Source of the DNA: Syntrophomonadaceae bacterium
GTDB lineage: Bacteria; Bacillota; Dethiobacteria; DTU022
Reading direction: 5' to 3'
Length of the DNA: 64,000 bases
Assembly (NCBI GenBank): GCA_003554395.1
Contig: PWGD01000148.1
Coordinates: forward strand, 5,958-69,957
Positions 1 to 64,000 of the stretch are shown in pieces. Position 1 is the stretch's first letter, and each line of letters begins with the position of its first letter. Made by a program: the position numbers and the translations under genes. The notes beneath the pieces are model-generated. The model did not search any database and was not told the origin of the DNA. It worked only from the letters and a program-made list of their open reading frames with translations.

Positions 1-404
1 CTGAAAGGGACAAACTTAACGCCAAGATCCAGGGTATTCTTGATGAGGCCACCGATCCCTGGGGGATCAAGGTCACGGCAGTGGAAATCAAGGACGTTGT
101 AATTCCTGAATCACTGCAGAAAGCTATTTCGCGTCAGGCCACAGCCGAAAGGGAAAGAAGAGCTGTTATTGTCCAGGCTGACGGCGAAAGGGAAGCAGCC
201 GGCAGGATTGCCGAAGCAGCTAAAACTCTCAGTTCCCAGGATGGCAGTTTCTATGTCCGCCTTCTGAGGACGCTTCCTGAAATCGCCACTCAGCAGGGCA
301 ACTTAATTGCTTTCCCCCTGCCGATCGAATTGAGGCACCTGCTGCCGGATCCAATGGCGGCCGCAAAAAAGTTAAAGGAACAAGAAGAAGAGGATAAAGA
401 ATAA
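1..404 (+). CDS. SPFH/band-7 (stomatin/HflC-like) protein, C-terminal part; the gene starts upstream of the window
   Basis: The frame is open from the window edge. The translated tail (…ESLQKAISRQATAERERRA…ADGEREAA…) is typical of the coiled-coil C-terminus of prohibitin-homology-domain proteins. Confidence 0.6.
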   Translation, partial: ERDKLNAKIQGILDEATDPWGIKVTAVEIKDVVIPESLQKAISRQATAERERRAVIVQADGEREAAGRIAEAAKTLSSQDGSFYVRLLRTLPEIATQQGNLIAFPLPIELRHLLPDPMAAAKKLKEQEEEDKE

Positions 405-426
405 AACCTAGCAGCGCCAGGCCAAC

Positions 427-1356
427 ATGTTGAATAAGGAAGTATATGAAAAAATACCTTACCACACCGCATTTGTGGTTAACCCCGCTGCCGGTGATGG
501 GAAAGCCGGACTGATCTGGTCCAGGCTGGAAGAACTGTTAAACCAAAGCGGGCAGTCATACCGGTCCTATTTCACCCGCCATAAGGGTGATGGTTCCGAA
601 ATGGCTGCCCGTGCTTCTTTAGAAGGGGCTGAACTGGTAGTAGCCGTTGGCGGCGACGGCACTTTAAGGGAAGTTGTCAACGGACTCGACCTGGGTCATA
701 ATATTTTTGGCCTGATCCCTGCCGGCACCGGCAACGGCTTTGCCCGGTCCTGTTTGGTGCCGCTGCAGTGGCAAAAAGCTTTCCTTGGCCTTAAACGTTG
801 GGAACCGCGCCAAATTGATATTGGCAGGGTTAATGGCGAGATATTCTTAAATATTGTCGGTATTGGCCTTGATGCTGCCGTAGTTGAGGCTGCAGCTTCC
901 AAGTATTATCGCTTAAAGGGATACCTGGCTTATGCTTTTGCCATCCTCGACCAGGCAGCTTCTTTTCACCGTTTCCACTGCAGAGTTGAATGCAACGGGC
1001 TTTATTATGAAGATGACCAGACCCTAATTGCCCTGGTAGCTAACGGCCGTTATTACGGCTGGAAAGTATGTATCGCGCCCCAGGCTTCTCTTGAAGATGG
1101 CCACTTTGACCTCTGCCTGATCAGAAAACGCAGTGTTTCGGATCTCTTTAAGGTTGGAGCCAGGATAGCGGTTGGCAGACACCTCTCAAGCACGGCAGTC
1201 ATTAAAATGCAGGGCCATAAGTTTAACCTGGTTCCCTCCCGGGCAATGCTTTACCACAAAGATGGAGATTTTGGAACAGCCGCCTCTCTTAAAGTTGAAA
1301 TATTGCCCGCCGCCCTCCGGATCCTGGCCCCGGGTGACCGCATAAACTCCCTTTAA
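427..1356 (+). CDS. Diacylglycerol-kinase catalytic-domain lipid kinase (YegS/BmrU/DagK family)
   Basis: It has a GGDGT motif (VAVGGDGTLREVVNGL) and the N-terminal 'VVNPAAG' signature of the DAGK_cat family. Size is ~300 aa. Confidence 0.75.
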   Translation: MLNKEVYEKIPYHTAFVVNPAAGDGKAGLIWSRLEELLNQSGQSYRSYFTRHKGDGSEMAARASLEGAELVVAVGGDGTLREVVNGLDLGHNIFGLIPAGTGNGFARSCLVPLQWQKAFLGLKRWEPRQIDIGRVNGEIFLNIVGIGLDAAVVEAAASKYYRLKGYLAYAFAILDQAASFHRFHCRVECNGLYYEDDQTLIALVANGRYYGWKVCIAPQASLEDGHFDLCLIRKRSVSDLFKVGARIAVGRHLSSTAVIKMQGHKFNLVPSRAMLYHKDGDFGTAASLKVEILPAALRILAPGDRINSL

Positions 1357-1429
1357 ACTGGGATATTTTGCTTTAACCTATTGATTAAAGCTTCAAGAAT
1401 GGTTATAATATCATAGCAACGCAAAACAG

Positions 1430-1516
1430 GCGAGCGTGGCGGAACGGCAGACGCGCTAGGTTCAGGACCTAGTGGGCTTTACGCCCGTGGAGGTTCAAGT
1501 CCTCTCGCTCGCACCA
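1430..1516 (+). tRNA. tRNA-Leu (anticodon CAG)
   Basis: Acceptor stem is GCGAGCG/CGCUCGC followed by A and CCA. The anticodon loop UUCAGGA gives anticodon CAG. It has a long variable arm and a GGTTCAAGTCC T-loop. Length is 87 nt. Confidence 0.85.
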
Positions 1517-1525
1517 GTTAAATAA

Positions 1526-1554
1526 GGCGCCCGCAGGTTATGGGCGCTTTTTTG
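1526..1554 (+). terminator. Rho-independent terminator after tRNA-Leu
   Basis: The GC stem GCGCCC…GGGCGC is followed by TTTTTT. Confidence 0.7.
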
Positions 1555-1767
1555 TTGGAATAAACTCTAATGCAATATTATTCTTCTTATTGAAGCAGCG
1601 GCGATCAGGATCCGGCAATTTTTTGCCCGGATCTGAAGGAAAATATAAACAAATTGGCGAATGTATAAATTTAGTGAAGAAAAATAGGTGAAGAAAAAGG
1701 GAATTTTGATGATCCACTGCTTGGAAGGATTATAAAATTATCGAATACGCTTAACGGAGGAATTTTG

Positions 1768-2949
1768 ATGAGAGAAGCTGTAGTTGTAAGCGCGGTAAGA
1801 ACAGCTGTAGGCACTTTTGGTGGATCGCTTAAAAGTGTCAGCGCAGTTGATCTGGGCAGCGTTGTAATTAAAGAAGCCCTTGCTAGAAGCGGCCTTAAAG
1901 CTTCTGACGTGGACGAAGTATTGATGGGCTGTGTCCTGCAGGGCGGACTGGGACAGAACGTAGCCCGGCAGGCGGCATTGAAAGCGAGCTTACCGGTTGA
2001 AGTGCCCTGCATGACGATTAACAAGGTTTGCGGGTCCGGCCTGAAAACAATCAATATGGCCGCTTCCGCCGTTTCTGCCGGTGAAGCGGATATAATAATT
2101 GCCGGCGGAACTGAAAATATGAGCGCCACCTCTTATGCCATTGAAAATGCCCGCTGGGGAGCGCGGATGGGCAATACCCCTGTAACTGATTTAATGATTA
2201 AAGACGGCCTCTGGTGCGCTATCGGCAATTATCACATGGGCATTACAGCAGAAAATATTGCTGAACGGTACGGTATCAGCAGAGAAATGCAGGACCAATT
2301 CGCCCTGGAAAGCCAGGAAAAAGCTCATGCCGCCATAGAAAGCGGACGCTTTAAAGATGAAATCGTGCCGATTCTGATTCCACAGAGGAAAAAAGATCCA
2401 GTTAAATTCGAGATTGATGAGCACCCCCGGAAAACATCGTTAGAGGCGCTGGCCAAGCTGCGTCCTGCTTTTAAGGAGAATGGAACGGTAACAGCGGGAA
2501 ATGCATCGGGTATTAATGACAGCGCAGCCGCAGTTATTGTTACCAGCCGGGAAAAAGCTTCAGAACTTGGTTTAAAACCTCTGGTCAGTATAAGAAGTTA
2601 TGCTTCGGCAGGGGTTGATCCCTCCATTATGGGGACGGGACCAATTCCCGCCACCAAAAAGGTTCTGGACCGGGCCGGATGGAAAGTTGAAGATATTGAT
2701 TTAATCGAAGCCAACGAAGCTTTTGCCTCCCAGGCGCTGTGCGTAATAAAAGAAATGGGTTTTGATCCAGCGAAAGTTAATGTCAACGGCGGAGCAATTG
2801 CCCTTGGTCATCCTATTGGAGCCAGTGGGGCCCGGATATTTATTACCCTGATCCACGAGATGCAAAAAAGGGACCTGAAAAAAGGTCTGGCAACCCTTTG
2901 TATCGGAGGGGGACAGGGCATCGCCTGTACTGTTGAGAGAGACAAATAG
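1768..2949 (+). CDS. Acetyl-CoA C-acetyltransferase (thiolase II)
   Basis: Thiolase N-terminus ([18 protein letters not shown]) and the active-site Cys region (NKVCGSGLK). The C-terminal [10 protein letters not shown] and CIGGGQG motifs are also present. A GGAGG site lies 7 nt before ATG 1768. The ORF track starts at TTG 1765. Confidence 0.9.
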
Positions 2950-2963
2950 TTAAGGAGGTTTTT

Positions 2964-3902
2964 TTGAAAATGGCACAAGATATGAACGGTAAAGATATCA
3001 TATCAATTCATGAGCTCAGCCGGGAAGAAATTGACCAGATTCTGTATACATCTCATGTCCTTAAGATGAAAAATAAGCTGGGAGAGTTATATCATCCGTT
3101 GAAGGGGAAAAGCCTGGGTATGATTTTCCAAAAATCTTCTACCAGGACCAGGGTTTCCTTCGAAGTGGGCATGTGGCAATTAGGCGGTTATGCATTATTT
3201 TTAAGTGCCAATGATCTGCAGCTTAAACGCGGAGAAACAATCGCCGATACGGCCAGGAATCTGAGCCGATACCTGGACGGGATCATGATCCGCACCTATA
3301 ACCACCAGGATATAGTGGATTTTGCCGAATACAGTTCAAAACCGGTCATTAACGGGCTGACCGACTTACTGCATCCCTGCCAGGTTCTTTCCGATATTTT
3401 TACAATCCAGGAAAAGAAGCAGGACTTAAAAGGCCTCAAAGTGGCCTATCTAGGCGATGGCAATAATATGGCCCATTCACTGATGTTTGGAGGGGCAAAA
3501 ATGGGTATGGAAATATCTATTTGTTCACCCTCCGGTTTCGAACCTGACCCTGAAATTACCAGACTGGCCAGACTTGATGCCTCCCAAACCGGTGGCAAAA
3601 TTGTTATTGAAGATGATCCTTACCGGGCCGTGCAGGAAGCGGATATAATATATACGGATGTCTGGACCAGTATGGGTATGGAAGGCGAAGAAGAGAAGAG
3701 GGTGGAGAGTTTTTCACGCTACCAGGTGAACAGCGCCTTGCTTGAGAAGGCAAAAGATAACGTTCTGGTCATGCACTGCCTGCCCGCACACCGGGGTGAA
3801 GAGATAACCGATGAAGTTATAGACGGCCCCCACTCGATTGTTTTTGATCAGGCTGAAAACCGTCTGCATGTCCAAAAGGCAATTATGGCCTTAATCATCT
3901 AG
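2964..3902 (+). CDS. argF: Ornithine carbamoyltransferase
   Basis: It has the carbamoyl-phosphate-binding STRTR motif and the ornithine-binding HCLPAHRGEE motif of OTCase. AGGAGG lies upstream. The start could be TTG 2964 or ATG 2970. Confidence 0.9.
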   Translation: MKMAQDMNGKDIISIHELSREEIDQILYTSHVLKMKNKLGELYHPLKGKSLGMIFQKSSTRTRVSFEVGMWQLGGYALFLSANDLQLKRGETIADTARNLSRYLDGIMIRTYNHQDIVDFAEYSSKPVINGLTDLLHPCQVLSDIFTIQEKKQDLKGLKVAYLGDGNNMAHSLMFGGAKMGMEISICSPSGFEPDPEITRLARLDASQTGGKIVIEDDPYRAVQEADIIYTDVWTSMGMEGEEEKRVESFSRYQVNSALLEKAKDNVLVMHCLPAHRGEEITDEVIDGPHSIVFDQAENRLHVQKAIMALII

Positions 3903-3949
3903 AAACCTGAACTAAGATATAACTAGCTTTACAATGAGAGGTTGTTAAA

Positions 3950-6900
3950 ATGGGTGAGGATCAAAAGCATGAAATCAACCTTGGCCTGGATATTGGTGTT
4001 TTTTCAGCCAAGGGTGTTATTTTAGATAATGGTCAAGTAGGTAAAGTTAAATTTCCGACTGCTGGAAGGCCGGTTGAAGCGGCCCAGAAATGCATCGATC
4101 ACCTGCTCGAAGGCAAACAGGCTCGGTTGATAAAAGTCGGTGTAATGGGGCAAAACGGCAAACTGGTAGCTGAAGGTTTTCATATCAGGCATTTGCTTGA
4201 AATTGAAGCTCTCCAGGCCGGCCTGGCCCACCAGCAAATTGAAGCCGATTATGTCTTGTCCCTGGGTCACGAGAATGTTCACTACCTGGAGCTGGACAAA
4301 AATAAACAGATCAGTTATTTCAGCCGCAACGGACAATGCGCGGCTGGTAGCGGTTCGTTTTGGTACCAGCAGGCAACCAGGATGGGTTACAATGATCGAG
4401 AGCTGGCAGAAATTGCTGTTCAGGCCGATTCGGCTGTTCCTATCTCCGGCCGCTGCGCGGTTTTTGCCAAGTCCGACATGACCCATGCCATTAATGAAGG
4501 GGCTACCCAAAGCGCTGTATCAGCCGGAATGGGCAAAGCCCTGGTTGAAAATATAGTAACCAGTGTGGTTCAGAACCGTCTTCAGGGGCCAGGAACACTG
4601 GTTACCGTCGGTGGTGTAGCCAATAATAAAGCAGTAATCAAATATCTCGATCAATATGTGAGCACTGAAAATATTACTTTGTTCATTCCTGAAGATCATG
4701 AATACATTAACGCTGTAGGAGCAGCCGTAAAAGGTACGCAGTTTGATTTTAATGAACTTATTAACAACAAGCTGGTAACTACTGAATACGAACCTGAAAA
4801 TCCCCTTCCCCCATTAAAACCTGAACAGGTCTGCTATCTCGAAAACAAGTCGACCCCAAAAGATTTTGACCTTTCCCAGGTTTATTTAGGCGTGGACTGC
4901 GGCTCTGTCTCAACCAAATGTGTCCTCCTCGATCAAAAAGGTCGCCAGATTGGCGGGGTTTACCTGCCGACAACCGGCCGCCCGGCCCTGCAGGTGCTGG
5001 AATTGATGAAACAAGTTGAAGAGCGTTATGGATCATTGATTGGGAACGCTCCGATTGTGGCCTGCACTACCGGCTCGGGAAGATTTTTATCCCAGAAAAT
5101 CTTAAATGCGGAATATGCCGTGGACGAAATTACCTGTCAGGCCGAGGGGATCAAGAGTTTGTTTGAGGATGATAGCACCCTTTCTATAATCGAAATTGGT
5201 GGGGAAGACTCCAAGTTTATTCAACTGCATAACGGCATACTCTATGATTATAATATGAACCCGGTTTGTGCCGCCGGCACCGGCACCTTCCTGGAAAACC
5301 TGGCCGAACTGCTCGGCGTCAGTATCAAGGATGAATTCTCCAATAAGTCTTTTGCTGCTGAATACGGTGTTGATCTCGGCGACATCTGCACCCTGATTTC
5401 CCAGTCAATTCTGGCCTCAGCTTCTGCCAGGGGCTTGCCCCTTAATGAGCAATTGGCCAGCCTGGCCTATTCTTCTGCCCAAAATTATCTCAGTAAAACC
5501 GTGGATAAAAGGCCCCTGGACGGCAGGGTTGTTTTCGCAGGAGCCACCGCCAAGAACCATGCCCTGGCTGCGGCCCTGGCCTATATTTGTGAAAAAACCG
5601 TTTATGTGCCTCCCGAACCGGAATTGACCGGAGCTCTGGGCAGCGCCCTGATGGCCAGACAGTTCCAACTGCGGGGTTATAAAAGCCGCTATTCATTTAG
5701 CAGCCTCTCTGGATTCAGCCAGTTTTCCAGTGATAAGAAACCATGTAAGGCAGAGTGCAAACATGAGCATAACTGTGTATTGAACATAATCAGTTTTTCA
5801 GACGGAAAGAAATTTGTTTATGGCGATCGCTGTGGACGCTATTCCGGCATCGATAAAAAGAAAGACGGCGAAGATTTACCCGACTATGCCGCTAAAAGAA
5901 ACGAGCTGTTTCACGAAGCGATTGAAGATACAGATCCTGACGGTCCGCGGGTGGGTATCGCCCGCTGCGGCCTCTACTTTGATTATTATCCCTTCTGGGC
6001 GTCATTTTTTCGCAAGCTGGGCTGTTCTGTAGTCCTATCCGATGAAAGCACAGCTGAAACGCTTCAGAAGGGTAAAATAAATCTGGATTCTGAGATGTGC
6101 TACCCGATGAAAGTAATTATCGGGCATTATCAGGATTTAAAGGAAAAAGACTTGGATTATGTTTTTCTGCCTGAGGTGGTAAACACAGAAGACCTGCCCT
6201 GGGCTGCAGGTTGGCCCCGTAACTTTGTTTGTCCCCTGCTGCAAACTCTGCGGGGTACGGTTGTAAACTCGATTGAATATGAGCCGGAAAAGGTGCTTTA
6301 CGCCCAGCTCAACTATAAAGACGGCTTTGAGTGCATTAAAGAACAGTTAGAACCGGCAGCCAGGAAAATCCTTGGGGCGGGTTACAGCGATAACCTCCTG
6401 GATGAGGCAGTCCGTGCTGCTTACGGCGCCCTGGAGGGTTTTAGAAATAATCTCTCTTTCGCAGCCGAAGAAATGTTTGAAGATCTGAAAGCTAATTCCG
6501 ATCGGGCGGCGGCAGTATTTTTAAGCCGCAGCTACACCCTTTATGATGAACTTATTTCCAAGAAATCGATGCGCTTCGCCCGTGAAAGCGGTTTGATGGC
6601 TGTTCCGCACGAATATTTGGTCGCCTATCTTCAAGCCTGGTACGAAGGCAAAATAAACTCACCATACCTTGATCCTTACCGGGAAGAATTTAAGGTTTAC
6701 TTAAAAAATCAGGTGAAACAGATCCACAACCTTTACCCGGCTCAGCTGCAAAGAATACTGTCAGCGGTAATCCTGATTAATTTCATGAACCAGAAGACAA
6801 AAGAAACAGGCCTTCCCCAGGTAAACATGATCTTTTTAGATCCTTTCAAGTGTGGGCCAAACGCGATGCTCAGGCACTTTTTAAAGGGGATGACCGATTA

Positions 6901-8308
6901 CCTCCGTTTGACTCTGGACGAGCATACCGCTCCGGCGGGCATGATTACCAGGCTGGAAGCCTTCCGGAATACCTGCCTGTCCAGGGAAAAATTCCGGGCC
7001 CCGACTATCCCATCTTCGGAGACTTGCACTGTTGATCAAGATGACTGGAACAAGATCCTGATTCCCGATATGACTAAGCATTCCGATATATTTGCCTCCT
7101 TTTTCAGGAATTGTGGAATTGAAGCCGAAGTTATACCCAGGGGCAGGCCGGGAGATCTCTCTCTGGCCCAGCGCTATGTCAACGGTGAAGAATGCCTGCC
7201 TTTTATTCAGAACCTGCAGGATTATCTGCACCACCTGCATTCAAACAAACCTAAAAACGGCGAGGTTTTCTTCCAGGGCTGGGCCTGCGGGCCCTGCCGT
7301 TATGGTCTTTATGCCCCGGTTCAGAACCTGGCTCTAAACAGGGCCGGCTTCGGAGAGAGAAAAGTGTGTGCGGTCCGGCTGGCCGATGTGGTTAAGCGCT
7401 GCGGTTATTCTTCGATAATCGGCCTCTTCAACGCTTTGACGGTTATGGACATCCTTTACAAACTGTTGCACAGGGTGAGGCCCTATGAGCTGGAACCCGG
7501 ATCCAGCAGACGTCTTTTTGATAATTACAGCAAAAAAATGTTTTCACTGCTGGAAAATTACCGGGCGCCGTTAGTCAGCTTGTTCAGCGGCAGTTATAGA
7601 AAGCCGCTGGAAGACCTGATTCGAGAGGCGGGAGAGGAATTTAGCCGGATCCCGGTTGATAACAGCCTGGTTAAACCAAGGATCCTTTTAGGCGGAGAGT
7701 TTTACGTGCGTATGGACAACCGCTGTAACCAGGAAGTTATAACAAAAATAGAGGAAGCCGGCGGTGAGGTTTGCCTGGCCCCGGTAACAGAAATCTTTAC
7801 CTATACCCTTTATATCGATTACCATGAAACCCGGCAGGCCTTCAGGTTGAAAAGAAGGCCGGCCGACTACCTCAAGCAAAAAATCTATAAACTCTTAATC
7901 GACATCGCACACCGCGATGAGGTTGCGTTGGAAAATGCTGCCGGGCCACTGCTTGAAGATCTCCACGAACCTGCGCCCTGGGAGATCATGGAACATGCCG
8001 TCAAACATGTTTCCCGGCATTACGGTGGCGAACCGCCGATGACGATCGGGCGGACTGCTGCTTTCAGCAGCAGAGAGAGGGTTGGGGGTGCGATCTTTGT
8101 TGCTCCCTTTACCTGCATGCCCAGTTCGGTGGTCGAGGCCCAGCAGGGGCTCCTGCAGGATAGACTGGGTCTCCCGGTCGTTACAGTTTATTACGACGGC
8201 AAGGAAAATACCAACCGTGATGAAATGGTTGAAGGCCTGGTCTTTCAAGCCCGCCAAAAAATTAACGGGGATTTGCCGGTTCGAGATCCACAATATCAAC
8301 TATCCTGA
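3950..8308 (+). CDS. Large fusion protein of 1452 aa: two tandem BadF/BadG/BcrA/BcrD-type ATPase (CoA-substrate-specific enzyme activase) domains joined to a DUF2229/HgdB-like (2-hydroxyacyl-CoA-dehydratase-D-component-like) domain
   Basis: It contains two actin-fold ATPase cores. The first is LGLDIGVFSAKG…GGVANNKAV and the second is LGVDCGSVSTKC…FAGATAKNHALAAAL. A Cys cluster follows (CKAECKHEHNC…C), then ~800 aa with a CGPC motif typical of the dehydratase-component-like uncharacterised domain. Confidence 0.7.
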   Translation: MGEDQKHEINLGLDIGVFSAKGVILDNGQVGKVKFPTAGRPVEAAQKCIDHLLEGKQARLIKVGVMGQNGKLVAEGFHIRHLLEIEALQAGLAHQQIEADYVLSLGHENVHYLELDKNKQISYFSRNGQCAAGSGSFWYQQATRMGYNDRELAEIAVQADSAVPISGRCAVFAKSDMTHAINEGATQSAVSAGMGKALVENIVTSVVQNRLQGPGTLVTVGGVANNKAVIKYLDQYVSTENITLFIPEDHEYINAVGAAVKGTQFDFNELINNKLVTTEYEPENPLPPLKPEQVCYLENKSTPKDFDLSQVYLGVDCGSVSTKCVLLDQKGRQIGGVYLPTTGRPALQVLELMKQVEERYGSLIGNAPIVACTTGSGRFLSQKILNAEYAVDEITCQAEGIKSLFEDDSTLSIIEIGGEDSKFIQLHNGILYDYNMNPVCAAGTGTFLENLAELLGVSIKDEFSNKSFAAEYGVDLGDICTLISQSILASASARGLPLNEQLASLAYSSAQNYLSKTVDKRPLDGRVVFAGATAKNHALAAALAYICEKTVYVPPEPELTGALGSALMARQFQLRGYKSRYSFSSLSGFSQFSSDKKPCKAECKHEHNCVLNIISFSDGKKFVYGDRCGRYSGIDKKKDGEDLPDYAAKRNELFHEAIEDTDPDGPRVGIARCGLYFDYYPFWASFFRKLGCSVVLSDESTAETLQKGKINLDSEMCYPMKVIIGHYQDLKEKDLDYVFLPEVVNTEDLPWAAGWPRNFVCPLLQTLRGTVVNSIEYEPEKVLYAQLNYKDGFECIKEQLEPAARKILGAGYSDNLLDEAVRAAYGALEGFRNNLSFAAEEMFEDLKANSDRAAAVFLSRSYTLYDELISKKSMRFARESGLMAVPHEYLVAYLQAWYEGKINSPYLDPYREEFKVYLKNQVKQIHNLYPAQLQRILSAVILINFMNQKTKETGLPQVNMIFLDPFKCGPNAMLRHFLKGMTDYLRLTLDEHTAPAGMITRLEAFRNTCLSREKFRAPTIPSSETCTVDQDDWNKILIPDMTKHSDIFASFFRNCGIEAEVIPRGRPGDLSLAQRYVNGEECLPFIQNLQDYLHHLHSNKPKNGEVFFQGWACGPCRYGLYAPVQNLALNRAGFGERKVCAVRLADVVKRCGYSSIIGLFNALTVMDILYKLLHRVRPYELEPGSSRRLFDNYSKKMFSLLENYRAPLVSLFSGSYRKPLEDLIREAGEEFSRIPVDNSLVKPRILLGGEFYVRMDNRCNQEVITKIEEAGGEVCLAPVTEIFTYTLYIDYHETRQAFRLKRRPADYLKQKIYKLLIDIAHRDEVALENAAGPLLEDLHEPAPWEIMEHAVKHVSRHYGGEPPMTIGRTAAFSSRERVGGAIFVAPFTCMPSSVVEAQQGLLQDRLGLPVVTVYYDGKENTNRDEMVEGLVFQARQKINGDLPVRDPQYQLS

Positions 8309-8612
8309 CTACCCGAGGAGAGGCAGATCCCGAGCTGAAGGTAATTTTGCCGGCAGCAGGATCGCCGCGCAAGGGGGTACCGGTAAAGGTTTTTCGGCCG
8401 CTTTTAGTAAAAACGGTTACTATCAAGGACCGGTGACCGGACAGGGCCTCTTCAAATAGCTGCTGCAGCCGCTCCCAATGCTGTTCGTCAAAGTGGGGGC
8501 GGCTGTTTTCTTCATCCTGATGTTTCTGGTTGTTATATTGCTGCAGCCCCCCACGGTGTTCAGGAAGCATCATTTTACTGCAGGCAAACTGCTGATTAAT
8601 CTTTTTGCTCAT
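8262..8612 (-). CDS. YolD-like protein, the partner of Y-family polymerases and a proposed UmuD analogue
   Basis: It is ~115 aa and sits immediately downstream of the Y-family polymerase; its ATG overlaps the polymerase stop by 4 nt (ATGA). The sequence pattern (…LIVTVFTKSGRKTFTGTPLRGDPAAGKITF…) is typical of YolD. Its 3' end overlaps the convergent 1452-aa gene by 46 nt. Confidence 0.6.
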   Translation of the reverse strand: MSKKINQQFACSKMMLPEHRGGLQQYNNQKHQDEENSRPHFDEQHWERLQQLFEEALSGHRSLIVTVFTKSGRKTFTGTPLRGDPAAGKITFSSGSASPRVVRIVDIVDLEPANPR

Positions 8613-9841
8613 GAGTCATGGCCCCCAATTTTACCGGACCGCTGGAAAAACTGGGCCCCCGGTGAAAGCGAATTGGCCCTGAAAATGCTGGTTTTGCCGA
8701 AACGCTCCCGGACCAGGTCAACCACTCCGGCCAGGGTTTCTTGCCGGTCATAGAGCCCGGAAAAGGGGAGGCGGAGCTGGCGGTACGCGGTTAGGCCGCT
8801 CAGGCTTATGCCGACTGCCCGGACCGGTTTTCTGTCCCAGTGTTTATGGAACAAGTGCAGGACAGTCGGATAGATCTCCGCTGTCGTGGCCGCCGGTTCC
8901 GGCAGCTTTTTTTGCCGCGAAAAACCGGTGGGATAATCGAAATCGGCGCCTTTGCAATAAAGGTGGACTGTAGAACCTATTTTACCTTGCCGGCGGGTCC
9001 TAAAACATACTTCTTCGGTCATTTCCAGCAAAACTAACTCAATTTCTGCCTGCTTGCGGTAATCCCGGGGCAGGGTTGCCGTATGGCCAACTCCTTTTTG
9101 ATCGTTAACCATGTCCGCTTCAACCGTAGAATAATCAATGCCGTGCGCGTTAAGCCACAGGACTTCGCCGTTAATGCCCCAGCGGCGGCGCAGCATGGCC
9201 CGGGGCAGCCCGGCCAGGTGACCGATAGTGCGCACACCGATCCGCTGAAAATTTTTTTCCATGCGGTGTCCAACCCCAAAAAGGGCACTGATCGGCAGGT
9301 TCCAGGTATAACAGGCATAGTTGGCGCTGTTTAGTTCAAAAAAAGCCTCCCTGCTTTTTTTGGCGAAACAGTCGCAGGCCATTTTGGCCTGGAGCAGGTT
9401 TTCACCCATGCCGATGCGGCAGCGGATACCGGTTTCTTCCCATACCCGGCTGTTTAAAGCCGCGGCGATTTTTTCCGGGGAGCCCAGGATTTTTTCAGAG
9501 CCGGTAAGATCGAGAAATTGTTCATCGATGGAATAGGGGAGGACCCGGTCGGTGAACTGCTCAAAAATCCGGGTTATGCGCAGGGAATAGTCAATGTAGG
9601 TTTGCATGTGGGGATGAACAAAAACCACCCAGGGGCACATACGCCTGGCTTCCCAGGCCGGTTGGCCGGTTTTGATGCCAAAATCCTTCGCTTCACGGCT
9701 GGCGGCAAGGATTATTCCATGACGCAGGGCCGGATCGCCGCAAACAGCTACCGGCTTGCCGCGCAAAGCAGGGTTCTGGCTCATTTCCACACTGGCGTAA
9801 AATGATTCCATATCGGCCAGAAAAATAACTTTGGACCGCAT
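8609..9841 (-). CDS. Y-family DNA polymerase (DinB/UmuC-like translesion polymerase)
   Basis: The N-terminus MRSKVIFLADMESFYASVEM…NPALRGKPVAVCG matches the DinB/UmuC catalytic-core consensus (hVDMDxFFAsVE). Size is ~410 aa. An AGGTGG ribosome-binding site and a Cheo box lie immediately upstream. Confidence 0.85.
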   Translation of the reverse strand: MRSKVIFLADMESFYASVEMSQNPALRGKPVAVCGDPALRHGIILAASREAKDFGIKTGQPAWEARRMCPWVVFVHPHMQTYIDYSLRITRIFEQFTDRVLPYSIDEQFLDLTGSEKILGSPEKIAAALNSRVWEETGIRCRIGMGENLLQAKMACDCFAKKSREAFFELNSANYACYTWNLPISALFGVGHRMEKNFQRIGVRTIGHLAGLPRAMLRRRWGINGEVLWLNAHGIDYSTVEADMVNDQKGVGHTATLPRDYRKQAEIELVLLEMTEEVCFRTRRQGKIGSTVHLYCKGADFDYPTGFSRQKKLPEPAATTAEIYPTVLHLFHKHWDRKPVRAVGISLSGLTAYRQLRLPFSGLYDRQETLAGVVDLVRERFGKTSIFRANSLSPGAQFFQRSGKIGGHDS

Positions 9842-9862
9842 GGTTAAACGACCACCTGTTAC

Positions 9863-9876
9863 CGAACTTATGTTTG
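9863..9876 (-). promoter_or_regulatory. LexA (Cheo/SOS) box just upstream of the Y-family polymerase
   Basis: The + strand reads CGAACTTATGTTTG, which matches CGAACnnnnGTTyG, and lies 22 nt upstream of the start codon. A similar box sits in front of lexA in this window. Confidence 0.65.
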
Positions 9877-10092
9877 CCTTCTTTATTATACTGCGCCGCC
9901 GGCAAAAAGAAAAGGGCCCTGGAGATAAATTTGTATTTAAAACTTCCTCTCTGCGGTAACAATTAGGCGCTTATTAACCTGCAGCCGACAATTACAAATC
10001 AAATGATATCTATTATAATTAGAATAAGAGCGCCTGTTTGCTGTGAATAACCCGGTTTTTGGCCGGGGTCCGGAAGGGATGGCAAATTCAGG

Positions 10093-11511
10093 ATGGAGCA
10101 TTTCACTTTTTATCGGGCTTTAGGGCTCAGCGGGCCGGCGGTTGTTTCTGCTTACGGAGCGGGCGGGAAAACTACGATTCTTCAAAAACTGGCCTCTGAA
10201 ATAGCGGCCAGGAATGAAAAAGCGCTGCTGACTACTACTACTAAAATGTACCGGCCGCCTGAGCTGCCATTATTTTGCGAACCTGATTTAGACCGGGCCG
10301 CCGGATCGCTTCAAAAGCACTTCGGGACAAATAAACTGGCCGTTCTTGGCAATAGCATCCTCTCCGACGGTAAAATTGAAGGCATAAAGCCTTCCTGGGT
10401 TGAATTTTTGCGCGATAAGCTGCAGGTATCGGTCCTTGTTGAAGCAGACGGCGCAAAAAGAAAATCTTTGAAAGGATATGCTTCCCATGAACCCGTTCTT
10501 CCGGCATCTTCCGATTACATTATCGCTGTCCTGGGCGGTGACGCTCTTGGAAAAAAAATATCTTTTGCCAATACCCACCGTCTTGAACTTTTTTTAAAAA
10601 ATACTGGAACAAGGGAGGGAGGAGAAGTAAATGAAACCGTATTTGCCGGGGCATATCAATACATGCTTGAAATTGGCCTGGCCCAGGCGCCCCGGGCTTC
10701 TGTATTTTTTGTTATCAATAAAGGAGATTTGATTGCTTCGCCCGGTCCGTCCGCCCTGCGTGTGGCCGGTTTAATTAAAAATACGGCCCTAAAAAGCCGG
10801 CCTGAGAGGCTGCTGGTTACCGAAGGTCGGGATAGCCACCCGGTCAAGATTACTTTAAATTTAAAAACCCCGCGGTCTCCGGTCCTGGTTTCCTGTATTG
10901 TTCTTGCCGCCGGAGCATCTTTACGGATGGGGAGAGATAAGCTCAAACTGGCAGCGGGAAATAAAAACCTTCTCGAGCATACCGTAAGTAAAGTATTAGC
11001 TTCCGGCATCAGGGACCTGGTTATTGTAACTTCGCCTGGAAAAGCTGATTCAATCCGGCCTTTCGAGTCTAAGAGAAATAAAGGCCTCAATATTAAATAT
11101 GTTGAAAACCCATATTTTAAAGAGGGAATGTCTACCTCCCTCAAAGCCGGCCTGGAGGCTGTTGACCTGGATTCACAGGGCGCTATCTTTGCCCTGGCCG
11201 ATCAACCCCACTTACCTGCCCGGATTTACAACTTAATCTGCCGGGCTTATATGGATAACCTTGCCCTTGTAACCTGCCCTGTTTACAGGGGGCACCGGGG
11301 CAACCCGGCCCTTTTTGACAGACGGATCTGGCCTGTAGTGATGAGAATGACCGGTGATCAGGGCGGGCGGGCTGTATTTAGAATGATAAAAAAAGAAGAG
11401 GTTAATTATGTTAAGGTCAAAACCCCTGCAGTGCTTTTGGATATTGACAGCCCGGAAGATTATTTATTATATTTGGATAATTTTTCAGGGATAGATCCCG
11501 ACCATACTTGA
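10093..11511 (+). CDS. Fusion of a YqeC-like accessory protein (linked to selenium-dependent molybdenum hydroxylases) with a MocA/MobA-like molybdenum-cofactor nucleotidyltransferase
   Basis: The N-terminal half carries a P-loop-like AYGAGGKTT motif and resembles the YqeC family. The C-terminal half (VSCIVLAAGASLRMGRDKLKLAAG…LVIVT…ALADQP) is a MobA-like NTP-transferase fold. Confidence 0.65.
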   Translation: MEHFTFYRALGLSGPAVVSAYGAGGKTTILQKLASEIAARNEKALLTTTTKMYRPPELPLFCEPDLDRAAGSLQKHFGTNKLAVLGNSILSDGKIEGIKPSWVEFLRDKLQVSVLVEADGAKRKSLKGYASHEPVLPASSDYIIAVLGGDALGKKISFANTHRLELFLKNTGTREGGEVNETVFAGAYQYMLEIGLAQAPRASVFFVINKGDLIASPGPSALRVAGLIKNTALKSRPERLLVTEGRDSHPVKITLNLKTPRSPVLVSCIVLAAGASLRMGRDKLKLAAGNKNLLEHTVSKVLASGIRDLVIVTSPGKADSIRPFESKRNKGLNIKYVENPYFKEGMSTSLKAGLEAVDLDSQGAIFALADQPHLPARIYNLICRAYMDNLALVTCPVYRGHRGNPALFDRRIWPVVMRMTGDQGGRAVFRMIKKEEVNYVKVKTPAVLLDIDSPEDYLLYLDNFSGIDPDHT

Positions 11512-11711
11512 AATAACTGGAAGTCAGTTTGACTATGCATGTAGAAAATGTTATACTTTTTAAGTAGACTTTTCCATTTTATAGGCATATATTTTAACGG
11601 CTTAGGTTTTTAATAATCTTAAAAATAGTAATTCATCAAATTTTAAAGGATGTAAAAAGAAAGAGGTTTTCTGGATATCTCAAGCTATAAAACTAAGTAC
11701 GACGCACTTTA

Positions 11712-11742
11712 TTGCAATTCAAAGGCTCTTGTAAACGAGCCT
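11712..11742 (+). terminator. Orphan intrinsic-terminator-like hairpin in the 470-bp AT-rich spacer
   Basis: AAAGGCTC-ttgtaaac-GAGCCTTTTTTAT lies ~200 nt downstream of the preceding gene, with no ORF in between. Confidence 0.4.
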
Positions 11743-11988
11743 TTTTTATGCCATTTACAAGATCCTAATTCTGAAATTAAGTATTACCTTAAAGCAGGAT
11801 CACTTTTCGTCCTCAGAGTGCAGCTTGATTATTTCTGGACAGTTCTGAAATCCCATTTTGGGCATGGCATTATTAAGCAGCCTGAACCGCTTTTTAATGC
11901 TTTATTACGCTGAAATCTCAGAGAATTTTAGAACGGTTCTGCTTGGTTTATGATAAGTGATATCGTAAAGGAGTTTACCTGACAGGCT

Positions 11989-12996
11989 ATGAAAAATAAA
12001 AATGTTGAAGTTTACGGCATCGGCAACCCCTTGATAGATGTCCTGGCGCACGTAAAGGATCAGGATATTGAGGCTCTCAAGTTGGAAAAGGGGACCATGA
12101 CCCTGATTGACACCGAACGGGGCAATGATATTTTAAAATACATCAATGATCGAGAAAAAAAGTATGCCTGCGGCGGGTCAGCCCCGAATACCATGATCAC
12201 CCTGGCCGCCCTGGGAGTTGAAACCGCCCTGGCCGGAATGGTGGGTAAAGATGAACTGGGTGGTATTTATAAAGAACGTCTTGAAGAAAAAAAGGTTCAA
12301 TCAGATCTATCGACCAGTGCAGTCGACACCGGCAGCTGTATAGTCCTGGTTACGCCTGATTATGAAAGGACTATGAGCACCAGGTTGGGCGCCTGCCGGG
12401 AATTTGGCCCCGGGAACGTTAATCATAAAATAATAAGCGAAGCCAATTATTTGTACTTTACCGGATATATGTGGGACACCGAGAATCAAAAGAAAGCTTT
12501 ACGCGAGGCAATTAAAACAGCCCGAAAAGCGGGGACCAGGGTGGCATTCGATCTGGCCGATCCGTTCGTGGTGGAAAGGCATTATGATGATTTCACCCGC
12601 CTGATCAAAGACAGCGTTGATGTTCTGCTGGCCAACCGCGAAGAAGCTAAGCTGATGCTTGGGTATGACGATCCGGAAAAAGCTTCAAAAGAATTGGCCC
12701 AAAACAACGTTATCGCCGCGGTCAAGAATTGCGCTGATGGTTCCTGTATAAGCTGCTCCGACGGGGGATGCTTCTCTATAGATGCTTATAAGGTTGATGC
12801 AGTCGACAGTACCGGTGCCGGGGACAATTACGCCGCAGGATTTCTGTACGGACTGATCAAAGGTTATTCTTATGCTGATGCCGGCAAACTGGCTTCTTTT
12901 GTTGCCGCTCAAATCGTAAGGCAAACCGGAGCCCAATTTGATGAAAAAAACAGTAAGGAAATTCGCAAAGCCATTGCTGAAAATAAGTGGCGATAA
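11989..12996 (+). CDS. PfkB-family carbohydrate/nucleoside kinase, adenosine-kinase-like
   Basis: It has the PfkB fold with an N-terminal GIGNPLIDV motif and a C-terminal DSTGAGDNYAAGFLYG (anion-hole/DTxGAGD) motif. Its position directly upstream of ahcY suggests adenosine as the substrate. Confidence 0.7.
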   Translation: MKNKNVEVYGIGNPLIDVLAHVKDQDIEALKLEKGTMTLIDTERGNDILKYINDREKKYACGGSAPNTMITLAALGVETALAGMVGKDELGGIYKERLEEKKVQSDLSTSAVDTGSCIVLVTPDYERTMSTRLGACREFGPGNVNHKIISEANYLYFTGYMWDTENQKKALREAIKTARKAGTRVAFDLADPFVVERHYDDFTRLIKDSVDVLLANREEAKLMLGYDDPEKASKELAQNNVIAAVKNCADGSCISCSDGGCFSIDAYKVDAVDSTGAGDNYAAGFLYGLIKGYSYADAGKLASFVAAQIVRQTGAQFDEKNSKEIRKAIAENKWR

Positions 12997-13033
12997 GAAA
13001 AATATATTTAAACAGGAGGGACAAGTGTAACAA

Positions 13034-14482
13034 ATGAGCGAAAAAACGAAAATGGATTACAAGGTAGCCGATATGAAACTGGCTTCTTGGGGAAGAAAAG
13101 AAATTGAGATGGCGGAGAAAGAAATGCCCGGTTTAATTGCCACCCGGGAAAAATACGCCCAGGACAAACCGCTTAGCAATCTGCGGGTTACCGGAAGCCT
13201 GCATATGACTATCCAAACTGCGGTTTTAATAGAAACCCTCGTAGAGCTTGGAGCCGCTGTCCGCTGGGCAAGCTGTAATATTTTTTCCACCCAGGATCAT
13301 GCCGCAGCAGCCGTTGTGGTCGGTCCACCTGAAAAAGGAGGGACGGAAGAGGATCCCAGAGGGGTACCGGTATTTGCCTGGAAAGGTGAAACCCTTGAAG
13401 AGTACTGGTGGTGTACTCAACAGGCTCTTTCTTTTGCGGCTGATAAAGGGCCTCACCAGATTGTCGATGATGGCGGAGATGCTACCCTGTTAATTCACCG
13501 CGGCTATGAGGCGGAGGATAATCCGGCCATCCTGGATGAGCCGACTTCAAATAATGAACTAAAAATTGTAAATAAATTGTTAAAAGATATACAGGCTGAA
13601 AATCCAAAATACTGGCATTCCATTGTCCCCGAGATCAGAGGGGTAAGCGAGGAAACCACTACCGGAGTTAACCGCCTTTACCAGATGGAAAGAAATAAGA
13701 CACTCTTATGTCCGGCAATCAATGTCAATGATTCGGTAACAAAAGGCAAATTCGACAACATTTACGGATGTCGCGAAAGCCTGGTTGATGGAATCAAAAG
13801 GGCGACAGATGTAATGATTGCCGGTAAAACCGCTTTTGTTGCCGGTTTTGGCGATGTGGGAAAAGGTTCAGCAGAAGCCCTGGATGCTTTCAAAGCCAGG
13901 GTCCTGGTTTCAGAAGTTGATCCAATCTGCGCCTTACAGGCAGCCATGGCCGGGTATTCAGTGGTAACAATTGAAGATGCTCTCCCGCATGCTGATATTT
14001 ATGTAACGGCAACCGGGAATAGAGATGTAATCAGGATCGAACACATGGAAAAAATGAAAGACATGGCCATAGTATGCAATATTGGCCACTTTGATAATGA
14101 AATCCAGGTTAATGAGCTTGAAAATTACCCGGGTATTAAAAAGGTCAATATCAAGCCCCAGGTAGACCAGTTTATTTTCCCCGATGGGCACAGTATAATT
14201 TTGCTGGCTGAGGGCCGGCTTGTAAATTTAGGTTGTGCTACCGGTCATCCCAGTTTTGTCATGTCCAACAGTTTCACTAACCAGGTTATGGCCCAGATTA
14301 ACCTGGCTCAGCATGATCGCGAATGCTCTGTCTTTCGGCTTCCCAAGGAACTCGATGAGGAAGTAGCTCGCCTGCACCTTGAAAAGATAGGGGCCCGCCT
14401 TACAGTGATGAACGATGAGCAGGCTGCATATATTGGCAAACAACCGGAAGGGCCCTATAAGCCGGATCATTACCGTTACTAA
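13034..14482 (+). CDS. ahcY: Adenosylhomocysteinase (S-adenosyl-L-homocysteine hydrolase)
   Basis: The N-terminus ([27 protein letters not shown]) and the NAD-binding GFGDVGKG motif are diagnostic of SAH hydrolase. It is 482 aa including the ~40-aa insert region. Confidence 0.9.
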
Positions 14483-14520
14483 GCGTTATACTTGATTTAA
14501 TACTCGCCAGTAGAGGCAAA

Positions 14521-14566
14521 AAAACAACCAGGCCGGGGCATCACTCCGGCCTGGTATTTTTTTTTG
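14521..14566. terminator. Bidirectional intrinsic terminator between the convergent genes ahcY and mtaD
   Basis: CCAGGCCGG…CCGGCCTGG forms a 9-bp GC stem flanked by an A-run on the 5' side and a T10 run on the 3' side. Confidence 0.75.
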
Positions 14567-14672
14567 GGCCCTGACCCGATTTTAAACCTCCGATAATAAT
14601 TTATGCGGTATGAAATATAACTTAATTTTTACTCATCATTAGTAAGCTGCAGGCAACAAAAGGAATCGCCCT

Positions 14673-15974
14673 TTACTGACGCAATCTGCCGGCGCATATT
14701 CCAGCTTCATGGTAAATCTTTTCTTCGTCCAGGGTCATAAATTCACCCCGGTGATAAAGGATTTTACCTTCGACGATAACTGTTTCAACATCGCTGGCTG
14801 ATGCTGAATAGACCAGGTTGGCGATCGGGTCATTATGGGGCTGTAGATGGGGCTGGCGGAAATTGATTATGGCCAAATCGGCCCTGGCTCCTTCTTTTAT
14901 AACTCCCAGCTTGCCTTCCATGTTTAGAGCCCGGGCTCCTCCCCTGGTGGCGAGGGAAAAGGCTGTATAAGCCGGGATAATGGTGGGATCTTCCTGGGTC
15001 CCCTTCTGAAGAAGGCTGGAAAGCTTAATTTCTTCAAACATATCCAGGTTGTTGTTGCTGGCAGCCCCGTCAGTTCCAAGGCCGACACAGGCATTTTTAT
15101 CGAGAAGCTGTTTTAAGGGAGCAATTCCATTGCCCAGTTTCAGATTGCTGCAGGGGTTGTGGGAAATACCGACTCTTCGCGAGCTTAATATATCAATATC
15201 TTGATCATTCAGATGGACACAGTGGCCCGCCAGGACATGCCTTTCAAACATGCCCATTTCGTCCATCAGGGCAACCGGTGTTTTATTATATTGCTTTAAG
15301 GTTTCTTCAACTTCATATCTGGATTCGGAAAGATGAATATGAATTAGTGTACCCAAATGTTCGGTTTCTTTTAAAACTCTTTTTAAAAAGTCGGGCGGGC
15401 AGGTATAAAGAGCATGGGGGCCCAGGATAGGCTGGATACGCCCGTTGTCTTCTCCCTGCCAGTTCTCAATAAACTTAATGGCATCTTCCAGGCTGTTAAA
15501 GCCCTTGTGGCTGTTTTCTGAGCCAATAAAGACCTGTGACAGCAGGGCCCGGATACCGCTTTCCTGGCAGGCCCGGGCAGTTTGCTCCATAAAATAGTAC
15601 ATATCCACGAAAGTTGTTGTCCCTCCCCGGATCATCTCCAGCAGGGCTAGCGCGGTCCCCCAGTAAACATCTTCTTCTGTCAGCTTAGCTTCGGCCGGGA
15701 ATATTTTTTTAGTCAGCCACTCCATGAGGGGATAATCATCGGCATAACTCCTGAACAGGGTCATTGCGGCATGATTGTGGAGGTTGATCAAACCGGGTAT
15801 AACAACCCTATCTTTCCCGGATATAATTTCTGTATCCCCGGGCACCTCACCTGTTCCGGGTGATATTGCTTTAATGATATTATTTTCAATGAGAAGATCT
15901 CCCGAATTGATAACGCCGCGGTTTTCATCCATGGTTACCAGGGTTGCGTTTTTAATTAATAACCTGGAGTTCAC
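14673..15974 (-). CDS. mtaD: Amidohydrolase of the MtaD / 5-methylthioadenosine–S-adenosylhomocysteine deaminase (chlorohydrolase) family
   Basis: It contains the metal-binding HxH motif (NLHNHAAMT), plus HLSES and HCVHL motifs. The N-terminus (LIKNATLVTMDE…) is typical of MtaD/SsnA-type deaminases. Confidence 0.75.
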   Translation of the reverse strand: MNSRLLIKNATLVTMDENRGVINSGDLLIENNIIKAISPGTGEVPGDTEIISGKDRVVIPGLINLHNHAAMTLFRSYADDYPLMEWLTKKIFPAEAKLTEEDVYWGTALALLEMIRGGTTTFVDMYYFMEQTARACQESGIRALLSQVFIGSENSHKGFNSLEDAIKFIENWQGEDNGRIQPILGPHALYTCPPDFLKRVLKETEHLGTLIHIHLSESRYEVEETLKQYNKTPVALMDEMGMFERHVLAGHCVHLNDQDIDILSSRRVGISHNPCSNLKLGNGIAPLKQLLDKNACVGLGTDGAASNNNLDMFEEIKLSSLLQKGTQEDPTIIPAYTAFSLATRGGARALNMEGKLGVIKEGARADLAIINFRQPHLQPHNDPIANLVYSASASDVETVIVEGKILYHRGEFMTLDEEKIYHEAGICAGRLRQ

Positions 15975-16185
15975 AGTAATCCTCCTTTAAAAAATCATCA
16001 CTCCGGCCGTTTAGGACGAGTTTAAGATGATGTCCCCGGGGAGGTTATTCGCAGTCTGATCAATAATTAACCATATCATATCAAACCCCATCAAATGGAG
16101 CAATTTAAAATCATAAATTTTGTTACCGGCTTCTATAATGTAAGCGGCGGGAGCCTTAAACCCCCGCCGCTTACAATGTTTTAGG

Positions 16186-16261
16186 TGGTGAGCCATCCAG
16201 GATTCGAACCTGGGACACCCTGATTAAAAGTCAGGTGCTCTACCAACTGAGCTAATGGCCC
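16186..16261 (-). tRNA. tRNA-Lys (anticodon TTT)
   Basis: The reverse complement gives GGGCCAUUAGCUCAGUUGG…CCUGACUUUUAAUCAGG…GGUUCGAAUCC…CACCA. Anticodon is UUU. Length is 76 nt. Confidence 0.85.
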
Positions 16262-16265
16262 TTTT

Positions 16266-16352
16266 TGGTGGAGAGGACTGGATTTGAACCAGTGAAGGCG
16301 AACGCCAGCAGATTTACAGTCTGCCCCCTTTGGCCAACTTGGGTACCTCTCC
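16266..16352 (-). tRNA. tRNA-Tyr (anticodon GTA)
   Basis: The reverse complement gives GGAGAGGUACCCAAGUUGG…GCAGACUGUAAAUCUGC…long variable arm…GGUUCAAAUCC…CCACCA. Confidence 0.8.
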
Positions 16353-16363
16353 ACAGCTCTTCA

Positions 16364-16438
16364 TGGAGCCGACGAAGGGATTCGAACCCCCAACCTGCTG
16401 ATTACAAATCAGCTGCTCTTCCATTGAGCTACGTCGGC
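16364..16438 (-). tRNA. tRNA-Thr (anticodon TGT)
   Basis: The reverse complement gives GCCGACGUAGCUCAAUGG…GCUGAUUUGUAAUCAGC…GGUUCGAAUCC…GGCUCCA. Confidence 0.85.
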
Positions 16439-16590
16439 TGAACAATTACATTCTCACAAGCAGTATATAGTATAGCTTATTTTATAAGGCCCGTCAACAG
16501 ATCTGGGGCAGGAATTTTTCGTTGTTACTCGAACAATTTTACATAGAAGTGCGTTTCTCAGTAAAGTCCTGGAAAAGGGGAGGCAAAGTG

Positions 16591-17394
16591 ATGACAGCTA
16601 TGAGGATAGCAATAATTGGGGGGTCGGGAGTTTACGAACAGTCCTTTCTTGAAGATGATAAAAAAATCAAGGTTGAAACCAGGTTTGGTCCGGTAGCTAT
16701 AAAACAGGGAACATACCGGGATCGCACTGTTTTTTTTATGGCCCGTCACGGAGGCGGACATACCGTTCCTCCTCACCTCATCAATTACCGGGCCAACATA
16801 GCGGCCTTAAAAAAACTTAAAGTAGATGCAGTTATTGCCACGGCCGCAGTGGGGTCCCTTCGCCGGGAATTAACCCCGGAAAGCCGTGTCATTATCGACC
16901 AATTTATTGATTTTACAAAACAGCGCCCTCTTACATTTTATGAAGGTGAAGAAGGTTTCGTGGTTCATACTGATTTTTCGGAACCATATTGCCCTGAAAT
17001 CAGGTCTGTTATTTTGAGGGCGGGCCGGGATTTAGGCCAAACCATGATTGATGGAGGGTGTTACATCTGTACCGAAGGGCCCCGCTTTGAGACTCCGGCA
17101 GAAATTAAGATGTTCAAAAGCTGGGGTGTAGATGTTGTTGGTATGACCAATATTCCGGAAGCAACCCTGGCCAGGGAAGCGGGCCTATGTTATGCTACCA
17201 TTGCTTTGCCGACCAATTACGCTGCCGGAGTGAGCTCCGAACCGCTAACCCAGGATGAAGTTCTTGCTGCCATGGATAAAGATAAACCGGAACTGGAACG
17301 GTTGATTGCCGCCTCGATAGCCAGATTAAAAACCGGAACTTCCTGCCGCTGCAGAGAAGCCGGAAATAAATATCCCAAGGAGCAAACCAGTTAG
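16591..17394 (+). CDS. mtnP: 5'-methylthioadenosine / purine nucleoside phosphorylase
   Basis: The PNP/MTAP family N-terminus is MTAMRIAIIGGSGVYEQ. The GTEGPRFETPAE and GMTNIPEA motifs match the phosphorylase active site. The ORF track begins 23 codons upstream (16522), but GGGGAGG lies just before GTG/ATG 16588–16591. Confidence 0.8.
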   Translation: MTAMRIAIIGGSGVYEQSFLEDDKKIKVETRFGPVAIKQGTYRDRTVFFMARHGGGHTVPPHLINYRANIAALKKLKVDAVIATAAVGSLRRELTPESRVIIDQFIDFTKQRPLTFYEGEEGFVVHTDFSEPYCPEIRSVILRAGRDLGQTMIDGGCYICTEGPRFETPAEIKMFKSWGVDVVGMTNIPEATLAREAGLCYATIALPTNYAAGVSSEPLTQDEVLAAMDKDKPELERLIAASIARLKTGTSCRCREAGNKYPKEQTS

Positions 17395-17396
17395 AA

Positions 17397-18458
17397 ATGA
17401 AAGAACCTGATGAGCTACCGACCCTTTACTGGAAAAACAACCGTCTCTATATTCTCGATCAAAGACTTTTACCCCACCACATAGAATACCTGACCTGCAG
17501 CAGTTACCGCGAGGTCGTCGATGCGATTTGTGATATGGCGGTGCGGGGCGCTCCGGCAATCGGAATCGCCGCCGCTTTTGGGATGGCGGTAGCCGCCCGG
17601 GAAGCTTTGGCAAAAAGGGATGAATCAATCCTAATGCGTTCTTACCTGGAGGAAGCTTCGGAAAAACTTCTGCAATCACGGCCTACCGCTGTTAACCTTT
17701 TCTGGGCCTTGAAAAGGATTAACCGCTGGCTCTCCATAAATGATGAGTTATCGCCGCAGCAGATTGCCGACGGACTGGTCAGTGAAGCCGAAAAAATATT
17801 AAAAGAAGATCTTGAAAATAACCGGAAAATTGGTATAAACGGCTCAGTACTGGTTCCCGGCCGGGCCTCAGTCTTAACCCACTGCAATGCCGGGGCGTTG
17901 GCTACCGGCGGCTACGGCACTGCCCTGGGGATTGTCAGGGCCGCGGCTGCGGAAGGCAAAGAGGTTCATGTTTTTGTTGATGAAACCAGACCCCTGCTCC
18001 AGGGGGCCCGACTGACAGCTTTTGAAATGATCCATGAACAGATCCCGGCAACTCTCATTACCGATAATTGTGCCGGTTACCTGATGAAGCAGGGAAGAAT
18101 TGACTTAATTATAGTGGGTGCCGACCGTATTGCCGGTAATGGCGATACCGCCAATAAAATCGGCACCTATTCCCTGGCCGTTATGGCCGCTTATCATAAC
18201 ATTCCTTTTTATGTAGCCGCCCCGCTTTCCACTATTGATCCTGCCCTGCTTTCCGGACATGACATTATAATTGAAGAGCGAAAATGGGAAGAAGTAACTC
18301 ATCTTAAGAACCATCATCTTGCGCCTGAAGGCATTAATGTTTACAATCCCGCTTTTGATGTAACCCCGGCCGGTTTGATTAAAGCTATTATTACCGAAAA
18401 AGGCGTTGTATATAGCCCCAACCGGGAAAAACTTTATAAACTCTTCACAAAGGTATAA
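17397..18458 (+). CDS. mtnA: S-methyl-5-thioribose-1-phosphate isomerase (eIF-2B alpha/beta/delta-like)
   Basis: It has the full-length MtnA architecture (…LYILDQRLLPHH…VRGAPAIG…THCNAGALAT…VGADRIAGNGDTANKIGTY…). A GGAGCAAACCAG site lies upstream. Confidence 0.85.
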   Translation: MKEPDELPTLYWKNNRLYILDQRLLPHHIEYLTCSSYREVVDAICDMAVRGAPAIGIAAAFGMAVAAREALAKRDESILMRSYLEEASEKLLQSRPTAVNLFWALKRINRWLSINDELSPQQIADGLVSEAEKILKEDLENNRKIGINGSVLVPGRASVLTHCNAGALATGGYGTALGIVRAAAAEGKEVHVFVDETRPLLQGARLTAFEMIHEQIPATLITDNCAGYLMKQGRIDLIIVGADRIAGNGDTANKIGTYSLAVMAAYHNIPFYVAAPLSTIDPALLSGHDIIIEERKWEEVTHLKNHHLAPEGINVYNPAFDVTPAGLIKAIITEKGVVYSPNREKLYKLFTKV

Positions 18459-18561
18459 AATAGAGTTAGAAAGATTTATAGACTATACCTTAAAATTACC
18501 GGCCGGGAAACGGGCCGGGCTATCGTTTTAGAGAAAGGGGCAACCACTGATTGATAAAGCC

Positions 18562-19359
18562 ATGAAAAAGACCCATATTTTAATTACCAATGATGACGGT
18601 ATTTATGCCGAGGGTATTCAACGCCTCAGCCAGTGCCTGTATGAAAAAGACCGCGGCTACAAGCTTTCCATAGTGGCCCCCGATCGGGAGCGCAGCGCTA
18701 CCGGCCATGCCATCACCATGCATCGTCCTCTCCTGGTAGACCAGGTCAGCTACCTTCATAATCCTGAACTTACCGGATGGTGCGTTAACGGCACTCCATC
18801 GGACTGCGTAAAATTGGCGGTTGAGGCAATCCTGGAGGAAAAACCGGACCTGGTCATTTCCGGCATAAACCGGGGCAGCAACCTGGGGACGGACGTGCTC
18901 TACTCCGGGACTGTATCGGCTGCCATGGAAGGGCTGATCATGGGCATCCCTTCAATTGCCGTATCTCTAACAGGCAACGGGGAAGAAAAAAGTTTCGATT
19001 TTGCCGGTCAATTCATCTGCCACCTGTTCCCGCTTCTTTTAGAGGCAAACCTGCCCCCCTCAAGCCTGTTCAATATTAACATCCCTACTGATATTGAAAA
19101 TATCAGGGGAGTCCGCGCCACAATCCTTGGCAACAGGCGTTACCGTAACGCTTTTGAAAAAAGAATTGATCCCAGGGGGAGAGTATATTACTGGCTGGCC
19201 GGAGAATTGATTGACGATGACTATGAAAATGAAAATGCTGATACAAAAGCAGTCAGGGACGGTTATATATCAGTTACTCCGATCCATTTTCCGCTCACCA
19301 ATGAAAAGATTTTACCTGAACTAAAGGAAATACTAAAAAAAATGCCGCTCAAAATTTAG
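18562..19359 (+). CDS. surE: 5'/3'-nucleotidase SurE
   Basis: The N-terminus MKKTHILITNDDGIYAEGI is the SurE hallmark (ILxTNDDG). Size is 265 aa. Confidence 0.9.
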   Translation: MKKTHILITNDDGIYAEGIQRLSQCLYEKDRGYKLSIVAPDRERSATGHAITMHRPLLVDQVSYLHNPELTGWCVNGTPSDCVKLAVEAILEEKPDLVISGINRGSNLGTDVLYSGTVSAAMEGLIMGIPSIAVSLTGNGEEKSFDFAGQFICHLFPLLLEANLPPSSLFNINIPTDIENIRGVRATILGNRRYRNAFEKRIDPRGRVYYWLAGELIDDDYENENADTKAVRDGYISVTPIHFPLTNEKILPELKEILKKMPLKI

Positions 19360-19401
19360 ACTCCGGCTTTTTCAGGCTCAATTAAAGAAAGGAGTGGTCC
19401 A

Positions 19402-20832
19402 TTGTCTATCATGGAACCGGCTGGTAAAAACTGTTACCGAATTCCGCGCCGGGGTAAAATGAAGGCCGATGTTTTAGTTTATCTGAATCGCCCGCTTTAC
19501 CACTCCTTTGCTGAAGATCAATCCCTGCAGCAGTTAATGGATGCCGCTTCATTGGAAGGGGTTCTCGATCCGGTTATTGGAATGCCCGATATCCATAGCG
19601 GTTTTGGCCTTCCTATTGGCGGCGTGATGGCCATGGATCCCGAGCGGGGATTGGTCTCGGCCGGGGCGGTTGGAATGGATATTAACTGCGGGGTCAGGCT
19701 GCTGCGCACCAATATCGATCCGGAAAACCTCGATAAAAGCACCTTAAGAGCATTAATCAAAGCCATCGAGAAAAGAGTTCCCAGCGGAGTTGGGAAAAAA
19801 AGCAAACACGAAGCTTTTATCAGCAAAAATTTTGAAGAGCTTATTCATGAGGGCGTCCCATTTCTAATAAATCAGGGTTATGGCAGGCCTGATGATCTGA
19901 GCGCTATTGAAGACGGCGGACGTATTTCCGGCGCCGACCTGGCTGCTGTTAGCAAAGAGGCCCGAAAGCGCGGTCTTCAGCTTTCGACTATCGGGGGAGG
20001 CAATCATTTTATTGAGCTTGGTTATGTGGAAACCGTCTTTGATCGCCCCGCGGCCGACATTTGCGGCCTTCGCGAGGGCCTGCTGACCATTTTGATCCAT
20101 ACCGGCAGCCGCGGTTTTGGGCACCAGATCTGCACGGATTACACCTCACAAATGAAAAAAGAGGCCGCCACGCATAATATAGATCTACCTTCTGCCGGCC
20201 TTGCTTCGGTTCCTATCAATTCAGATACAGGGCGTAGATATTTGGCTGCGATGGCCTGCGCCATAAACTTTGCTTTTTGTAACCGGCAGTGGATTACAGA
20301 TGATGTGCGAAAAGCCTTCAGCAGTGTCATTGGTGGGCCTGATAGCCAGTTTGACCTGGGCCTGGTCTATGATGTCGCCCACAATACAGCCCGCTTTGAA
20401 GCAATTAACGGCAAAGAGATGCTCATTCACCGCAAAGGAGCTACCAGGGCCCTTCCGCCCGGACATCCCGACAACCCCCGGCTGTACCTGTCCACCGGTC
20501 ATCCCGTACTGATCCCCGGCAGCATGGGCACCGCTTCATACGTAATCCGGGCCGAACCGGGGATTAACATGATCTATAATTCAGTTAACCACGGCGCCGG
20601 CAGGGTCCTTTCCAGGAGAGCGGCAAAAAAACAGATATCGGTCGAAGAATTGAAAGGAAGGCTTTCTGAAGTCCTGGTTTCCGGGCGAAGTTATAAAGCC
20701 TACCTGGATGAAGCTCCCCAGGCCTATAAAGATATTGAAATGGTTATCGACACTTTCGTGGAAATAGGTTTAAGCAGTAAGGTGGCCAGGTTGTTGCCAC
20801 TGGCCGTGATTAAGGGCGAAGGCAGCGATTAA
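19402..20832 (+). CDS. rtcB: RtcB-family RNA ligase (3'-phosphate/5'-OH ligase)
   Basis: It contains the metal/GTP-binding motifs GGGNHFIEL and HTGSRGFGHQ and the C-terminal NHGAGRV motif. Size is 476 aa. Confidence 0.9.
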   Translation: MSIMEPAGKNCYRIPRRGKMKADVLVYLNRPLYHSFAEDQSLQQLMDAASLEGVLDPVIGMPDIHSGFGLPIGGVMAMDPERGLVSAGAVGMDINCGVRLLRTNIDPENLDKSTLRALIKAIEKRVPSGVGKKSKHEAFISKNFEELIHEGVPFLINQGYGRPDDLSAIEDGGRISGADLAAVSKEARKRGLQLSTIGGGNHFIELGYVETVFDRPAADICGLREGLLTILIHTGSRGFGHQICTDYTSQMKKEAATHNIDLPSAGLASVPINSDTGRRYLAAMACAINFAFCNRQWITDDVRKAFSSVIGGPDSQFDLGLVYDVAHNTARFEAINGKEMLIHRKGATRALPPGHPDNPRLYLSTGHPVLIPGSMGTASYVIRAEPGINMIYNSVNHGAGRVLSRRAAKKQISVEELKGRLSEVLVSGRSYKAYLDEAPQAYKDIEMVIDTFVEIGLSSKVARLLPLAVIKGEGSD

Positions 20833-20860
20833 AATATTATAAAATCCGGGTGAAGTTAAG

Positions 20861-22435
20861 ATGGATAAGCAACCGCCAAGTATTTTCAATGACGTCATCG
20901 GGCCTGTAATGCGTGGTTCCTCGAGTTCACATACCGCCGCTTCGGTTCGAATCGGAGCTTTGATCAGGCAGTGCCTGTCCGGGCCCTGCCGCTACTGCCG
21001 GGTTGATTTTGACCCGGGAGGATCGCTGGCTTCTACTTACCATGAGCAGGGCGCTGATATCGGCCTGGCCGGAGGTCTCCTGGGTATGGATTTAAGCAAT
21101 CCGGAGTTGATTAAGGCCCTGGAGATTGCCCGGAACAACAACCTGGACATTTCTTTCAATATTACATCTTTTCCGAACAACCATCCCAATACGTACCGGA
21201 TCAACGCTGCTGCCGGCAAAGGGGAAGAAATGGAGTTTATTTGCCTGTCAACCGGCGGAGGCATGATTGAAATCCAGCGAATCAATAATTTAGCTGTTTC
21301 AATTTGTGGTGATTTCCACGAAACCCTGTTTTTTTTCCATGAAGACGATTCTGCCGCTTTAGAGGAATTAGGGCAAAAAATTACAAAATTAATTCCCGGT
21401 TATGATTACCTGGCTACAGCGACGACAAAAAATAAAGGGCTGATTAACCTTAAAACCGGTTTCAAGGTCGAGGAACAGTTGAAAGGCTTAGCTGAGCACC
21501 CCAAACTGCGCTCAATAATCACAATAGAGCCGGTTTTACCAATTCTTTCCAGCAAAAACTGCCGGGTTCCTTTTGAAAGGGTCGAGGAAATAATTAGCCT
21601 TGCCGAAAAGGAAAATCTGCAAAGCTGGGAACTGGCCCTTCGTTATGAAAGCGCCCGCGGGAGAATACCGGCAGCTGAAACCTATAATATGGCCCGCGAC
21701 CTGGTCCGGATTATGGATGAATCGATCCGGAAAGGGCTTGCCGGGACTGATTACAGCAATCGCATCCTGGGCCCCCAGGCTTATAAGATTCAAGCACAGA
21801 GGAGCAAATTGATCGGGGGGCGGTTAACTGCCGATATTATTGCCAATATCAGCGCAGTAATGGAATCAAAGAGCGCCTTCGGAGTTATTGTAGCAGCGCC
21901 AACGGCAGGCTCATGCGGCACTTTGCCGGGCACGCTCACTGCTTTGGCCGCAGATATGAAGATGGACCAGGATCATTTAATTAAAGCAGTGCTTGCTGCC
22001 GGTTTGATCGGAATCCTGATCGCGAGAAACAGCACTTTTGCTGCCGAAGAAAACGGCTGCCAGGCCGAATGCGGTTCAGCTTCCGGAATGGCGGCAGCGG
22101 GCCTGGTTCAGATGATGGGTGGTTCGGTAAGGGAAAGCCTTGATGCGGCGGCCATGGCCCTGCAGAATATCATGGGTATGGTTTGCGACCCGGTAGCGGA
22201 AAGAGTCGAGGTGCCCTGCCTGGGGAAAAATATCATGGCCGGTCTTAATGCGGTCGGCTGCGCCAACATGGCCCTGGCCGGTTTTGACAGGGTCATCCCC
22301 CTGGATGAAACAATAAAGGCCATGGACAGCTGCGGCAAAATGCTCCCCCCTGAACTGCGCTGCACCGGCCGGGGCGGATTATCTTTAACCACAACGGCCA
22401 AAGAAATTTATAAGCGCCTGAACAAGCACCCCTAA
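20861..22435 (+). CDS. sdaA: L-serine dehydratase, iron-sulfur dependent, with fused beta-alpha chains
   Basis: The N-terminus GPVMRGSSSSHTAA matches the SSSHT motif of Fe-S L-serine dehydratases. The C-terminal alpha-domain motifs are also present (…AAPTAGSCGTLPG…, …CDPVAERVEVPC…). Confidence 0.8.
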   Translation: MDKQPPSIFNDVIGPVMRGSSSSHTAASVRIGALIRQCLSGPCRYCRVDFDPGGSLASTYHEQGADIGLAGGLLGMDLSNPELIKALEIARNNNLDISFNITSFPNNHPNTYRINAAAGKGEEMEFICLSTGGGMIEIQRINNLAVSICGDFHETLFFFHEDDSAALEELGQKITKLIPGYDYLATATTKNKGLINLKTGFKVEEQLKGLAEHPKLRSIITIEPVLPILSSKNCRVPFERVEEIISLAEKENLQSWELALRYESARGRIPAAETYNMARDLVRIMDESIRKGLAGTDYSNRILGPQAYKIQAQRSKLIGGRLTADIIANISAVMESKSAFGVIVAAPTAGSCGTLPGTLTALAADMKMDQDHLIKAVLAAGLIGILIARNSTFAAEENGCQAECGSASGMAAAGLVQMMGGSVRESLDAAAMALQNIMGMVCDPVAERVEVPCLGKNIMAGLNAVGCANMALAGFDRVIPLDETIKAMDSCGKMLPPELRCTGRGGLSLTTTAKEIYKRLNKHP

Positions 22436-22604
22436 AATACGAAATCAGTTTAAGTCTGCTTCAGCTTTAAATATTTCGTCATAGTTGAAACGGTTGGCAC
22501 AGGCTTAATAAAGCAGAGGCCTATTATGATATAATACAAGCACAAAGATGGGATAATAAGTTAATATTTGCAGGGCATAAGGGCAAAAAAAACAGGGATG
22601 ATAA

Positions 22605-23510
22605 ATGACCAAAGGCCTCATTTTCAATATTCAACGATATTCACTGCATGACGGACCGGGAATAAGAACGACGATCTTTTTAAAAGGCTGCCCCTTGAGC
22701 TGCTGGTGGTGCCAGAATCCGGAGAGCATCAACCGGGAACCTGATCTCATGAGGCAACCCGACCGCTGCCTGGGCTGCGGTTCCTGCCAGGAAGCCTGCC
22801 CGGAAGGGGCGGTCAGAAGCGGTAAAGTCGGGCCGGTTATAGACCGTGACCTCTGCACCCGCTGCCTGAAATGCACTGTGGTTTGTCCTGCAGAAGCCCT
22901 GGAAGCGGTGGGTAGAGAATATACGGTATCAGAACTGGTAAGGGAAGCGCTCAAGGATCGTTTTATTTTTGACAGTTCAGGGGGCGGGGTAACTTTTTCC
23001 GGTGGAGAACCCCTGATGCAGCCCGATTTTCTTGAAGAGTCTCTTCAGGCCTTTTGCAAGGAAGGAATCCATACAGTTGTGGATACTTCCGGTTGTGCGC
23101 CCTGGCCGATCCTGGAAAAAATTTCTGTTTACACCGACCTGTTTCTGTATGATCTTAAATTGATTGACGACCTCGAAAGTGAGGAATATACCGGCTTATC
23201 AAGCCGTTTGAGTGTGGAGAACTTAAAAAAGCTGGTGGAAAAAGGGGCTTTGATTCAAATTCGGATGCCGGTAGTTCCTTTAATCACCGATTCCATCGCA
23301 AATATTAATTCCATAGCCGATTTGCTTATTGAATGCGGCCTTAATGAGTTGGAACTAATACCTTATCACAATTACGGCACTGCCAAGTATGCCAGGCTTG
23401 ATCTTGAATACCGGCCCGGAACAATAAAGGTTCCCACGGCAGAACAAATGGACAGGATCAAAGCCCGCTTTGAGAACCGGGGAATAAGAATAAGCAGTGA
23501 GGATGATTGA
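22605..23510 (+). CDS. Glycyl-radical-enzyme activating enzyme (radical SAM) with two extra ferredoxin-like [4Fe-4S] motifs
   Basis: The radical-SAM CxxxCxxC motif is CPLSCWWC, in the N-terminal context YSLHDGPGIRTTIFLKGCPLSC typical of GRE activases. Two additional clusters are CLGCGSCQEACPEG and CTRCLKCTVVCPAEA. Its stop (23510) abuts the start of the GRE gene. Confidence 0.85.
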   Translation: MTKGLIFNIQRYSLHDGPGIRTTIFLKGCPLSCWWCQNPESINREPDLMRQPDRCLGCGSCQEACPEGAVRSGKVGPVIDRDLCTRCLKCTVVCPAEALEAVGREYTVSELVREALKDRFIFDSSGGGVTFSGGEPLMQPDFLEESLQAFCKEGIHTVVDTSGCAPWPILEKISVYTDLFLYDLKLIDDLESEEYTGLSSRLSVENLKKLVEKGALIQIRMPVVPLITDSIANINSIADLLIECGLNELELIPYHNYGTAKYARLDLEYRPGTIKVPTAEQMDRIKARFENRGIRISSEDD

Positions 23511-23511
23511 T

Positions 23512-25893
23512 ATGAATAACAACAGAAGAGGGATGAATGAAAGGATAAAAAAATTAAGGCAGCAAAGCGAAGATACAAACCCGTCAATCACCGCTGAAAG
23601 AGCTTTGCTGGTCACTGAGGCTTATCAGCATTATGCCGGTAAAGTATCCGCACCAATACTCAGGGCGCTTACATTTCAGCACCTGCTGGAGAACAAGACC
23701 ATCTGCATCAATGAAGAGGAGCTGATAGTCGGAGAACGCGGAACCGGACCCCAGGCCACGCCCACTTACCCCGAATTGTGCTGCCATACCGTCGAGGATC
23801 TGGAAGTGATCAACAACCGTAAAACCATTTCTTTTAAGGTAAGTGAAGAGGTGAAGCGGATTCAGGAAGAAACTCTGATTCCTTACTGGCAGGGCCGTTC
23901 CATGCGGGATAAAATATTTAACAGGATGAGCCCTGAATGGCTTGACTGTTACAAAGCCGGACTATTTACCGAATTTATGGAACAGCGCGCACCCGGTCAT
24001 ACCGTGGCCGGAGATAAGATTTACCGGAAAGGGATGCTCGATCTAAAAGAAGAAATTGCCGCTGCCCTGGGCTCTCTTGATTTTGCCAATGACCCTGAAG
24101 CTGTTTCCAAGAACGAGCAGCTGGAAGCCATGTCTCTCTGTGCCGATGCCCTGATCACTTTTGCCGGCAGGCATGCCCAAAAAGCCCGGGAGATGGCGGA
24201 AGAAGAAACCAACCCCCGGCGCAAGGAAGAGCTGCAGCAAATTGCTTCTGTCTGTCAGCGTGTGCCGGCCCTGCCGCCCCGTAATCTCTGGGAAGCACTC
24301 CAGTATTACTGGTTCGTGCACCTGGGAGTGGTGACCGAACTTAATACCTGGGACGCCTTCTGCCCGGGAAGACTTGATCAACATCTGGCCCCCTTCTACT
24401 ACAGGGGCCTGGAAGAAGGAACGCTGACCAGGGCTGGAGCGAAAGAGTTGCTGGAATGCTTCTGGATCAAATTTAACAACCAGCCTGCTCCACCCAAGGT
24501 GGGAATTACTTTAAAGGAGAGCGGTACATATACCGATTTTGCCAACATCAACCTGGGTGGAGTTAAACCAGATGGCAGTGACGGTGTAAATGATGTTACC
24601 TATTTGCTGCTGGAAGTAATCGATGAGATGAGGCTGCTGCAGCCGAGCACCAACGTCCAGGTCAGTAAAAAAAGTCCCGACCTTTTCCTTAAAAAAGCAG
24701 GAGAGGTTATCAGGAAAGGGTGGGGCCAACCTTCAGTTTTTAATGTTGAAGCAGTCATCGGCGAACTGCTGGGCCAGGGCAAATCCCTGGTTGACGCCCG
24801 TTGCGGAGGAACCAGCGGCTGCGTGGAAACCGGCGCTTTTGGCAAAGAGAGTTATATCCTGACCGGGTATTTCAACCTGGTAAAGGTTCTCGAAATAACC
24901 CTTAACGGCGGTAAAAATCCGGCGGACGGCAAACAACTGGGCCTGGATACCGGCAGCCCGGAGCGGCTTGAAAATTTCGAGCAGCTGCTCGAAGCCTTTG
25001 AAAAACAGCTCCGCCATTTTATTGACATCAAAATCGCCGGCAACCAGGTCATTGAAAAATTATATGCTGAACAAATGCCGGCCCCATTTTTATCCCTGAT
25101 TATTGATGATTGCATCGATAAGGGCAAGGACTATAATGCCGGCGGGGCCCGCTATAACACCAATTATATACAGGGTGTGGGCATCGGTACCATTACCGAC
25201 AGCCTTTCAGCGCTTAAAAAGCATATCTATGATGAAAAGAATTTTACCTGGGATGAACTGCTCGATACCTTAAAAGACAACTACCAGGGGCAGGAACAGG
25301 CCCGGCAATTTTTGATCCATAAAACCCCGCATTATGGAAACGATAATGACTATGCCGACTCTGTCATGCAGGATGTTTTTAAACGTTTTTACCGCACCGT
25401 GGACGGGCGCAGGACGGCCCGCGGGGGAACATATCGCATCAATATGCTGCCCACCACCTGCCACGTCTATTTTGGGTCGGTCATTGGAGCGACACCTGAT
25501 GGGCGCCTGGCCGGAATGCCCTTATCGGAAGGTATTTCACCGGTCCAGGGCGTTGATTTAAACGGGCCCACAGCGGTAATTAAATCAGCCTCGAAGATGG
25601 ATCACCTGCTTACCGGCGGCACCCTGCTGAACATGAAATTTACCCCCCGGATCCTGGAGGGAAACAAGGGGTTGGATAGCCTGGCCCAGCTGATCCGGTC
25701 ATATTTCATACTGGACGGCCACCATATCCAGTTTAATGTAATCGATGCCGAGACCCTGCGCGAGGCTCAAAATAATCCGGAACAATACCGCAGCCTGATC
25801 GTAAGGGTGGCCGGATACAGCGACTATTTCAATAACTTAAGCGAACAGCTTCAAAATGAGATCATTGCCCGGACGGCCCATGAAATGGGCTAA
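23512..25893 (+). CDS. Glycyl radical enzyme of the pyruvate-formate-lyase superfamily, eliminase (GCVE) clade. It is a candidate 4-hydroxyproline dehydratase or diol dehydratase type, with substrate unresolved.
   Basis: The C-terminal glycyl-radical motif is LIVRVAGYSDYFNNL (RVxGY). The active-site segment DARCGGTSGCVETG carries a Cys-x-Glu pair as in glycerol dehydratase, CutC and HypD. Size is ~794 aa. A GAGGA site lies 7 nt before ATG 23512; the ORF track starts at GTG 23497. Confidence 0.85.
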   Translation: MNNNRRGMNERIKKLRQQSEDTNPSITAERALLVTEAYQHYAGKVSAPILRALTFQHLLENKTICINEEELIVGERGTGPQATPTYPELCCHTVEDLEVINNRKTISFKVSEEVKRIQEETLIPYWQGRSMRDKIFNRMSPEWLDCYKAGLFTEFMEQRAPGHTVAGDKIYRKGMLDLKEEIAAALGSLDFANDPEAVSKNEQLEAMSLCADALITFAGRHAQKAREMAEEETNPRRKEELQQIASVCQRVPALPPRNLWEALQYYWFVHLGVVTELNTWDAFCPGRLDQHLAPFYYRGLEEGTLTRAGAKELLECFWIKFNNQPAPPKVGITLKESGTYTDFANINLGGVKPDGSDGVNDVTYLLLEVIDEMRLLQPSTNVQVSKKSPDLFLKKAGEVIRKGWGQPSVFNVEAVIGELLGQGKSLVDARCGGTSGCVETGAFGKESYILTGYFNLVKVLEITLNGGKNPADGKQLGLDTGSPERLENFEQLLEAFEKQLRHFIDIKIAGNQVIEKLYAEQMPAPFLSLIIDDCIDKGKDYNAGGARYNTNYIQGVGIGTITDSLSALKKHIYDEKNFTWDELLDTLKDNYQGQEQARQFLIHKTPHYGNDNDYADSVMQDVFKRFYRTVDGRRTARGGTYRINMLPTTCHVYFGSVIGATPDGRLAGMPLSEGISPVQGVDLNGPTAVIKSASKMDHLLTGGTLLNMKFTPRILEGNKGLDSLAQLIRSYFILDGHHIQFNVIDAETLREAQNNPEQYRSLIVRVAGYSDYFNNLSEQLQNEIIARTAHEMG

Positions 25894-25922
25894 AATACAA
25901 CTGCTTTAAAATGCGGCGGCGC

Positions 25923-25951
25923 GTTGACATTAAGATCTAAATAAGCTAAAA
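25923..25951 (+). promoter_or_regulatory. Sigma-A-type promoter for tRNA-Trp
   Basis: TTGACA, then 17 nt, then TAAAAT. It ends ~12 nt upstream of the tRNA 5' end. Confidence 0.55.
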
Positions 25952-25963
25952 TATGAGCTGTGA

Positions 25964-26039
25964 AGGGGAGTAGCTCAACTGGCAGAGCAGCGGTCTCCAA
26001 AACCGCAGGCTGCGGGTTCAAGTCCTGTCTCCCCTGCCA
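25964..26039 (+). tRNA. tRNA-Trp (anticodon CCA)
   Basis: AGGGGAGUAGCUCAACUGG…CGGUCUCCAAAACCG…GGUUCAAGUCC…CUCCCCUGCCA. Anticodon is CCA. Length is 76 nt. Confidence 0.85.
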
Positions 26040-26147
26040 TCGAGCTTGACGAGATGCCGCTTTAAAAGCGGCATCTCGCTAGATTGATCATTTAAAAGGA
26101 GAAGGCCTATGACCGGCCATGACTGGAAAATTTTACCTGAACCTTTT

Positions 26148-26185
26148 AGATCTACTTTTAAAAGTCGAAACCGGCTTTTTTTTTT
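26148..26185 (+). terminator. Hairpin plus U-tract downstream of tRNA-Trp
   Basis: AAAAGTCG-aaac-CGGCTTTTTTTTTT. A longer GC hairpin without a U-tract lies directly after the tRNA at 26050–26080. Confidence 0.4.
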
Positions 26186-26299
26186 GCTCAAGGCAATTAT
26201 AGTTGAAACCGGTAGTCTGTTCGATAGAAATATTTATCGGAACAACTTATTAGCTTATTAAGGGGCTATTAATAGAAATAACTTTAAGGAGGGATTCAT

Positions 26300-27316
26300 T
26301 TGCATACTACTAATATTATACTATGGGGACTGGGAGCTATGGGTTCAGGTATTTACAAAGTTCTCCTGGAGCGCAGTGGCCCCGTTGTAAAAGGGGCAAT
26401 CGGCCAAAATCCCTTTAAGCTGGGCAAAGATTTGGGCACTATCCTGGGCATGGAACCAACCGGAACTATTATTTCCGGAGATGCGCAGGCAGTGCTTGAA
26501 AATGCCGATGCAGGGCTGGTTCTCCATTCCACCGGCTCATTCTTCAAAGAAATACATCACGAATTAATGCAGGCGGTCCGGGCGGGATGTAACGTCATTA
26601 CCATAGCTGAGGAGATGGCCGAGCCCTGGGCGGCCGATCAGATGCTGGCTGACGAGCTAAACGAAGAAGCTAAAAAATTTGGTGTTACAGTTATTGGAAC
26701 GGGCATTAATCCCGGTTTTGTCCTGGATGCCCTGGCCATCTGCCTTACCGGTGCCTGCTGTCAGGTCACCAAGATCGAGGCCGAAAGAATTAACGATCTA
26801 TCTCCATTCGGAAGCACTGTAATGGCTACCCAGGGTGTAGGGATTAGTCCGGAGCAATTTAAAAAGGGGATTGAGAATAACACTATTGTCGGGCATATAG
26901 GTTTCAAACAATCGATCTGCCTGATTGCCAGGGCTTTAAACTGGGATCTTGATCAAATTACCGAAGAAAAAGAGCCGATTATCTCATCTACTTACCGGGA
27001 GACTCCATATGTCAAAGTAGAGCCGGGCATGGTTGCCGGCTGCAATCACCGCGCCTACGGTTATATAAACGGCGAAGCAGTAATCACCCTTAAACACCCC
27101 CAGCAGGTATGCCCTGAAGCAGAAAACGTGGAAACCGGTGATTATATCAGAATTGAGGGCACCCCGCCGATAAACCTGTCCATAAAGCCTGAAATCCCGG
27201 GCGGCCTGGGAACGATGGCCATGGCGGTTAATATGATCCCGGTGGTGACTGCTGCCGGTCCGGGCTTGAAAACACTGCTGGACCTGCCTTTCCCTTCCTG
27301 CTGGAGCAGGGTATAG
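26300..27316 (+). CDS. ord: 2,4-diaminopentanoate dehydrogenase (DapB-like NAD(P) fold) of the ornithine oxidative pathway
   Basis: The N-terminal Rossmann motif is IILWGLGAMGSGIYKVL. The ~340-aa size and the position directly upstream of ortA, ortB, oraS and oraE match the described ornithine fermentation cluster. AGGAGGG lies before TTG 26300. Confidence 0.7.
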   Translation: MHTTNIILWGLGAMGSGIYKVLLERSGPVVKGAIGQNPFKLGKDLGTILGMEPTGTIISGDAQAVLENADAGLVLHSTGSFFKEIHHELMQAVRAGCNVITIAEEMAEPWAADQMLADELNEEAKKFGVTVIGTGINPGFVLDALAICLTGACCQVTKIEAERINDLSPFGSTVMATQGVGISPEQFKKGIENNTIVGHIGFKQSICLIARALNWDLDQITEEKEPIISSTYRETPYVKVEPGMVAGCNHRAYGYINGEAVITLKHPQQVCPEAENVETGDYIRIEGTPPINLSIKPEIPGGLGTMAMAVNMIPVVTAAGPGLKTLLDLPFPSCWSRV

Positions 27317-27397
27317 CCGAATTAAAAAGGTTTTAATTTAACTGTAATTCAAAAAGCGGGCGGTTAAGAGCAATCTGCCCTGAAAGGAGAATCAACT

Positions 27398-27712
27398 ATG
27401 GAAAAAGCGCAGACAGGTGACTGGGTCCAGGTCTTCAAAGTGGTTCTCAAACCGGAGGAAAGAGCCCCCGGCCTGCCCCCGGAAACTGCCAAAGTCCCCC
27501 TGACTATGAAGGTTAAGGGTTTCCTGATCGATCAAGCGGCCGCGGTTGGCGATCAGGTAGCAATCCGGACTGCAACAGGCAGAAAAGTGGAGGGGAAGCT
27601 GATCGGGATCAATCCGGCCTACGAGATCGATTATGGCCGGCCCCAGCCGGAACTATTAAATATAGGCTTTGAAACAAGAAGCCTGTTAAGTGGGGAGGCC
27701 GACAAGCAGTGA
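27398..27712 (+). CDS. ortA: 2-amino-4-ketopentanoate thiolase, small (alpha) subunit
   Basis: It is ~104 aa, translationally coupled to the PLP subunit that follows, and conserved in gene order with ord upstream. Confidence 0.65.
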   Translation: MEKAQTGDWVQVFKVVLKPEERAPGLPPETAKVPLTMKVKGFLIDQAAAVGDQVAIRTATGRKVEGKLIGINPAYEIDYGRPQPELLNIGFETRSLLSGEADKQ

Positions 27713-29127
27713 ATAACAACCCTGATTTTAGCTACCAGGGAGTAATGTCCAGGAAAAACCGGATTATGAAGCAGGCTGTAGGTATCGACTATGATCAGTT
27801 CGAGCTGGAGGGGATTGCCTTTGATTACGATGCAATGATGAACAAGGCCGGTTATTCACTGGAAGAAGTGCGTAAAATCCAGGAGGAAACCAATGTGGGC
27901 AAAACCCCGCTCTTTGAAATGCATAACCTGACCAAGCTGGTACGCCTCCATGCGGAACCGGGAAAAGGAGCGCGCATTTTTATCAAGGATGAAGCCTGCA
28001 ATCCCAGCGGCAGTTTCAAGGCGCGGCGGGCTTCGCTATCATGTTACCAGGCCCAAAAGCAAGGCTACAGGGGCGTAATATCGGCCACCAGCGGCAATTA
28101 CGGCGCCGCAGTGGCCTCCCAGTCCGCCATGCGCGGTTTGAACTGCATCGTGGTCCAGGAACTTTTCGACAGCCAGGATTTAAGCCAACCGGAAATTATG
28201 GAAAAAGGCCGGGCCTGCGAAGCCTACGGCGCTGAAGTGGTCCAGCTTTCCGTGGGGCCGGAGCTGTTTTACAAGTTCCTGATTTTGCTGGAAGAGACGC
28301 AGTATTTCAATGCCTCATTATATACCCCTTTCGGTATTGCCGGCATTGAAACTCTCGGCTATGAACTGGCCGAACAGGTTCGCCGGACGGTGGGCAAAGA
28401 TCCTGCCGCTGTCCTTATCACCCATGCCGGGGGCGGAAATGTGACCGGCACAGCCAGAGGCCTTCAAAAAGCGGGTTGTAAAGATACAGATGTGATCGGC
28501 ATCAGTGTCGACTTAAGCGGCCTGCACATGGCCAGCGATCACGATTTCAACCGGAAATCATTTACTACCGGCCACACCGGTTTTGGGGTTCCCTTTGCCA
28601 CTTGGCCGGACCGGGCTGATGTGCCGCGAAATGCGGCCCGTTCCTTGAGGTACCTGGATCGCTATTATACGGTGACCCAGGGTGAAGTTTTTTACATGAC
28701 CGAACTCCTGGCCCAGTTGGAAGGGCTTGAAAGAGGCCCGGCAGGCAATACTTCCCTGGCCGGAGCTTTTGCCTTAGCCATGGAAATGGACCGCGACGAT
28801 GTCATTGTTGTACAGGAAACAGAATACACGGGAGCCGGAAAGCACCCCAGCCCCCAGCTTACTTTTGCCCGCAAACTGGGCATAGCGGTAAAAAGGGGCA
28901 AGCCTGAAGAGAGCATCCCCGGTCAGAATATTATCATCCCTGAATCCCCGGCCCAGATAGCGGTTAAAAGGGTAGACCTGGACAACTTAAAAAAATCGTA
29001 CCTAAAGAAGGTGGCCCAGGAAAAGGGCGGTGGAGCCTTGAGTCCGGTAGAACTGGATTATCTGGCCGCCGAACTGAAGACTTCAACCGGATGGGTTGAA
29101 AAACATTACGGGAAGGCAGGAGGATAA
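27709..29127 (+). CDS. ortB: 2-amino-4-ketopentanoate thiolase, PLP-dependent beta subunit (tryptophan-synthase-beta/threonine-synthase fold)
   Basis: The fold-type II PLP lysine motif is NPSGSFKARRA, and a glycine-rich loop TSGNYGAAVA is present. It is ~472 aa and overlaps the ortA stop (GTGA). Confidence 0.7.
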   Translation: MNNNPDFSYQGVMSRKNRIMKQAVGIDYDQFELEGIAFDYDAMMNKAGYSLEEVRKIQEETNVGKTPLFEMHNLTKLVRLHAEPGKGARIFIKDEACNPSGSFKARRASLSCYQAQKQGYRGVISATSGNYGAAVASQSAMRGLNCIVVQELFDSQDLSQPEIMEKGRACEAYGAEVVQLSVGPELFYKFLILLEETQYFNASLYTPFGIAGIETLGYELAEQVRRTVGKDPAAVLITHAGGGNVTGTARGLQKAGCKDTDVIGISVDLSGLHMASDHDFNRKSFTTGHTGFGVPFATWPDRADVPRNAARSLRYLDRYYTVTQGEVFYMTELLAQLEGLERGPAGNTSLAGAFALAMEMDRDDVIVVQETEYTGAGKHPSPQLTFARKLGIAVKRGKPEESIPGQNIIIPESPAQIAVKRVDLDNLKKSYLKKVAQEKGGGALSPVELDYLAAELKTSTGWVEKHYGKAGG

Positions 29128-29128
29128 T

Positions 29129-29497
29129 ATGAAGCGCGAGGATGATTACAGGCAGCGCCGTTCCACGGTGAAAAATTTAACCGATGAGCAGCTGGATCAT
29201 AAATTTTGGGGACTAACCGACCAAGTGGTTAACCCCCTTTTCGAGCTGGCCCGGGGCCATACTTCACCATCTATTGAACGTTCCGTCCTGCTGAGGATGG
29301 GCTTTTCCAGCCTGGAGGCCAAGCAAATCGTCCTGAATTGCGGTAAATATGGCCTGCTGGGCAAAGGAGCAGGGCACGTAGTGCTGCGCTTTGCCCAAAA
29401 ACGCAACCTGCCATACCGGGAAGCCGGCTTAATTTTGGCCGAGGGCCGGGAATGGGATCAGGCTGCAGCCTTGTTTGAAAAGGAGGGGCCATCTTGA
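29129..29497 (+). CDS. oraS: D-ornithine 4,5-aminomutase, small (S) subunit
   Basis: It is ~122 aa from the ATG preceded by GGAGG (MKREDDYRQRRS…). It lies immediately upstream of, and overlapping, the large E subunit. The ORF track has a longer N-terminal extension from 29096. Confidence 0.65.
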   Translation: MKREDDYRQRRSTVKNLTDEQLDHKFWGLTDQVVNPLFELARGHTSPSIERSVLLRMGFSSLEAKQIVLNCGKYGLLGKGAGHVVLRFAQKRNLPYREAGLILAEGREWDQAAALFEKEGPS

Positions 29498-31710
29498 AAC
29501 TAACACCGGAACAAAAACTTTCCCCTGAAGAGATTTTAAAAGACCTGGACCGGTACAGACCAAGACGCAAAGGCTGGACCTGGCGCCGCTCGATAAAGGA
29601 TGATGATGCTAAAATTGGGCCCTTTGAATACCGGCAGGCTGCTGAACCCCTCAAAAAAAGTATTCCCCTGCCTGCGGCCAAATCATTTGGCGGCATAGAT
29701 CCGCACCCTGGTTGTGTGGTCACCTCGGAAATTGCTTCCGGGCGTTTTGAAGATGATCTCCGCCGGATGAGGATGGTGGCCTGGCACGGGGCCGACCATC
29801 TCATGGTTATTCGGACCGCGGGGCAAAGCCACTTCGACGGTTTAATCGAAGGCACTCCTGAAGGAGTAGGCGGGGTGCCCATTTCAAGAAAGCAGATCCG
29901 GGCCACCCGCAAAGCCCTGGACCTGATTGAAGATGAAGTAGGTAGACAGCTTAACTTTCATTCCTACATAAGCGGGGTGGCCGGCCCGGAAATAGCCGTT
30001 CTTTTTGCTGAAGAAGGGGTTAATGGCGCCCACCAGGACCCTCAGTACAATGTCCTTTACCGGAATGTAAACATGTACCGCTCTTTTGTCGATGCGGCTG
30101 TAGCCAAAAAATTAATGCTTTCTGCCAATATCCTGCAGATAGACGGGGCCCATAACGCCAATGCTACGGCCAGGGAAGCCTGGAAGGTGATGCCGGAACT
30201 ATTAGTGCAGCATGCCATAAACTGCCGCTATTCGGAACTTGTCGGCATGCCCCGGGAAAACATCGCTCTTTCTACGGTTCCGCCAACCGCACCGCCGGCC
30301 CCGGCCCTGCGCATAGACCTGCCTTACGCGGTGGCCCTGCGCCAGCTTTTTAAAGATTTTAAAATGCGGGCCCAGATGAACACCAAGTATATGGAATCAT
30401 GCACCAGGGAAGTAACCGTTACCCACCCCCTCAACCTGCTCTTATCGAGACTGACCAGCGCCGATATCCAGAGCACAATTACTCCCGATGAAGGACGTAA
30501 CGTGCCCTGGCATTACAATTCTGTTCATGCCGTCAATACGGCCAGGCAGGCCCTGATCGGCCTGGATGGGATTACGGACATGGTTAAATTAAACCTGGAA
30601 GGAGAACTGGGCCATAAATCCCGGGAATTAAAAGAACGGGCCGTGCTCTTCCTGGAGGAAATCCTGGAAGTTGGAGGTTATTTTGCCGCTGTTGACCAGG
30701 GCTTTTTTGTCGATTCCGGCTTTTACCCGGAACGAAACGGGGACGGCATTAAACGTGATCCCGCGGGCGGGGTGGCATCCGATTCTATAGTGCCCCGCGA
30801 AGAGGATTATTATGCCCCCGTCTGCCACCACTTTGGATACAACAACCCGCCAATTGATTTTGGGGATCATTCTTCACCATGCGCCCCCATCGATGGTTGC
30901 TCCCTCTGCCGACCCGAAAAAATTATATACATTGACGAATTAGACCCTGAAGACAATGTTGAAAAAAGACTTGAGAAAAGCAGGCAATACCGGGAGAATA
31001 CCTTTAAGCCTGAAGCAGAGTGGGCCGGCGACGGAATTGTAACCATGACCATGTTACTGCCAGTATCTGAAGACATGGCAGAATATGGCGCCATGGATAT
31101 TGCCGGGCGTATGAACCTGGAAGATGTCGAAGTGATTAACCTGCAAAAAATGCACCCCGCGGAAGGCACCCTGGTAGAAATCAAAGGCAGGGTCGGTTTC
31201 AGCCTTGACCCGAAGAATATAACCATACCTCATAAAGAAGCTGTCCTTTCAGAAGAGGAAATCCGCCTGGCGGTCCAGAACAGGCCTCTCACTATAGTGG
31301 CCGGCACCGTCGGCGAAGACGAACATTCAGTTGGCATGAGAGAGATTCTTGACATTAAGCACGGTGGGCTGGAGGGATTTGGCATAGACTGCCACTACCT
31401 GGGAACATCGGTGCCGATCGAAAAGATGGCTGATGCTGCAGTCGAACTTGATGCCGACGCTATTTTGATCAGCACTATTATCACCCACAATGATGCTCAC
31501 CGTCAGAGTATGCGCAAACTAAACCAGGTTTGCCGGGAAAAAGGGCTGCGCGACGAGTTAATCTTAGTTGCCGGAGGAACCCAGGTAACCAATGAAATCG
31601 CCCAGGAAGAAGGTCTCGATCGGGGTTTTGGTCGAGGAACCAAGGGGATTGATGTTGCCAGTTTCCTGATCAAAAAAAAGGATTCGGTGGAAAAGAATCG
31701 TGAAAATTGA
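29494..31710 (+). CDS. oraE: D-ornithine 4,5-aminomutase, large (E) subunit, adenosylcobalamin- and PLP-dependent
   Basis: It is ~738 aa. The C-terminal B12-binding domain carries a DxHxxG motif (EDEHSVG) and a GG…GTQ Rossmann-like segment. The N-terminal TIM-barrel part is aminomutase-like. Confidence 0.75.
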   Translation: MKLTPEQKLSPEEILKDLDRYRPRRKGWTWRRSIKDDDAKIGPFEYRQAAEPLKKSIPLPAAKSFGGIDPHPGCVVTSEIASGRFEDDLRRMRMVAWHGADHLMVIRTAGQSHFDGLIEGTPEGVGGVPISRKQIRATRKALDLIEDEVGRQLNFHSYISGVAGPEIAVLFAEEGVNGAHQDPQYNVLYRNVNMYRSFVDAAVAKKLMLSANILQIDGAHNANATAREAWKVMPELLVQHAINCRYSELVGMPRENIALSTVPPTAPPAPALRIDLPYAVALRQLFKDFKMRAQMNTKYMESCTREVTVTHPLNLLLSRLTSADIQSTITPDEGRNVPWHYNSVHAVNTARQALIGLDGITDMVKLNLEGELGHKSRELKERAVLFLEEILEVGGYFAAVDQGFFVDSGFYPERNGDGIKRDPAGGVASDSIVPREEDYYAPVCHHFGYNNPPIDFGDHSSPCAPIDGCSLCRPEKIIYIDELDPEDNVEKRLEKSRQYRENTFKPEAEWAGDGIVTMTMLLPVSEDMAEYGAMDIAGRMNLEDVEVINLQKMHPAEGTLVEIKGRVGFSLDPKNITIPHKEAVLSEEEIRLAVQNRPLTIVAGTVGEDEHSVGMREILDIKHGGLEGFGIDCHYLGTSVPIEKMADAAVELDADAILISTIITHNDAHRQSMRKLNQVCREKGLRDELILVAGGTQVTNEIAQEEGLDRGFGRGTKGIDVASFLIKKKDSVEKNREN

Positions 31711-33055
31711 TCTACTAGTTGCAGATATCGGAAGCACCATTACTATGATTAGTGCCTTTGATGGCCTGGGTATCGGGCGGCCCGCCTTCCTGGGCCAGGG
31801 GCAGGCTCAAACTTCAGTAGAGTCTGAAGATGTTACTATTGGGCTTTCCAAGGCCCTGGTCAACCTGGAAGAAAAGCTAGGTGAAAAAATAGCCTGGGAT
31901 CGTTTTTTAGCCTCCAGTTCGGCAGCGGGCGGTTTAAGAATGTCCGTCCATGGCCTGGTTTACGATATGACCGCGAAGGCCGCCAAAGAAGCAGCCCTGG
32001 GAGCGGGCGCAGTTGTTAGCATGGTTACAGCCGGCGAGCTCACTGAAGAGAATCTGGAGGGCCTGACTGCAGTTAATCCCAGTATCATCCTCCTGGCCGG
32101 AGGAGTAGATCACGGAGAAAAAGAGACCATCTTAAAAAATGCATCTCTACTCAGCAGCTGGTTAAGAGAGCAGGGAAAAACCCTTCCGGTCATTTACTGC
32201 GGCAACCAGGCTGCGTTTAAAAAGGCCCATAGCATATTCAGAGATAAAGAGCTTTCCCTGATCAATAGCGAAAACGTATATCCTAAAATAGATCAATTAA
32301 ACGTAGAGCCGGTGCGAAGAGAGATACATCGTGTTTTTAACAGGCATATTGTTGAAGCCAAGGGAATGGAAAAAATACGCTCTATGGTGGAAGAAGAAAT
32401 AATCCCCACCCCGGGGGCAGTCATGGAAGCCTCTCTTCTGTTTTATAAGCATAGGGGGGATTTGCTGGTTTTTGATGTTGGAGGGGCTACGACAGATGTG
32501 CATTCTGTAACAGATGGTTCCGATGATATTCAACACCTGCTGCTTCACCCCGAACCTAAAGCTAAAAGAACTGTCGAAGGAGATCTGGGGGTATATCGGA
32601 ATGCTCCCCGTTTGATTGAACTGTGCATGGAAAATAGCAACAACCCAGGATTTGAGAGCAATCTTCAGGCCGGTATTGAACCGATCCCCGGCAGCAGCCG
32701 GCAGATCGAACTGATCGGGATTCTGACCGAACAGGCTTTAAAAACAGCCCTGATCAGGCATGCTGGATCCTGGCGCTATATATATGGTCCTACAGGCCGT
32801 CAGACAATGGTTGAAGGTAAAGATCTCACCTGCATAAAAACGGCAATCGGAACCGGGGGCGCCCTGTCCCAATTGCCGGGAGGGAAAGAAAAAATGGCGA
32901 AGGCCCTGAAAGGTAAAACCGGCCTTGAGTTGCTGCCCCGCGGTGATGTGATGCATTTAATAGACAATTACTATATAATGGCTGCAGTAGGGGTTCTCAG
33001 CATGAGCGACCCCGATAGTGCCTGGCAGCTTTTATCCAGAAGTCTAAACTTATAA
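31700..33055 (+). CDS. GlmL/MutL-like actin-fold accessory protein, a putative reactivase/chaperone for the B12 aminomutase
   Basis: The N-terminus [17 protein letters not shown] is an ASKHA phosphate-1 motif. It is ~450 aa, as for glutamate-mutase GlmL/MutL-type proteins, and is translationally coupled to oraE. Confidence 0.55.
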
Positions 33056-33078
33056 CCAATACAACTTATATAAACGGG

Positions 33079-34278
33079 GTGATTTCAATTACCAGTACAA
33101 AGGAAATACTAAGTATCACTGAACAGTATGGGGCCCGTAATTATCTGCCGCTGCCGGTTGTCTTATCACGGGCGGAAGGAGTATGGGTTGAAGATCCGGA
33201 GGGCAACCGCTACATGGATATGCTCAGCGCCTATTCGGCTATGAATTTTGGCCATCGGCATCCTAAAATTATCAAAACATTAAAAGAACAGGCGGACCTG
33301 ATTACGGTCACTTCCAGGGCTTTTAATAACGATAAGCTGGGCCCTTTTTGTAAAAAATTAGCGCTGCTAACGGGTAAAGAAAAAGTCTTGCCCATGAATA
33401 CAGGAGCTGAAGCGGTGGAAACTGCGATCAAGGCCGTCCGCAGGTGGGCCTATCGCAAGAAAAATATTCCAGAAAATAAAGCAGAAATCATAACCTGTAC
33501 CAATAACTTTCACGGCCGGACTACAACCATCATTTCTTTCAGCACAGATGAAACCTGCCGCAGCGATTTCGGGCCCTTTACCCCAGGATTTAAATTAATT
33601 GAATATGGCGATATCGAGGCCCTGAAAAAAGCAATAACCCCTAATACGGCCGGCCTGCTCATCGAACCGATTCAAGGCGAGGGGGGGATTATCATCCCTC
33701 CGGAAGGCTACCTTCGGGAGGCCTACCGGCTGTGCCGGGAAAACAATGTTTTGTTTATGGCCGATGAGATTCAAACCGGCCTGGGCCGCACCGGCAGGCT
33801 TTTTGCCTGTGACTGGGAGGATGTTACACCCGATGTGTATATCCTGGGCAAAGCCTTAGGAGGTGGAGTGTTGCCGGTTTCAGCCGTCACCGCTGACAAC
33901 TATATCATGGATGTTTTCGATCCCGGTTCACACGGGTCCACTTTCGGAGGCAATCCGCTGGGCGCCGCCGTGGCCATGACCGCTTTAGATGTTCTGGAAG
34001 AAGAACAACTGGTTCGCAAATCTGAGGAGAATGGAAAGTACTTCGTGGAAGAGCTAAGAAAAATAAACAGCCCGCACCTGGTTGAAGTTAGAGGTAGAGG
34101 GCTTTTGGTAGGGATGGAGCTCAAAGTCAAAGCGCGGTCGTACTGTAAAAAACTGATGGAGTTAGGGATCCTTTCCAAGGAAACCCATGTTAACGTAATC
34201 AGGTTTACTCCACCATTAATTTCCACTAAGAAGGAGTTGGACTGGGCCCTGGAAGCGATCAAAAAAGTATTTGCGTGA
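33079..34278 (+). CDS. rocD: Class III (omega) aminotransferase, ornithine–oxo-acid aminotransferase-like
   Basis: The N-terminus …[48 protein letters not shown]… closely follows the ornithine aminotransferase consensus. The motifs [10 protein letters not shown] and [11 protein letters not shown] are present. Confidence 0.8.
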
Positions 34279-34837
34279 TTAAATTAACAAATAAAAATTT
34301 TTAAAAAGCTATTGACAAATTAGCAGTACCGATCAATAATACCAGTACCAGGTTCCGAGAGACTGGAACGCGAACCGGGTTCGGTCGAGAGGGAAGGCCG
34401 GAAGTGAAGGAAGGGTTAACCCGAATTCACGGAAGGTTATCCACAAGGCCGAATCGCTGCAGGAGCCGGTAAAAGAAAGGCTTAAGAGCCGGGATTTACC
34501 GGAAATCACAGCACGGAGAAAAGTAGCTGTCCGGAGGTTGGGGGGAAAGCCATCCAGAGGTGGTGGCGGAAGCCCGGCTGTAGAGGGGTCAGTGAAGAAA
34601 TCCGACGGTGAGCTGGAAGGCCTGTTGGGACCTGGTTTATTATGAATGGCCCTTATTACAGTTTCAACCTGCGCTGTCTTACTTCTTATCCTAAAAGCTT
34701 ATTCACCTTTGCTTTTAAGCCCTATCCAAAAAGTATGGCCCGGAATATAGCCACATATCTTCATCCCCTAGCTATTGCATTAATTATGCCATTTGGTTAG
34801 AATAAGTGTTAAGTTTTAAAAGAGAGGAAAGATTAAA

Positions 34838-35653
34838 ATGAACAGTGAAAAAATTGGTTTAATTGGCTGTGGAGCGATGGGTTCGGCCCTGGCAAAAGGG
34901 ATCGTAAAAAGAGTAGGTATCGATCCGGCTTTAGTATACCTTTATGACCTTAACCGCGATCGTGTTGAGGAGCTGGCCCTTGAATTGAATGCTGTCGGCG
35001 CAGATAACCTGGAAGAGCTGATTACGCAATGCCGGCAGGTATTTATCGCCGTGAAACCACAGGATATTGAAAGCCTTCTTTATTCAATAAAAGATTTGGT
35101 GCATAAAGGCCAGATCTTTGCTTCTATTGCAGCCGGTATAACCATTAGTTTTATAGAAAGTTGTTTACCTCCGTCCAGCAAGGTAATTCGCCTGATGCCC
35201 AATACCCCCTGCTTATTGGGCGAAGGGTCAATCGCGATCAGCGCCGGTGACAATGTAACGCCGGAAGAACGCGAGCATATTGAAAAACTCCTCAAATCGA
35301 TGGGTTTAACTATACGCATTCCGGAATACCTGATGGATGCGGCAACCGGCTTGAGCGGGACCGGTCCGGCATACGTATTCCTGTTCATTGAAACAATGAT
35401 TGATGCCGGGGTAGCGGTTGGGTTCCGCCGCGATGTGGCATCTGAGATGGTGGTTCAGAATGTTATTGGCTCAGCCCGCATGCTCCAGGAAAACAACAAG
35501 CAGCCCCCGGCCGAGCTGAGAAACTCTGTAACTTCACCGGCAGGAACGACCACGGCAGCTATGCATGTGTTGGAGGAATCCGGTTTTCGAAGCTGCCTGC
35601 TTAAATCAGTAATTGCGGCCACAAATCAAGCGGAGAAATTACGCCGTGGTTGA
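34838..35653 (+). CDS. proC: Pyrroline-5-carboxylate reductase
   Basis: The N-terminus KIGLIGCGAMGSALAKGI (Rossmann) and the C-terminal P5CR dimerisation motifs (…SPAGTTTAAMHVLEE…) are present. Confidence 0.9.
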   Translation: MNSEKIGLIGCGAMGSALAKGIVKRVGIDPALVYLYDLNRDRVEELALELNAVGADNLEELITQCRQVFIAVKPQDIESLLYSIKDLVHKGQIFASIAAGITISFIESCLPPSSKVIRLMPNTPCLLGEGSIAISAGDNVTPEEREHIEKLLKSMGLTIRIPEYLMDAATGLSGTGPAYVFLFIETMIDAGVAVGFRRDVASEMVVQNVIGSARMLQENNKQPPAELRNSVTSPAGTTTAAMHVLEESGFRSCLLKSVIAATNQAEKLRRG

Positions 35654-36776
35654 AAGAAATAGTGTTTCTTCTCCCGTTTCCCGCCGCATCGTAGTTAAAG
35701 TAGGAACCCGCTTACTGACCCACAGCACCGGAAAATTGAACCTGGGCTATATGGAGAAACTTACCAGGGTCCTGGCCGATCTACGAAACCAGGGCCACGA
35801 AGTGATCCTGGTTTCATCAGGTTCTATTGGGGCCGGACGGGGCAGACTTAACATTACCAGGAATCCAATTTCCATTCCTGAAAAACAGGCTATAGCTGCT
35901 GTAGGCCAGGGCCTTCTGGTCCAAATTTATGAAAAACTGTTTGCCGAATACGGCCTGATCGTAGGGCAGATCCTTTTAACCCGCACTGACCTGGTAAGCA
36001 GACGGCGTTACATCAATGCCTGCAATACGGTTTTAACCCTTCTCAAGCTCGGTGTTGTGCCCATTATCAACGAAAATGATTCAGTTTCGGTGGAAGAGCT
36101 GAAATTTGGCGATAATGACCGCCTGTCAGCACTGGTAGCCGGTTTAAGCGATGCTCACCTCCTGGTTATTCTGACCGATATCGAGGGGTTGTACAATAAG
36201 AACCCGAGGAAATACCAGGATGCCGAGCTGATTCCGTACGTGGAAAAAATAGACGATAGTATTAAAGCCGGAGCAGAAAAATCACATGACGATCTGGCAA
36301 CAGGAGGAATGGTCACCAAACTTCAGGCTGCTGAAGTAGCATCCAATTCCGGCGTTGGGATGTACATTGCCAATGGTTATGATCCCGGGGTAGTTACCAG
36401 ACTGGTTAAGGGAGAGCATATTGGCACTTATTTTCAGCCCCAGGAACATTTTCTCAGCAGGCGTAAAAGGTGGATTGCTTATGGACAGGTCCCGCAGGGC
36501 AGTGTGACGATTGACAAAGGGGCCTGCAACGCCATTTGCTTTGAAGGTAAAAGTTTACTGCCAGTGGGGGTTATCGGTGTGGAAGGCTCGTTTGTTGAAG
36601 GTGACCTGATTACAGTTAAAGACCCGGCGGGCAATGAAATGGCCAGGGGATTAACAAATTTTTCCTCTGAAGAGCTGAATTGGATCCAAAAAAGAAGCAG
36701 CCCGGATATTGCTAATATTATGGAGAGGCCGGTTGCCGAAGAAGTAATCCACAGGGATAACCTGGTTATTTATTAA
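35646..36776 (+). CDS. proB: Glutamate 5-kinase, with a C-terminal PUA domain
   Basis: …RRIVVKVGTRLLT… is the amino-acid-kinase N-terminus, with a PUA domain at the C-terminus. The likely start is GTG 35646, preceded by GGAGA 10 nt upstream. The ORF track starts at TTG 35613, which overlaps proC. Confidence 0.85.
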   Translation: MVERNSVSSPVSRRIVVKVGTRLLTHSTGKLNLGYMEKLTRVLADLRNQGHEVILVSSGSIGAGRGRLNITRNPISIPEKQAIAAVGQGLLVQIYEKLFAEYGLIVGQILLTRTDLVSRRRYINACNTVLTLLKLGVVPIINENDSVSVEELKFGDNDRLSALVAGLSDAHLLVILTDIEGLYNKNPRKYQDAELIPYVEKIDDSIKAGAEKSHDDLATGGMVTKLQAAEVASNSGVGMYIANGYDPGVVTRLVKGEHIGTYFQPQEHFLSRRKRWIAYGQVPQGSVTIDKGACNAICFEGKSLLPVGVIGVEGSFVEGDLITVKDPAGNEMARGLTNFSSEELNWIQKRSSPDIANIMERPVAEEVIHRDNLVIY

Positions 36777-36816
36777 AGCGGGTTACCCTAAGATAAATAC
36801 GGGGGCTGATATAATT

Positions 36817-38070
36817 ATGAACCCAGAAGTGCTGGATAAGTGTATGTTGGCTCGCCAGGCAGCAAAAAAGCTGTCCGGTTGTCCGACTGCGGTCAAGAAC
36901 AGGGCCCTTGAAAAAATTGCTCAAGCTCTTGAAAATAACAAGAAAGATATTATCGAAGCCAATAAAAAAGATTTAGATCGTCTGCAAAAAGAAGAACACT
37001 ACTCCGATGCCTTTTATGATCGGCTCCTTTTAAACGAAGAACGGATTGTTGATATGGCCGCAGGCCTAAAAGATATCGCTGCCCTCAGGGACCCGGTAGG
37101 AGAAGTCACCAGGATGTGGAAGCGCCCCAACGGCTTGGAAATTGGACAGGTCCGTGTTCCAATCGGGGTGGTCGCCATCATCTATGAAGCCCGCCCCAAC
37201 GTAACCATCGATGCAGCCGGACTAACCCTGAAGACAGGGAATGCTGTAATCCTGCGCGGCAGTTCCGAGGCTCTAAATTCAAACCGGGCTCTGGTAAATT
37301 TAGCTCGGGAAAGCCTTTTAAAACTTGATCTTCCGGAGGGCTCCGCAGCCCTGATCGAAGATACAGGCCGTGCTGCCGCCATGGATTTAATGAAGGCCAA
37401 TCAATATTTAGATTTGCTTATACCCCGCGGTGGACCCTCCCTGATAAACACCGTTATAAATAACTCATCGGTTCCGGTTATCCAGACCGGTGCAGGCAAC
37501 TGCCATGTTTATATTGATTCTAAGGCCGATTTGAATCAAGCAGTAGCTATAACTATCAATGCTAAAGTGCAGCGGCCCGGAGTATGCAATGCCCTTGAAA
37601 CATTACTGGTTCATAAAGATATCGCCTCCAGTTTTTTGCCCAAGATTTTACCGGAATTAATGAAATTGGGCGTTGAAATAAGAGGCTGCCCGGTGACAAA
37701 AACATTTTCCCCTGAGGTTAAAGCGGCATCTGAGGAAGACTGGAGCACTGAATACCTTGATCTGATCCTGGCTGTTAAGGTTGTGGAGGATCTGGATCAA
37801 GCTGTCGAACATATTAACTCTTTCGGTACGGGCCATTCGGAAGCCATTATTACCGACAGTTATAGCCGCTCTCGAAAATTCCTGGCCCGGATAGATGCAG
37901 CTGCTGTATATGTCAATGCATCAACTCGTTTTACAGATGGTTCCGCTTTCGGGCTGGGAGCAGAAATGGGGATCAGCACCCAAAAGCTGCACGTCAGGGG
38001 CCCGATGGGACTGGAATCCCTGACTACGCTAAAATATTTCATTTTCGGGTCTGGACAAATCAGGGAATAA
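36817..38070 (+). CDS. proA: Gamma-glutamyl phosphate reductase
   Basis: It belongs to the aldehyde-dehydrogenase family and carries the ProA motifs GNAVILRGSSEA and the catalytic-Cys region (…PGVCNALETLLVH…). Confidence 0.9.
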   Translation: MNPEVLDKCMLARQAAKKLSGCPTAVKNRALEKIAQALENNKKDIIEANKKDLDRLQKEEHYSDAFYDRLLLNEERIVDMAAGLKDIAALRDPVGEVTRMWKRPNGLEIGQVRVPIGVVAIIYEARPNVTIDAAGLTLKTGNAVILRGSSEALNSNRALVNLARESLLKLDLPEGSAALIEDTGRAAAMDLMKANQYLDLLIPRGGPSLINTVINNSSVPVIQTGAGNCHVYIDSKADLNQAVAITINAKVQRPGVCNALETLLVHKDIASSFLPKILPELMKLGVEIRGCPVTKTFSPEVKAASEEDWSTEYLDLILAVKVVEDLDQAVEHINSFGTGHSEAIITDSYSRSRKFLARIDAAAVYVNASTRFTDGSAFGLGAEMGISTQKLHVRGPMGLESLTTLKYFIFGSGQIRE

Positions 38071-38231
38071 CAGCAGCATGGCTATAAGATTTTTCGCTGC
38101 AGCTGAAAAAAAACGCTGGGTATATTATAATAGATCAAGACAAGTAAACCTTGATCATGAATCAAACAGGTATGAAACGCACCGGTTTTCACCTTTCGGC
38201 GGTGCAGAAATAATTAAAAGTGGGGGAAAAA

Positions 38232-39182
38232 ATGAACTCTGGTCTTTACTGGGCGGTTGATATCGGCGGGACAAAAATATTAATGCTTTTGATTGACGGC
38301 AATGGAGATATTTTGTTCAGAAGAAAAAGCGAAACCCCCCGCCCTTCAGATCCGGAAGCTGTTGTCGCTACAATCATCAAGACCATAAATGAGGCTTCAG
38401 CTGAAAATGTAGCAGCGGACGCCGGCAGCCCGGCCGGACTGGGGGTTTGCACTGCCGGGTTTTTAGATTGCCATTCCGGCCTGGTTTACCAGTCACCAAA
38501 TTTGGAATGGCATGAGCCGGTACCTCTGGCCCGGATGTTGAAGGAAAAAATTGATTGTCCCGTTTTGATTGAAAATGACACTAATGCGGCAGTGCTCGGA
38601 GAAGTTCATTTCGGCGCCGCCCGGGGCCATACTAATGCTATTTACATTACACTGAGCACCGGCATCGGAAGTGGTCTGTATCTGAACGGGCGCTTATACC
38701 GTGGGACTGACGGATTCGCCGGGGAAATTGGACACACCAAGGCGTTCGGAAAAGGCAGGCCCTGCAAATGCGGTGGATCTGACTGTCTCGAAACCTGGGC
38801 TTCCGGAAGCGCCCTGGCCAGAAGCGCCAGGGAATTGTGGGATGAAACTGAAATAGATAACGGTCATATTACTACGGCCTGGGTTTTTGAAGAAGCAGAC
38901 CGGGGAAATACCGTAGCTCAATCAATTATTGATCATGCAGCAGCCAATATTGGGTTGGGATTGTCAAATTTAGTTACTTTACTTAATCCTTCCTGCCTGG
39001 TAATTGGCGGCGGAGTTGCAGCGAACAGGACTGACTTTATGACAAAAATAGCCCGTATTATCAGGGAAAGGGCCATCAAACCTGCTACAGAAATCACTTC
39101 CCTTAAAATCACCGCCGCCGCTCTTGAACCGGAAGCTGGTATATGGGGAATTTACAGTTTAATAAGCGGTCGGGCGGAATAA
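38232..39182 (+). CDS. ROK-family sugar kinase, glucokinase-like
   Basis: It has the ROK N-terminus (AVDIGGTKI), the zinc motif CKCGGSDCLE and the motif ENDTNAAVLGE. GGGGG lies 5–6 nt before ATG 38232. The ORF track starts at GTG 38220. Confidence 0.8.
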   Translation: MNSGLYWAVDIGGTKILMLLIDGNGDILFRRKSETPRPSDPEAVVATIIKTINEASAENVAADAGSPAGLGVCTAGFLDCHSGLVYQSPNLEWHEPVPLARMLKEKIDCPVLIENDTNAAVLGEVHFGAARGHTNAIYITLSTGIGSGLYLNGRLYRGTDGFAGEIGHTKAFGKGRPCKCGGSDCLETWASGSALARSARELWDETEIDNGHITTAWVFEEADRGNTVAQSIIDHAAANIGLGLSNLVTLLNPSCLVIGGGVAANRTDFMTKIARIIRERAIKPATEITSLKITAAALEPEAGIWGIYSLISGRAE

Positions 39183-39186
39183 TAAC

Positions 39187-39927
39187 ATGGAAATCTTAGA
39201 ATTTTTAGAACCTCTATATGATTCCATAGAAAGTATGATTTCCAGGTACGGTTCCCTGGGTATTGGAGCAGCCATGTTTGCCGAAAGTGCCGGGGTGCCT
39301 TTTGCTTCATCGATTGTTTTTTTAACTGCTGGAACCATGATTTTAAGAGGCACCTGTTCCTTTTGGTCCATATTTATCTATTCTACCTTTGGCATCACCC
39401 TGGGCAGCATTTTTAGTTATACAGTCGGCCTGCTTGGCAGTATGCTCGGAAATGCCGTAAATGCAAAGTTCGATATAACCAGCCATTTTTTTAAAAAGCG
39501 CAGATCAAAGCCCAAAGCCTTTTTGGGCCAATCAAAAATTTTGAGTTTATGGGATAAATACGGCAATTTTTCAATATTTATGGGACAATTGTGGGGGGTC
39601 AGCCGAACCTTCATTTCTTTTCCCGCCGGGGCTATGCATATGAATTTTTTACTGTTTATCATTTACACTTTCCTCGGAGGGGCATTGTTTAGTTTATTGA
39701 CCATCGGGGCCAGCCTTATTTTAACCGGAACAATGAGTTTTGTGATCAGGACCCTAAAAACCATGGTTGATTTTTCACCCTGGTTGCTGCTGATCCCGGC
39801 AGTGCTGATTACGATTTTTATTTACTATTACCGCCACCGGGGTTGGAAAATGGATTTTTCATTTTTAAACAACTACTGGAATAGGATTAAAAAAGCATCC
39901 AAGCTAAATAACAAGAAAAACTCTTAA
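39187..39927 (+). CDS. DedA/SNARE-associated (TVP38)-family integral membrane protein
   Basis: It is a multi-pass hydrophobic protein of ~246 aa with the DedA-like re-entrant segment (…GVPFASSIVFLTAG…). Confidence 0.5.
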   Translation: MEILEFLEPLYDSIESMISRYGSLGIGAAMFAESAGVPFASSIVFLTAGTMILRGTCSFWSIFIYSTFGITLGSIFSYTVGLLGSMLGNAVNAKFDITSHFFKKRRSKPKAFLGQSKILSLWDKYGNFSIFMGQLWGVSRTFISFPAGAMHMNFLLFIIYTFLGGALFSLLTIGASLILTGTMSFVIRTLKTMVDFSPWLLLIPAVLITIFIYYYRHRGWKMDFSFLNNYWNRIKKASKLNNKKNS

Positions 39928-39985
39928 AATGCGGCCGATTTGACCTAACAAGCCGGAGAGTATAAAATTAAAAGGGGTATAATTA

Positions 39986-40219
39986 ATGACCAAAGCAAAA
40001 TTCAAGTTGAAAGTTTACAGCGAGCGATGCAAAGACTGCGGAATTTGCTTCGAATTCTGTCCCAAGAATAATTTAAAACCCGGCGAAGATGGTACACCGG
40101 AAATGATTGATTACGAAGCTTGCACCGGGTGTAAACTCTGTGAATATCTTTGCCCTGATTTCGCTATCCAGGTCTGGAAAGATGAAGAAGAAGAGCGTAA
40201 GGAAAAAACCAGTGAGTGA
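39986..40219 (+). CDS. 2x[4Fe-4S] ferredoxin
   Basis: There are two CxxCxxCxxxCP motifs (CKDCGICFEFCP and CTGCKLCEYLCP). A GGGG-containing ribosome-binding site lies before the ATG. Confidence 0.8.
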   Translation: MTKAKFKLKVYSERCKDCGICFEFCPKNNLKPGEDGTPEMIDYEACTGCKLCEYLCPDFAIQVWKDEEEERKEKTSE

Positions 40220-41006
40220 ATATACCTGGTATGAATATGAAATAAAGAACAGGGAAGGCCTGGCCCTGTCAGCCATACTCTGTAATAGCAGAAATAAAAG
40301 AGCGACCACTAGTGATGCCAAGGAAGAAAAAACGGTAATCGTTGCCTGCCACGGCTTCACCGGTTCAAAAGAAGGCAGCGGACGGGCGATAGCCATGGCA
40401 GAAAAACTGGCCGGTTCCGGTTTCAGCACTCTTTTATTCGACTTTGCGGGCTGCGGAAAAAGTGAAGGACAATGGGAAAATATCTCTCTTTCCGGACAGA
40501 TCAGCGATCTCAGTTCTATCGTCGCTTGGAGCCGAAGCAAAGATTTTGACAGGGTTATTTTAAACGGAAGAAGTTTTGGAGGCACTACAGCTTTATGTTA
40601 TGCCGCGCAGGACAAAGGTGTATATGCAGTATGCACCTGGGCGGCTGTAGCCAGGCTAAATCGCCTTTTCGAAGAAAGAACTGTTGATAGTAACCCCTTT
40701 GAAGGCGAACCTGATCAATTAGTTTCCCTGGAAGGTGAAGAAGGAACCATTTTCCTGAAACGCAGTTTCTTTTACGATCTACGCAAACACGATCCTCCTG
40801 CAGCCGCTGCCGGCCTGGCTCCGCGCAATCTTCTCTTAATTCACGGTTCGGCCGATCACTCGGTCCCGCTTAGAGACGCCGAACTGCTTTATGAAATGGC
40901 TAAAGAACCCAAAAAGCTGGTTGTTATCGAGGATGCCGATCACCGCTTTTCAGAACACCTGGAGCAAGTTTGGGAAGCTTTTTTAAAATGGCTAAAGGAG
41001 ATCTAA
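40212..41006 (+). CDS. Alpha/beta-hydrolase-fold protein (dienelactone-hydrolase/BAAT-like serine hydrolase)
   Basis: It has an HGFTGSKEG oxyanion region and a nucleophile-elbow-like GRSFGG, plus C-terminal Asp/His (…HGSADHSVP…). The likely start is GTG 40212, overlapping the ferredoxin stop. The ORF track extends 5' to 40107 inside the ferredoxin gene. Confidence 0.65.
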   Translation: MSEYTWYEYEIKNREGLALSAILCNSRNKRATTSDAKEEKTVIVACHGFTGSKEGSGRAIAMAEKLAGSGFSTLLFDFAGCGKSEGQWENISLSGQISDLSSIVAWSRSKDFDRVILNGRSFGGTTALCYAAQDKGVYAVCTWAAVARLNRLFEERTVDSNPFEGEPDQLVSLEGEEGTIFLKRSFFYDLRKHDPPAAAAGLAPRNLLLIHGSADHSVPLRDAELLYEMAKEPKKLVVIEDADHRFSEHLEQVWEAFLKWLKEI

Positions 41007-41195
41007 CCAAAGCACAAAGGGGACAGGTTTCCTATCCCAATTTCTATTTAAACACCCTTGATACTTCAACTGACCCTGTGATGATTGACAAACTTAAACA
41101 TATTTTTTTCGGCCATAGTTTGCCTTAAAACATGAAACCTTCAGCCTCTATATAAAGTTTTGCTTTGTTTACACCTCTTTAAACAGGTGTTTTTT

Positions 41196-41204
41196 TGATA
41201 TAAT
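41196..41204 (+). promoter_or_regulatory. Extended -10 promoter element (TGATATAAT) for the miaB operon
   Basis: The TGnTATAAT match is perfect, with a weak -35. It places the transcription start near 41211, so the first GTG (41208) in the ORF track cannot be the start codon. Confidence 0.5.
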
Positions 41205-41228
41205 GGGGTGCAAGGGAGGAATAGAGCG

Positions 41229-42605
41229 GTGCAGTTTCAGCATACCGAAACCTTAAACCAACCTCTTCGTTTCGGAGAAGGCAAACAATACTGGATCAAT
41301 ACTTTTGGCTGCCAGATGAACGAGCATGATTCTGAAGTAATGGCCGCCTTAATTGAAAACCTGGGCTATCGTCCAGCTTCCGGACCCGAAGAAGCAGATT
41401 TGTTGATTATAAACACCTGCGCTGTACGCAAAAAGCCCGAAGACAAGGTTTCCTCGATGCTGGGGAAATTAACGGTTCTTAAAGAGGGAAAAAATGATTT
41501 AATCATAGCCGTGGGCGGCTGTATGACCCAGCAGCAAGACCTGGCCCGGCACATCAAAAATCGTTTTAGCGAGGTAGATCTTATTTTTGGCACTCACGCT
41601 TTGCCGCGACTGCCGGAATTGCTTGAGCGGGCCCACCTCGAAAAAGAAACAGTGGTTGATATCAAAGAAGATTATACCGGCCGGGAAGGGCTTCCGGCCG
41701 CCCGGACCAGCACATTTCAGGCCTGGCTTCCCATCATATACGGCTGTAACAATTTTTGCGCCTACTGCGTAGTGCCTTTCGTGCGCGGCCGTGAACGCAG
41801 CCGACGATTTGAAGCTATAATTTCTGAAGCTGCTGCGCTATCAGATCAAAATTACCGGGAAATCACCCTTTTAGGTCAGAATGTAAATTCTTACGGCCAT
41901 GATTTACCAGGCAAACCTTCTTTTGCTTCCCTGCTTGATGAGCTGGACCGGATTGAAGGTCTGTCCCGAATTCGGTTTATGACTTCACATCCCAAAGATT
42001 TATCTCCGGATTTGATTAAAACAGTGGCCCGGGGTAAAAAAATATGCGAACATTTTCACCTGCCGGCACAATCCGGAAGTGACCGGATTTTAAAAAAAAT
42101 GAATCGACGTTACACCCGCGAACAATACCTGGCATTGGTCCGTGAAATAAAGGCTGCTATCCCTGGAGTTTCTATCACCTCCGATATTATTGTCGGCTTT
42201 CCCGGAGAAACAGAGGAAGACTTCAGCGCCCCCCTGGACCTGCTGAAGCAGGTCCGGTTTGACAGCGCTTTTGCCTTTATATATTCCCCTCGCCAGGGTA
42301 CGAAAGCCGAAAAGTTAACCGATAACACCACCTACCGGGAAAAAGAGCAGAGGCTCCAGGCTTTAAATAAAATTCAGCAGCGGATCAGCCTGGAAGAAAA
42401 CGAGCGTCTGGTCGGCAATTTGCTGGAAGTGATGGTCGAGGGGCCGAGCAAAAACAACCCTGAACTCCAGACAGGGCGAACCCGGACCAACAAGCTGGTT
42501 CATTTTACCGGTCCGGCAAGCCTGACCGGTACAATAATTCCAATCTGCATAACAGAAGCGAGAACCTGGAACCTGTTTGGAGAAATGGAAGGAGAACCTC
42601 GTTGA
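41229..42605 (+). CDS. miaB: tRNA-i6A37 methylthiotransferase (radical SAM methylthiotransferase)
   Basis: The methylthiotransferase N-terminal Cys triad region is NTFGCQMNEHDSE…CAVRKKPEDK…GGCMTQ. The radical-SAM motif is CNNFCAYCVVP. A TRAM domain sits at the C-terminus. GGGAGG lies 9 nt before GTG 41229. Confidence 0.85.
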   Translation: MQFQHTETLNQPLRFGEGKQYWINTFGCQMNEHDSEVMAALIENLGYRPASGPEEADLLIINTCAVRKKPEDKVSSMLGKLTVLKEGKNDLIIAVGGCMTQQQDLARHIKNRFSEVDLIFGTHALPRLPELLERAHLEKETVVDIKEDYTGREGLPAARTSTFQAWLPIIYGCNNFCAYCVVPFVRGRERSRRFEAIISEAAALSDQNYREITLLGQNVNSYGHDLPGKPSFASLLDELDRIEGLSRIRFMTSHPKDLSPDLIKTVARGKKICEHFHLPAQSGSDRILKKMNRRYTREQYLALVREIKAAIPGVSITSDIIVGFPGETEEDFSAPLDLLKQVRFDSAFAFIYSPRQGTKAEKLTDNTTYREKEQRLQALNKIQQRISLEENERLVGNLLEVMVEGPSKNNPELQTGRTRTNKLVHFTGPASLTGTIIPICITEARTWNLFGEMEGEPR

Positions 42606-45235
42606 ACAGAACCAGCCCGATGATGAAACAGTACAAGGCTATAAAAGAGCAGCATCCCGATAAACTGCTTATGTTCCAGGTGGGTGATTTTTATGAACTT
42701 TTTTTTGAAGATGCCCGTTTGGCGGCCAGGGAAATGGAAATCGCCCTTACCTCCAGGGACGCTGGCAGTGAAGACCCAATCCCCCTGGCCGGTGTACCGA
42801 TTCACTCAGCTGAAACTTACCTGAACAGACTGCTGGGCAAGGGTTATAAAGTGGTCCTGTGTGAACAGGTTGAAGATGCGTCTCAGGCCAAGGGCCTGGT
42901 CAGACGAGAGATAACCAGGATTCTAACCCCCGGCACCATCACAGACCCGGAAATGCTCGAGGAAAACCGCAACAATTACCTTGTCACTTTGATTAACCGG
43001 GAAGACGATTATTACGGCCTGGCCGCGGTAGATGTTTCAACCGGTGACTTCCAGGTCACAGAACAAAAAGGTGAAGGGGCCCGGGAAAATACAGCCGATG
43101 AACTATACCGGCTTCAACCATCAGAGCTGCTTTGCGACTCACCGCAAACCGAACAACTTTGCCGCGAGCAGTTCACCCTTAACAACGGCCGCCTTATTGA
43201 ACAACTTTCTCATATTCCGGACCCGGAAGAAGCAAAAAAGGTGATCGGTGAACAGTGGGATGAAAAAACCTGGGATTCTCTGAACCTCGATAACTATCCA
43301 CTGGCAGCTTCTGCCGGAGCGGCCGCCCTGATTTATCTTAAACTATTACAGCAGCTGCCTGATGGCAAGAAGCATTTCCGCCAGCTAAACCTTTATTTTA
43401 CCGATCGCAATATGATTATAGACAATGTAACCAGTCGCAACCTGGAATTAACTCAGTCCCTTCGGGAAGGCGGCAAACAGGGTAGTTTACTGGCTCTTCT
43501 CGACCGCTGTATGACAGCCATGGGCAGGCGCCTTATAAGGCGCTGGGTCGAACTGCCTTTGATCAAAAGGAAAGAGATAGAGAAGAGGCTTGATGCCGTT
43601 GAAGAATTTATCAATAAACCACTGGTTAGAAAAGATCTGCGCAAGCTGCTGCAAAATATTTTTGACCTGGAAAGGTTTTGCAGCCGCCTTTCTTACCAGC
43701 GGGTCACTGCCCGGGACCTGGTTTCTCTAAAAATGACGCTGGACCAGGTTGAAATTTTGAAAAAAAAGGGCGGCGAGCTGGAAGCCCCCCTGGTTAAAAC
43801 AATGACTGGAAATATCCCAGATTTTAAAAACTTAAATTCTTTGATTAGCAATGCCCTGGTTGATGATCCACCCTTATCCCTTAAAGAAGGAGGCCTCTTT
43901 AAAAGCGGCTACAACGACGAAGTGGATAATTTACGAATTATCTCCCGGGAAAGCAACACCCTGCTCCTTGATTTTGAGAAAAAGGAGCGGGAACGAACCG
44001 GAATAAAATCCCTCCGGATAGGTTACAATCGTAATTTCGGTTATTATATCGAAATATCCAAAACCAATCTCGGTCTTGTTCCCCCTGAGTATCACCGCAA
44101 ACAAACTTTGGTTAATGCGGAACGCTTCACAACCGAAGAACTCCAGTGGATGGAAGAGCAAATAATCGGAGCTCGCGAAAAATTGAGCCACCTTGAATAT
44201 AACCTCTTTGAAAAACTGCGCAGCAAGGTGGGCAGTTTTTCAGATCATTTACTTTCCGCTTCCCAGAATCTGGCCGGGCTGGATAGCATCCAGGGCCTGG
44301 CCGAAGCGGCGGAGAGGCATGGTTACTGCCGGCCCCTCTTTTCAAACAGCAAGAAAATGACTGTTAAACAGGCCCGTCACCCGGTGGTTGAACAAACAGT
44401 ACTGGAGAGTTTTGTACCCAATGATATCCATCTGGACAAAAAACATCATCTCCTGGTGATTACAGGTCCCAACATGGCAGGGAAAAGCACCTACATCCGC
44501 AGCGCTGCTTTAATCTGTATCATGGCCCAGATGGGCAGTTTTGTCCCGGCAAAGGAAGCGGAACTCTCCATTCTGGACCGTATTTTTGCCCGGGTTGGCG
44601 CCAGCGATGATCTTAGCCGCGGGCAAAGCACTTTCATGGTCGAGATGCAGGAAACAGCCGCTATTTTAAAAGAGGCAACTCCCAACAGCCTCCTTATCCT
44701 TGATGAAATCGGTCGCGGAACCAGCACGTACGATGGAATGAGTATTGCACGCAGTGTGCTGGAATATGTATGCCAAACCATTAAAGCCAAAACCCTCTTT
44801 TCAACCCATTACCACGAACTTACCAACCTGGAGGGTGAGCTTCCCGGGGTTAAGAATTATACTATTGCCGTCAAAGAAAAAGGCAAAGAAGTCATTTTCT
44901 TGAGACAGCTGGTGCCCGGTAAAGCAGACAAAAGTTACGGCATTAATGTGGCCCGCCTGGCCGGGGTACCCCTGGAAGTTCTGATCAGGGCTGAAAAAAT
45001 CCTCTTCGAACTGGAAACCGCGGCCTCAACAGCAGGAGACCAACAGTTAAGTTTACTGCCGATGGTTTCCGAGCCGGTTTCAGAGTACAGCCGGGAAATG
45101 GAAGTAGTCGAACAGCTTAAAGATCTTGATTTAAACCGGATTACACCGTTAGAGGCGATCCAGAAACTCTACGAAATGCAAAAACAGCTTTTTGCATACG
45201 AGCAGGAGAATCCCGGAAAGGAGCCTGGTTCATAA
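42602..45235 (+). CDS. mutS: DNA mismatch repair protein MutS
   Basis: The N-terminus is TPMMKQYKAIKEQHPDKLLMFQVGDFYELFFEDA. The Walker A motif is GPNMAGKSTY and the Walker B motif is DEIGRGTSTYDG. Size is 877 aa. Confidence 0.95.
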   Translation: MNRTSPMMKQYKAIKEQHPDKLLMFQVGDFYELFFEDARLAAREMEIALTSRDAGSEDPIPLAGVPIHSAETYLNRLLGKGYKVVLCEQVEDASQAKGLVRREITRILTPGTITDPEMLEENRNNYLVTLINREDDYYGLAAVDVSTGDFQVTEQKGEGARENTADELYRLQPSELLCDSPQTEQLCREQFTLNNGRLIEQLSHIPDPEEAKKVIGEQWDEKTWDSLNLDNYPLAASAGAAALIYLKLLQQLPDGKKHFRQLNLYFTDRNMIIDNVTSRNLELTQSLREGGKQGSLLALLDRCMTAMGRRLIRRWVELPLIKRKEIEKRLDAVEEFINKPLVRKDLRKLLQNIFDLERFCSRLSYQRVTARDLVSLKMTLDQVEILKKKGGELEAPLVKTMTGNIPDFKNLNSLISNALVDDPPLSLKEGGLFKSGYNDEVDNLRIISRESNTLLLDFEKKERERTGIKSLRIGYNRNFGYYIEISKTNLGLVPPEYHRKQTLVNAERFTTEELQWMEEQIIGAREKLSHLEYNLFEKLRSKVGSFSDHLLSASQNLAGLDSIQGLAEAAERHGYCRPLFSNSKKMTVKQARHPVVEQTVLESFVPNDIHLDKKHHLLVITGPNMAGKSTYIRSAALICIMAQMGSFVPAKEAELSILDRIFARVGASDDLSRGQSTFMVEMQETAAILKEATPNSLLILDEIGRGTSTYDGMSIARSVLEYVCQTIKAKTLFSTHYHELTNLEGELPGVKNYTIAVKEKGKEVIFLRQLVPGKADKSYGINVARLAGVPLEVLIRAEKILFELETAASTAGDQQLSLLPMVSEPVSEYSREMEVVEQLKDLDLNRITPLEAIQKLYEMQKQLFAYEQENPGKEPGS

Positions 45236-47040
45236 TGAGCATAAAGGTTCTTGATAAAAATACCGCCGAACAGATTGCCGCCGGTGAAGTAATTGAAAAC
45301 CCCGCTTCTGTGGTCAAAGAGTTGGTGGAAAATGCCCTGGATGCGGGGGCGACCAAAGTAGATATAGTTCTTGAAAACGGGGGCAAAAGCCTGATTAGCA
45401 TAACTGACAACGGCCGGGGTATCTTTAAAAATGAACTTCCCATGGCTTTCAAAAGATTTGCCACCAGCAAAATCACCCTCCTGGAAGACCTGGATAACCT
45501 GGCCAGCCTCGGTTTCCGGGGCGAGGCTTTGCCCAGCATTGCCGCAGTAGCCCGGGTTAATTTAACTTCCCGCGCCGGCGATTCCCTTTCCGGGGCCAGG
45601 ATTACAATTAACGGCGGTGAAATAATAGAGCAGGAAGAGGTTGGATCTGCACCGGGTACGCGGGTGGAAGTCAGAAAGCTGTTTTACAACCCTCCGGGTC
45701 GGCTTAAATTTCTGCGGGCTGCCAGTGTTGAAACAACCAGGATCAGCACCCTGGTATCGGAAATGGCCCTGACCTATCCGGGTGTGGCCTTTAACCTGAA
45801 AAGCGAAGGGAGGATCTTATTAAATTCTTCTGGAGGCGGAGTGCTGCTCCATGTGATTGGCGCTTTATACGGCAGTGAAACAGCTGAAGCAATGGTCGAA
45901 CTTAATCGAAAAGATATTAATGCCGGATATAATATAAGCGGATTTATATCTGCGCCTCATTTGACTAAATCGTCCCGACGTTGGATTACCCTGGTAGTTA
46001 ACAGGCGCCTGGTTAAAGACCCGGTAATCATTAACGCCCTGGAACGGGGTTACGAGGGCCTGCTGCCCCGCCAACGCCATCCCCTGGCCGTCTTAAACCT
46101 TACTGTTCCGCCCGATGCCATTGATGTTAACGTTCATCCGGCTAAAATTGAAATACGCTTCTTAAAACCTGAAATAGTAAAGGGGCTTACATTTAAATCA
46201 GTTAAGACAGCTTTGCAAAGCATACAAAAACACCCTGATTGGCCGGATACTAAAGCTATTTCTGATTACAGACCTCAACAAAGAACAGGCAATCAGGAAA
46301 AGTGGAAACCAGGGCGTCTTTTCGAATCCCCGGGCAGCCTGGATTACAGGCCAACCCGTACGGATCAGGACCGGATCCCCGGACTAATTCCGGCGCGGCA
46401 AATTAGGCCTCAAGAAACTGTTAGAGAAGCAGAAGAGAATACCGAGTCCACTGCAGAACTGCGCTTAATAGGCCAGTTCATGCATAGCTACCTGGTGGCG
46501 CAAAAAGGTAACCAGCTTTTGCTGATTGATCAACACGCCGCCCATGAGAGAATTAATTATCACCGCCTCAAGAACCAGGATCATCGCCTGACTGACAAAA
46601 ATAAAGCCCAGCTAACCATTCCCATGATCTTAGAACTACCCCCGGCATGGTGCGAAAGGCTTCCAATTTTAATGCCACTTTTGGAGCAGGCGGGTTTTAT
46701 GCTGGAGCCGATTGGGGAAAAGAAATACCAACTCAGGGCCGTGCCTTTCGCTTTCCGGGAAAATATAAATAAAGCAGAGATCTATGACCTGCTTGAAAAC
46801 CTGATCAATGCAGATAATGAGCCGGACCAGGATCCACGGGAATCGATTTTAATAACCATTGCCTGTCATAAATCTATTAAAGCCAAACAGGCGCTGACCA
46901 GGCCAGAAATGGAGCAGCTGTTGAAAGAGTGGGAAAGCATTCCCCAGGCCGGTTATTGTCCCCACGGCAGGCCTACGGTAATCAGCTTTGACCGCAGCGA
47001 TTTAGACAAAAGCTTTCACCGCCCTGGAGGAGGTGATTGA
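45235..47040 (+). CDS. mutL: DNA mismatch repair protein MutL
   Basis: The GHKL ATPase N-terminus is IAAGEVIENPASVVKELVENALDAGAT…DNGRGI. It is coupled to mutS with a 1-nt overlap. Confidence 0.95.
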   Translation: MSIKVLDKNTAEQIAAGEVIENPASVVKELVENALDAGATKVDIVLENGGKSLISITDNGRGIFKNELPMAFKRFATSKITLLEDLDNLASLGFRGEALPSIAAVARVNLTSRAGDSLSGARITINGGEIIEQEEVGSAPGTRVEVRKLFYNPPGRLKFLRAASVETTRISTLVSEMALTYPGVAFNLKSEGRILLNSSGGGVLLHVIGALYGSETAEAMVELNRKDINAGYNISGFISAPHLTKSSRRWITLVVNRRLVKDPVIINALERGYEGLLPRQRHPLAVLNLTVPPDAIDVNVHPAKIEIRFLKPEIVKGLTFKSVKTALQSIQKHPDWPDTKAISDYRPQQRTGNQEKWKPGRLFESPGSLDYRPTRTDQDRIPGLIPARQIRPQETVREAEENTESTAELRLIGQFMHSYLVAQKGNQLLLIDQHAAHERINYHRLKNQDHRLTDKNKAQLTIPMILELPPAWCERLPILMPLLEQAGFMLEPIGEKKYQLRAVPFAFRENINKAEIYDLLENLINADNEPDQDPRESILITIACHKSIKAKQALTRPEMEQLLKEWESIPQAGYCPHGRPTVISFDRSDLDKSFHRPGGGD

Positions 47041-48039
47041 TTGATGCCGCATGATGATACCGGCGGGCTTGATAACAAAGAAAACAAAATTCCCCTCCTG
47101 GCCCTTGTCGGACCCACCGCCGTCGGTAAAACTGCCCTGGCAGTGAGGGTGGCCCAAAAGTTAAAGACCGATATCATCAATGCCGATTCGGCTCAGGTGT
47201 ATCGGTTTCTGGAGATCGGGACAGCCAAACCGTCTGAAGAAGAAAAGAAAGCAGTCTGCCACCACCTCATTGACCTGGTCAAGCCCCACCAGAAATTCAG
47301 CGTTGCTGATTATCAAAAAAAAGCCAACAAAATCATCGAAGAGCTCTGGATAAATAATAAGCTGCCTTTTTTGGCAGGTGGAACCGGCCTCTATGTCGAT
47401 GCCGTAATCAAAGGCTACGCTTTTGGTCAGAAAGGGGGCAGCTCCAGCCTGCGCCGTTATTATGAGCAAATTGCCGCAGCAGAAGGTCTGGAAAAGCTTT
47501 ATATAAAGTTAAAAAGAGCTGATCCCGAAGCTGCTTCAAATATACATCCTAACGATCAGCGGCGTATTATCAGGGCCCTGGAAGTATATGATCTGGAAGG
47601 CAAACCAATATCAGAGCAGGTTAAAAAGACAGCAGGGCAAAGCTCGCCATACGAAACAATGATCTTCGGACTGTACATGGAGCGTGACCAGCTCTACGAA
47701 AGAATTGAAAGAAGAGTCGATCAAATGCTTGAAGCAGGTTGGCTCGAGGAAATACGTCAGCTGCATGAACAGGGTTACCGGGATACCGATCCCGGAATGC
47801 AGATTCTCGGCTACCGTCAATTGTATGCTTATCTACAGGGCTCTGCTGTGTGGGAGGAAACCGTGGAAGAGATAAAAAAACAAACCCGTAATCTGGCCAA
47901 ACGCCAGTTGACCTGGTTTCGCCGTAACAGGGCAATAAAATGGAAAAAAATTACTGATCAATCCTCATTCGAAAAATTGAGCGAAAATATTTGTTTTATA
48001 GTGAAGGATTTGGACCGGAGGCGGGCGAATAGTTACTGA
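47041..48039 (+). CDS. miaA: tRNA dimethylallyltransferase
   Basis: It has the P-loop GPTAVGKTA and the MiaA motifs (…INADSAQVYR…, …GGTGLY…). Confidence 0.9.
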   Translation: MMPHDDTGGLDNKENKIPLLALVGPTAVGKTALAVRVAQKLKTDIINADSAQVYRFLEIGTAKPSEEEKKAVCHHLIDLVKPHQKFSVADYQKKANKIIEELWINNKLPFLAGGTGLYVDAVIKGYAFGQKGGSSSLRRYYEQIAAAEGLEKLYIKLKRADPEAASNIHPNDQRRIIRALEVYDLEGKPISEQVKKTAGQSSPYETMIFGLYMERDQLYERIERRVDQMLEAGWLEEIRQLHEQGYRDTDPGMQILGYRQLYAYLQGSAVWEETVEEIKKQTRNLAKRQLTWFRRNRAIKWKKITDQSSFEKLSENICFIVKDLDRRRANSY

Positions 48040-48084
48040 AGAGAAATCCGCTGGATAGAAATAGAAAAGAAGGGAGCCCGACCT

Positions 48085-48354
48085 ATGAAAGGCGCAATCA
48101 ATTTGCAGGATACTTTTCTAAACCAAATCCGTAAAGAGAATATGTTGAGCACTGTCTTCTTGATCAACGGCTATCAGATTAAGGGGGTTGTTCGCAGTTT
48201 TGACAGCTTCACACTTCTTCTGGAAGTTGATGGGAAACAACAGCTGGTTTATAAACATGCTGTTTCAACCATTATCCCCATACGGAACATAAACCTGAGG
48301 CAGGGAGAAGAGGGAGAAGAAAAGGTTGCAGAAGAAAAGACTGTTTCCAGTTAA
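48085..48354 (+). CDS. hfq: RNA chaperone Hfq
   Basis: The Sm1/Sm2 motifs are …[35 protein letters not shown]…YKHAVSTI… It is 89 aa. The miaA-hfq-hflX order is as in many bacteria. Confidence 0.9.
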
Positions 48355-48392
48355 TGATCTCTTCTAATGATCTCCTCTTATATTAAGATTAG

Positions 48393-48418
48393 TAAAGACA
48401 CTTTTCATAAGTGTCTTT
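48393..48418 (+). terminator. Perfect 10-bp hairpin after hfq (AAAGACACTT-ttcat-AAGTGTCTTT). It is a partial terminator or attenuator.
   Basis: The inverted repeat is followed by a TTTCT tract. It overlaps the GTG (48411) that the ORF track uses as the hflX start. Confidence 0.45.
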
Positions 48419-49751
48419 TCTAACAAGGGCTTTAATAAATATTTTGATTACTGCAGCCGAACCGCAGGCGAGGTGTAAACAACTGAAACCGGAAGAGGAA
48501 GAAAAAGCAATCCTGGTCGGCCTTGATTTGGACCGGCCCGGTGAAGATATTGAACGATCCATGGAAGAACTTGCTTTGCTGGCTAAAACAGCCGGGGCAG
48601 AGGTAATGGAGCGGGTGATCCAAAAAAGGGACGCCCCTGATCGTGCTAATTATATCGGCAAAGGAAAAACCGAAGAAATAGCTGCCCTGGTTGAGTTGCA
48701 AGGGGCAGACCTGGTCATTTTCAACGATGAACTTTCTCCTTCCCAGATCAGGAATCTGGATCATGTCATCGAGGCCAAGGTAATCGACAGGACCAACCTG
48801 ATCCTTGATATATTCGCCCGGCGGGCCCTTTCAAGGGAGGGAAAACTTCAGGTTGAACTGGCCCAGATGCATTATCTCTTGCCCCGTCTGATCGGGCTCG
48901 GCAACCAGTTATCCCGGTTGGGCGGAGGAATCGGGACCAGGGGGCCGGGAGAAACCCAGCTCGAGGTTGACAGGCGGGTAATCAGGAAACGTATCAATGA
49001 CCTCAAAAAAGAGCTTAACTCCCTAAGAAAACACCGCAGCCTGCACCGGCAGCGCAGAAAACGCAACCGCCAAAATATTGTCAGCCTGGTCGGTTACACC
49101 AATGCCGGTAAATCAACCCTCTTAAATGCCCTAACCGGCGCCGATCTCTACACCGAAGACAAGTTGTTTGCCACCCTGGATCCGACTGTAAGGCGGGGGA
49201 CAATCAAAAACGGGCAAGAAGTATTGTTTACAGATACGGTGGGTTTTATTGAAAAGCTGCCCGAACAGCTGATTGCCGCTTTCCAGGCTACTCTGGAAGA
49301 ACTGAATTCCGCCGACCTTTTACTGCATGTGGCGGATCTGAGCCACCCGGATTATATGAAACAAATAGAAGTTGTCCGCAACCACCTGGCTAATATTGAT
49401 CCGGACTATTACAAGCATGAAATAATGGTTTTCAATAAGATCGATTTGGTAGAAGACCCTTCCGAGAAGGCTTTCCTAAAGCGGGAATTTCCATCGGCAT
49501 CATTTATATCGGCCCTGACCGGGGAAGGAATAGAGGGCCTAAAAGAAAATATCGCCGATTATATCAATTGTCAGCGACGCAACCTGAAGCTCTATTTACC
49601 ATACAGTGAGGGTAAACTCTACTCTGAGATTCAAAAATATGGAGATGTGCAAAGCGAGGTTCACAAGCCCGATCACCTGGAACTAGTTGTTATAGTCGAT
49701 CCCGAACTGGCTAAAAAGCTGGAACCCTATACGGGATCTCAACTTCCCTGA
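48411..49751 (+). CDS. hflX: GTPase HflX
   Basis: It has the HflX N-domain (…ERAILVGL…ELAELA…), then the G-domain motifs GYTNAGKST, DTVGF and NKID. The true start is probably downstream of 48411, for example the in-frame TTG at 48444, because 48411 lies inside the hfq hairpin. Confidence 0.85.
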   Translation: MSFLTRALINILITAAEPQARCKQLKPEEEEKAILVGLDLDRPGEDIERSMEELALLAKTAGAEVMERVIQKRDAPDRANYIGKGKTEEIAALVELQGADLVIFNDELSPSQIRNLDHVIEAKVIDRTNLILDIFARRALSREGKLQVELAQMHYLLPRLIGLGNQLSRLGGGIGTRGPGETQLEVDRRVIRKRINDLKKELNSLRKHRSLHRQRRKRNRQNIVSLVGYTNAGKSTLLNALTGADLYTEDKLFATLDPTVRRGTIKNGQEVLFTDTVGFIEKLPEQLIAAFQATLEELNSADLLLHVADLSHPDYMKQIEVVRNHLANIDPDYYKHEIMVFNKIDLVEDPSEKAFLKREFPSASFISALTGEGIEGLKENIADYINCQRRNLKLYLPYSEGKLYSEIQKYGDVQSEVHKPDHLELVVIVDPELAKKLEPYTGSQLP

Positions 49752-49791
49752 TGCAGCCATTCAGGCTGGCTGCTGAGGGGATCCAGGATAG

Positions 49792-50412
49792 TCAAATCCG
49801 GCGGAATAGGCCAATCACTTTGCCCAGGACTTCGACTTCCCGGGTCAGGATGGGATCAAAAGCATTGTTTTCAGGCTGTAAGCGGTAACCATTTTCGTCA
49901 ACATAAAAGCGTTTGACCGTTGCTTCATCTTCAAGCAAAACAGCGACAATTTCTCCATTTTCCGCATTACTCTGCTGCCTGATAACAACATAGTCACCAT
50001 CGTTGATCCCGGCTCCAATCATACTGTCTCCCGCAACCCTGAGGACAAAGCAACCCTCGTCATTTGATATAGCGGAGGGGATAGGAAAAAGGCCTTCCCG
50101 GTTTTCTTCGGCAAAAATCGGCTGGCCGGCGGTGATCCTCCCTACTATGGGAGCAAAGACGCATTTTGCGTCCGGATCGGCAATAACTTCGCCATCAGCA
50201 TTCCGGATCAGCTTTATTGCTCTTGGCTTTGTAGGCATCCTTGAAATATAGCCCTTACTTTCCAGGGTATCCAGGTGGCCGTGCACAGTTGCAGTTGAAC
50301 TTATGTTGAGCGCTTTACATATTTCCCGTACAGAGGGAGGATAATTCCAACGCTTAACTTCTTGTTCTATAAAATCCATAACCCGCTTTTGTTTATCTGT
50401 TAACGGTTCCAA
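49792..50412 (-). CDS. lexA: LexA repressor
   Basis: It has the N-terminal winged-helix region, the Ala-Gly cleavage site region, and the S24 peptidase Ser/Lys residues (…VAGDSMIGAGI…VLGKV…). Size is 206 aa. Confidence 0.9.
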   Translation of the reverse strand: MEPLTDKQKRVMDFIEQEVKRWNYPPSVREICKALNISSTATVHGHLDTLESKGYISRMPTKPRAIKLIRNADGEVIADPDAKCVFAPIVGRITAGQPIFAEENREGLFPIPSAISNDEGCFVLRVAGDSMIGAGINDGDYVVIRQQSNAENGEIVAVLLEDEATVKRFYVDENGYRLQPENNAFDPILTREVEVLGKVIGLFRRI

Positions 50413-50445
50413 ATTATCACCCTTTCAAGTTAGACTATTTTTTCG

Positions 50446-50486
50446 ATTATAGCACCATTTGTCTGATAAAACAAACTACTGTTTGC
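50446..50486 (-). promoter_or_regulatory. lexA promoter with an overlapping LexA box for autoregulation
   Basis: On the minus strand the sequence reads CAAACAGTAGTTTG (+ coordinates 50472–50485), overlapping a TTGTTT -35. After a 17-bp spacer comes a TATAAT -10 (+ coordinates 50446–50451). The box is a near-identical variant of the one upstream of the Y-family polymerase. Confidence 0.6.
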
Positions 50487-50510
50487 TGATTTGGGTTTTT
50501 AATCCTCTTT

Positions 50511-52064
50511 TTAACCGTATCCGTTTATTTTAAGCAATTTATTAAGGCCATTGAGATAAGCTTTTACGCTGGCTTCGATAATGTCAGTACTTGTGCCCCG
50601 GCCGGTAATGGTCCGGTCCTGGTAAGATAAGTTTACCTGAACTTCACCGAGGGCGTCGCGGCCCTGGGTTACGGCATTAATTTTATATTTTTCCAGGCCG
50701 ATACTCAAACCTGTGATCTTGTTGATGGCATTATAAGCAGCGTCAATGGGGCCGGCCCCGGTAGCAACCTCCTCGATAGTATTGCCGTCTTCTTTCATAA
50801 GGCGGATTACAGCCGAGGGGATGCTTTTACTGCCGCTGACTGTCTGCAGGTAGTCAAGCCTGTACCTTGGCTCGATAGCGGAAATATGATCGAGAACCAG
50901 GGCTTCCAGGTCTTCCGGGTAAACCTCTTTCTTTTTATCGGCAAGCTCGACAAAATGATTATATATCACATTCAGCTGATCCCGGTTTAAAGCAAAACCA
51001 AGCTTTTTCAACTGATCAAGCACAGCATGCCTTCCGGATCGAGCGGTCAGACACATCTTAGCAGCGCTGCCACCGATAAATTCAGCATCGATGATTTCAT
51101 AAGTTTCCTTGTTTTTCAATACGCCGTCCTGGTGAATGCCGGAGGAATGGGAGAAGGCATTAAGGCCGACCACGGCTTTGTTGACCGGGATGGAAATATT
51201 GGTTAATTTGCTGACCAGCCGGCTGGTCCGGTAGATTTCTGAAAAATTAAGATCGGTATAATAGGAAAAATAATTTTGCCGAATCCGCAGGGCCACTGCA
51301 ATCTCTTCCAGGGAAGCATTGCCGGCCCGCTCACCGATACCGTTAATATTGCATTCTACCTGGCGGGCGCCGTTTTTTATAGCTTCCAGGGAATTGGCAA
51401 CAGCAAGTCCCAGGTCATTATGACAGTGTACGCTGATCATGGCTTGATCGATATTTTTGACATTTTCCCTGAGGCGGAGAATTAGGGCCCCAAATTCTTC
51501 TGGAACGGCATAGCCAACCGTATCGGGAATATTGATCACCCTGGCCCCGGCATTAATGACTGCCTCGATCATTTCATAAAGGTACTCTTCATCAGCCCGG
51601 CTGGCATCTTCCGGTGAATACTCAATATCATCGGTAAAACGCTTCGCATATTTAACGGCATCTACAGCCTGTTCCAGGATTTGAGCGGGTTCTTTATTGA
51701 ATTTGTGCTGGATATGGATGGCGGAAGCTCCTAAAAAAACATGGAGGCGGGGCTGTTCCGCTTCTTTGATCGCCTCCCAGGCCGCATCTATATCTGCTTT
51801 AACCGCCCTGGCCAGCCCACAGATAGTTGGCCCCTTGATCTGCCTGGCGATTTCCTGGACGGCCTTCATTTCTCCAGGTGAAGATATAGGGAAACCGGCT
51901 TCGATAATATCTACATTCAGGCGGGCCAGCTGGCGGGCAACCTCAACTTTTTCATCATAATTAAGCCGGGCCCCGGGAGTCTGCTCTCCGTCGCGCAGGG
52001 TGCTGTCAAAAAGGTATATTTTTTCTGCTCCTTTGGATTTTATTACTTCCACTTGCTCATTCAT
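50511..52064 (-). CDS. leuA: 2-isopropylmalate synthase / (R)-citramalate synthase family member (LeuA/CimA)
   Basis: The N-terminus YLFDSTLRDGEQTPGA is the DRE-TIM metallolyase motif. HCHNDLG is present, and a C-terminal LeuA-dimerisation regulatory domain follows. Size is 517 aa. A GGAGGAG ribosome-binding site is present. Confidence 0.85.
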   Translation of the reverse strand: MNEQVEVIKSKGAEKIYLFDSTLRDGEQTPGARLNYDEKVEVARQLARLNVDIIEAGFPISSPGEMKAVQEIARQIKGPTICGLARAVKADIDAAWEAIKEAEQPRLHVFLGASAIHIQHKFNKEPAQILEQAVDAVKYAKRFTDDIEYSPEDASRADEEYLYEMIEAVINAGARVINIPDTVGYAVPEEFGALILRLRENVKNIDQAMISVHCHNDLGLAVANSLEAIKNGARQVECNINGIGERAGNASLEEIAVALRIRQNYFSYYTDLNFSEIYRTSRLVSKLTNISIPVNKAVVGLNAFSHSSGIHQDGVLKNKETYEIIDAEFIGGSAAKMCLTARSGRHAVLDQLKKLGFALNRDQLNVIYNHFVELADKKKEVYPEDLEALVLDHISAIEPRYRLDYLQTVSGSKSIPSAVIRLMKEDGNTIEEVATGAGPIDAAYNAINKITGLSIGLEKYKINAVTQGRDALGEVQVNLSYQDRTITGRGTSTDIIEASVKAYLNGLNKLLKINGYG

Positions 52065-52099
52065 GGCAATCTCCTCCGCTCGTTAATAATGATACGATT

Positions 52100-52390
52100 T
52101 TAAAACAAGGCATAAAAAAACTTTCGCCTAAGAGACGAAAGTTAATTTCGCGGTACCACTCTTCTTGACGGCATGACATCTACCGCCCACTCTTATAGAT
52201 AACGGAAGTCTCCGGCCAATCCTAGTTTTGGCCTGTAAAGCCAAGTTCGGTTGGCGGCTCACGGATGAGTTCACAGGTTCCGCAATGCCGCCTTCCACCA
52301 TACGGCGGCTCTCTGGGGATGGCATTGCCTGTTACTGCTTCCGATCACAGCCTTTTGCCTGATCAAATCAATTATTGTAAGGTTACCTAA
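52100..52390 (-). promoter_or_regulatory. T-box riboswitch leader for leuA/cimA, comprising Stem I with specifier loop, the T-box antiterminator and an intrinsic terminator
   Basis: The minus strand reads …UGUGAUCGGAAGCAGUAACAGG…AGAGAG…GGAACCUGUGAACUCAUCC…AAGAAGAGUGGUACCGCGAAAUUAACUUUCGUCUCUUAGGCGAAAGUUUUUUUAUG. The T-box core AGAGUGGUACCGCG is present. A terminator hairpin (AACUUUCG…CGAAAGUU) plus U7 partly overlaps the antiterminator. A candidate specifier GAA-CUC-A suggests Leu. Confidence 0.75.
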
Positions 52391-52608
52391 AAATACTGTT
52401 GTTGTCAAGCACAATTTTACAAAATATTTTTTCTGTCTTTTTCGATTGTTTAGTAATGGATATTTTAAAGCTTTAAATAAACGCAATTCATATAAAATAC
52501 CGTTTTTACTTGACAAATCTGATTCAATCGATCAGAATATAAATATAATTCCGTAATTAATTAAAGACCCTTATATTATAAATACGGCGTTATATAGGCG
52601 GTGAAAAA

Positions 52609-53625
52609 GTGTCTACCCGCCAAAGGAAAACAGCAGTCCTAAGCAACAGCGAACAGGTGGCGCTTATAAAACAGCCCAACCAAAAAGCACCTACCGGCCT
52701 GCGCAATCTATGTATATTAATGTTAATGTTAAAGGCCGGCCTGCGCGTAGGTGAAGTTATTACTTTGGCTGTTGAAGATATAGACTGGGAGGAGTGTAAA
52801 GTATACCTTGCAGAAAGTGGGGCAGCCAAGGAACGTACTTTATGGCTTGATGATGAACTGCTGGGCTTACTAAAAGCCTGGAGAAAAATAAGGCCTTCTG
52901 AAAGCCGTTATTTCTTATGTACCCTTAAAGGAAGGCCCCTCAATGACCGCTATTTAAGGGAAATGGTTAAACGCCTGGGCCGTAAAGCCGGTATAAATAA
53001 AGATGTTTATCCCCATCTGCTGCGCAGTACTTTTGCCGTTAATTTAATTCAGGAAACAAATGATATCCGTTTAACCCAAAATGCCCTGGGCCACAGGGAT
53101 GCTTCAACCACCCAGCTTTATGTTAAACACATGTTCAGCGAACACAGCATGACCTATTATGATATTTTGGGCTACAGGAGAAGCGGCATCCCGGCTAAAA
53201 AAAACGCCGCTGAAAAACCGCGACCCAAACTGCTTGCAGCAAGCATTAACGATAACACGAGAAGCAGAAATAATTATAACAACCGGCCGGAGAGAAAAAG
53301 GGAGGAGGAGGTTGAATCCGAAGAAATAGGCCCAAACCGCAGCCGTGAGCAACAAAACATTCAAATAAAACCCCTGGGCCGCCCTGATGAAACTGAGATG
53401 CAGTATGAATTTGATTTTACCGGCAAACGTATCGAAAAAAACTCCCATGCTGAGCCTGAGCCAGGCCTATCATCAGGACCAACTGAAGAGAGGACCGTCC
53501 AGGGAAACCCAATACCGCCGATTAAATGCAGCAAATGCGCGTACATTCTCAGGTATGATCAGGACTGCCCGCAGTGCGGCACTGCATTCGCATCCATTTT
53601 AAAGCATTGGAGAGGAAATGTTTAA
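52609..53625 (+). CDS. Truncated tyrosine-recombinase (phage-integrase-family) catalytic domain, fused to a long charged linker and a C-terminal C4 zinc ribbon
   Basis: The catalytic signature residues are present. Arg is in …GLRNLCILMLMLKAGLRVGEV…, the HxxR motif is HLLRSTFA, and His/Tyr are in LGHRDASTTQLYVKH. There is no N-terminal core-binding/SAM domain. The tail has RSRNNYNNRPERKREEE… low complexity and ends with CSKC…CPQC. GTG start. Confidence 0.65.
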   Translation: MSTRQRKTAVLSNSEQVALIKQPNQKAPTGLRNLCILMLMLKAGLRVGEVITLAVEDIDWEECKVYLAESGAAKERTLWLDDELLGLLKAWRKIRPSESRYFLCTLKGRPLNDRYLREMVKRLGRKAGINKDVYPHLLRSTFAVNLIQETNDIRLTQNALGHRDASTTQLYVKHMFSEHSMTYYDILGYRRSGIPAKKNAAEKPRPKLLAASINDNTRSRNNYNNRPERKREEEVESEEIGPNRSREQQNIQIKPLGRPDETEMQYEFDFTGKRIEKNSHAEPEPGLSSGPTEERTVQGNPIPPIKCSKCAYILRYDQDCPQCGTAFASILKHWRGNV

Positions 53626-53664
53626 GACCTTTTTCAGGGGGAGGGAGGAGGAAAAGGTCTTTTG
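53625..53664 (+). terminator. Hairpin plus T-tract after the integrase-like gene
   Basis: AGACCTTTT-(G-rich loop)-AAAAGGTCTTTTG. Confidence 0.45.
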
Positions 53665-53893
53665 AAAGAATTATATTATATGATTTAACTTCCGATAATA
53701 CATCTTATGTAAACAAAGAGGGAGGAGCCGGTTTTCTTTTCCCTGTAGAACATGAATCCTTGAAAATATTTTAAATTAGTGATCGCGCACGTTGTATTTA
53801 AAACCTTTGAATTGATATAATAGTACTACTAACAAAAAAGTATATCTGTATCTAAGCGGGTTTGGCTATCATATATAAATATCATATCTAAAG

Positions 53894-54892
53894 ATGCCTG
53901 CAATAATTACCTTACCCGGAGGTTTGCCAGTGGCTGTTTACTTTATAAATAAACATACCCGTAGTCCTGTCTTTACCCTGCTTATTCTTTTTTTGATATT
54001 CGCCTCCTCCCTGCTTTTTTCATCTTGTTTTGCAGAAGATGCCGTTTCCGATTCTGAAGAAGAATATGAAGCGCAGGAAGAAGAAGCGCCCCCTGAAGGC
54101 CCGGTCAATGACTCAAAAATCGATTCCAACCGGGAAGCAAAGCATCAAAACTGCGATCCGGAAGAAATATGTAAAAATTTGGAATATTTAGATGATTTTG
54201 AACTGCCCCGGATCGGGCTTTATTCCGGAAAAGGCAGCTGGAATGACAATGTCGAGGTCATTGGGCATTTTCTCGAGGCCTATGATTTTACCTGGTCGGG
54301 TTTTGACGAACATGACGCCGTAAACCTTGATTTAGAAGCACATTTTGATTTACTGTGGTTTCCGGGCGGATTTGCCGCCGAGTATAAAAACTATATCAAC
54401 GATCACTCTAAGATCAGGGCCTTCATAGATCAGGGCGGATTATTTATCGGCAGCTGCGCCGGCGCCTACTATGCTTCAGATATTCTTCGCTGGCAGGGTA
54501 CGGACTACGAATATCCCCTTAAACTCTTTGACGGAAAAGGAATTGGGCCCCTGGCAGGCCTGATTGGATGGGGTAAAACCGGCACTATTGTCCTTGAAGA
54601 AGATCATCCGGCTAACCATAATTTCAACCTGGAAAAGGAGATTTATTATTTTGACGGGCCCTACTTTGAACCATACGATCAAGAAGCAATAACGGTGCTG
54701 GCCCGCTATGAAATAAACAATCAACCTGCGGTTATCGCGGGAGACAGTGGTCAGGGAAAATTTCTTTTGCTCGGCCCCCACCCGGAAATAGGAGGCTATT
54801 CTGAACAAGCTCCCCACTTCAGCCTGGATGGTGAAGAAGGGGCCCAGTGGCCGTGGCTGTACCAGCTTATACTGTGGTTTACACAGCATTGA
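53894..54892 (+). CDS. Secreted or lipoprotein with a class-I glutamine-amidotransferase-like (DJ-1/PfpI/BPL_N-type) domain. Function unknown.
   Basis: It has an N-terminal signal peptide (…KHTRSPVFTLLILFLIFASSLLFSSC…) followed by an acidic linker (EEEYEAQEEEAPPEG). The nucleophile-elbow motif GLFIGSCAGAYYA is of the GATase1-like fold. An alternative GTG start at 53930 has GGAGG upstream. Confidence 0.5.
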   Translation: MPAIITLPGGLPVAVYFINKHTRSPVFTLLILFLIFASSLLFSSCFAEDAVSDSEEEYEAQEEEAPPEGPVNDSKIDSNREAKHQNCDPEEICKNLEYLDDFELPRIGLYSGKGSWNDNVEVIGHFLEAYDFTWSGFDEHDAVNLDLEAHFDLLWFPGGFAAEYKNYINDHSKIRAFIDQGGLFIGSCAGAYYASDILRWQGTDYEYPLKLFDGKGIGPLAGLIGWGKTGTIVLEEDHPANHNFNLEKEIYYFDGPYFEPYDQEAITVLARYEINNQPAVIAGDSGQGKFLLLGPHPEIGGYSEQAPHFSLDGEEGAQWPWLYQLILWFTQH

Positions 54893-55026
54893 TCTTCCAG
54901 CAGCTTAAATTATTCTATAGTAATATCTGTAGCAGCGCTGCTTCATATCAGGGCTCTATGTTATAATTAAAGCTGTAACAATGCCAGGAAAACACTCGAG
55001 ATAATTGTTAGGACGGTGACTGTAAT

Positions 55027-56400
55027 ATGCGGCGCATTTACTTTATTATACTGGCCCTGGTCCTTCTTGCCTTTTCTTTTAATATCGGCTTCCGGGCCGG
55101 TAATTCCTACCCGCCGGAGGAGCTTTTTGATCTGGTTACCGCAACCATATCCGGTAATCAAACAGGCGAAGAAGAAGCACCAGATAGTGTTGAAGAAGAG
55201 GCCTTCGAGGAGGGACCGAAAGAAGAACCGGAAGCTGAGACAGAACCGGAACCCGATCTGCGCACAGCAGATATGGTAGTAGCCGGTGATATTACCGCCC
55301 ACGTGCCCCAAATTGAACAGGCCTACCTGGGTGAGGGTAACTATGACTTCACGCCCAGCTTTGAAATAATTGAACCGTACCTGAAGAAAGGCGATATAAC
55401 CGTGGGAGACCTTGAAACTGCCCAGGCCGGACCTGAAATCCGTTCGGTTGCCTGGGGGGTGACCGGTTATACCGGGTTCCCCGAATTTAACGCTCCGCAG
55501 GAGTTTTCTGAAGCCCTGCAGCAGGCCGGGTTCAATACCTTGACTATAGCAAATAATCACACCATGGACCGGGGTTATGAAGGTTTGATCAAAAGCCTGT
55601 CCCATGTCAGAAGTTTGGGCCTGGAAACTTTCGGCGCCTACAAGAGCCAGGAAGAAAGGGACACTCCCACTATTATTGAACATGACGGTATCAAAATAGC
55701 TTTTATCGGCTACACTTATGGCCTTAACGGTATACCCGTTCCTGAAGGCCATCAATACTGTGTTAACTATGTCCCTGATTTTCAGGATATTACCCCTGTA
55801 ATTGAAGATATAGCCCGGGCCAAAGACCATGGAGCCGACCTGGTAGCAGTTTTTCCACACTGGGGCAGTATGTATGTAAGTGAACCACAGCCCCAGCGTT
55901 TGCGCGATGTCGCTGCCCAGATGGCGGCTGCCGGCGCTGATTTAATCATGGGAGGCCACCCTCATTACATCCAGCCCATTGAATGGTTTTTTAACGATAA
56001 TGAAAGCGGTGGTGAAAGGGCCACCCTGGCTATCTATTCGCTGGGAAACTTTATTTCCAACCAGCATTACCCCCACAACCCGTCACCTTTTGTCGAATAT
56101 GGCATCCTGCTGGATATTGAGCTGACCAAAAATAAAGACAGCGGCGAAGCGTGGATCAGCGGAGTAGATTTCGAAATAACCTGGGTCCACCGTGACTGGC
56201 GGCACCGCATCCTTCCTCTTTCCGAAGTTTTTGCCGGCTCACCGGATGATTACAACCTGAGCCAGTCCCAGGTCGATGAACTTAAAACCTGGCACCAGAA
56301 AAATATCGAGGTTTTGGAAACTTATGGCCATAGCGAAGACAAATCCAGGGCTATGGAAATTTCGGAAATGCTTTACAACAAGGCCTACCAAAGCGATTAA
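55027..56400 (+). CDS. CapA/PGA_cap-family membrane-anchored metallophosphoesterase-like protein
   Basis: There is an N-terminal transmembrane anchor (IYFIILALVLLAFSF) and an acidic linker. The CapA motifs are …DLETAQAG…, …IANNHTMDRG…, …FPHWGSMY… and …GGHPHYIQPIE…. Confidence 0.75.
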   Translation: MRRIYFIILALVLLAFSFNIGFRAGNSYPPEELFDLVTATISGNQTGEEEAPDSVEEEAFEEGPKEEPEAETEPEPDLRTADMVVAGDITAHVPQIEQAYLGEGNYDFTPSFEIIEPYLKKGDITVGDLETAQAGPEIRSVAWGVTGYTGFPEFNAPQEFSEALQQAGFNTLTIANNHTMDRGYEGLIKSLSHVRSLGLETFGAYKSQEERDTPTIIEHDGIKIAFIGYTYGLNGIPVPEGHQYCVNYVPDFQDITPVIEDIARAKDHGADLVAVFPHWGSMYVSEPQPQRLRDVAAQMAAAGADLIMGGHPHYIQPIEWFFNDNESGGERATLAIYSLGNFISNQHYPHNPSPFVEYGILLDIELTKNKDSGEAWISGVDFEITWVHRDWRHRILPLSEVFAGSPDDYNLSQSQVDELKTWHQKNIEVLETYGHSEDKSRAMEISEMLYNKAYQSD

Positions 56401-56416
56401 GGGAGGAAATTTTAGC

Positions 56417-57595
56417 TTGAAAATCGGCATATTTACAGATAGCTTTCGACCTTATACCAGTGGCGTGGTCAGATCGATCGAGCTGTTTTCACGTGAATTT
56501 AGCAACCAGGGGCATGAAGTTTATATCTTTGGGCCGGATTATCCTCTGCTGCATCCACCTGCAGAAAAGGACGTATTTCGTTTTATATCTGTTCCGGCCC
56601 CTACGATGCCTGAATTTGCTCTACCCATTCCAATTTCAACCCAGCTGGGTAAAACCATCAAACATGTTGGACTGGACATCATCCACAGCCATTCTCCTTT
56701 TTTGCTTGGGCGCCTGGGCGCACGGGCAGCCCGACGTTACAAGTTACCTTTAATATTTACTTTTCATACCCTTTACGATCAGTATGTGCACTATTTCCCC
56801 TTTGCCCGGCAGGCTTCAAAGCAAGTAGTGCAAAGAATCAGCCGCAACTTCTGCAACCGCTGCAACAGGGTGATCGCTCCTTCCAATATGATAGTAAGTT
56901 ACCTGCAGCATATAGGGGTCAAAACGCCGATTACGAATATTCCTACCGGGGTGGACTTAGATGAATTTACCAACCTTAACCCCAATTGGTTGGAAGAAAA
57001 TTACAATATTAAACCGGAAGAAAAAGTCCTCCTTTTTGTAGGGCGGTTAGGGCAGGAAAAAAATGTATCTTTCTTAATCAGGGCATTTCACACTGTTCAA
57101 TCCACTTACCCTGAATGCCATCTGGTCTTGGTCGGTAAAGGGCCGCAGGAAAATTCATTGCGCCGGTTCTGCAAAGAGCGCGGTATCCTGGACAAGGTTA
57201 CTTTTACCGGGGTTCTGCCCCGACAAAAAATAGTTCACTGTTATGCCAGTGCAGATTTATTTGTTTTCCCATCAGTTACGGAAACCCAGGGTCTGGTAAT
57301 CGGAGAAGCCAAGGCTACCGGTTTGCCGGTAGTGGCCATCAGGGCCTTTGGGCCGGCTGAAATGGTTAACCATGGTGAAGACGGCTTTTTAACCGACCCC
57401 TCCCTTCCCTCTTTCACCACTGCAATCATCGACCTTTTGGAAAACAAGGAGCTGTACAACCGAATGAGCAAACAGGCTAGCAAAAACGTTTCCTTAATTT
57501 CTTCAGTATTCTGCGCGCAAAGAATGCTGGAAGTATATCAGGAACTGCTCGATCAAAATGCTTACGCCCCGCCTTATAGCTTTTATACCGGTTGA
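56417..57595 (+). CDS. GT4-family (GT-B fold) glycosyltransferase, similar to diacylglycerol glucosyltransferases
   Basis: The N-terminus KIGIFTDSFRPYTSGVVRSI and the C-terminal EX7E-type region (…FPSVTETQGLVIGEAKATGLPVVA…) are present. The likely start is TTG 56417, after GGGAGG. The ORF track's 5' extension (56276) overlaps the CapA-like gene. Confidence 0.8.
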   Translation: MKIGIFTDSFRPYTSGVVRSIELFSREFSNQGHEVYIFGPDYPLLHPPAEKDVFRFISVPAPTMPEFALPIPISTQLGKTIKHVGLDIIHSHSPFLLGRLGARAARRYKLPLIFTFHTLYDQYVHYFPFARQASKQVVQRISRNFCNRCNRVIAPSNMIVSYLQHIGVKTPITNIPTGVDLDEFTNLNPNWLEENYNIKPEEKVLLFVGRLGQEKNVSFLIRAFHTVQSTYPECHLVLVGKGPQENSLRRFCKERGILDKVTFTGVLPRQKIVHCYASADLFVFPSVTETQGLVIGEAKATGLPVVAIRAFGPAEMVNHGEDGFLTDPSLPSFTTAIIDLLENKELYNRMSKQASKNVSLISSVFCAQRMLEVYQELLDQNAYAPPYSFYTG

Positions 57596-57631
57596 TCCAA
57601 CCCCCTAAAATAGTTATAATAATAATTGCGG

Positions 57632-57705
57632 TGCGGGATGGTGTAGCGGCAGCACGGGTGACTCTGGATCACCAAGCCTAGGTTCGATCCCTAGTCCCGC
57701 AGCCA
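57632..57705 (+). tRNA. tRNA-Gln (anticodon CTG)
   Basis: UGCGGGA…GGUGACUCUGGAUCACC…CUAGGUUCGAUCCCUAG…UCCCGCAGCCA. The acceptor stem is 7 bp and the anticodon is CUG. Length is 74 nt. Confidence 0.75.
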
Positions 57706-57706
57706 G

Positions 57707-57725
57707 GCAAAAAACCCGGTCCGGG
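57707..57725 (-). terminator. Short GC hairpin plus U6 on the minus strand (candidate gltX terminator)
   Basis: The minus strand reads CCCGG-A-CCGGG then UUUUUU. Confidence 0.35.
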
Positions 57726-57841
57726 AAGGCCTGGATTAATATACTAATGATAACTGCCGTTCAGCCAGGTAATTATTAAGTAAGCCCTCTGTTTAACAAA
57801 CAGCGGGCTTTCCTAAACAATCGAAACGGAGGACACATCTT

Positions 57842-57964
57842 ATGTGGCAATTAATATCCGGGATTATCTTAATCGGTATCTTTTTTATCCTTGTTATTAT
57901 GCTTAAAAGAGGTTACGAGATTAAAGAACAGGAAAAAAAGGAATCAGGCAAAAATAAAAAATAA
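57842..57964 (+). CDS. Candidate 40-aa small membrane peptide (MWQLISGIILIGIFFILVIMLKRGYEIKEQEKKESGKNKK)
   Basis: GGAGG lies 8 nt upstream of the ATG. The peptide is one hydrophobic helix followed by a Lys/Glu-rich tail. It is shorter than the ORF-track cutoff. Confidence 0.4.
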   Translation: MWQLISGIILIGIFFILVIMLKRGYEIKEQEKKESGKNKK

Positions 57965-57967
57965 GTT

Positions 57968-59416
57968 TCAGTTGTTCAAAATGTATTGCGCCGCTTTTTT
58001 TAGCCTTTCGACTGTCCTTTCCCGGCCCAGCAGAGTCATAATTTCGAATAGCCCCGGTCCGGCCGTGCGGCCGGTTAAAGCCAGGCGGGTAGGGTGTATA
58101 AGGCGGCCGGTGGAAACGCCCAGGTTTTCACTAATAGATTTGTACAGGGCTTCGATAGATTCCTTGTCGTATGGTTCAAGCTTTTGCAACTCCTCTGCCA
58201 CCCTAAGTAAATAATCGGCCGTATTATCTTTAGAGAAATGCTTACTGATCCCTTTTTCATCATATTCAAAACGGTCATGGTAAAAGTAGGCGGATGCATC
58301 GGCCAGTTCAGCCAGGGTTTTTACCCTTTCTCGCACGGTAGCGATAATCTGCTTTAAATAATTAAAGTCATTTTCTGTTAGTGGAGATTTAACTAAATCC
58401 TTTTGTTCAAAAAAAGGAACAGCTATTTCAGTCAATTTATCAAGATCATACTCGCGCATATAATGGCCGTTCATCCATCCCAACTTGGTCACATCATAAA
58501 TAGCGGCTGTTTTAGTCACTTTGTTTAAATCAAACCTTTTTACCATTTCGTCCAGGGTAAAAATTTCTTCTTCGCCGCCAGCTCCGGGAGACCACCCCAG
58601 CAAAGCCATATAGTTAACCAGTGCTTCCGGTAGGAAACCTTCAGCATAAAACTCTTCTACGGAAGTCGCCCCGTGCCTTTTACTCAGTTTACTGCGGTCC
58701 GGGGCCAGGATCATAGGAACATGGGCAAAGCGCGGTAAATCATAGCCCAGGGCATTAGCGCAAAGTTGTTGCCGGGGAGTATTGGAAAGATGTTCTTCGG
58801 CCCGAATTACATCAGTTATCCCCATCTGCAAATCGTCTACGATGCTGGCAAAATTATAGGTAGGCAGGCCGTTTGATTTGATAATAATGAAATCGTCTAG
58901 ATAGGCGTTTTCAAAACTTACCTCTGCCCTGATTTGATCCTGGACCATGGTGACACCCTGATCCGGAGTCAAAAGCCTGATGACCGGGTTTATGCCGGCT
59001 TTGCGAAAAGCTTCTTCCTGATCCTCATTCAGGTTGCGGCAGGTTCCCGGATAAAGGTAAGCCCGGTTTTCTTGGCGCGCTTCAGACCGGCCGTCTGCCA
59101 GGACTTCTGCGCTGCAGTAACAGCGATAAGCTTTATTATCAGCAAGCAGCCGTTCAGCCTCCCTGGTGTATTCTGCAAGCCTGTTAGACTGGTAATATGG
59201 GCCTTCGTCCCATTCCAGGCCCAGCCAGCGTAAAGAAGTAATCAGTTTTTCAATATAGTCGGAGCGCGAACGTTCCAGGTAGGTGTCATCGATACGAAGC
59301 ACCAAATCTCCGCCGGCGCTTCGCGCAAACAGGTAATTGAATAGGGCTGTGCGGGCTCCGCCTATGTGCAATTCTCCGGTTGGGCTTGGTGCAAACCTTA
59401 CTCTAACCCCAGACAA
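57968..59416 (-). CDS. gltX: Glutamyl-tRNA synthetase
   Basis: The N-terminus is VRVRFAPSPTGELHIGGARTALFNYL (HIGH motif) and the KMSKS-type motif is KLSKRHG. TTG start with GAGGTG upstream. Confidence 0.95.
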   Translation of the reverse strand: MSGVRVRFAPSPTGELHIGGARTALFNYLFARSAGGDLVLRIDDTYLERSRSDYIEKLITSLRWLGLEWDEGPYYQSNRLAEYTREAERLLADNKAYRCYCSAEVLADGRSEARQENRAYLYPGTCRNLNEDQEEAFRKAGINPVIRLLTPDQGVTMVQDQIRAEVSFENAYLDDFIIIKSNGLPTYNFASIVDDLQMGITDVIRAEEHLSNTPRQQLCANALGYDLPRFAHVPMILAPDRSKLSKRHGATSVEEFYAEGFLPEALVNYMALLGWSPGAGGEEEIFTLDEMVKRFDLNKVTKTAAIYDVTKLGWMNGHYMREYDLDKLTEIAVPFFEQKDLVKSPLTENDFNYLKQIIATVRERVKTLAELADASAYFYHDRFEYDEKGISKHFSKDNTADYLLRVAEELQKLEPYDKESIEALYKSISENLGVSTGRLIHPTRLALTGRTAGPGLFEIMTLLGRERTVERLKKAAQYILNN

Positions 59417-59502
59417 AAAAACACCTCATTTCTCGTGCTTTAAAACAAATATCCCGCTTTAAGGATCAATAATGCATTTCCGCTCCTGATGATTATAGCC
59501 GG

Positions 59503-60633
59503 TTACCCGAGAATCGAGAGCAGAATCCCGGCCGCTACAGCGGAACCTATTACCCCTGCTACATTAGGACCCATAGCATGCATCAATAAATAATTGTTTG
59601 GATTTTCTTTTTTTCCGACTGACTGCGAAACCCGGGCTGCCATGGGAACCGCAGATACTCCTGCCGATCCGATCAAGGGATTAATTTTACCGCCGGTTAT
59701 AATGTTAAGCAGCTTACCCATTAACACACCGGTTGCAGTACCGAAAGCAAAAGCACCCAGTCCAAGCAGAATAATTTTTAGTGTATCCGGGGTTAAAAAA
59801 TAAGCGGCTGAAGCCTTGGCGCCGACGGTTAAACCCAGGAATATAACCACAATATTGTTTAATTCATTTTGGGCCCCTTTGCTTAAACGTTCGGTTACGC
59901 CGGTTTCCCTGATTAGATTGCCAAACATCAGCATACCTAAAAGCGGTAAAGCGGCAGGTAGCAATAAGCCGGTCAAAATAATTACTATGATCGGAAATAA
60001 AATCTTTTCCTTTTTTGACACGGGTCTTAACTGTTCCATAATTACCCGGCGCTCTTTTTTACTGGTTAACAAATACATGATCGGGGGTTGAATAATCGGG
60101 ACAAGAGCCATATAGGAGTAGGCAGCAATGGCAATCGAACCTAAAAGTTCGGGTGCCAGCCGGCTGGCAATAAAAATCGCTGTCGGGCCGTCTGCCCCGC
60201 CGATTATTCCGATGGCCCCGGCTTCAGGAGCTGAAAAACCTAAATACATGGCGCCCATAAAAGTTAAAAAAATCCCAAACTGCGCTGCGGCACCCAATAA
60301 AAGGGTGATAGGATTGGCAATCAAAGGGCCAAAATCAGTCATAGCTCCGACGCCCAGGAAAATTAAGGGAGGATAAATGCCGAGTTCCAAACCGAGAGAC
60401 AGGTAATAGAGCAGTCCGCCCACATTGCCGCCGGCACCCGGATCCATCAGGTCGCCCAGCGGCAGGTTAACCAGCAGGACCCCGAAGGCAATCGGAACCA
60501 GCAGTAATGGTTCGTACTTCTTCGCTATCCCCAGGTAAAGCAGGATGCAGGCTATGACGATCATTATTATATCGTTAACATTAAGATTATAATAGCCGGT
60601 GCTCTTTAAAAACTCAATCAGTAATTCCGTCAT
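59503..60633 (-). CDS. Na+-translocating decarboxylase beta subunit (OadB/GcdB/MmdB family)
   Basis: It is a ~376-aa polytopic membrane protein. The N-terminus [17 protein letters not shown]…[16 protein letters not shown] is typical of the sodium-pump decarboxylase beta subunit. Confidence 0.85.
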
Positions 60634-60684
60634 GTTAGCTTAACCCCTTTCAAGTTCATCGGAAAGTCTTTTAAAGATGCTATC

Positions 60685-61110
60685 TTAGGACAGCTCAATT
60701 AAGGGGTCTCCGCTGTTGACAGCGTCACCTTTCTTGACCAATATCTTGGAAACGGTGCCCGGCTGGGAAGCGGTAAGTTCATTCTCCATTTTCATAGCTT
60801 CCAGGACCAGCAGGACGTCCCCATCATTAACCGAATCTCCTTCTTTAACTTGCACTTCCAGAACAGAACCGGGCATCGGGGCCTTCAAAACATAGCCTTC
60901 TCCGGTCGATGGAGCCGGTTTGACAGCTTCTTCTTGTTTTGGTTCTGCCGTCGGTGTTTTTTGGGGGGAAACGGATGATGGGCTTTTAGCGGCAGCCTGG
61001 GAAGCGGTGTTCTTAACATTTGCTTCGGATTGTTGGTTTGAATGACCCGGTAATTCTTCCACTTTTACAGTATAAGTTTGGTTGTCAACGGTTACCTTAA
61101 ATGTTTTCAA
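60685..61110 (-). CDS. Biotin carboxyl carrier subunit of the Na+-pumping decarboxylase
   Basis: The biotinyl-lysine motif EAMKMEN is present, preceded by an Ala/Pro-rich linker. Size is 141 aa. Confidence 0.85.
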   Translation of the reverse strand: MKTFKVTVDNQTYTVKVEELPGHSNQQSEANVKNTASQAAAKSPSSVSPQKTPTAEPKQEEAVKPAPSTGEGYVLKAPMPGSVLEVQVKEGDSVNDGDVLLVLEAMKMENELTASQPGTVSKILVKKGDAVNSGDPLIELS

Positions 61111-61498
61111 GTTTTTTCTTCCTCCTAATATTTTCTAACTCTAAACTGCTTTCCAGCAGCTCTTTGCGGCCAAGGAATTTCCATTCGTTTCCTGCCATGC
61201 CGCCTGAAGGATGAACGGCAATGCTGATTGGTCCGGAAAAAACGTGAGATTGCTCAGTTTGCAGATACTGATAGACAGCAGCCAGGATCGCTGCCACTAC
61301 GCGCCGCTCTTCTCCTTCTGATTCTTTTCCAGGCGCAGGCTTTTTTCCCAAAGCAGTCTTTTTTTCAACAGGAGCGGAAGGTGTTCGATAAAGGAAGCGG
61401 TTAAATAAAACCAGGATTCCGTAGAGCCCGAAGAGAGTAACCATAACAACTAAAAAGCCAAGTACTAAGACCTGTAGCGCAAAGTCTAGATTTTCCAT
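61097..61498 (-). CDS. OadG-family small membrane subunit of the Na+-pumping decarboxylase
   Basis: An N-terminal single transmembrane helix (LQVLVLGFLVVMVTLFGLYGILVLF) is followed by a charged tail. It overlaps the start of the carrier-protein gene. Confidence 0.65.
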   Translation of the reverse strand: MENLDFALQVLVLGFLVVMVTLFGLYGILVLFNRFLYRTPSAPVEKKTALGKKPAPGKESEGEERRVVAAILAAVYQYLQTEQSHVFSGPISIAVHPSGGMAGNEWKFLGRKELLESSLELENIRRKKKLENI

Positions 61499-61751
61499 GC
61501 AGCTTTTTTACCTCCATTTCTCCATCTAAACATATTCTATATTGTAGCACTTTCTTTTAGCTATGTAAACGCGAGATTGCGGCATTAAAGGCTTTTTGCA
61601 CCCTCTTATCCCGCCCGGGTTTGCGAGCTCTGATCTGATATAATTTGCATTAATCCAGGTTCTGATCCATAATTATTCCAGTTAAAAATAATTTCGATCC
61701 TGGATAAAATCATGAAGGGAGACTGCCCTGGAAATACAAAGGGCACAGACA

Positions 61752-62228
61752 ATGGCTAAAATTTTGGTTCTCTATTACAGCCGCAGCGGCAATACCCGTA
61801 AAATGGCCGAAGCAGTTGCAGAAGGCGCAAAGGAAACCGGTGCAGATGTGACCTTGAGTGATATAAAAGAATTCGAGCCCAGGCAGCTATTGAAATACGA
61901 TGGAATTGTCGCCGGCTCTCCAACTTATTATGGTATTTTGGCCGGACCGGTAAAAGATTTTTTTGATCGCAGCGTCAAGATACATGGTAAGCTGGAGGGA
62001 AAAGTTGGCGGCGCCTTTGCCAGCGCCATGGCCCTGGGGGGCGGCATTGAAACTACTGTTATGAGCATTCTGCAGATCATGCTCGTCCATGGTATGATTG
62101 TCCAGGGCAAAACCAAAAAAACCCATTTCGGAGCTGTATCTGTAAATGCTCCAGATCAAGAAAGCCGGGAAGAATGCCGGCAGCTGGGAGCGAAGGTCGC
62201 CGCCCTGGCCGCTAAACTATTTGGTTAG
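61752..62228 (+). CDS. Flavodoxin-like FMN protein (WrbA/flavodoxin fold)
   Basis: The N-terminus KILVLYYSRSGNTRKMAE is the flavodoxin FMN phosphate-binding loop. Size is 158 aa. Confidence 0.8.
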   Translation: MAKILVLYYSRSGNTRKMAEAVAEGAKETGADVTLSDIKEFEPRQLLKYDGIVAGSPTYYGILAGPVKDFFDRSVKIHGKLEGKVGGAFASAMALGGGIETTVMSILQIMLVHGMIVQGKTKKTHFGAVSVNAPDQESREECRQLGAKVAALAAKLFG

Positions 62229-62238
62229 AACTATATTA

Positions 62239-63069
62239 TTAACTCACTGAGGAAGCAATTTTTTTCAGCTCGTCCAGGTACTGGCCCGTTATAGCCAGGT
62301 GCCGGGGATAGCGGGTAAATCTTTCCCGATCTCCGTGAAAATCAGAACCACCAGTAATAAGCAACCCTTTTTCATGGGCCATTTCTTGATAATATTTCTT
62401 TTGGGTTGCGCTGTGATCGGGATGAAATACTTCTATACCCTGAAGGCCCAGGGGGATCAGCCTTTCGATAATGGATCTTCCCAGTTCGCCGGGGTGCGCA
62501 ATGACCCTGATTTCCTTAACCTCCCGCAGCAATTCCATGGCCCGCTTTAAAGTCATAAGTCTACGTGGCACATAAGCGTCGCGATCAGGATTAAGGTAAA
62601 ACGAAAAAGCCTCGTTTAGGGTATGGACGTAGTCTTTTTTCAAAAGCAGCCTGGCCAGATGCAGCCTGCCCGGAGCCGAATCGCCGGCTTCGGCTAAAAC
62701 TTCTTCAGGCCCTATTTTAAACCCGAGGTTATTAAGTTTTTGCACAATTTTTTCCATGCGGCTGTATCTTTCTTCCCTGATATCATCCAGTTCAGCATTT
62801 AATTTTTCAGTATTGTGTGGATAATAACCAAGGATATGGATCTCCCTGTTTTTTTCTAAGACGCTTATTTCCACGCCCGGAACCAGTTCCAGGCCATGCT
62901 TCTCCGCCGCCCTGATAGCTTCAGGCAGGCCCTTTACCGTGTCATGGTCAGTTAAGCCGATTGCTGACAGTCCGCTCTCAAAGGCTATTTTAAGCACTTC
63001 AGCGGGACTGTAGAGACCATCTGAAGCATTACTGTGCATATGGAGATCAACAATTTTTGAGTTGTTCAT
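62239..63069 (-). CDS. PHP-domain metal-dependent phosphoesterase (TrpH/YciV-like)
   Basis: The N-terminus VDLHMHSNASDG is the PHP motif I, and further His/Asp motifs are …AHPG… and …GGSDFHG…. Size is 276 aa. Confidence 0.8.
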   Translation of the reverse strand: MNNSKIVDLHMHSNASDGLYSPAEVLKIAFESGLSAIGLTDHDTVKGLPEAIRAAEKHGLELVPGVEISVLEKNREIHILGYYPHNTEKLNAELDDIREERYSRMEKIVQKLNNLGFKIGPEEVLAEAGDSAPGRLHLARLLLKKDYVHTLNEAFSFYLNPDRDAYVPRRLMTLKRAMELLREVKEIRVIAHPGELGRSIIERLIPLGLQGIEVFHPDHSATQKKYYQEMAHEKGLLITGGSDFHGDRERFTRYPRHLAITGQYLDELKKIASSVS

Positions 63070-63203
63070 ATTGCTATTCCCGTTTCTTGGATTCCTTTAC
63101 CTCCATAATATACAAAATCTGCACAAAAAAACACCCTTTAGAGCAGTTGTTAACAAAAGGGTGTTCAGGGCTGGATTACAGGCTGATTTCAGTCCAGCTT
63201 ACT

Positions 63204-63464
63204 TCAACGAGGTTCAATGATCAGCTTAATTGCAGTCCGTTCCTCCCCGTCGATTTCAATATCCGTAAAGGCTGGAATGCAGATCAGGTCGATTCCACCC
63301 GGAGCAACAAACCCCCGGGCAATTGCTACCGCTTTTACAGCCTGGTTGAGGGCTCCGGCTCCAATGGTCTGGACTTCTGCTCCCCCTCTTTCTCTAAGGA
63401 CCCCTGCTAATGCTCCGGCTACCGAATTAGGATTGGATTTTGCTGAGACTTTTAATACTTCCAT
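63204..63464 (-). CDS. spoVS: Stage V sporulation protein S
   Basis: It is 86 aa and near-canonical SpoVS (MEVLKVSAKSNPNSVAGALAGVLRERG…IQTIGAGALNQAVKAVAIARGF…). Confidence 0.9.
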   Translation of the reverse strand: MEVLKVSAKSNPNSVAGALAGVLRERGGAEVQTIGAGALNQAVKAVAIARGFVAPGGIDLICIPAFTDIEIDGEERTAIKLIIEPR

Positions 63465-63556
63465 TTGTTGAGATCCTCCTTTGCGGATTTATGATTAGTA
63501 TTCGACCTAAACAATTTATTTCCTGCCGGAATTATATGAATAATTTGATATAACTG

Positions 63557-64000
63557 TTATATTAAGTCGTAGATGCGCCTTATGAAGAGAGCATTACCGT
63601 TTTCAGCGTCAATTTCTATATCTACAGCATTAAAAACCTCCCTGCCCCCGGATATTTCCAGCTTGTGGGGGAGCTGGGTCAAAAACCTTTTCAAGGGCCC
63701 TTCCCGGTCTACGCCCAAAACAGAGTCATAAAGGCCGGCCATTCCCACATCGGTTATGTAGGCTGTTTTCCCCGGCAAAATCCTCTCATCTGCAGTTTGG
63801 ACATGGCTGTGTGTTCCGATCACAGCGCTTACTTCCCCATTTAAAAACCAGCCCATGGCCTGTTTTTCAGAAGTAGCCTCGGCATGCATATCTACAATTA
63901 TAATGCCGACCTGATCCTTAAGTTCAAACAGTTTCTTTTTCACGGCCCTGAAGGGGCAGTCTACGGGGTCCATAAAAACCCTGCCCATTAAATTGATTAC
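63557..64000 (-). CDS. ymdB: YmdB-type metallophosphoesterase (2',3'-cyclic-nucleotide phosphodiesterase family). The C-terminal part is here and the N-terminus lies beyond the window end.
   Basis: The frame is open to the window edge. The sequence …VDMHAEATSEKQAMGWFLNGEVSAVIGTHSHVQTADERIL…TDVGMAG… matches the YmdB family. The ymdB-spoVS order is as in Bacillus. Confidence 0.75.
   Translation of the reverse strand, partial: VINLMGRVFMDPVDCPFRAVKKKLFELKDQVGIIIVDMHAEATSEKQAMGWFLNGEVSAVIGTHSHVQTADERILPGKTAYITDVGMAGLYDSVLGVDREGPLKRFLTQLPHKLEISGGREVFNAVDIEIDAENGNALFIRRIYDLI

What the first reader, a model, noticed from the sequence alone, without database searches (positions are those of the whole stretch)
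52609..53664. A tyrosine-recombinase catalytic domain with no DNA-binding N-domain, fused to a low-complexity linker and a C4 zinc ribbon, opposite the leuA T-box
The first ~170 aa contain the R…HxxR…H…Y catalytic residues of XerD/phage-integrase enzymes, but the protein begins directly in the catalytic domain. The C-terminal 160 aa are unrelated. They form a charged, Asn/Arg/Glu-rich linker ending in CxxC…CxxC, which is a zinc ribbon. This is not the layout of Xer, integron or phage integrases. It could be a domesticated recombinase acting as a regulator, a remnant of an integrated element, or a partner-dependent recombinase. Several features flank it: a very AT-rich 230-bp upstream region, an envelope-related three-gene operon downstream, and tRNA-Gln 4 kb further on. 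I found no attachment-site repeats by eye.
Basis: partly seen in the sequence, partly recalled or inferred. Interest (0 to 1): 0.55.

Follow-up and report, generated by a model that had tools for sequence, protein, structure and literature searches.

The report
Zinc-ribbon Xer-like protein beside dif
A cut-down relative of the enzymes that unlink replicated chromosomes, missing its usual DNA-gripping domain and one essential catalytic residue but carrying a zinc-binding tail, is encoded right next to the chromosome's unlinking site (dif) in a whole lineage of soda-lake bacteria, which points to an undescribed helper or regulator of that process and not to a mobile-element integrase.

Summary
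ORF 52609-53625 (338 aa) is a complete tyrosine-recombinase catalytic (CAT) domain with no core-binding N-domain. A disordered linker and a conserved C4 zinc ribbon follow it.

Three things were missed:
- The architecture is a conserved family. More than 100 homologues exist, and the gene is syntenic in 39 species-level genomes. It is not an island or a remnant.
- A canonical XerC/XerD-type dif site (53688-53715, 23/28 identical to B. subtilis dif) lies 62 nt after the stop codon. It is present in all 37 syntenic genomes that have that flank. The locus sits at the GC-skew and gene-strand switch, which marks the replication terminus.
- The active site is incomplete. The general-acid lysine of the beta2-beta3 loop is absent from all 110 ribbon-bearing homologues. 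Three homologues have Tyr→Phe, and the one of them whose locus I could read (L188) has everything else intact.

An invariant promoter element and repeated TWCCG half-sites resembling the XerC arm of dif precede the gene.

My best reading is a catalytically crippled, autoregulated, Xer-derived DNA-binding protein acting at or near dif as a non-catalytic partner or regulator (confidence about 0.45). I could not test whether canonical XerC/XerD coexist with it. It is a new variant of a known kind.

The parts
52609..53625 (+). Gene for the 338-aa Xer-like protein ('REC'): CAT domain, linker and zinc ribbon. GTG start, preceded by the RBS GGCGGTGA at 52597-52604.
   Evidence: The exact protein is found on 6 metagenome contigs.
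52639..53136 (+). Tyrosine-recombinase catalytic domain (residues 11-176). R46, E49, H136, R139, H162 and Y171 are present. The beta2-beta3 loop reads 'ESGAAKER' and has no Lys at the general-acid position.
53176..53193 (+). Conserved 'RRSGIP' motif just after the CAT domain (residues 190-195).
   Evidence: S192, G193 and P195 are at least 90% conserved. pLDDT is about 90 in the window model but low in the P0091 model.
53194..53508 (+). Hypervariable, charged, low-complexity linker (residues 196-300), predicted to be disordered.
   Evidence: Alignments; pLDDT mostly below 50.
53509..53622 (+). C-terminal C4 zinc-ribbon module, 'IPPIKCSKCAYILRYDQDCPQCGTAFASILKHW' (C307, C310, C320, C323; H333-W334).
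   Evidence: The four Cys are conserved in 101-104 of 104 homologues. pLDDT about 97. No Pfam family passes threshold.
52510..52557 (+). Conserved promoter and operator-like element: -35 TTGACA (52510-15), a 17-nt spacer, then TCAGAATATAAATATAATTCCGTAAT. This holds CAGAAT at 52533-38, TATAAT at 52544-49 and the TTCCG box at 52549-53.
   Evidence: The 17-mer CAGAATATANATATAAT is exact in 24 distinct related loci, always upstream of the gene. Promoter scan gives 10 of 12.
52498..52502 (+). Box A: a TACCG half-site 12 nt upstream of the -35 hexamer.
   Evidence: Positional peak in 13-16 of 28 loci. TWCCG boxes number 3.6 per 170 nt against 0.69 in shuffles. The same 'tagTACCGtttt' box is found upstream of short-form homologues.
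53688..53715 (+). Canonical dif site: XerC arm ACTTCCGATAA (53688-98), central TACATC (53699-704), XerD arm TTATGTAAACA (53705-15).
   Evidence: It is 23/28 identical to the B. subtilis dif given in PMC3025954. It is present on the same strand, 37-165 nt after the stop, in 37 of 37 syntenic genomes with that flank. The same arms occur in 57 contigs that have no REC.
53624..53664 (+). Terminator-like hairpin (AAGACCTTTT ... AAAAGGTCTTTTG) enclosing a G-rich run, GGGGGAGGGAGGAGG (53637-53651), between the stop codon and dif. Its function is inferred.
   Evidence: Sequence. G-rich runs recur at this position in most loci. A fold of the wider region is not exceptional.

Best explanation
REC is a vertically inherited, Xer-derived 'pseudo-recombinase'. 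It is a sequence-specific DNA-binding protein built from a tyrosine-recombinase catalytic domain. That domain has lost the core-binding domain and the general-acid lysine, and it has gained a C-terminal zinc-ribbon module.

The gene is transcribed from a sigma-A-type promoter (TTGACA, 17 nt, CAGAAT). The -10 and start region of that promoter lies inside an invariant element carrying TWCCG-type half-sites.

Inferred steps:
- REC binds these half-sites and represses its own synthesis.
- The half-sites resemble the XerC arm of dif (ACTTCCGATAA), and the gene sits about 60 nt from dif at the replication terminus. REC made in cis would therefore also occupy the XerC side of dif, or dock onto XerC/XerD there through CAT-CAT contacts.
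- There it acts as a non-catalytic partner or regulator of chromosome-dimer resolution, or of other terminus transactions.

Shown: the architecture, the missing Lys, sporadic loss of Tyr, His and Arg with everything else kept, strict linkage to dif, the terminus position, and the conserved cis-elements.

Inferred: DNA binding, autoregulation, and action at dif.

For: 2. No Lys at the XerD-K172 / XerA position in three independent profile alignments. All 110 ribbon-bearing homologues lack it, while 5 ribbon-less forms of 192-223 aa keep GKGxKDR. In Cre, Tyr324 and Lys201 are the two essential residues, and the equivalent Flp and Xer mutants are inactive (PMC2943603).

3. About 20 of 104 homologues carry substitutions at Arg I, His II, His III or Tyr, including Tyr→Phe three times. 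The Tyr→Phe, His→Asn variant P0102 (locus L188) keeps the promoter element, the ribbon, dif 33 nt after the stop, and full synteny. Other variants map to loci with intact dif.

4. dif adjacency holds in 37 of 37 genomes.

5. Terminus position: GC skew is +0.043 left and -0.069 right of dif. The heptamer GAAGAAG runs 23:3 on the left and 8:13 on the right. Genes are 31 of 34 on the + strand to the left and run on the - strand to the right, through recA and ftsK.

6. Cis-elements: the invariant promoter element is found in 24 or more species. TWCCG boxes are enriched five-fold at fixed positions. The palindrome AGTACCG-N13/14-CGGTACT sits before the RBS across the family, short forms included. 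In L038 it has 13-bp arms and a 6-bp spacer and matches the XerC arm in register at 7 of 11 positions.

7. Precedents: MrpR is a tyrosine-recombinase-fold repressor without catalysis (PMC10516654). XerD has a reported SMC-unloading role at dif-like XDS sites in the terminus (cited in PMC11840125; that it is independent of recombination is from my own knowledge of Karaboja 2021, which I did not read here).
Against: - Arg I, His II, Arg II, His III and Tyr are still conserved in 91-100% of members. That is more than a pure DNA-binding role obviously needs, so residual or partner-assisted catalysis is possible.
- The window protein has K74 three to four residues from the expected Lys position, in a flexible loop.
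- No binding data exist, and the similarity between the half-sites and the XerC arm is modest.
- Adjacency to dif is part of one block of conserved synteny, so the 37 genomes are not independent evidence of a functional link.
- I could not establish whether canonical XerC/XerD exist in these genomes.
- The position of the ribbon relative to the CAT domain is not robustly predicted (pTM 0.63 and 0.66).
Confidence: 0.45

Rival explanations
1. REC is an active dif recombinase. It would be either the sole Xer of the lineage, as a gene-plus-dif module like XerS/difSL or XerH/difH, or a replacement for XerC working with XerD. In this reading the zinc ribbon substitutes for the core-binding domain, and another residue (for example K/R74) substitutes for the loop Lys.
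For: - The gene is immediately adjacent to dif, as in the XerS module (PMC1914069). In another organism a full-length Xer gene lies 60 nt from the same dif (L167).
- The best family scores are to XerA, XerC and XerD.
- R, H, R, H and Y are mostly conserved.
- The family half-sites resemble the XerC arm.
- A long flexible linker could let the ribbon reach round the DNA.
Against: - The loop Lys is absent in 110 of 110 ribbon-bearing members, and K or R at position 74 occurs in only 63 of 104.
- Tyr→Phe occurs three times. For the one such variant whose locus was retrieved (P0102, L188), dif and synteny are intact.
- Both dif arms are identical to those used by 57 REC-less contigs of diverse GC content. 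This argues that canonical XerC and XerD reading heads are still present.
- A homodimer could not read the XerD arm.
- Scores are far below the Xer equivalog cut-offs (107 against 335, 103 against 330).
Confidence: 0.2
2. REC is only an autoregulated DNA-binding protein, either a transcription factor or a terminus-organising protein, with no role in Xer recombination. Its position next to dif would then be a frozen accident, for example an ancient insertion of a small recombinase-plus-site module near dif that was later domesticated.
For: - Conserved operator-like elements at its own promoter and leader are found family-wide, including in homologues that are not near dif (Dethiobacter-type L052; short forms L038, L045, L055, L065).
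- Short-form relatives occur on viral contigs.
- The region as a whole is syntenic, so linkage need not be selected.
- MrpR is a precedent.
Against: - The chance that a tyrosine-recombinase-family gene is the nearest neighbour of dif is small.
- The gap to dif has stayed at 37-165 nt with a fixed orientation in all species, while the other side of dif gained and lost genes.
- No other copies of the promoter element occur within about 20 kb in any locus, so there is no visible regulon. The one weak second hit is the spoVS promoter.
Confidence: 0.25
3. REC is a FimB/FimE-like DNA invertase that flips a promoter segment to phase-vary the downstream envelope operon (BPL_N, PGA_cap, GT4).
For: - FimB/FimE-type invertases of about 200 aa have the CAT-only layout (own knowledge; one search shows the corresponding NCBIfam profiles are 198-200 positions long), and there is a weak NCBIfam hit to tyrosine-type invertases (69 bits).
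- A surface-related operon lies downstream.
Against: - No inverted repeats above shuffled expectation in the intergenic region in 33 loci.
- Four independent contigs are collinear with the window at 99.8% or more.
- The intergenic region holds dif instead.
- BPL_N and CapA are absent in three lineages that keep REC.
- The score is far below the cut-off of 221.
Confidence: 0.03
4. REC is a decaying remnant of a phage or ICE integrase belonging to an island bounded by tRNA-Gln.
For: - The gene looks truncated at the N-terminus.
- A tRNA gene lies 4 kb away.
- Databases annotate homologues generically as 'integrase'.
Against: - Gene order is conserved across 39 species-level genomes.
- CAT, the ribbon and the cis-elements are under purifying selection.
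- Composition matches the neighbours.
- No att-like repeats.
- The start position is shared across the aligned homologues, apart from a few truncated N-termini.
Confidence: 0.02

Closest known systems
XerC/XerD (CodV/RipX) with dif
   Same: - The catalytic-domain fold and most active-site residues match.
- The best profile hits are XerA, XerC and XerD.
- The adjacent site is a canonical 11-6-11 dif at the terminus.
- The family half-sites resemble the XerC arm.
   Different: - No core-binding domain and no loop Lys.
- A C-terminal linker and zinc ribbon are added.
- Scores are far below the equivalog cut-offs.
[quoted passage not shown]
Single-recombinase Xer modules (XerS/difSL, XerH/difH, XerA)
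   Same: The recombinase gene is genetically linked to its dif site at the terminus as a single module.
   Different: - Those enzymes are full-length (CB plus CAT) and catalytically complete, and XerS acts on an atypical dif.
- Here dif is canonical and two-armed, and the protein is truncated and lacks the Lys.
- In the XerS module the site lies upstream of the gene. Here dif is downstream, and a different conserved element is upstream.
FimB/FimE-type tyrosine DNA invertases
   Same: They are CAT-only tyrosine recombinases without a core-binding domain.
   Different: - They keep the loop Lys (from the FimB sequence as I recall it; not tested here).
- They are about 200 aa with no ribbon.
- They act on an adjacent invertible segment with inverted repeats. 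None is present here.
MrpR (YopR) of SPbeta and related tyrosine-recombinase-fold repressors
   Same: - Tyrosine-recombinase fold with an incomplete active site.
- Repeated conserved DNA elements in promoter regions.
   Different: - MrpR keeps a CB-like domain, retains only 3 of the 7 core active-site residues and lacks the Tyr nucleophile.
- It is phage-encoded and has no zinc ribbon.
- REC is chromosomal, linked to dif, and retains 6 of the 7 active-site positions.
Non-catalytic and accessory functions around Xer: XerD at XDS sites (SMC unloading), XafT of TLC-phi (a Xer activation factor)
   Same: These are precedents for terminus-bound, Xer-related activities that are not the dif recombination reaction itself, and for small factors that modulate XerCD.
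   Different: - XerD at XDS sites is the full-length enzyme.
- XafT is, to my knowledge, not a tyrosine recombinase (not checked here).
- Neither is encoded next to dif.

Membership tests
Tyrosine recombinase / phage integrase catalytic domain (PF00589) | Profile match above the gathering score over the whole domain | tested here: met
   118.6 bits against a cut-off of 27.1, profile positions 3-170 of 172.
Tyrosine recombinase / phage integrase catalytic domain (PF00589) | Catalytic-domain fold | tested here: met
Tyrosine recombinase / phage integrase catalytic domain (PF00589) | [quoted passage not shown] | tested here: met
   R46, E49, H136, R139, H162 and Y171 are present in the window protein. 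Family-wide counts out of 104 are R 99, H 95, R 104, H 102 and Y 101.
Tyrosine recombinase / phage integrase catalytic domain (PF00589) | General-acid Lys in the beta2-beta3 loop (Cre K201, XerD K172) | tested here: not met
   S70/G71 align to that Lys in three PDB alignments. It is absent in 110 of 110 ribbon-bearing homologues. K74 aligns to the second, non-catalytic Lys of the GKGxKxR motif.
XerC / XerD chromosome-dimer resolvases | Equivalog-level sequence match (TIGR02224 / TIGR02225) | tested here: not met
   107.6 against 335.15, and 103.1 against 329.6 bits.
XerC / XerD chromosome-dimer resolvases | N-terminal core-binding (SAM-like) domain | tested here: not met
   The protein starts at the CB-CAT linker. 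An in-frame stop lies 30 nt upstream, and there is no CB-like ORF in the 545-nt gap.
XerC / XerD chromosome-dimer resolvases | Acts on a dif site at the replication terminus | not testable with these tools
   Co-location is shown: dif lies 62 nt downstream, at the skew and strand switch. Activity on dif cannot be computed.
XerC / XerD chromosome-dimer resolvases | Activation by the FtsK gamma domain | not testable with these tools
   An FtsK with a gamma domain is encoded about 20 kb away. No interaction test is possible.
Single-recombinase Xer modules (XerS/difSL, XerH/difH) | Recombinase gene adjacent to its dif site | tested here: met
   37 of 37 genomes, with a gap of 37-165 nt.
Single-recombinase Xer modules (XerS/difSL, XerH/difH) | Atypical dif, and no XerC/XerD in the genome | tested here: inconclusive
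   dif is canonical, with arms identical to those in 57 REC-less contigs. Presence or absence of xerC and xerD could not be checked.
Single-recombinase Xer modules (XerS/difSL, XerH/difH) | Sequence membership (NF003462 XerS) | tested here: not met
   66.1 against 267 bits.
FimB/FimE-type DNA invertases | Sequence membership (NF007370 / NF007371) | tested here: not met
   69.3 against 221, and 49.9 against 222 bits.
FimB/FimE-type DNA invertases | Adjacent invertible segment bounded by inverted repeats, with both orientations seen | tested here: not met
   No inverted repeat above shuffled expectation in 33 loci. Four contigs are collinear.
Tyrosine-recombinase-fold non-catalytic DNA-binding regulators (MrpR type) | Tyrosine-recombinase fold with an incomplete active site maintained by selection | tested here: met
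   The Lys is lost family-wide. Tyr→Phe, His→Asn and Arg→Lys variants occur; those whose loci could be read (P0102, P0085, P0019, P0103 and the Arg→Lys clade) keep the ribbon, the cis-elements and dif.
Tyrosine-recombinase-fold non-catalytic DNA-binding regulators (MrpR type) | Binds repeated operator elements in promoters | not testable with these tools
   Candidate elements exist. Binding is untested.
Integrase of a mobile island at tRNA-Gln | Island variably present, att repeats, atypical composition | tested here: not met
   Synteny is conserved in 39 genomes. No att-like repeats. GC content is like the neighbours.

The most novel reading that the evidence does not exclude
REC is a previously unrecognised component of the chromosome-dimer-resolution machinery. 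It would be a core-binding-domain-less, lysine-less Xer paralogue that uses its catalytic-domain clamp and a zinc ribbon to occupy the XerC half of dif. In this reading it either replaces XerC as a non-catalytic architectural partner of XerD, or gates XerCD activity. Gating could mean blocking FtsK-independent, XerC-first exchanges of the kind exploited by dif-integrating elements, or coupling resolution to sporulation or division. It would be the first 'pseudo-Xer' encoded as a module with a canonical dif.
Probability: 0.3. Interest if true: 0.8.

Novelty: new variant of a known kind. Interest (0 to 1): 0.62.

Why it matters
Xer/dif systems are described as two-recombinase (XerCD) or single-recombinase (XerS, XerH, XerA, XerL) machines. 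All of these are built from full-length, catalytically complete enzymes.

Here a whole lineage keeps a truncated, lysine-less Xer relative with a zinc ribbon tightly linked to a canonical dif. This would add a new kind of player at the terminus, whether a non-catalytic partner, a gatekeeper or an organiser.

It would also be a natural example of a recombinase catalytic domain being turned into a site-specific DNA-binding module. The ribbon-less, lysine-bearing short forms provide an evolutionary series leading to it.

The finding gives directly testable predictions: binding to TWCCG half-sites and to the XerC arm, an effect on dif recombination, and presence or absence of xerC.

A practical point for annotation: these proteins are labelled 'XerD' or 'site-specific integrase' in databases and would be miscounted as markers of mobile elements.

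Tried and rejected
- **Invertible promoter between REC and the BPL_N gene.** A repeat scan and a 33-locus inverted-repeat test against shuffles found nothing. Four contigs with the identical protein are collinear.
- **Island or att site at tRNA-Gln.** Rejected by synteny and composition.
- **A hidden or frameshifted N-domain.** An in-frame stop lies 30 nt upstream. The upstream region is occupied by the T-box and promoters, and the start is shared across homologues.
- **SOS control.** The lexA promoter has CAAAC-N4-GTTTG. There is no GAAC-N4-GTTC anywhere in the window and no such box at the REC promoter.
- **The promoter element as a second, degenerate dif (an IMEX-like flank).** It has no XerD arm, and only TTCCG(-)TAAT resembles the XerC arm.
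- **Tus/RTP-like fork trap with an inverted second site.** The only weak second match (63527-63547) is the conserved spoVS promoter.
- **The leader palindrome as an RNA hairpin.** The A/T position in the two arms does not covary consistently, which fits protein half-sites better.
- **A paralogous or canonical Xer gene nearby.** There is none in the 64-kb window or in the roughly 20-kb loci fetched around the syntenic homologues.
- **Finding canonical xerC/xerD of the lineage.** The window's left end is not the usual region.
- **The afdb50 fold library** was unavailable.
- **A second AF2 model of a short-linker orthologue** did not settle whether the ribbon docks on the CAT domain (pTM 0.66).
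- **A fold of the stop-to-dif region** is not exceptional (z -0.5).
Full report
**1. The observation**

The ORF runs from GTG 52609 to TAA 53625 and encodes 338 aa. The finding's end coordinate, 53664, is the end of a terminator-like hairpin, not of the gene.

- Pfam Phage_integrase covers residues 11-176, which is profile positions 3-170 of 172 (E 3e-34).
- The NCBIfam Xer, integron and invertase models all match only the catalytic half, and all score far below their cut-offs.
- An in-frame TAA lies 30 nt upstream of the start.
- The 545-nt gap to leuA is occupied by a T-box leader (52128-52357, minus strand, 125.6 bits) and by promoters.

No hidden N-domain exists. The C-terminal CxxC...CxxC motif is real.

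**2. A conserved family, not debris**

A search of 5.8 billion proteins returned 145 relatives. The 120 listed are mostly 260-392 aa and cover the whole query at 38-79% identity. Sources label them only as 'site-specific integrase' or 'XerD'.

Alignments show four parts:
- a highly conserved CAT domain;
- a conserved RRSG-P motif;
- a linker hypervariable in length and sequence;
- a conserved terminal module, 'IPAxKCSxCxYILRYxxxCPxCGxxFxxILxHW', whose four Cys are kept in 101-104 of 104 sequences.

**3. Vertical inheritance**

In one genome per GTDB species, 56 loci encode relatives. Thirty-nine of these carry the long form and share the order leuA(-) | REC | BPL_N | CapA-like | GT | gltX(-) (a few contigs are cut short).
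- LeuA is 79-91% identical across them, and REC is 40-56% identical.
- Most are soda-lake 'Syntrophomonadaceae' or Bacillota MAGs.
- Composition matches the neighbours.
- Three lineages lack BPL_N and CapA but keep REC (L010, L024, L064).

The island-or-remnant reading is therefore rejected, and so is an obligatory tie to the envelope genes.

**4. Not an invertase**

- No inverted repeats exceed shuffled expectation around the downstream intergenic region in 33 loci.
- Four contigs carrying the identical protein are collinear with the window.

**5. The key context: dif at the terminus**

A pattern scan found ACTTCCGATAA-TACATC-TTATGTAAACA at 53688-53715, which is 62 nt after the stop codon.
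- It is 23/28 identical to the B. subtilis dif, ACTTCCTAGAATATATATTATGTAAACT (PMC3025954). The XerD arm matches at 10 of 11 positions.
- The same site lies on the same strand, 37-165 nt after the REC stop, in all 37 syntenic genomes whose flank is available. It is next to none of the short-form homologues.
- Window genes are 31 of 34 on the + strand up to 49.7 kb, and mostly on the - strand after 57.9 kb.
- The right flank continues on the - strand through spoVS, ymdB, rny, recX, recA, cinA, miaB and an ftsK with a gamma domain.
- GC skew is +0.043 over the 53.7 kb left of dif and -0.069 over the 19.8 kb right of it. The heptamer GAAGAAG is 23:3 on the left and 8:13 on the right.

This is the replication terminus.

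The same 27-bp dif occurs in at least 119 metagenome contigs.
- Fourteen carry REC just upstream, all with traces of the same synteny.
- Fifty-seven have at least 1.3 kb on the XerC-arm side and no REC. Their GC content ranges from 21 to 62%.

So this is the ordinary, widely used XerCD-type dif. In one high-GC contig a full-length 306-aa XerD-like gene ends 60 nt from it (L167). That shows that adjacency of a Xer gene to dif occurs elsewhere.

**6. The active site is incomplete**

In three profile alignments to solved Xer structures, the general-acid Lys (XerD K172, the first K of GKGxKxR) aligns to S70/G71 of 'ESGAAKER'.
- None of the 110 ribbon-bearing homologues has this Lys. Five ribbon-less forms of 192-223 aa keep GKGxKDR.
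- K or R at position 74, which corresponds to the non-catalytic second Lys, occurs in only 63 of 104.
- In Cre, Tyr324 and Lys201 are the two residues that tolerate no active substitution, and the corresponding Flp and Xer mutants are inactive (PMC2943603).
- About 20 of 104 members carry changes at Arg I (Lys, 5), His II (Asn, Gln, Gly or Tyr, 9), His III (2) or Tyr (Phe, 3).
- The Tyr→Phe, His→Asn protein P0102 sits in a locus (L188) with the promoter element, the ribbon, dif 33 nt after the stop, and full synteny.
- Other variants also map to loci with intact dif.

The conserved function therefore does not require DNA cleavage in at least some lineages. Still, R, H, R, H and Y are 91-100% conserved, so residual or partner-assisted chemistry in most members is not excluded.

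**7. Conserved cis-elements**

Upstream of REC the block cTTGACAa-N-TCAGAATATAnATATAATTCCGtaat (window 52510-52557) is nearly invariant. The 17-mer CAGAATATANATATAAT is exact in 24 distinct related loci and occurs once per locus. The spacing from TTGACA to CAGAAT is fixed at 17 nt, so the invariant part overlaps the -10 and start region. That is the position expected of an operator.

TWCCG boxes are enriched five-fold: 3.6 per 170 nt against 0.69 in shuffles. They peak at -12, +39 and about +59 relative to the -35 hexamer.

Many loci also have a palindrome, AGTACCG-N13/14-CGGTACT, just before the RBS.
- The same box and palindrome precede ribbon-less, Lys-bearing short-form homologues in unrelated contexts, one of them on a viral contig (L038, L045, L055, L065).
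- In L038 it reads ATAATACCGATTT-TCTATA-AAATCGGTATTAT. That is a 13-6-13 core-site layout whose arm matches the dif XerC arm ACTTCCGATAA in register at 7 of 11 positions.
- The A/T position of the two arms does not covary consistently. This favours protein half-sites over an RNA stem.
- In the window itself this palindrome is degenerate.

**8. Interpretation**

The ancestral short form looks like a minimal recombinase with its own XerC-arm-like core site next to the gene. The ribbon-bearing forms lost the Lys. In one clade the gene became fixed beside dif.

I take REC to be an autoregulated, Xer-derived DNA-binding protein. I infer that it acts at or near dif without catalysing strand exchange itself, as a non-catalytic partner or a gatekeeper of XerCD, or possibly as a terminus organiser.

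Precedents are:
- MrpR, a tyrosine-recombinase-fold repressor (PMC10516654);
- the reported SMC-unloading role of XerD at dif-like XDS sites (cited in PMC11840125);
- XafT, a Xer activation factor (PMC9226527, listed).

Both arms of dif are identical to those in REC-less organisms. This argues that canonical XerC and XerD are still present, but I could not verify it.

Caveats:
- The 37 genomes share one syntenic block, so their linkage to dif is not independent evidence.
- Binding and autoregulation are inferred.
- AF2 does not settle where the ribbon sits (pTM 0.63 and 0.66).

**9. Comparison and novelty**

REC passes the tests for the tyrosine-recombinase catalytic domain except for the Lys. 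It fails membership of XerC/XerD, XerS, the integron integrases and the FimB/E invertases.

It shares with the XerS and XerH modules only the linkage of gene to dif (PMC1914069). It shares with MrpR only the idea of a recombinase fold reused for DNA binding.

Four literature searches aimed at such a protein found no description of a CAT-only, zinc-ribbon, dif-linked protein. I class it as a new variant of a known kind, with interest 0.62.

Noticed in passing
window 53688-53715, and about 48-58 kb: The window contains the chromosome's dif site and the replication terminus. GC skew changes sign, and gene orientation flips from 31 of 34 on the + strand to mostly the - strand.
   Followed up: yes
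window 53637-53651 and 53718-53727; related loci: Purine-rich runs of the GGGGAGG type recur 30-60 nt upstream of dif in most loci and just downstream of it in many. GGGGAGGG matches the E. coli KOPS consensus GGGNAGGG. Several of the downstream runs are one arm of GGGAGG...CCTCCC hairpins. Whether they are FtsK/SpoIIIE-orienting signals, terminators or leftover RBS-like sequence is unknown.
   Followed up: partly
window 50472-50485 (- strand), upstream of lexA (49792-50412): The lexA promoter carries the palindrome CAAAC-AGTA-GTTTG, a variant of the Firmicutes SOS box. The canonical GAAC-N4-GTTC is absent from the whole window.
   Followed up: partly
window 63465-63560 (- strand), upstream of spoVS; about 25 related loci: The spoVS leader has a strongly conserved block, TTCATATAATTCnGGCAGGA, followed about 20-25 nt later by (C/A)GAATA. 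This looks like a sigma-H-type promoter (AGGAwww ... GAAT) overlapping a TATAAT box. The TATAATTC part is shared with the REC promoter element.
   Followed up: partly
L052 10001-10846; also L041-L044, L049, L051 (Dethiobacter-type loci): A second orthologous group of 277-320 aa has a CAT-only domain, no loop Lys and a variant ribbon (KCxCG...CxGCG). It sits in a different conserved chromosomal context (an LRR-repeat protein by sequence and several shared ORFs that I did not annotate) with no dif within 10 kb. In L046-L048 and L050 the C-terminal part is a separate ORF.
   Followed up: partly
L038 9915-9942, L045 12-39, L055 6289-6316, L065 5941-5968: Short relatives of about 190-200 aa with a full catalytic loop (GKGxKDR) are each preceded by a near-perfect palindromic site of the core type, with TACCG arms. 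One is on an IMG/VR viral contig. These may be minimal recombinase-plus-site modules of unknown function.
   Followed up: partly
L167 1920-2927: In a high-GC metagenome contig a full-length 306-aa XerD-like gene ends 60 nt from a dif identical in its arms to the one here, with the XerD arm nearest the gene.
   Followed up: partly
L010, L024, L064 (and L101): Some lineages lack the BPL_N and PGA_cap genes between dif and the glycosyltransferase. The right side of dif has therefore undergone gene gain or loss while the REC-dif pair stayed intact.
   Followed up: partly
window 3950-8308: A 1452-aa ORF. Its sequence looks like a fusion of BadF/BcrA/HgdC-type activase ATPase repeats with a dehydratase-like region. 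It is flanked by thiolase-like and ornithine-carbamoyltransferase-like genes. I did not run it against any profile library.
   Followed up: no
REC-clade dif sites versus REC-less dif sites: The dif central region ends in C (TACATC, TATATC, TGTATC) in every REC-linked site, but is mostly TATATA in REC-less contigs with the same arms (10 of 57 end in ATC). This may simply be a lineage signature.
   Followed up: partly
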